A stretch of 64,000 nt of DNA, from positions 51,522,001 through 51,586,000 of the forward strand of contig OZ024744.1 of NCBI GenBank assembly GCA_964016885.1. Direction: 5' to 3'. The stretch's first letter is position 1. Every line of letters starts with the position of its first letter. Shown here one piece after another: positions 1-64,000 of this stretch. The position numbers were made by a program, and so were the translations under genes. The notes under the pieces are model-generated. The model saw nothing but the letters and a program-made list of their open reading frames with translations. It made no database searches and had not been told where the DNA came from. This DNA comes from Eledone cirrhosa. Its lineage: Eukaryota.

Positions 1-73
1 TTGTTGTTTGTCATATTTGTAGTGGAGAAGGTAGTGATGTTGATTTTGTCCGACGTTCTAACAATTTTAACGA

Positions 74-83
74 CAACAACAAC

Positions 84-143
<60 letters not shown>
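74..143. repeat. (AAC)n/(AAT)n microsatellite, tail or target of Tx1 copy 1
   Basis: Directly visible. Confidence 0.95.
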
Positions 144-145
<2 letters not shown>

Positions 146-405
146 TTTCTTTATTAACCACAAGGGTTTACATAAAGTAGACATTAAGGACAGTGCAGGA
201 CAATGCAGGACGGTACAAATGGGCATTTCTGCGTGTAAAAAAACAAAAACAGAAGATGTAACAAAAATAACAATGAAAATAACAATGAAAAATTCCCCAA
301 TAGGGGGGAGACTTCGGAGGGACATTTGTGGAGAAAGCCCAGTAAAAAGCCACAATGACCCTGACCACCAAGGCAAGTGCCCTCTCCCAGTTTTCCACCT
401 TTAGT

Positions 406-3400
406 TTACAGATATATACTCAGAGTCGGCCCATTCACTCGGGCCATTCTTGCTTCTCTCACCCATCTTTCAACAAAATGCTGGGAAGAGAGCACTTCCC
501 TCTCTACTCTGATTTTCCTTTTCAAATGAAATTTGAAAAAGTCAATCAGAGCATCACCGAAGAGGTAAGTGCTCGTCTTCAGCCCTTTCAAACGTGTCCA
601 CCATACTATCTCTTTCGCCATGGCCACCAGACAGATAAAAACTGCCTGCCCTTCCCGGCTAAAGGAGGAGGGCGGGGCAATCCTCACGATGGACTCAGAT
701 GATAGCTGGATCCGTCCTAAACGCGACAGCAGGTGTTCGACATAAACCCACAAGTCAGCAATTTTCGGACACTGGACGAGTGCGTGCAGGACGGTTTCGT
801 CGCCCTGCGCGCATCTCGGACATGCCCGGCTGACGGCACCTCCATGCCTGTAGAGTTTATCCCGAACTGGCAAGGCTCCTCGGTAGCACTGCCAGGCCAG
901 AGATTTCTGGAAGTTGTCCATAGGCCCTGGCCCGAAAGTTCTTCCGAAGAGATTGGCTAGTTGATTTTCGTCGACGCCTAGAGTTTCCCCAAGTACGTCG
1001 TCGCTCTTCCCCTCCACTAATCCTCTATAGAACGCCGAGGTGGAGTTTCCACCGATCACATTGCCCGATTGGTCGAGGGCTGTGAGCGCCTGAAGACATT
1101 CCAGTCTCCAGGCGCTCCCTCTCGGTCTTCGCTTGACCCAGGACTGCAGCTCCGTCAAGGAAACGAGCTGGGGAAAAACGCGTCTAGCAAACGGCGACCA
1201 CACCTGATCACCGTCGAGGAAGAGGTGGAGATGTCGTAGCCTGAGCGCGTGCCTGCGCATCATCAGCCACGGCATGCCCAGCCCTCCACGTAGCGGGTGT
1301 TGACAACAGATGGACCGCCTGACCATCGGAGCACGTCCCTTCCACAAAAAGCGAAAGAGCAAACGCTCCAGCGCAGTCAGGCGAGGCTTAGGACAAGGTA
1401 CGACGGTTAGGCGGTAGCAGATGACAGACGCGATGTACGCGTTAGCCACCTCCGCTCGACCTTTCAGGGATAGCTTCCTCTCCGCCCATTTCTGGGTGAG
1501 AGAAGCCACCCTGCTCGTCACCTCGTCCCAGTTTTTGTCCGTCTGGAGGTCCGGACCGAACCAGACCCCTAGCAATTTAACCGGTCCGTCCGTCCAGCGC
1601 CCGACGACGCTGTTGGACGGCATGGACCTGCCTCTCCAGGTGCCGAGCTGCAGGCCCACTGACTTTTCCTGGTTGATCATTGCTCCTGTCACCGCTTCGT
1701 ATTCTCTTAGTGTAGTGCCGATCGCCTCGATGTGTTTGGCGTTCGACACCACTACGGTGACATCGTCCGCATATGCTGACACGGATCTTCCGCATCCTAG
1801 TTCGCGCGGGACTCCCCTCAACGTCTCCAGTTTGTGCAGTAATGGCTCGAGAGTCAATACGTACAAGAGGGACGAGAGGGGACATCCTTGGCGGACCGAG
1901 CGCATGATGTTGAACGGTTCCGACAGGTGACCGTTCACTCTCACCACAGAGCAGATGTCGCTGTGCATGGCAGCGATCCAGCCTCTGAAGACGGGCCCAA
2001 AGCCAGCCGCCCTCAGGACTGCCGCTAGGTAACGATGGTCGACCCTATCGAAAGCTTTCGACTGATCTAAATTGATCAAGGACCCACCCGTGCCAGGTTC
2101 CCTAGCTACCCTCTCTACGATGTATCGCATGAGGTGGAGGTTGTCGTGGATGGATCTGTCGGGAATGGCGCATGTCTGCGCCTCTCCCACCAGACCACCA
2201 ACGACAAGCGCCAACCTCTTTGCTAGCACCTTGGCCAAAATCTTAAACTCTGTGTTTAGCAGAGTTATGGGCCGGAAATTGTCTATGTTATCCCCCTTGT
2301 TCGGATCCTTTCTCAGCAGTGCCACCGCTCCTCGGCTCACAGAACTGGGAATTCTCCCGTTCTGTTGCCAGTTGCAGTAGACGTCCGCCAAGAGGCCTCC
2401 GAACAAGTCTGGCATCTGTACGTAAAGTTCATAGGGCAGACCATCCAAACCAGGCGATTTACCCCTTGTGCAGCCAGTCATTGCCTCCCGTACTTCAGCG
2501 GCTGTTATCGGCTTTTCGCAACACCTCGCCTCAGTGGCCGAGAGCCGCGGCAGCCCGTCGAGGTAGACACTAAAGTCCATCCCTCTACCCGGCCCCCCGC
2601 TGCCCCCGAACAGCTGAGCGAAGTGTCGCTGAAAAGTTTCACACATTTGCCCGGGATCGAGTAGCATGCGCCCGTCGTGGTCCACCAAAGACCGGATCGT
2701 GGCTTTGTTGCCACGACGCGCCTCCGCCACTCGGGCCCATTGAACGGCTTTCGTCCCCTCGTGTCTGAGAGCACGCACCCTAGCTCTGACAACGCAGCCT
2801 TCGTGCTTTGCATTGAAGAATTGGTCAAGGGCCAATTTCGCCGCAAGCACGTCGGTCGCAATGCCTTTGCTAAGCGCCTCGTCTAATTTTCTAACTAGTT
2901 CTCCCTCTGCTCTATTTTTCTCTATTGCTAAAGCCTTACTAAACCTAATCGATTCTATTCTAATCGCTCTTTTCAGAGCAAACCACCACTTGTTGTTGAC
3001 GATGGCCCCCGTCAACGCCCGCTTAACTAGTTCGCTAATCCGGTCTCTGTAGGCCTTGCGCGCTGGTAAGGACGCGTTTAGCTTCCAGTAGCCGGGTCCT
3101 CGTCTATGAAGCCTATCTAAGTCAAGCACACAGATCACGAATTTGTGGTCCGTGTAGCTGACTATCTTGAATTGTGGACAGCCTATGCTAGACCTATCTA
3201 TTTCCCTACAAAATACTCTATCTAGATATGATCTGGATGACCCTATGCGGTTTGTCCAAGTCCACATTGGCACATTCGGGAAATCCAATCGGTACCTGTC
3301 AGACAGTTCAAAACGCCTGAGCAGGTTGGTGAGGCTCTTGCACCCTCCACCCCTATCCGCTAATCCCACACAGTCCCAGCGTGCATCTAAGATCCCGTTC

Positions 3401-3825
3401 CAGTCGCCCACTAACACTAAAGAGCGGGACGTTCCAAGAAAGGTCTCCAGACGCCGGAAGAAATCAGGCCGCCCTGCTCCTGTCGGGGCATAGACGGCCA
3501 CTAGCCTGAAAGCTTGCCCGTCTCCGCTGGTCACGTCCAGCACCACCAGCTTACCCTCTGGGTCCAGGAAGATGGCCCGTATGGCGAGATCCAAACCTCT
3601 CCGAAAAAGTACAGCAACTCCTCCACCGGATCCAGGACGGCTGGGAGATGCGTACACATCGTAGCCGCCGAAGATCGGTGCGAAGGCCCGTGCTTCGGAG
3701 ATTCTGGTCTCGCTGATGGCCACTACATCTATGTTTAGTGACCTGAGGTCGTTGAGCAGGTGACCCTGCTTCCATGACGACCCCAAGCCACGCGCATTTA
3801 TGCTGCCTATTCTGAGTGAGGTCAT
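406..3825 (-). CDS. ORF2: APE-like endonuclease + reverse transcriptase + C-terminal zinc-binding domain (1139 aa)
   Basis: Endonuclease motifs SINARGL, SETR, GDWN, SYLD, TDH; RT motifs KSPGLDG, FRPITLLN, DQSKAFDRV, RQGCPLS, YADD; C-terminal CPRC..ETVLHALVQC. Confidence 0.96.
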   Translation of the reverse strand: MTSLRIGSINARGLGSSWKQGHLLNDLRSLNIDVVAISETRISEARAFAPIFGGYDVYASPSRPGSGGGVAVLFRRGLDLAIRAIFLDPEGKLVVLDVTSGDGQAFRLVAVYAPTGAGRPDFFRRLETFLGTSRSLVLVGDWNGILDARWDCVGLADRGGGCKSLTNLLRRFELSDRYRLDFPNVPMWTWTNRIGSSRSYLDRVFCREIDRSSIGCPQFKIVSYTDHKFVICVLDLDRLHRRGPGYWKLNASLPARKAYRDRISELVKRALTGAIVNNKWWFALKRAIRIESIRFSKALAIEKNRAEGELVRKLDEALSKGIATDVLAAKLALDQFFNAKHEGCVVRARVRALRHEGTKAVQWARVAEARRGNKATIRSLVDHDGRMLLDPGQMCETFQRHFAQLFGGSGGPGRGMDFSVYLDGLPRLSATEARCCEKPITAAEVREAMTGCTRGKSPGLDGLPYELYVQMPDLFGGLLADVYCNWQQNGRIPSSVSRGAVALLRKDPNKGDNIDNFRPITLLNTEFKILAKVLAKRLALVVGGLVGEAQTCAIPDRSIHDNLHLMRYIVERVAREPGTGGSLINLDQSKAFDRVDHRYLAAVLRAAGFGPVFRGWIAAMHSDICSVVRVNGHLSEPFNIMRSVRQGCPLSSLLYVLTLEPLLHKLETLRGVPRELGCGRSVSAYADDVTVVVSNAKHIEAIGTTLREYEAVTGAMINQEKSVGLQLGTWRGRSMPSNSVVGRWTDGPVKLLGVWFGPDLQTDKNWDEVTSRVASLTQKWAERKLSLKGRAEVANAYIASVICYRLTVVPCPKPRLTALERLLFRFLWKGRAPMVRRSICCQHPLRGGLGMPWLMMRRHALRLRHLHLFLDGDQVWSPFARRVFPQLVSLTELQSWVKRRPRGSAWRLECLQALTALDQSGNVIGGNSTSAFYRGLVEGKSDDVLGETLGVDENQLANLFGRTFGPGPMDNFQKSLAWQCYRGALPVRDKLYRHGGAVSRACPRCAQGDETVLHALVQCPKIADLWVYVEHLLSRLGRIQLSSESIVRIAPPSSFSREGQAVFICLVAMAKEIVWWTRLKGLKTSTYLFGDALIDFFKFHLKRKIRVEREVLSSQHFVERWVREARMARVNGPTLSIYL

Positions 3826-3860
3826 GTTTAAAATAGAGTGGAAAAGATGGGAAAGACCAC

Positions 3861-5957
3861 TTACCGTATTTTTGGTAGAGGAGGGATGGTTTTTACATCC
3901 CTTTTCACTTGATCGTCTGGTGAAGGGACCGTTGAATCTTCCCTTCGGCTGGTCGTCGGCTCTTCTAAGAGAATGTCTGAATATACTCTTCGATTAATGG
4001 TTCCTCCTAGGTCCCTGAAATCACCAACTGCGTTGGGAAATTTCGTTTTAATGTTTGTGTATTGTTTCTGTGCTATTTTTAGCAGTCTTATGTTAGTTGG
4101 CGTTTTGATTGGTGCTGGTATTATGTAGTCCTGTTGTGAAATGTCTGTGTGTTCAATTATGTAAGTCATTAGTTTCTTGTTGTGTGTGTTTATTGCCGTG
4201 CATTTGTTTTTCTGGGGGTGGGGTGTGGTTCTGCTATTTTCTTGTCGTTGTTGCTGGGTGTGTGTGTTTTGTTGTTGTGTTTGCGATGTTGGTGCTTGTG
4301 GTGGTGGTGTTGAAGGTGTTGTTGGCGGTGGGGTTGTCGCCGGTGGTGATGGTGGTGCTGGTGTGGGTGGTGATGGTGTTGGTGGTGTTGCTGCTGTGGG
4401 TCTCTTTGCAGTAGACTTTACCCTTTTCTCATTTCTTTCCTCCCTTTTCAAAGGCGACGATGCGCTGCTTCTGCGTTTGTGCCTTCTTGAGACCTTTTGC
4501 CATCCCTCTCCCACCTCACACTCCATGTCTGATTCTGTAAGGTCGGGGAGGGGTACCAGCTCCACTCTTTCACTTGTTGTTGTTGGTGATGTTTGCACTG
4601 GAGTCTCTGTTGCAGCTGCATTTGGTATTGCTGTTGTTGTTGTTAATATTTCCACTGCTGCTGCTGTCTTTGATTTCCGTGGAGTGGGTATGGGTGCCAC
4701 GGACCTATCGTTCCTGGTTGCCGCTTGTCCTGTTGCTGGTAGCCGTGGAACCGGATTCGGGAGGAGGGGGGTTTTCTCCTTTCTCAGGGTCTTCTCGTTG
4801 CAGAAGGCCCTGAGGTGAGTCTTCGATCCACAGCGAAAGCATTTCGGGCGTTTGCCCTCAACACTTATGGGCAGTTGAGTGCCGTTATCGAAGTCTATCA
4901 CATCCGGGATAGCTTCGATGCACTCCTGGTTGGTTTGGATTAGCATCTCAATGGAGGAGCCGACCCAATCTTCTCTTACTTTTTTCTGTACTTGCAGTAC
5001 AGTTGTTTTGTCCTCGATTCCGACGAGGACAGACGCGGCCAGCCAAGAAGGGGTCATTCCGGGGGGGACGTGGGTCAGTTTGACCCTCACAATTTTTTGC
5101 CCGCAGTAGGAGGGCACCAACACCATTTCCTCGCTCCTTAGGGTCACTACTGATTGGGCCTTTGCCTCCTGGGGTGTGGCAAAAAGTACGTCTACGGTGG
5201 CATATTTTTTGCCTCGGGTGATGTGCGTTTTCCGCTGCCACACAGACCCCAAGGCTTTTTGTATTTGGGCCTCTGTGGCTCTTTCCACCCTACGGGATTT
5301 TGTACTTACTGTACGGTACGTGACCGTACAGTGCTCTTGGGTTTCGAAAAAATTTTTCGCTGCCTTGCAGATTGCTCGGTGTCCGTTCTTTGTCACCATC
5401 TTCTTCGCTTCCTCTAATTCCTCATTTGTTATGAGGATTGTTTCCAAATTTTTCGCAATACCTGCAAATGAGATTGGTTTTTCTCTGCTGTTGTTGTTGT
5501 CGTCAGAGCTGCTGGTACTTTTGTTGTTGCTGCAGGTACTACGACTACTGCCTCCGCCGCTGTTGCTGTGGTTGTTGTTGGTGTTGCTGCTGCTAATGCT
5601 GTTGTTGTTTATGCTGCTGGTGATGCTGTTGCGGCTGCTACTGTTGTTTTCATTGTCACTGTTGCTGTTGTTATTACGGCTGCTACTGCTATTATTCCTG
5701 ACGTCAGACGAATGAACTGGGTTTTCGTATTTCCCGCACACCTGTTTCGTCGCTGTCGTCGTCGTCGTGGAGAAACCTTGCACGCTTTGCACGAGACTTT
5801 TCTTTTCTTTCGTCGCTTGCGAAAGAGAAGGGAGGGAGAGAGACACATTTAAAGAAGGGAGGGAGAGAGACAATCTTCTCTCTGCTGTAGTGATGATTGA
5901 GGAAGAAGAAGACGGAATGAGTGGGAGTGACGTATGAAATTTCTTTTTGGTAGCCAT
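3861..5957 (-). CDS. ORF1: gag-like nucleic-acid-binding protein with CCHC zinc knuckle
   Basis: CFRCGSKTHLRAFC (CX2CX4HX4C); lies upstream of ORF2; first ATG at 5957 (the track start at 5990 is TTG); N/S-rich and P/T-rich low-complexity tracts. Confidence 0.9.
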   Translation of the reverse strand: MATKKKFHTSLPLIPSSSSSIITTAERRLSLSLPSLNVSLSLPSLSQATKEKKSLVQSVQGFSTTTTTATKQVCGKYENPVHSSDVRNNSSSSRNNNSNSDNENNSSSRNSITSSINNNSISSSNTNNNHSNSGGGSSRSTCSNNKSTSSSDDNNNSREKPISFAGIAKNLETILITNEELEEAKKMVTKNGHRAICKAAKNFFETQEHCTVTYRTVSTKSRRVERATEAQIQKALGSVWQRKTHITRGKKYATVDVLFATPQEAKAQSVVTLRSEEMVLVPSYCGQKIVRVKLTHVPPGMTPSWLAASVLVGIEDKTTVLQVQKKVREDWVGSSIEMLIQTNQECIEAIPDVIDFDNGTQLPISVEGKRPKCFRCGSKTHLRAFCNEKTLRKEKTPLLPNPVPRLPATGQAATRNDRSVAPIPTPRKSKTAAAVEILTTTTAIPNAAATETPVQTSPTTTSERVELVPLPDLTESDMECEVGEGWQKVSRRHKRRSSASSPLKREERNEKRVKSTAKRPTAATPPTPSPPTPAPPSPPATTPPPTTPSTPPPQAPTSQTQQQNTHTQQQRQENSRTTPHPQKNKCTAINTHNKKLMTYIIEHTDISQQDYIIPAPIKTPTNIRLLKIAQKQYTNIKTKFPNAVGDFRDLGGTINRRVYSDILLEEPTTSRREDSTVPSPDDQVKRDVKTIPPLPKIR

Positions 5958-6004
5958 GTTTTTTTGTTTAAAATGAAATTTTGGGTACAAAACCCCAATA
6001 ACTG

Positions 6005-6032
6005 GTTATTTAACCCCGAAGGGCCAAATAAC
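6005..6032 (-). promoter_or_regulatory. 12-bp stem with cUUCGg tetraloop in the Tx1 5' UTR (also at 16873-16900)
   Basis: Sense-strand sequence GTTATTTGGCCC-TTCG-GGGTTAAATAAC. Confidence 0.55.
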
Positions 6033-6197
6033 GGACAGAAAGACCCCTCTCACGAGGAGGAGGGTGTCTTTATCAACAATTTGGTTCAAGTTTTAAACAA
6101 TTTACAATTGTTTTAACGGTTAAAAATTACTATACCTTACAGAGCCGAGCCTCCGTCAACCATGGCATTCAATAATAATAATAATAATAATAATAAT

Positions 6198-9100
6198 GAT
6201 TTCATTTATTAGCCACAAGGGCCGATATGTAGAGGACAATACAAAGACAGGGACAGTGGGGGTTTACAATAAGGTTGAGTAAAAGTGCACAATGGCAAGA
6301 CTAATTTAACAATGAAAATATAAAAATATAAAATAAACTATGCATAAATATAACAAAATAAATTCCCCGATAGGGGGTGGACGATCCTGGAGTGATTCGG
6401 GTACCCCACCAATCCTGAACCACCCTGCGCTTCTAGGGCACCCAGGGAGAGCACAACTATCCTCAAGTTAGCCAGCCTATAGGCGCATGGTCAGAGTAGG
6501 CCCATTCACACGAGCCATTCTCGCCACATTCACCCACCTTTTAGCAAATGCACTGGGGGGGGGGGGGCACTTCTCTCTCCACCCTCACCTTCCTTTCCAG
6601 GTGAAACTTGAAGAAGTTGATGAGGGATTGGCCGAAGAGAAAAGTGTCTGTCTTTAGTCCTTTCAACCTGGTCCACCATATAATCTCTTTCGCAACTGCC
6701 ACCAGACAGAGGAAAATTTCCTGCTCTTCCTGCCCTAAGGAAGGCGGTGGATCGATCTTCACTATGGACTCGGCCGATAGCCGGATTCGTTCTACACGCG
6801 ACAGTAGCTGTTCGACATAACTCCACAAGTCAGTAATGCACGGACATTGGACAAGTGCGTGCAGAACGGTTTCGTCGTTCTGTGCGCATCTTGGGCAGGT
6901 CCGTCTGACAGCACTTCCGTGCCTGTAGAGTTTATCCCGAACCGGCAGTGCCCCCCGGTAGCACTGCCAAGCGAGGGATTTCTGGAAATTGTCCATCGTC
7001 CCCGGCTCAAAAGTCCTCCGGTACAGACTGGTCAGTTCGACTTCGTCGAGGCCCAAAGCTTCTCCGAGTGCGTCATCGCACTTGCCTACCACTAATCCTC
7101 TATAGAACTCGCGAGTGGAAGTTCCACTGATCGCATTGCCCGCTTGGTAGAGGGCAGAGAGTGCCTGGCAACATTCCAGGTGCCAGTCACCCAGTCTCGG
7201 TCTCTTCTTGACCCAGGACTGCAGCTCAGTTCAAGAAATGAGCTGCGAAAAGGCCCGTCTGATAAACGGCGACCACACCTGTTCACCGTTGAGGCAGAAT
7301 ATCTGGAGATGTCGCAGCCTCAACGCATGTCTGCGCATCATTAGCCACGGCATGCCCAGCCCTCCGCGTAGAGGGTGCTGGCAGCAGATGGACCGCCTCA
7401 CCAACGGAACTTGTCCCCTCCACAAGAATTTGAAGAGGAGCCGTTCCAGCTTGACGAGGCGCGGATGGGGGCAAGGCACGACGGTTAGGCGGTAGTAGAT
7501 GACGGACGCGATATACGCATTCGCCACCTCCGCGCGACCTTTCAGTGATAGCTTCCTCCCAGCCCATTTTTGGGTGAAACTGGCTACTCTGCTCGTTACC
7601 TCGTCCCAATACTTTTCCACCTGGAGGTCTGGTCCGAACCAAACCCCGAGCAACTTTACCGGTCCGTCCGTCCAGCGCCCCACGACGCTGTTGTACGGCA
7701 TGGGCTTGCCTCTCCAGGTTCCGAGCTGCAAGCCCACCGACTTTTTCGGGTTAAGTTTGGCTCCTGTCAACCTTTCATATTCCTTCAATAAGGTGCTTAC
7801 CACCTCGATTTCTGAGGTGTTCGACACCATCACGGTGATGTCGTCCGCATAAGCCGACACCGCCCTTCCACGTCCCGGTTCGAGCGGGATGCCCTGCAAC
7901 AGCTCCAGCTTCTGCAGTAAAGACTCGAGTGTCAATACGTACAGAAGGGAAGAGAGAGGGCACCCTTGACGGACCGATCGGGAGAGCCGAAATGGTTCTG
8001 AGAGGTGGCCATTAACCTTAACCACCGAACATGTGTCGCTGTGCATTGCAACGATCCAGCTTCTAAAGACAGGGCCGAAGCCAGCTGCTTTGAGGACAAA
8101 CTCCAGATACCGATGCTCGACCCTATCGAATACTTTCGATTGATCTAAATTGATCAGAGCCCCACCGAAGCCAGGTTTACACCCTACCCTCTCTATGATG
8201 TATCGCATGAGGTGGAGATTGTCGTGTATGGACCTGGCTGGGATTGCGCAAGTTTGCGCCTCCCCAACCAAATCCTCGACGACAAGCGCCAATCTCTTTG
8301 TTAACACCTTGGCCAAAATCTTAAACTCTGTGTTGAGCAGAGTTATGGGCCTGAAGTTGTCTAATGTATCCCTCTTGTTCTCGTCTTTCCTTCTGCTCAC
8401 AGAACTGGGAATACTCCCATTCTGCCAGGTGACTTGCGCCTCATGCAGCCGACAAGGGCGTCCTGAATTTCGGCTGAAGTAATCGGCCTTTCGCAGCGCT
8501 CAGCGTCGACCGTCGAGATGCGCTGCAAGCCGTCAAGGTAGGGACTGAAATCCGCTACTCTCTCTGACTCGCCACTCTCTCTGAACAACCGAGCAAAGTG
8601 CTGGCGAAAGGTCTCACACATCCGCTTGGAATCGCTTATCTCGTGTCCGTCTCGGTCCGCCAAAGACCGAATTGTGGTTTTATTACCACGCTGCGCCTCC
8701 ACCACGCGGGCCCATCGAACAGCTTTAGTTCCCTCGTTTCTCAGCGCACGCGCCTTAGCTCTGACAATGCAACCTTCGTGTTTGGCATTGAAGAAATGGT
8801 CTAATGCCATTCTCGCCGCTAGCACGTCAGTTGCGATGCCACTACAAATAGCCTCGTCTAACTTATCTACCAGCTCCCCCCTCCTTTCTATTTTTTCTCT
8901 AACGCTAGTTCTTTGCTGAACTCTATCGAAATTACTCTAATCTCTCTTGTGAGAGCCACCCACCATCTGTTGTTGATGATCCCCACTGTCAACTTTTTCT
9001 TAACTAAATTGTTGACTCGGTCTCTGTAAGCCTTACATGCCGGAAATGACATGTTCAGCTTCGAGTAACCCGGTCTTAACCTACGCGTTTTATTTAGGTC

Positions 9101-9574
9101 GACCGTACAGATCACAAATTTGTGATCTGAATAGGCGACCGTTTTAAAAAGTGCACAGCCCACACTATTTCTATCTATTTTCCTAATGAAGATCCTGTCT
9201 TTATACGATCTAGATGACCCCATTCGGTTGGTCCATGTCCATACTGGCACATTGGGGAAATCTAGTCGATAGCTGTCAGACAGTTGGAACTGGCTGAGTA
9301 GGTGCTTGAGGCTTTTGCACCCCCCGCTCCTATCGGCTACTCCCACACAATCCCAGCGTGCGTCTAAGATGCCATTCCAGTCCCCCGCTAACAGTAAAGG
9401 GCGAGACGTACCCAGAAAGGTCTCCAGGCGCCTAAAGAAGTCAGGTCGTCCGGCCCCTGTAGGGGCGTAGACGGCCAGCAGTCTAAAGGCACCACCTTCG
9501 CTACTGCTCACATCCAAGACCACCAACTTACCGTTCGGGTCCCGGAAGATCGACCTTACCTCGAGATCCAGTCC
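6198..9574 (-). pseudogene. 5'-truncated, frameshifted Tx1 element (family B, copy 1)
   Basis: ORF pieces 8888-9526, 8397-8825, 7231-8400 and 6541-7092 are collinear with family A ORF2 (GDWN, FRPITLLN, YADD, CPRC); internal deletion near 8430; (AAT)n on both sides. Confidence 0.93.
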
Positions 9575-9602
9575 TAATAATGATAATAATAATAATAATA
9601 AT

Positions 9603-9784
9603 TGTTTCTACTTTAGGCATAAGGCCAGCAATTACCCAGTGCATTACTGGTACTTTATTTTATCGACTCCGTAAGTATGAAAGGCAAAGTCAACCTCGGC
9701 GGGATTTGAACTCAGATCGTAAAGGGACGTAACTATGCTGGAAAGCATGGCGTCCGACGCTCTACCGATACTGCCAATCCACCG
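9603..9784 (-). mobile_element. tRNA-derived SINE with ATT tail
   Basis: Minus-strand A box TGGCAGTATCGG, B box GAGTTCAAATCC, core GCCTTTCAT..GTCGATAAAATAAAGTACCAGT, tail AGAAACA(ATT)n; more than 10 copies in the window. Confidence 0.9.
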
Positions 9785-9793
9785 TAATAATAA

Positions 9794-10819
9794 TAACAAG
9801 AGGAGTGATATCGATAGACTCTACTTAAAGAGATCTGAAGGTGGAAGAGGTCTTATCAGCATAGAGGACTGTGTTCAGATGGAGAAAAACAACCTACACA
9901 AATACGTGAATTGTACTGAAGGAGAGGACAATAGACCAGGGGATGTCCAAGGAGGAAATAATAAGGAGAAAGAGCAGCCTTCATGAAAAATCCCTTCATA
10001 GTGCCTTCTTTGAGAAAACTGAATTTAGAGATCCACAGACATGGAACTGGTTGAAAAGAGGAGACCTTAAAAAGACTATAGAAGGAATGCTAATGGCTGC
10101 GCAAGAGCAGGCCCTCAAAACGAAGTGGCTGAAACACCATATTTACAAGGAGGAGGCTAGCCCATTGTGCAAGATCTGTGGAGAGAGAGAGAGGAGACTG
10201 TGGCTCACATTGTATCCGAGTGTAAACACCTAGCCCAGACTGACTATAAGGGCTGGAGACATGATGTTATGGGCAGGGTGATCCACTGGCACCTATGCAA
10301 AGTAAACAATTTACCACATTCTGAGAAGTGGTATGAGCATAAGCCAGAGTCGGTGATAGAAAACGATCAGGTGAAGGTGCTGTGGGATTTTAGGATACAG
10401 ACGGACAAGAAACTGGAACACAATAGACCTGACCTGGTGGTTTTGGACAAAGAAAAAAGATCGTGCCTGATTGTGGATGTGGCCTGCCCATTCGATACGA
10501 GAGTGCAAGAGAAGGAGAGGGAGAAAATTAACCGATACCAGGACTTAAAGTGAGAGGTAAAAAGGATTTGGAACTGCCATGAAGTCAAAGTGGTCCCGAT
10601 TGTCATAGGCGCACTAGGGACTATCTCAAAAAAGTTTCCAGGGATGGTTAAAGAAAATTGGCCCCTTCACGCTTTTTGGAACGCTTCAAAAGGCATGCTT
10701 GCTGGGAACAGCAAGAACCCTCCGATACGTCCTGAATATCTGAGGCTGCAGGTAGTGGCTTGATATTCATTTCAACAAATTTTCCAGTTAACTAACATCA
10801 ATGACTGGGACTCAAAGAG
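9794..10819 (+). pseudogene. 3' part of an R4/Dong-like RLE non-LTR retrotransposon (copy 1), disrupted
   Basis: DRLYLKRSEGGRGL, AAQEQAL, CKIC..ETVAHIVSEC zinc finger, RHD, LWDF, RPDLVV..D..KE.EK (PD-D/ExK nuclease), VPIVIGALG; (TAA)n tail; TGA at 10551 and frameshifts. Confidence 0.88.
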
Positions 10820-10971
10820 TAATAACAATAATAATAATAATAATAACATTGCAACGCTTCGCTACTCCTCTTCTCCATCATCACGACATTCTTCGTCAAT
10901 ATTTGACGATGCCTTGCAGAAATTCCACCAACAAATTGATATCGTCATTCATTCAGCGCAAGTCTTCTTTC

Positions 10972-11013
<42 letters not shown>

Positions 11014-11273
11014 TTTCTTTATTAACCACAAGGGTTTACATAAAGTAGACATTAAGGACAGTGCAGGACAATGCAGGACGGTACAAATGGGCATTTCTGC
11101 GTGTAAAAAAACAAAAACAGAGGATGTAACAAAAATAACAATGAAAATAACAATGAAAAATTCCCCAATAGGGGGGAGACTTCGGAGGGACATTTGTGGA
11201 GAAAGCCCAGTAAAAAGCCACAATGACCCTGACCACCAAGGCAAGTGCCCTCTCCCAGTTTTCCACCTTTACT

Positions 11274-14200
11274 TTACAGATATATACTCAGAGTCGGCCC
11301 ATTCACTCGGGCCATTCTTGCTTCTCTCACCCATCTTTCAACAAAATGCTGGGAAGAGAGCACTTCCTTCTCTACTCTGATTTTCCTTTTCAAATGAAAT
11401 TTGAAAAAGTCAATCAGAGCATCACCGAAGAGGTAAGTGCTCGTCTTCAGCCCTTTCAAACGTGTCCACCATACTATCTCTTTCGCCATGGCCACCAGAC
11501 AGATAAAAACTGCCTGCCCTTCCCGGCTAAAGGAGGAGGGCGGGGCAATCCTCACGATAGACTCAGATGATAGCTGGATCCGTCCTAAACGCGACAGCAG
11601 GTGTTCGACATAAACCCACAAGTCAGCAATTTTCGGACACTGGACGAGTGCGTGCAGGACGGTTTCGTCGCCCTGCGCGCATCTCGGACATGCCCGGCTG
11701 ACGGCACCTCCATGCCTGTAGAGTTTATCCCGAACTGGCAAGGCTCCTCGGTAGCACTGCCAGGCCAGAGATTTCTGGAAGTTGTCCATAGGCCCTGGCC
11801 CGAAAGTTCTTCCGAAGAGATTGGCTAGTTGATTTTCGTCGACGCCTAGAGTTTCCCCAAGTACGTCGTCGCTCTTCCCCTCCACTAATCCTCTATAGAA
11901 CGCCGAGGTGGAGTTTCCACCGATCACATTGCCCGATTGGTCGAGGGCTGTGAGCGCCTGAAGACATTCCAGTCTCCAGGCGCTCCCTCTCGGTCTTCGC
12001 TTGACCCAGGACTGCAGCTCCGTCAAGGAAACGAGCTGGGGAAAAACGCGTCTAGCAAACGGCGACCACACCTGATCACCGTCGAGGAAGAGGTGGAGAT
12101 GTCGTAGCCTGAGCGCGTGCCTGCGCATCATCAGCCACGGCATGCCCAGCCCTCCACGTAGCGGGTGTTGACAACAGATGGACCGCCTGACCATCGGAGC
12201 ACGTCCCTTCCACAAAAAGCGAAAGAGCAAACGCTCCAGCGCAGTCAGGCGAGGCTTAGGACAAGGTACGACGGTTAGGCGGTAGCAGATGACAGACGCG
12301 ATGTACGCGTTAGCCACCTCCGCTCGACCTTTCAGGGATAGCTTCCTCTCCGCCCATTTCTGGGTGAGAGAAGCCACCCTGCTCGTCACCTCGTCCCAGT
12401 TTTTGTCCGTCTGGAGGTCCGGACCGAACCAGACCCCTAGCAATTTAACCGGTCCGTCCGTCCAGCGCCCGACGACGCTGTTGGACGGCATGGACCTGCC
12501 TCTCCAGGTGCCGAGCTGCAGGCCCACTGACTTTTCCTGGTTGATCATTGCTCCTGTCACCGCTTCGTATTCTCTTAGTGTAGTGCCGATCGCCTCGATG
12601 TGTTTGGCGTTCGACACCACTACGGTGACATCGTCCGCATATGCTGACACGGATCTTCCGCATCCTAGTTCGCGCGGGACTCCCCTCAACGTCTCCAGTT
12701 TGTGCAGTAATGGCTCGAGAGTCAATACGTACAAGAGGGACGAGAGGGGACATCCTTGGCGGACCGAGCGCATGATGTTGAACGGTTCCGACAGGTGACC
12801 GTTCACTCTCACCACAGAGCAGATGTCGCTGTGCATGGCAGCGATCCAGCCTCTGAAGACGGGCCCAAAGCCAGCCGCCCTCAGGACTGCCGCTAGGTAA
12901 CGATGGTCGACCCTATCGAAAGCTTTCGACTGATCTAAATTGATCAAGGACCCACCCGTGCCAGGTTCCCTAGCTACCCTCTCTACGATGTATCGCATGA
13001 GGTGGAGGTTGTCGTGGATGGATCTGTCGGGAATGGCGCATGTCTGCGCCTCTCCCACCAGACCACCAACGACAAGCGCCAACCTCTTTGCTAGCACCTT
13101 GGCCAAAATCTTAAACTCTGTGTTTAGCAGAGTTATGGGCCGGAAATTGTCTATGTTATCCCCCTTGTTCGGATCCTTTCTCAGCAGTGCCACCGCTCCT
13201 CGGCTCACAGAACTGGGAATTCTCCCGTTCTGTTGCCAGTTGCAGTAGACGTCCGCCAAGAGGCCTCCGAACAAGTCTGGCATCTGTACGTAAAGTTCAT
13301 AGGGCAGACCATCCAAACCAGGCGATTTACCCCTTGTGCAGCCAGTCATTGCCTCCCGTACTTCAGCGGCTGTTATCGGCTTTTCGCAACACTTCGCCTC
13401 AGTGGCCGAGAGCCGCGGCCGTCCGTCGAGGTAGACACTAAAGTCCATCCCTCTACCCGGCCCCCCGCTGCCCCCGAACAGCTGAGTGAAGTGTCGCTGA
13501 AAAGCTTCACACATTTGCCCGGGATCGAGTAGCATGCGCCCGTCGTGGTCCACCAAAGACCGGATCGTGGCTTTGTTGCCACGACGCGCCTCCGCCACTC
13601 GGGCCCATTGAACGGCTTTCGTCCCCTCGTGTCTGAGAGCACGCACCCTAGCTCTGACAACGCAGCCTTCGTGCTTTGCATTGAAGAATTGGTCAAGGGC
13701 CAATTTCGCCGCAAGCACGTCGGTCGCAATGCCTTTGCTAAGCGCCTCGTCTAATTTTCTAACTAGTTCTCCCTCTGCTCTATTTTTCTCTATTGCTAAA
13801 GCCTTACTAAACCTAATCGATTCTATTCTAATCGCTCTTTTCAGAGCAAACCACCACTTGTTGTTGACGATGGCCCCCGTCAACGCCCGCTTAACTAGTT
13901 CGCTAATCCGGTCTCTGTAGGCCTTGCGCGCTGGTAAGGACGCGTTTAGCTTCCAGTAGCCGGGTCCTCGTCTATGAAGCCTATCTAAGTCAAGCACACA
14001 GGTCACGAATTTGTGGTCCGTGTAGCTGACTATCTTGAATTGTGGACAGCCTATGCTAGACCTATCTATTTCCCTACAAAATACTCTATCTAGATATGAT
14101 CTGGATGACCCTATGCGGTTTGTCCAAGTCCACATTGGCACATTCGGGAAATCCAATCGGTACCTGTCAGACAGTTCAAAACGCCTGAGCAGGTTGGTGA

Positions 14201-14693
14201 GGCTCTTGCACCCTCCACCCCTATCCGCTAATCCCACACAGTCCCAGCGTGCATCTAAGATCCCGTTCCAGTCGCCCACTAACACTAAAGAGCGGGACGT
14301 TCCAAGAAAGGTCTCCAGACGCCGGAAGAAATCAGGCCGCCCTGCTCCTGTCGGGGCATAGACGGCCACTAGCCTGAAAGCTTGCCCGTCTCCGCTGGTC
14401 ACGTCCAGCACCACCAGCTTACCCTCTGGGTCCAGGAAGATGGCCCGTATGGCGAGATCCAAACCTCTCCGAAAAAGCACAGCAACTCCTCCACCCGATC
14501 CAGGACGGCTGGGAGATGCGTACACATCGTAGCCGCCGAAGATCGGTGCGAAGGCCCGTGCTTCGGAGATTCTGGTCTCGCTGATGGCCACTACATCTAT
14601 GTTTAGTGACCTGAGGTCGTTGAGCAGGTGACCCTGCTTCCATGACGACCCCAAGCCACGCGCATTTATGCTGCCTATTCTGAGTGAGGTCAT
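11274..14693 (-). CDS. ORF2 APE-RT of Tx1 copy 2 (1139 aa)
   Basis: Intact ORF with the same motifs as copy 1 and a few amino-acid differences. Confidence 0.96.
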   Translation of the reverse strand: MTSLRIGSINARGLGSSWKQGHLLNDLRSLNIDVVAISETRISEARAFAPIFGGYDVYASPSRPGSGGGVAVLFRRGLDLAIRAIFLDPEGKLVVLDVTSGDGQAFRLVAVYAPTGAGRPDFFRRLETFLGTSRSLVLVGDWNGILDARWDCVGLADRGGGCKSLTNLLRRFELSDRYRLDFPNVPMWTWTNRIGSSRSYLDRVFCREIDRSSIGCPQFKIVSYTDHKFVTCVLDLDRLHRRGPGYWKLNASLPARKAYRDRISELVKRALTGAIVNNKWWFALKRAIRIESIRFSKALAIEKNRAEGELVRKLDEALSKGIATDVLAAKLALDQFFNAKHEGCVVRARVRALRHEGTKAVQWARVAEARRGNKATIRSLVDHDGRMLLDPGQMCEAFQRHFTQLFGGSGGPGRGMDFSVYLDGRPRLSATEAKCCEKPITAAEVREAMTGCTRGKSPGLDGLPYELYVQMPDLFGGLLADVYCNWQQNGRIPSSVSRGAVALLRKDPNKGDNIDNFRPITLLNTEFKILAKVLAKRLALVVGGLVGEAQTCAIPDRSIHDNLHLMRYIVERVAREPGTGGSLINLDQSKAFDRVDHRYLAAVLRAAGFGPVFRGWIAAMHSDICSVVRVNGHLSEPFNIMRSVRQGCPLSSLLYVLTLEPLLHKLETLRGVPRELGCGRSVSAYADDVTVVVSNAKHIEAIGTTLREYEAVTGAMINQEKSVGLQLGTWRGRSMPSNSVVGRWTDGPVKLLGVWFGPDLQTDKNWDEVTSRVASLTQKWAERKLSLKGRAEVANAYIASVICYRLTVVPCPKPRLTALERLLFRFLWKGRAPMVRRSICCQHPLRGGLGMPWLMMRRHALRLRHLHLFLDGDQVWSPFARRVFPQLVSLTELQSWVKRRPRGSAWRLECLQALTALDQSGNVIGGNSTSAFYRGLVEGKSDDVLGETLGVDENQLANLFGRTFGPGPMDNFQKSLAWQCYRGALPVRDKLYRHGGAVSRACPRCAQGDETVLHALVQCPKIADLWVYVEHLLSRLGRIQLSSESIVRIAPPSSFSREGQAVFICLVAMAKEIVWWTRLKGLKTSTYLFGDALIDFFKFHLKRKIRVEKEVLSSQHFVERWVREARMARVNGPTLSIYL

Positions 14694-14728
14694 GTTTAAA
14701 ATAGAGTGGAAAAGATGGGAAAGACCAC

Positions 14729-16825
14729 TTACCGTACTTTTGGTAGAGGAGGGATGGTTTTTACATCCCTTTTCACTTGATCGTCTGGTGAAGGGACCGT
14801 TGAATCGTCCCTTCGGCTGGTCGTCGGCTCTTCTAAGAGAATGTCTGAATATACTCTTCGATTAATGGTTCCTCCTAGGTCCCTGAAATCACCAACTGCG
14901 TTGGGGAATTTCGTTTTAATGTTTGTGTATTGTTTCTGTGCTATTTTTAGCAGTCTTATGTTAGTTGGCGTTTTGATTGGTGCTGGTATTATGTAGTCCT
15001 GTTGTGAAATGTCTGTGTGTTCAATTATGTAAGTCATTAGTTTCTTGTTGTGTGTGTTTATTGCCGTGCATTTGTTTTTCTGGGAGTGGGGTGTGGTTCT
15101 GCTATTTTCTTGTCGTTGTTGCTGGGTGTGTGTGTTTTGTTGTTGTGTTTGCGATGTTGGTGCTTGTGGTGGTGGTGTTGAAGGTGTTGTTGGCGGTGGG
15201 GTTGTCGCCGGTGGTGATGGTGGTGCTGGTGTGGGTGGTGATGGTGTTGGTGGTGTTGCTGCTGTGGGTCTCTTTGCAGTAGACTTTACCCTTTTCTCAT
15301 TTCTTTCCTCACTTTTCAAAGGCGACGATGCGCTGCTTCTGCGTTTGTGCCTTCTTGCGACCTTTTGCCATCTCTCTCCCACCTCACACTCCATGTCTGA
15401 TTCTGTGAGGTCGGGGAGGGGTACCAGCTCCACTCTTTCACTTGTTGTTGTTGGTGATGTTTGCACTGGAGTCTCTGTTGCAGCTGCATTTGGTATTGCT
15501 GTTGTTGTTGTTAGTATTTCCACTGCTGCTGCTGTTTTTGATTTCCGTGGAGTGGGTATGGGTGCCACGGGCCTATCGTTCCTGGTTGCCGCTTGTCCTG
15601 TTGCTGGTAGCCGTGGAGCCGGATTCGGAAGGAGGGGGGTTTTCTCCTTTCTCAGGGTCTTCTCGTTGCAGAAGGCCCTGAGGTGAGTCTTCGATCCACA
15701 GCGAAAGCATTTCGGGCGTTTGCCCTCAACACTTATGGGCAGTTGAGTGCCGTTATCGAAGTCTATCACATCCGGGATAGCTTCGATGCACTCCTGGTTG
15801 GTTTGGATTAGCATCTCAATGGAGGAGCCGACCCAATCTTCTCTTACTTTTTTCTGTACTTGCAGTACAGTTGTTTTGTCCTCGATTCCGACGAGGACAG
15901 ACGCGGCCAGCCAAGAAGGGGTCATTCCGGGGGGGACGTGGGTCAGTTTGACCCTCACAATTTTTTGCCCGCAGTAGGAGGGCACCAACACCATTTCCTC
16001 GCTCCTTAGGGTCACTACTGATTGGGCCTTTGCCTCCTGGGGTGTGGCAAAAAGTACGTCTACGGTGGCATATTTTTTGCCTCGGGTGATGTGCGTTTTC
16101 CGCTGCCACACAGACCCCAAGGCTTTTTGTATTTGGGCCTCTGTGGCTCTTTCCACCCTACGGGATTTTGTACTTACTGTACGGTACGTGACCGTACAGT
16201 GCTCTTGGGTTTCGAAAAAATTTTTCGCTGCCTTGCAGATTGCTCGGTGTCCGTTCTTTGTCACCATCTTCTTCGCTTCCTCTAATTCCTCATTTGTTAT
16301 GAGGATTGTTTCCAAATTTTTCGCAATACCTGCAAATGAGATTGGTTTTTCTCTGCTGTTGTTGTTGTCGTCAGAGCTGCTGGTACTTTTGTTGTTGCTG
16401 CAGGTACTACGACTACTGCCTCCGCCGCTGTTGCTGTGGTTGTTGTTGGTGTTGCTGCTGCTAATGCTGTTGTTGTTTATGCTGCTGGTGATGCTGTTGC
16501 GGCTGCTACTGTTGTTTTCATTGTCACTGTTGCTGTTGTTATTACGGCTGCTACTGCTATTATTCCTGACGTCAGACGAATGAACTGGGTTTTCGTATTT
16601 CCCGCACACCTGTTTCGTCGCTGTCGTCGTCGTCGTGGAGAAACCTTGCACGCTTTGCACGAGACTTTTCTTTTCTTTCGTCGCTTGCGAAAGAGAAGGG
16701 AGGGAGAGAGACACATTTAAAGAAGGGAGGGAGAGAGACAATCTTCTCTCTGCTGTAGTGATGATTGAGGAAGAAGAAGACGGAATGAGTGGGAGTGACG
16801 TATGAAATTTCTTTTTGGTAGCCAT
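14729..16825 (-). CDS. ORF1 (CCHC zinc knuckle) of Tx1 copy 2
   Basis: Intact ORF containing CFRCGSKTHLRAFC. Confidence 0.9.
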   Translation of the reverse strand: MATKKKFHTSLPLIPSSSSSIITTAERRLSLSLPSLNVSLSLPSLSQATKEKKSLVQSVQGFSTTTTTATKQVCGKYENPVHSSDVRNNSSSSRNNNSNSDNENNSSSRNSITSSINNNSISSSNTNNNHSNSGGGSSRSTCSNNKSTSSSDDNNNSREKPISFAGIAKNLETILITNEELEEAKKMVTKNGHRAICKAAKNFFETQEHCTVTYRTVSTKSRRVERATEAQIQKALGSVWQRKTHITRGKKYATVDVLFATPQEAKAQSVVTLRSEEMVLVPSYCGQKIVRVKLTHVPPGMTPSWLAASVLVGIEDKTTVLQVQKKVREDWVGSSIEMLIQTNQECIEAIPDVIDFDNGTQLPISVEGKRPKCFRCGSKTHLRAFCNEKTLRKEKTPLLPNPAPRLPATGQAATRNDRPVAPIPTPRKSKTAAAVEILTTTTAIPNAAATETPVQTSPTTTSERVELVPLPDLTESDMECEVGERWQKVARRHKRRSSASSPLKSEERNEKRVKSTAKRPTAATPPTPSPPTPAPPSPPATTPPPTTPSTPPPQAPTSQTQQQNTHTQQQRQENSRTTPHSQKNKCTAINTHNKKLMTYIIEHTDISQQDYIIPAPIKTPTNIRLLKIAQKQYTNIKTKFPNAVGDFRDLGGTINRRVYSDILLEEPTTSRRDDSTVPSPDDQVKRDVKTIPPLPKVR

Positions 16826-17065
16826 GTTTTTTTGTTTAAAATGAAATTTTGGGTACAAAACCCCAATAACTGGTTATTTAACCCCGAAGGGCCAAATAAC
16901 GGACAGAAAGACCCCTCTCACGAGGAGGAGGGTGTCTTTATCAACAATTTGGTTCAAGTTTTAAACAATTTACAATTGTTTTAACGGTTAAAAATTACTA
17001 TACCTTACAGAGCCGAGCCTCCGTCAACCATGGCATTCAATAATAATAATAATAATAATAATAAT

Positions 17066-20000
17066 GATTTCATTTATTAGCCACAAGGGCCGATATGTAG
17101 AGGACAATACAAAGACAGGGACAGTGGGGGTTTACAATAAGGTTGAGTAAAAGTGCACAATGGCAAGACTAATTTAACAATGAAAATATAAAAATATAAA
17201 ATAAACTATGCATAAATATAACAAAATAAATTCCCCGATAGGGGGTGGACGATCCTGGAGTGATTCGGGTACCCCACCAATCCTGAACCACCCTGCGCTT
17301 CTAGGGCACCCAGGGAGAGCACAACTATCCTCAAGTTAGCCAGCCTATAGGCGCATGGTCAGAGTAGGCCCATTCACACGAGCCATTCTCGCCACATTCA
17401 CCCACCTTTTAGCAAATGCACTGGGGGGGGGGGGGCACTTCTCTCTCCACCCTCACCTTCCTTTCCAGGTGAAACTTGAAGAAGTTGATGAGGGATTGGC
17501 CGAAGAGAAAAGTGTCTGTCTTTAGTCCTTTCAACCTGGTCCACCATATAATCTCTTTCGCAACTGCCACCAGACAGAGGAAAATTTCCTGCTCTTCCTG
17601 CCCTAAGGAAGGCGGTGGATCGATCTTCACTATGGACTCGGCCGATAGCCGGATTCGTTCTACACGCGACAGTAGCTGTTCGACATAACTCCACAAGTCA
17701 GTAATGCACGGACATTGGACAAGTGCGTGCAGAACGGTTTCGTCGTTCTGTGCGCATCTTGGGCAGGTCCGTCTGACAGCACTTCCGTGCCTGTAGAGTT
17801 TATCCCGAACCGGCAGTGCCCCCCGGTAGCACTGCCAAGCGAGGGATTTCTGGAAATTGTCCATCGTCCCCGGCTCAAAAGTCCTCCGGTACAGACTGGT
17901 CAGTTCGACTTCGTCGAGGCCCAAAGCTTCTCCGAGTGCGTCATCGCACTTGCCTACCACTAATCCTCTATAGAACTCGCGAGTGGAAGTTCCACTGATC
18001 GCATTGCCCGCTTGGTAGAGGGCAGAGAGTGCCTGGCAACATTCCAGGTGCCAGTCACCCAGTCTCGGTCTCTTCTTGACCCAGGACTGCAGCTCAGTTC
18101 AAGAAATGAGCTGCGAAAAGGCCCGTCTGATAAACGGCGACCACACCTGTTCACCGTTGAGGCAGAATATCTGGAGATGTCGCAGCCTCAACGCATGTCT
18201 GCGCATCATTAGCCACGGCATGCCCAGCCCTCCGCGTAGAGGGTGCTGGCAGCAGATGGACCGCCTCACCAACGGAACTTGTCCCCTCCACAAGAATTTG
18301 AAGAGGAGCCGTTCCAGCTTGACGAGGCGCGGATGGGGGCAAGGCACGACGGTTAGGCGGTAGTAGATGACGGACGCGATATACGCATTCGCCACCTCCG
18401 CGCGACCTTTCAGTGATAGCTTCCTCCCAGCCCATTTTTGGGTGAAACTGGCTACTCTGCTCGTTACCTCGTCCCAATACTTTTCCACCTGGAGGTCTGG
18501 TCCGAACCAAACCCCGAGCAACTTTACCGGTCCGTCCGTCCAGCGCCCCACGACGCTGTTGTACGGCATGGGCTTGCCTCTCCAGGTTCCGAGCTGCAAG
18601 CCCACCGACTTTTTCGGGTTAAGTTTGGCTCCTGTCAACCTTTCATATTCCTTCAATAAGGTGCTTACCACCTCGATTTCTGAGGTGTTCGACACCATCA
18701 CGGTGATGTCGTCCGCATAAGCCGACACCGCCCTTCCACGTCCCGGTTCGAGCGGGATGCCCTGCAACAGCTCCAGCTTCTGCAGTAAAGACTCGAGTGT
18801 CAATACGTACAGAAGGGAAGAGAGAGGGCACCCTTGACGGACCGATCGGGAGAGCCGAAATGGTTCTGAGAGGTGGCCATTAACCTTAACCACCGAACAT
18901 GTGTCGCTGTGCATTGCAACGATCCAGCTTCTAAAGACAGGGCCGAAGCCAGCTGCTTTGAGGACAAACTCCAGATACCGATGCTCGACCCTATCGAATA
19001 CTTTCGATTGATCTAAATTGATCAGAGCCCCACCGAAGCCAGGTTTACACCCTACCCTCTCTATGATGTATCGCATGAGGTGGAGATTGTCGTGTATGGA
19101 CCTGGCTGGGATTGCGCAAGTTTGCGCCTCCCCAACCAAATCCTCGACGACAAGCGCCAATCTCTTTGTTAACACCTTGGCCAAAATCTTAAACTCTGTG
19201 TTGAGCAGAGTTATGGGCCTGAAGTTGTCTAATGTATCCCTCTTGTTCTCGTCTTTCCTTCTGCTCACAGAACTGGGAATACTCCCATTCTGCCAGGTGA
19301 CTTGCGCCTCATGCAGCCGACAAGGGCGTCCTGAATTTCGGCTGAAGTAATCGGCCTTTCGCAGCGCTCAGCGTCGACCGTCGAGATGCGCTGCAAGCCG
19401 TCAAGGTAGGGACTGAAATCCGCTACTCTCTCTGACTCGCCACTCTCTCTGAACAACCGAGCAAAGTGCTGGCGAAAGGTCTCACACATCCGCTTGGAAT
19501 CGCTTATCTCGTGTCCGTCTCGGTCCGCCAAAGACCGAATTGTGGTTTTATTACCACGCTGCGCCTCCACCACGCGGGCCCATCGAACAGCTTTAGTTCC
19601 CTCGTTTCTCAGCGCACGCGCCTTAGCTCTGACAATGCAACCTTCGTGTTTGGCATTGAAGAAATGGTCTAATGCCATTCTCGCCGCTAGCACGTCAGTT
19701 GCGATGCCACTACAAATAGCCTCGTCTAACTTATCTACCAGCTCCCCCCTCCTTTCTATTTTTTCTCTAACGCTAGTTCTTTGCTGAACTCTATCGAAAT
19801 TACTCTAATCTCTCTTGTGAGAGCCACCCACCATCTGTTGTTGATGATCCCCACTGTCAACTTTTTCTTAACTAAATTGTTGACTCGGTCTCTGTAAGCC
19901 TTACATGCCGGAAATGACATGTTCAGCTTCGAGTAACCCGGTCTTAACCTACGCGTTTTATTTAGGTCGACCGTACAGATCACAAATTTGTGATCTGAAT

Positions 20001-20442
20001 AGGCGACCGTTTTAAAAAGTGCACAGCCCACACTATTTCTATCTATTTTCCTAATGAAGATCCTGTCTTTATACGATCTAGATGACCCCATTCGGTTGGT
20101 CCATGTCCATACTGGCACATTGGGGAAATCTAGTCGATAGCTGTCAGACAGTTGGAACTGGCTGAGTAGGTGCTTGAGGCTTTTGCACCCCCCGCTCCTA
20201 TCGGCTACTCCCACACAATCCCAGCGTGCGTCTAAGATGCCATTCCAGTCCCCCGCTAACAGTAAAGGGCGAGACGTACCCAGAAAGGTCTCCAGGCGCC
20301 TAAAGAAGTCAGGTCGTCCGGCCCCTGTAGGGGCGTAGACGGCCAGCAGTCTAAAGGCACCACCTTCGCTACTGCTCACATCCAAGACCACCAACTTACC
20401 GTTCGGGTCCCGGAAGATCGACCTTACCTCGAGATCCAGTCC
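17066..20442 (-). pseudogene. Decayed Tx1 family B, duplicated copy
   Basis: Translations identical to 6198-9574. Confidence 0.93.
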
Positions 20443-20470
20443 TAATAATGATAATAATAATAATAATAAT

Positions 20471-20652
20471 TGTTTCTACTTTAGGCATAAGGCCAGCAAT
20501 TACCCAGTGCATTACTGGTACTTTATTTTATCGACTCCGTAAGTATGAAAGGCAAAGTCAACCTCGGCGGGATTTGAACTCAGATCGTAAAGGGACGTAA
20601 CTATGCTGGAAAGCATGGCGTCCGACGCTCTACCGATACTGCCAATCCACCG
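20471..20652 (-). mobile_element. tRNA-derived SINE, duplicated copy
   Basis: Matches 9603-9784. Confidence 0.9.
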
Positions 20653-20661
20653 TAATAATAA

Positions 20662-21687
20662 TAACAAGAGGAGTGATATCGATAGACTCTACTTAAAGAG
20701 ATCTGAAGGTGGAAGAGGTCTTATCAGCATAGAGGACTGTGTTCAGATGGAGAAAAACAACCTACACAAATACGTGAATTGTACTGAAGGAGAGGACAAT
20801 AGACCAGGGGATGTCCAAGGAGGAAATAATAAGGAGAAAGAGCAGCCTTCATGAAAAATCCCTTCATAGTGCCTTCTTTGAGAAAACTGAATTTAGAGAT
20901 CCACAGACATGGAACTGGTTGAAAAGAGGAGACCTTAAAAAGACTATAGAAGGAATGCTAATGGCTGCGCAAGAGCAGGCCCTCAAAACGAAGTGGCTGA
21001 AACACCATATTTACAAGGAGGAGGCTAGCCCATTGTGCAAGATCTGTGGAGAGAGAGAGAGGAGACTGTGGCTCACATTGTATCCGAGTGTAAACACCTA
21101 GCCCAGACTGACTATAAGGGCTGGAGACATGATGTTATGGGCAGGGTGATCCACTGGCACCTATGCAAAGTAAACAATTTACCACATTCTGAGAAGTGGT
21201 ATGAGCATAAGCCAGAGTCGGTGATAGAAAACGATCAGGTGAAGGTGCTGTGGGATTTTAGGATACAGACGGACAAGAAACTGGAACACAATAGACCTGA
21301 CCTGGTGGTTTTGGACAAAGAAAAAAGATCGTGCCTGATTGTGGATGTGGCCTGCCCATTCGATACGAGAGTGCAAGAGAAGGAGAGGGAGAAAATTAAC
21401 CGATACCAGGACTTAAAGTGAGAGGTAAAAAGGATTTGGAACTGCCATGAAGTCAAAGTGGTCCCGATTGTCATAGGCGCACTAGGGACTATCTCAAAAA
21501 AGTTTCCAGGGATGGTTAAAGAAAATTGGCCCCTTCACGCTTTTTGGAACGCTTCAAAAGGCATGCTTGCTGGGAACAGCAAGAACCCTCCGATACGTCC
21601 TGAATATCTGAGGCTGCAGGTAGTGGCTTGATATTCATTTCAACAAATTTTCCAGTTAACTAACATCAATGACTGGGACTCAAAGAG
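20662..21687 (+). pseudogene. R4/Dong-like 3' fragment, duplicated copy
   Basis: Matches 9794-10819. Confidence 0.88.
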
Positions 21688-21839
21688 TAATAACAATAAT
21701 AATAATAATAATAACATTGCAACGCTTCGCTACTCCTCTTCTCCATCATCACGACATTCTTCGTCAATATTTGACGATGCCTTGCAGAAATTCCACCAAC
21801 AAATTGATATCGTCATTCATTCAGCGCAAGTCTTCTTTC

Positions 21840-21840
<1 letters not shown>

Positions 21841-21915
<75 letters not shown>

Positions 21916-21966
21916 TGTTTCTACTTTAGGCACAAGGCCAGCAATTACCCAGTGCATTACTGGTAA
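21841..21966 (-). mobile_element. Long (AAT)n tract plus SINE 3' tail fragment
   Basis: TGTTTCTACTTTAGGCACAAGGCCAGC follows about 25 AAT units. Confidence 0.8.
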
Positions 21967-21971
21967 ATAAT

Positions 21972-22708
21972 AAGGAATGCTAATGGCTGCGCAGGAGCAG
22001 GCCCTCAAAACGAAGTGGTTGAAGCACCATATTTACAAGGAGGAGGCTAGCCCACTGTGCAGGATCTGTGGAGAGAGAGAGAGGAGACTGTGGCTCACAT
22101 TGTGTCCGAGTGTAAACACCTAGCCCAGACCCACTATAAGGGCTGGAGACACGATGTGATGGGCAGGGTGATCCACTGGCACCTGTGCAAAGTAAACAAT
22201 TTACCACATTCTGAGAAATGGTATGAGCATAGGCCAGAGGCGGTGATGGAGAACAATCAGGTGAAGGTGCTGTGGGATTTTAGGATACAGACGGACAAAA
22301 AACTGGAACACAATAGACCTGACCTGGTGGTTGTGGACAAAGAAAAAAGATCGTGTCTGATTGTGGATGTGGCCTGCCCGTTCGACACGAGAGTGCAAGA
22401 GAAGGAGAGGGAGAAAATTAACCGATACCAGGACCTAAAGTGGGAGGTGAAAAGGATTTGGAACTGCCATGAAGTCAAAGTGATCCCGATTGTCATAGGC
22501 GCACTGGGGACTATCTCCAAAAGTTTCCAGGGATGGTTAAAGAAAATCGGCCCCTTCACGCTTTTTGGAACGCTTCAAAAGGCATGCTTGCTTGGAACAG
22601 CAAGAACCCTCCGATACGTCCTGAATATCTGAGGCTGCAGGTAGTGGCTTGATATTCAATCCAACGGACTTTCCAGTTAACCAACATCAATGACTGAGAT
22701 TCAAGGAA
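21972..22708 (+). pseudogene. Independent 5'-truncated R4/Dong-like copy with an open RLE domain
   Basis: ORF 22057-22632 is open through LLGTARTLRYVLNI*; differs from the 9794 copy by many substitutions; TAA/AAC tail. Confidence 0.88.
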
Positions 22709-22727
22709 TAACAACAATAATAATAAT

Positions 22728-63390: not shown

Positions 63391-64000
63391 TGTAGTGTGG
63401 TGTAGTGTAGTGTGGGGTAGTGTGGTGTGGTGTGGTGTGCTGTAGTGTAGTGTAGTGTAGTGTGGTGTGGTGTAGTGTGGTGTGGTGTGGTGTAGCGTGG
63501 TGTAGTGTAGTGTGGTGTGGTGTGGTGTGTTGTAGTGTGCTCTGGTGTGCTGTAGTGTGGTGTGGTGTGGTGTGCTGTAGTGTGGTGTGGTGAGGTGTGG
63601 TGTAGTGTGGTGAAGTGTGGTGTGGTGTACTGTAGTGTGGTGTAGTGTAGTGTGGTGTGGTGTGGTGTGGTGTGGTGTAGTGTGGTGCAGTGTGGTGTAG
63701 TGTAGTGTAGTGTGGTGTGGTGTAGTGTGGTGTGCTGTAGTGTGGTGTAGTGTGGTGTAGTGTGGTGTGGTGTAGTGTGGTGTAGTGTGGTGTAGTGTAG
63801 TGTGGTGTACTGTGGTGTAGTGTAGTGTGGTGTAGTGTGGTGCAGTGTGGTGTAGTGTAGTGTAGTGTGGTGTGGTGTAGTGTGGTGTGCTGTAGTGTGG
63901 TGTAGTGTGGTGTAGTGTGGTGTGGTGTGTTGTAGTGTGCTCTGGTGTGCTGTAGTGTGGTGTAGTGTAGTGTAGTGTAGTGTAGTGTAGTGTGGTGTGG
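63391..64000. repeat. (GTGTG/GTGTA)n pentanucleotide array, running off the window
   Basis: Directly visible. Confidence 0.95.

Follow-up and report, generated by a model that had tools for sequence, protein, structure and literature searches.

A high-copy SINE of the octopod Eledone cirrhosa and a group of LINEs of the Tx1 clade have the same predicted hairpin at their 3' ends and leave the same footprint in the target DNA; therefore, this Tx1 group likely supplies the enzyme that copies the SINE. We think it quite probable that Tx1 is the mobiliser of the SINE, and probable as well that (ATT)-targeting Tx1 elements do the copying through their ORF2 protein, for which recognition of this small hairpin is predicted. 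The original prediction, made from a stretch of 64,000 nucleotides of contig OZ024744.1 (positions 51,522,001 to 51,586,000, from here on the window), had named Tx1 as the partner, and this is supported by the terminal register in comparison with ten other LINE ends, by a covarying hairpin and by matching target-site duplications.

The elements and their common 3' end

The SINE family is 184 nt long, non-coding and present in high copy number, with 5' truncations and target-site duplications. A/B box-like motifs were recognised by eye in its head, and ARAGORN and Rfam searches gave 0 matches each; there is no internal run of four T, which is compatible with the predicted Pol III transcription, no more. 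Its body may resemble the Meta domain of MetaSINEs, a 66-bp domain placed behind the head. Two subtypes of copies are distinguished, with identities of 93.8% and 97.2% to the majority sequence of the respective subtype, and young copies exist for both the SINE and Tx1. Head-to-tail SINE runs with one duplicated spacer in common are frequent (seven loci), as expected from read-through or reinsertion into the SINE's own ends. At three loci a probable second SINE is fused, at a recurring position, to the last ~210-260 nt of the RTE 3' end, with (GAT)n as its terminus; it is likely a conventional RTE-partnered SINE.

The LINE is assigned to the Tx1 clade, within the L1 group, by its anatomy and its targeting. 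The ORF2 of the Tx1-A family contains the Pfam domains PF03372, PF00078 and PF13966, its nearest solved structure is human L1 ORF2p (E 6e-53, versus 1e-21 for R2), and its nearest named relative is an Argonauta hians protein with 66% identity, while the 'Transposon TX1' titles of more distant matches are annotations only. A CCHC knuckle in ORF1 is a criterion of the Tx1 clade. This knuckle is visible in the translation of ORF1, for which the atlas matches are zf-CCHC and ZCCHC3-type proteins at 0.90-0.93; a Pfam search of ORF1 found no CCHC-type family. The copies are inserted in (ATT)n or (ATCT)n arrays, that is, with a target-sequence preference. In a tree of the Tx1 families of this genome and six unclassified relatives, one clade targets (ATCT)n (100/98) and two clades target (ATT)n (100/98 and 97/98); one member, L108, is tagged ATT there by a crude tail test, and its actual end is of the ATCT type. 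The monophyletic (ATCT)n-targeting group, seen in the window and at ten further loci, has the same hairpin with a more variable loop.

Features of the window (positions in nucleotides from its first letter)
Feature	Position	Strand	Remarks
Nearly complete tRNA-type SINE copy of the ~184-nt family	9603..9784	-	duplicate at 20471-20652
SINE terminal mini-hairpin, 3-bp stem, 5-nt loop	9616..9626	-	one loop substitution in this copy
(ATT)n array after the SINE	9576..9602	-	contains the 5' junction of the truncated Tx1-B
Tx1-B, 5'-truncated within the endonuclease, ORF2 fragmented	6198..9575	-	hairpin end, then (ATT)9 at 6171-6197
Tx1-A, full-length copy of 6,027 bp with ORF1 and ORF2 open	144..6170	-	second copy at 11012-17038
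Tx1-A ORF2 frame: APE endonuclease, reverse transcriptase, C-terminal zinc finger	406..3993	-	
Tx1-A ORF1 frame, CCHC knuckle; resembles zf-CCHC, ZCCHC3-type RNA-binding proteins	3861..6005	-	
Tx1-A 3' end: 4-bp stem, 5-nt loop, poly(A)-signal hexamer	144..168	-	then (ATT)20 at 84-143
Dong/R4-type LINE fragment, (TAA)n end	9798..10820	+	3' end unlike that of the SINE
SINE 3' stub, exact tail	21916..21965	-	
SINE copy, exact tail	38845..39025	-	query for the genome search
3' end of another (ATT)-group Tx1 family, hairpin retained	23649..23673	-	
3' end of another (ATT)-group Tx1 family, hairpin retained	29619..29643	-	
5'-truncated Tx1 of the (ATCT)-targeting group	39278..41105	+	same hairpin, other target repeat

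Several of these elements form a nest, in which, on the minus strand, Tx1-A lies within the (ATT)n behind Tx1-B and Tx1-B within the (ATT)n behind the SINE, which is adjoined in opposite orientation by the Dong/R4 fragment. The whole Tx1-A/Tx1-B/SINE/Dong nest is contained in each unit of a 10,868-bp tandem duplication at 104-21,882 with 99.8% identity, which is either a recent duplication or an assembly artefact. Positions 53495-64000 of the window consist of long G/T-rich satellites of extreme strand skew, with units of 9/21/63 nt, a 54-nt unit repeated 37 times and a 35-nt unit.

Elsewhere in the genome, Tx1-A forms head-to-tail arrays with a period of ~6.05 kb. All the full-length Tx1-A 5' ends seen (12 matches) have (ATT)n upstream, even without a duplication (L330); examples are window positions 6171-6197 and six further loci, and this 5' (ATT)n may be carried along with the Tx1-A RNA. 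Of five long Tx1-A copies whose 5' junctions were sought, two proved to be full length, the one in a tandem and the other lacking a duplication, and the remaining three gave no information. The ends of (ATT)-group Tx1 often adjoin oppositely oriented Dong elements at their (TAA)n end (loci L031-L060); Tx1 and Dong LINEs supply each other's target arrays.

The terminal motif proposed for SINE and Tx1, CCTTGTG-N8-AGAAA(C/T)-N-(ATT)n, is confirmed, with 17 matches in the window at no more than one mismatch against 0.17 expected from shuffles, a number reached in 0/100 shuffles of the window. The common end is genuine but short. SINE ends with the exact motif are found at 21917 and 38846, and the first of them, claimed as exact, is indeed so, but the copy is merely a ~50-nt 3' stub. 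Variants occur at 25917, 31042, 32746, 35039 and 48687. The SINE end listed at 9603 does have one mismatch (at 9604), but it forms, together with 20472, a single insertion copied by the tandem duplication. Tx1 ends with the motif are at 145, 11013, 22729, 23650 and 29620, with more altered ones at 6200, 26107 and ~41085. The alignment of SINE and Tx1 ends had been described as gap-free, which is true of Tx1-A, 23650 and 29620, but one additional base is needed for 6200 and 41083. It had also been claimed that the motif persists in divergent Tx1 families; the element at 41083, a member of the second Tx1 group, does retain it, but its tail is (ATCT)n instead of (ATT)n. Nor is (ATT)n mostly a tail of the element itself, as had been supposed: it is largely target DNA, because the duplication starts at the first base after the element.

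Genome-wide, 130,481 exact matches to the 29-nt SINE tail and 4,957 to the end of the (ATT)-group Tx1 were counted (reversed controls 0 in both cases). It is plausible that this SINE is the dominant one of the genome, the 130,481 exact tails being a count of this family only. Random stretches totalling 1.4 Mb contained 212 SINE-type tails, 151 with the usual SINE sequence upstream and 61 atypical; 53 of the latter match the SINE body and 8 match none of the collected elements, and a collected LINE end lay upstream of 0/61 in this sample.

The terminal hairpin

The N8 of the motif is a spacer only in part. Its first three bases pair with those immediately upstream, closing a 5-nt loop, so that it contains the 3' arm of a 3-bp stem. 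RNAalifold predicted this stem unprompted on 13 ends of the window. At the middle position of the stem the SINE has G-C where Tx1 has C-G, and the outer position varies between G-C, A-U and G-U from one Tx1 family to another. Pairing held in 37/39 and 45/45 cells of two sets, compared with at most 58% in slid controls; the corresponding shuffle counts (0/500 and 2/500) are not probabilities, because the rows of the alignment are related, and the covariation amounts to about two independent events, double-sided substitutions that distinguish the SINE from Tx1 and Tx1 families from one another. Single-strand folding energies were no better than those of shuffles (z -1.46 to +0.65), and one SINE subtype takes a different fold at minimum energy. 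The loop is identical in the SINE and the main (ATT)-group Tx1, differs in the worn end at 26107 and varies in the (ATCT) group. In Tx1 the stem is followed by a poly(A)-signal hexamer, which the SINE does not have. Nearly all the intact Tx1 ends recovered show the same terminal arrangement, a few older copies being worn or interrupted, and the Tx1-type stem is intact in 145-147 of 150 SINE hits (20 of 170, with gaps, were excluded).

Tx1 could also move the SINE loosely, by reading only the AUU-rich end, and then the hairpin would be an inherited relic. Our confidence in copying by Tx1 already includes this reading, which we regard as rather unlikely. The hairpin is certainly tiny and thermodynamically undistinctive, its loop bases differ among the (ATCT)-group families, and part of the conserved end of Tx1 is the poly(A) signal. 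However, the stem is kept across Tx1 families that have 55-75% amino-acid identity and otherwise diverged UTRs, and it is kept in both SINE classes as well (139/151 and 46/61, numbers with an upward bias from the selection columns). That the hairpin is required for copying the SINE, as the word 'stringent' implies, is in our opinion an evenly balanced proposition. A metagenome scan with one relative gave no match. A scan with a second relative gave 34 loci; at seven of these, where the ORF2 match was 27-47% identical to the query, the sequence downstream of this match was examined, and the hairpin end was present in 0/7. A poly(A) end was seen at one of the seven, and the sequence of one was truncated.

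Rival LINE ends and the insertion footprint

The last 22 nt of the SINE were compared with 16 LINE ends, six of Tx1 and ten others, obtained from the 1.4 Mb of random stretches (0.05% of the 3.0-Gb genome) and from targeted loci. The six Tx1 ends agree at 12-16 positions (p 0.0005-0.04), with 14-15/22 for the (ATT) group (p <= 0.001, anchored) and 12-16/22 for the (ATCT) group, versus 5-11/22 for the ten ends of CR1, RTE, Dong and RNase H LINEs (p 0.05-0.92). Thus, the alignment with other clades that had been suggested as a check gave no terminal match better than Tx1 among the ten sampled. The common stretch has ~22 nt at ~68%, shorter than in published SINE/LINE pairs, and unanchored local alignments are weak (p 0.012-0.30). 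The terminal sequences of RTE, two further CR1 types and Dong-TAA do not match that of the SINE, and these were rejected as partners. The RNase H LINE was rejected too: it lacks a 3' UTR, ends in (AAC)n and has a mismatched terminal sequence; it is low-copy, with 29 RNase H matches genome-wide, eight of which were fetched. Penelope and Hero-like elements are also present in the genome, outside the scored set of 16 ends.

A rare or extinct LINE outside the sample might instead be the true partner, the likeness to Tx1 being then due to convergence or an old common origin. Random sampling covered 1.4 Mb of 3.0 Gb, plus the targeted loci, the genome searches score top candidates only, and other SINE/LINE pairs are reported to have 50-100 nt in common (PMC3747384 and PMC3472496, in their accessible parts). 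We consider this improbable all the same: the 99 RT segments of the sample were all assigned to RTE, Tx1, CR1 or Dong queries (22 of them at <45% identity), and a SINE of which >130,000 exact ends and young copies exist must depend on a helper that is abundant and was active recently.

The insertion footprint was read by an anchored test, in which an exact repeat of at least 10 nt, not purely periodic, is sought between the 5' flank and the bases directly past the element, with mismatched pairs as control; it replaced a first, looser test of high control rate (126/752). The SINE gave anchored duplications in 60/153 copies (control 5/3004), with a median of 15 bp, and 52 of the 60 begin with ATTAT, mostly following T or C. 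Since duplications are unreadable in long arrays, the usual sites of Tx1-ATT, 60 Tx1 loci were chosen from 352 genome matches with short ATT runs; 24 had no 5' junction and 36 were scored. Outside arrays, 8/36 Tx1 copies had anchored duplications (control 7/699), of 13-18 bp with a median of 14 bp, and all eight start with ATTAT, preceded by C or T. In a broader Tx1-ATT set, which overlaps with this one, the count was 4/48, and in the (ATCT) group 1/16. The medians of 15 and 14 bp fit the mode published for L1-clade LINEs, 13-15 bp, rather than the 10-12 bp of RTE (PMC6007223, accessible part). Moreover, a Tx1 stub (L240) and a SINE cluster (L075) have a common insertion point in another repeat, with 35/40 flank identity.

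The same test bears on the (ATT)-tailed CR1 family and on RTE elements, which might move the SINE by pairing with its AUU end. CR1a does end in (ATT)n, with 4,515 exact ends genome-wide, no other RT of the sample is as frequent as RTE, and a SINE subtype with GTTAT flanks hints at a site choice guided by the tail. Nevertheless, this reading is disfavoured and has in our view quite a small chance of being correct: terminal similarity to the SINE is absent (6-9/22), RTE ends in (GAT)n, and anchored duplications were found in 0/41 CR1a copies, although their own end is (ATT)n, and in 0/27 RTE copies, zeros that may be undercounts because LINE junctions are less certain than SINE junctions. Dong-TAA likewise gave 0/16, and the pooled Dong/R4 count was 1/58, as expected by chance. 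Least probable of all, and very improbable, is that a (CATA)n-targeting Dong/R4 family (31 loci) is both source and reader of the SINE tail. Its 3' UTR does contain a look-alike of that tail (16/20), whose local score of 20 (p 0.029, uncorrected) equals or exceeds those of most Tx1 ends, and one SINE subtype is able to take a Dong-like fold. However, the look-alike stops 50 nt short of the Dong terminus inside a different long stem of that UTR, the Dong copies lie in (CATA)n arrays and their duplications do not exceed chance (1/42, control 15/821), and the commonest SINE subtype was amplified despite breaking the Dong-type middle pair (48/150 paired). An ancestral contribution of Dong/R4 sequence to the SINE tail is possible.

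For the SINE and Tx1, the proposed comparison of targets, duplication lengths and ages turned out well for the first two, which agree; the length of the arrays differs, however, and the ages are uninformative, as the age profiles of all LINE clades overlap and do not separate the candidate helpers. An ATT repeat of at least 7 nt follows 4,750 of 5,102 exact Tx1 ends, and the ATT run after the element has a median of 18.5 nt in Tx1 (20 copies) versus 6 nt in the SINE (153 copies). The SINE flank starts with GTTAT in 10/206 copies, enriched in one subtype (8/10 versus 63/191, p 0.004 uncorrected); nine loci of this kind were noted, and in four scored SINE duplications the upstream copy likewise begins with G. 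This suggests that the RNA end takes part in the choice of site by the SINE, which would explain the difference in array length between Tx1 and SINE; if the RNA tail does pick the site, the ATTAT start is less telling about which endonuclease made the cut.

Proposed copying and comparison with known systems

Copying of the SINE by Tx1 may proceed as follows. Pol III would transcribe the SINE from its tRNA-like head, and the Tx1-ATT ORF2 protein would bind the terminal stem-loop of the RNA, by analogy with L2 elements (PMC4176376, accessible part). Its endonuclease would nick the strand opposite an ATTAT site, a few AUU bases at the RNA end would anneal to the strand thus released, which would prime reverse transcription, and a staggered second nick would give a duplication of ~14 bp (~10-20 bp are observed). 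The SINE would have retained the hairpin and its spacing to the end, though not the poly(A)-signal hexamer, for which a Pol III RNA would have no use. The Tx1 RNAs are proposed to have longer AUU runs and therefore to insert in long arrays, while the short end of the SINE would accept short sites. We put forward more tentatively, at a little less than even confidence, that an animal L1-group element reads its RNA through a minimal 3-bp stem-loop, not poly(A), and that a SINE which copied nothing but this hairpin has become over twenty times as numerous as its helper of ~5,000 copies and at the same time escaped the confinement of the helper to long microsatellites.

If true, such an animal Tx1 pair, whose structured tail is minimal, would mean stringent recognition inside the animal L1 group, in a Tx1/SINE pair with intact young ORFs, and it would allow testing whether the poly(A) recognition of human L1 is a relaxed form of an ancestral stem-loop recognition. 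The two sister Tx1 groups, with one hairpin and different targets, would moreover allow RNA recognition to be told apart from DNA targeting.

Literature on octopod repeats gives a context for this pair. SINEs make up ~12% of the Octopus vulgaris assembly, where the recently active families are nearly all unclassified, and 13 recently active L1-Tx1 families are described, with no partner LINE named in the accessible part of that source (PMC13282606). CR1 and L2 partners are given for other mollusc SINEs (PMC4758252 and PMC4824008, in part), and the accessible text of PMC9115989 discusses RTE and Dong and never mentions Tx1. Our literature search, mostly of non-subscription papers, and without the 1994 octopus SINE paper or the Repbase notes, revealed neither a Tx1/SINE pair with a shared tail nor a partner LINE named for octopod SINEs. 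In the MetaSINE superfamily the tRNA head is followed directly by the central body and the partner LINEs are stated to be unknown; the accessible part of that report mentions no octopod member or Tx1 partner (PMC4824008).

The idea that a SINE partner is unexpected for the L1 group has to be tempered, because Tx1-mobilised SINEs (PMC4494074) and tail-sharing L1-clade pairs (PMC3472496) have been published, as the accessible parts of both state. In crocodilians, SINEU was likewise assigned to a Tx1 element, Tx1-Mar, by common targets and overlapping ages (PMC4494074); SINEU has snRNA heads and poly(A) tails, with no common 3' sequence reported in the accessible text, whereas here the head is tRNA-like, poly(A) is absent and the common 3' end is structured. 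The Tx1 elements Kibi and Koshi and certain Tx1 elements of crocodilians also insert in microsatellites, with (TC)n, (TTC)n, (TTCC)n and (TTTC)n as targets according to the accessible part of the same source, versus (ATT)n and (ATCT)n here. The L1 clade appears in only 3 of 58 catalogued tail-sharing pairs, those described being from maize and a green alga (PMC3472496, in part). ZmSINE2/3 with LINE1-1_ZM in maize and SINEX-3 with L1-1_CR in Chlamydomonas likewise have an L1-group/SINE 3' hairpin with compensatory changes, but they have 50-80 nt in common, end in poly(A) and do not involve Tx1, in contrast to the animal pair proposed here, with ~22 nt and microsatellite targeting (PMC3472496 and PMC3747384, accessible parts). 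UnaL2/UnaSINE1 and ZfL2-1/ZfL2-2 also have a terminal stem-loop followed by short repeats, in which the stem varies and the loop is more conserved; these belong to the L2 clade, have a longer stem and, as the accessible part of PMC4176376 states, a requirement shown experimentally, whereas our hairpin is a prediction from sequence. Thus, Tx1-mobilised SINEs and stringent L1 pairs were already known, and what appears new here with respect to published systems is a probable Tx1/SINE pair with a common structured tail.
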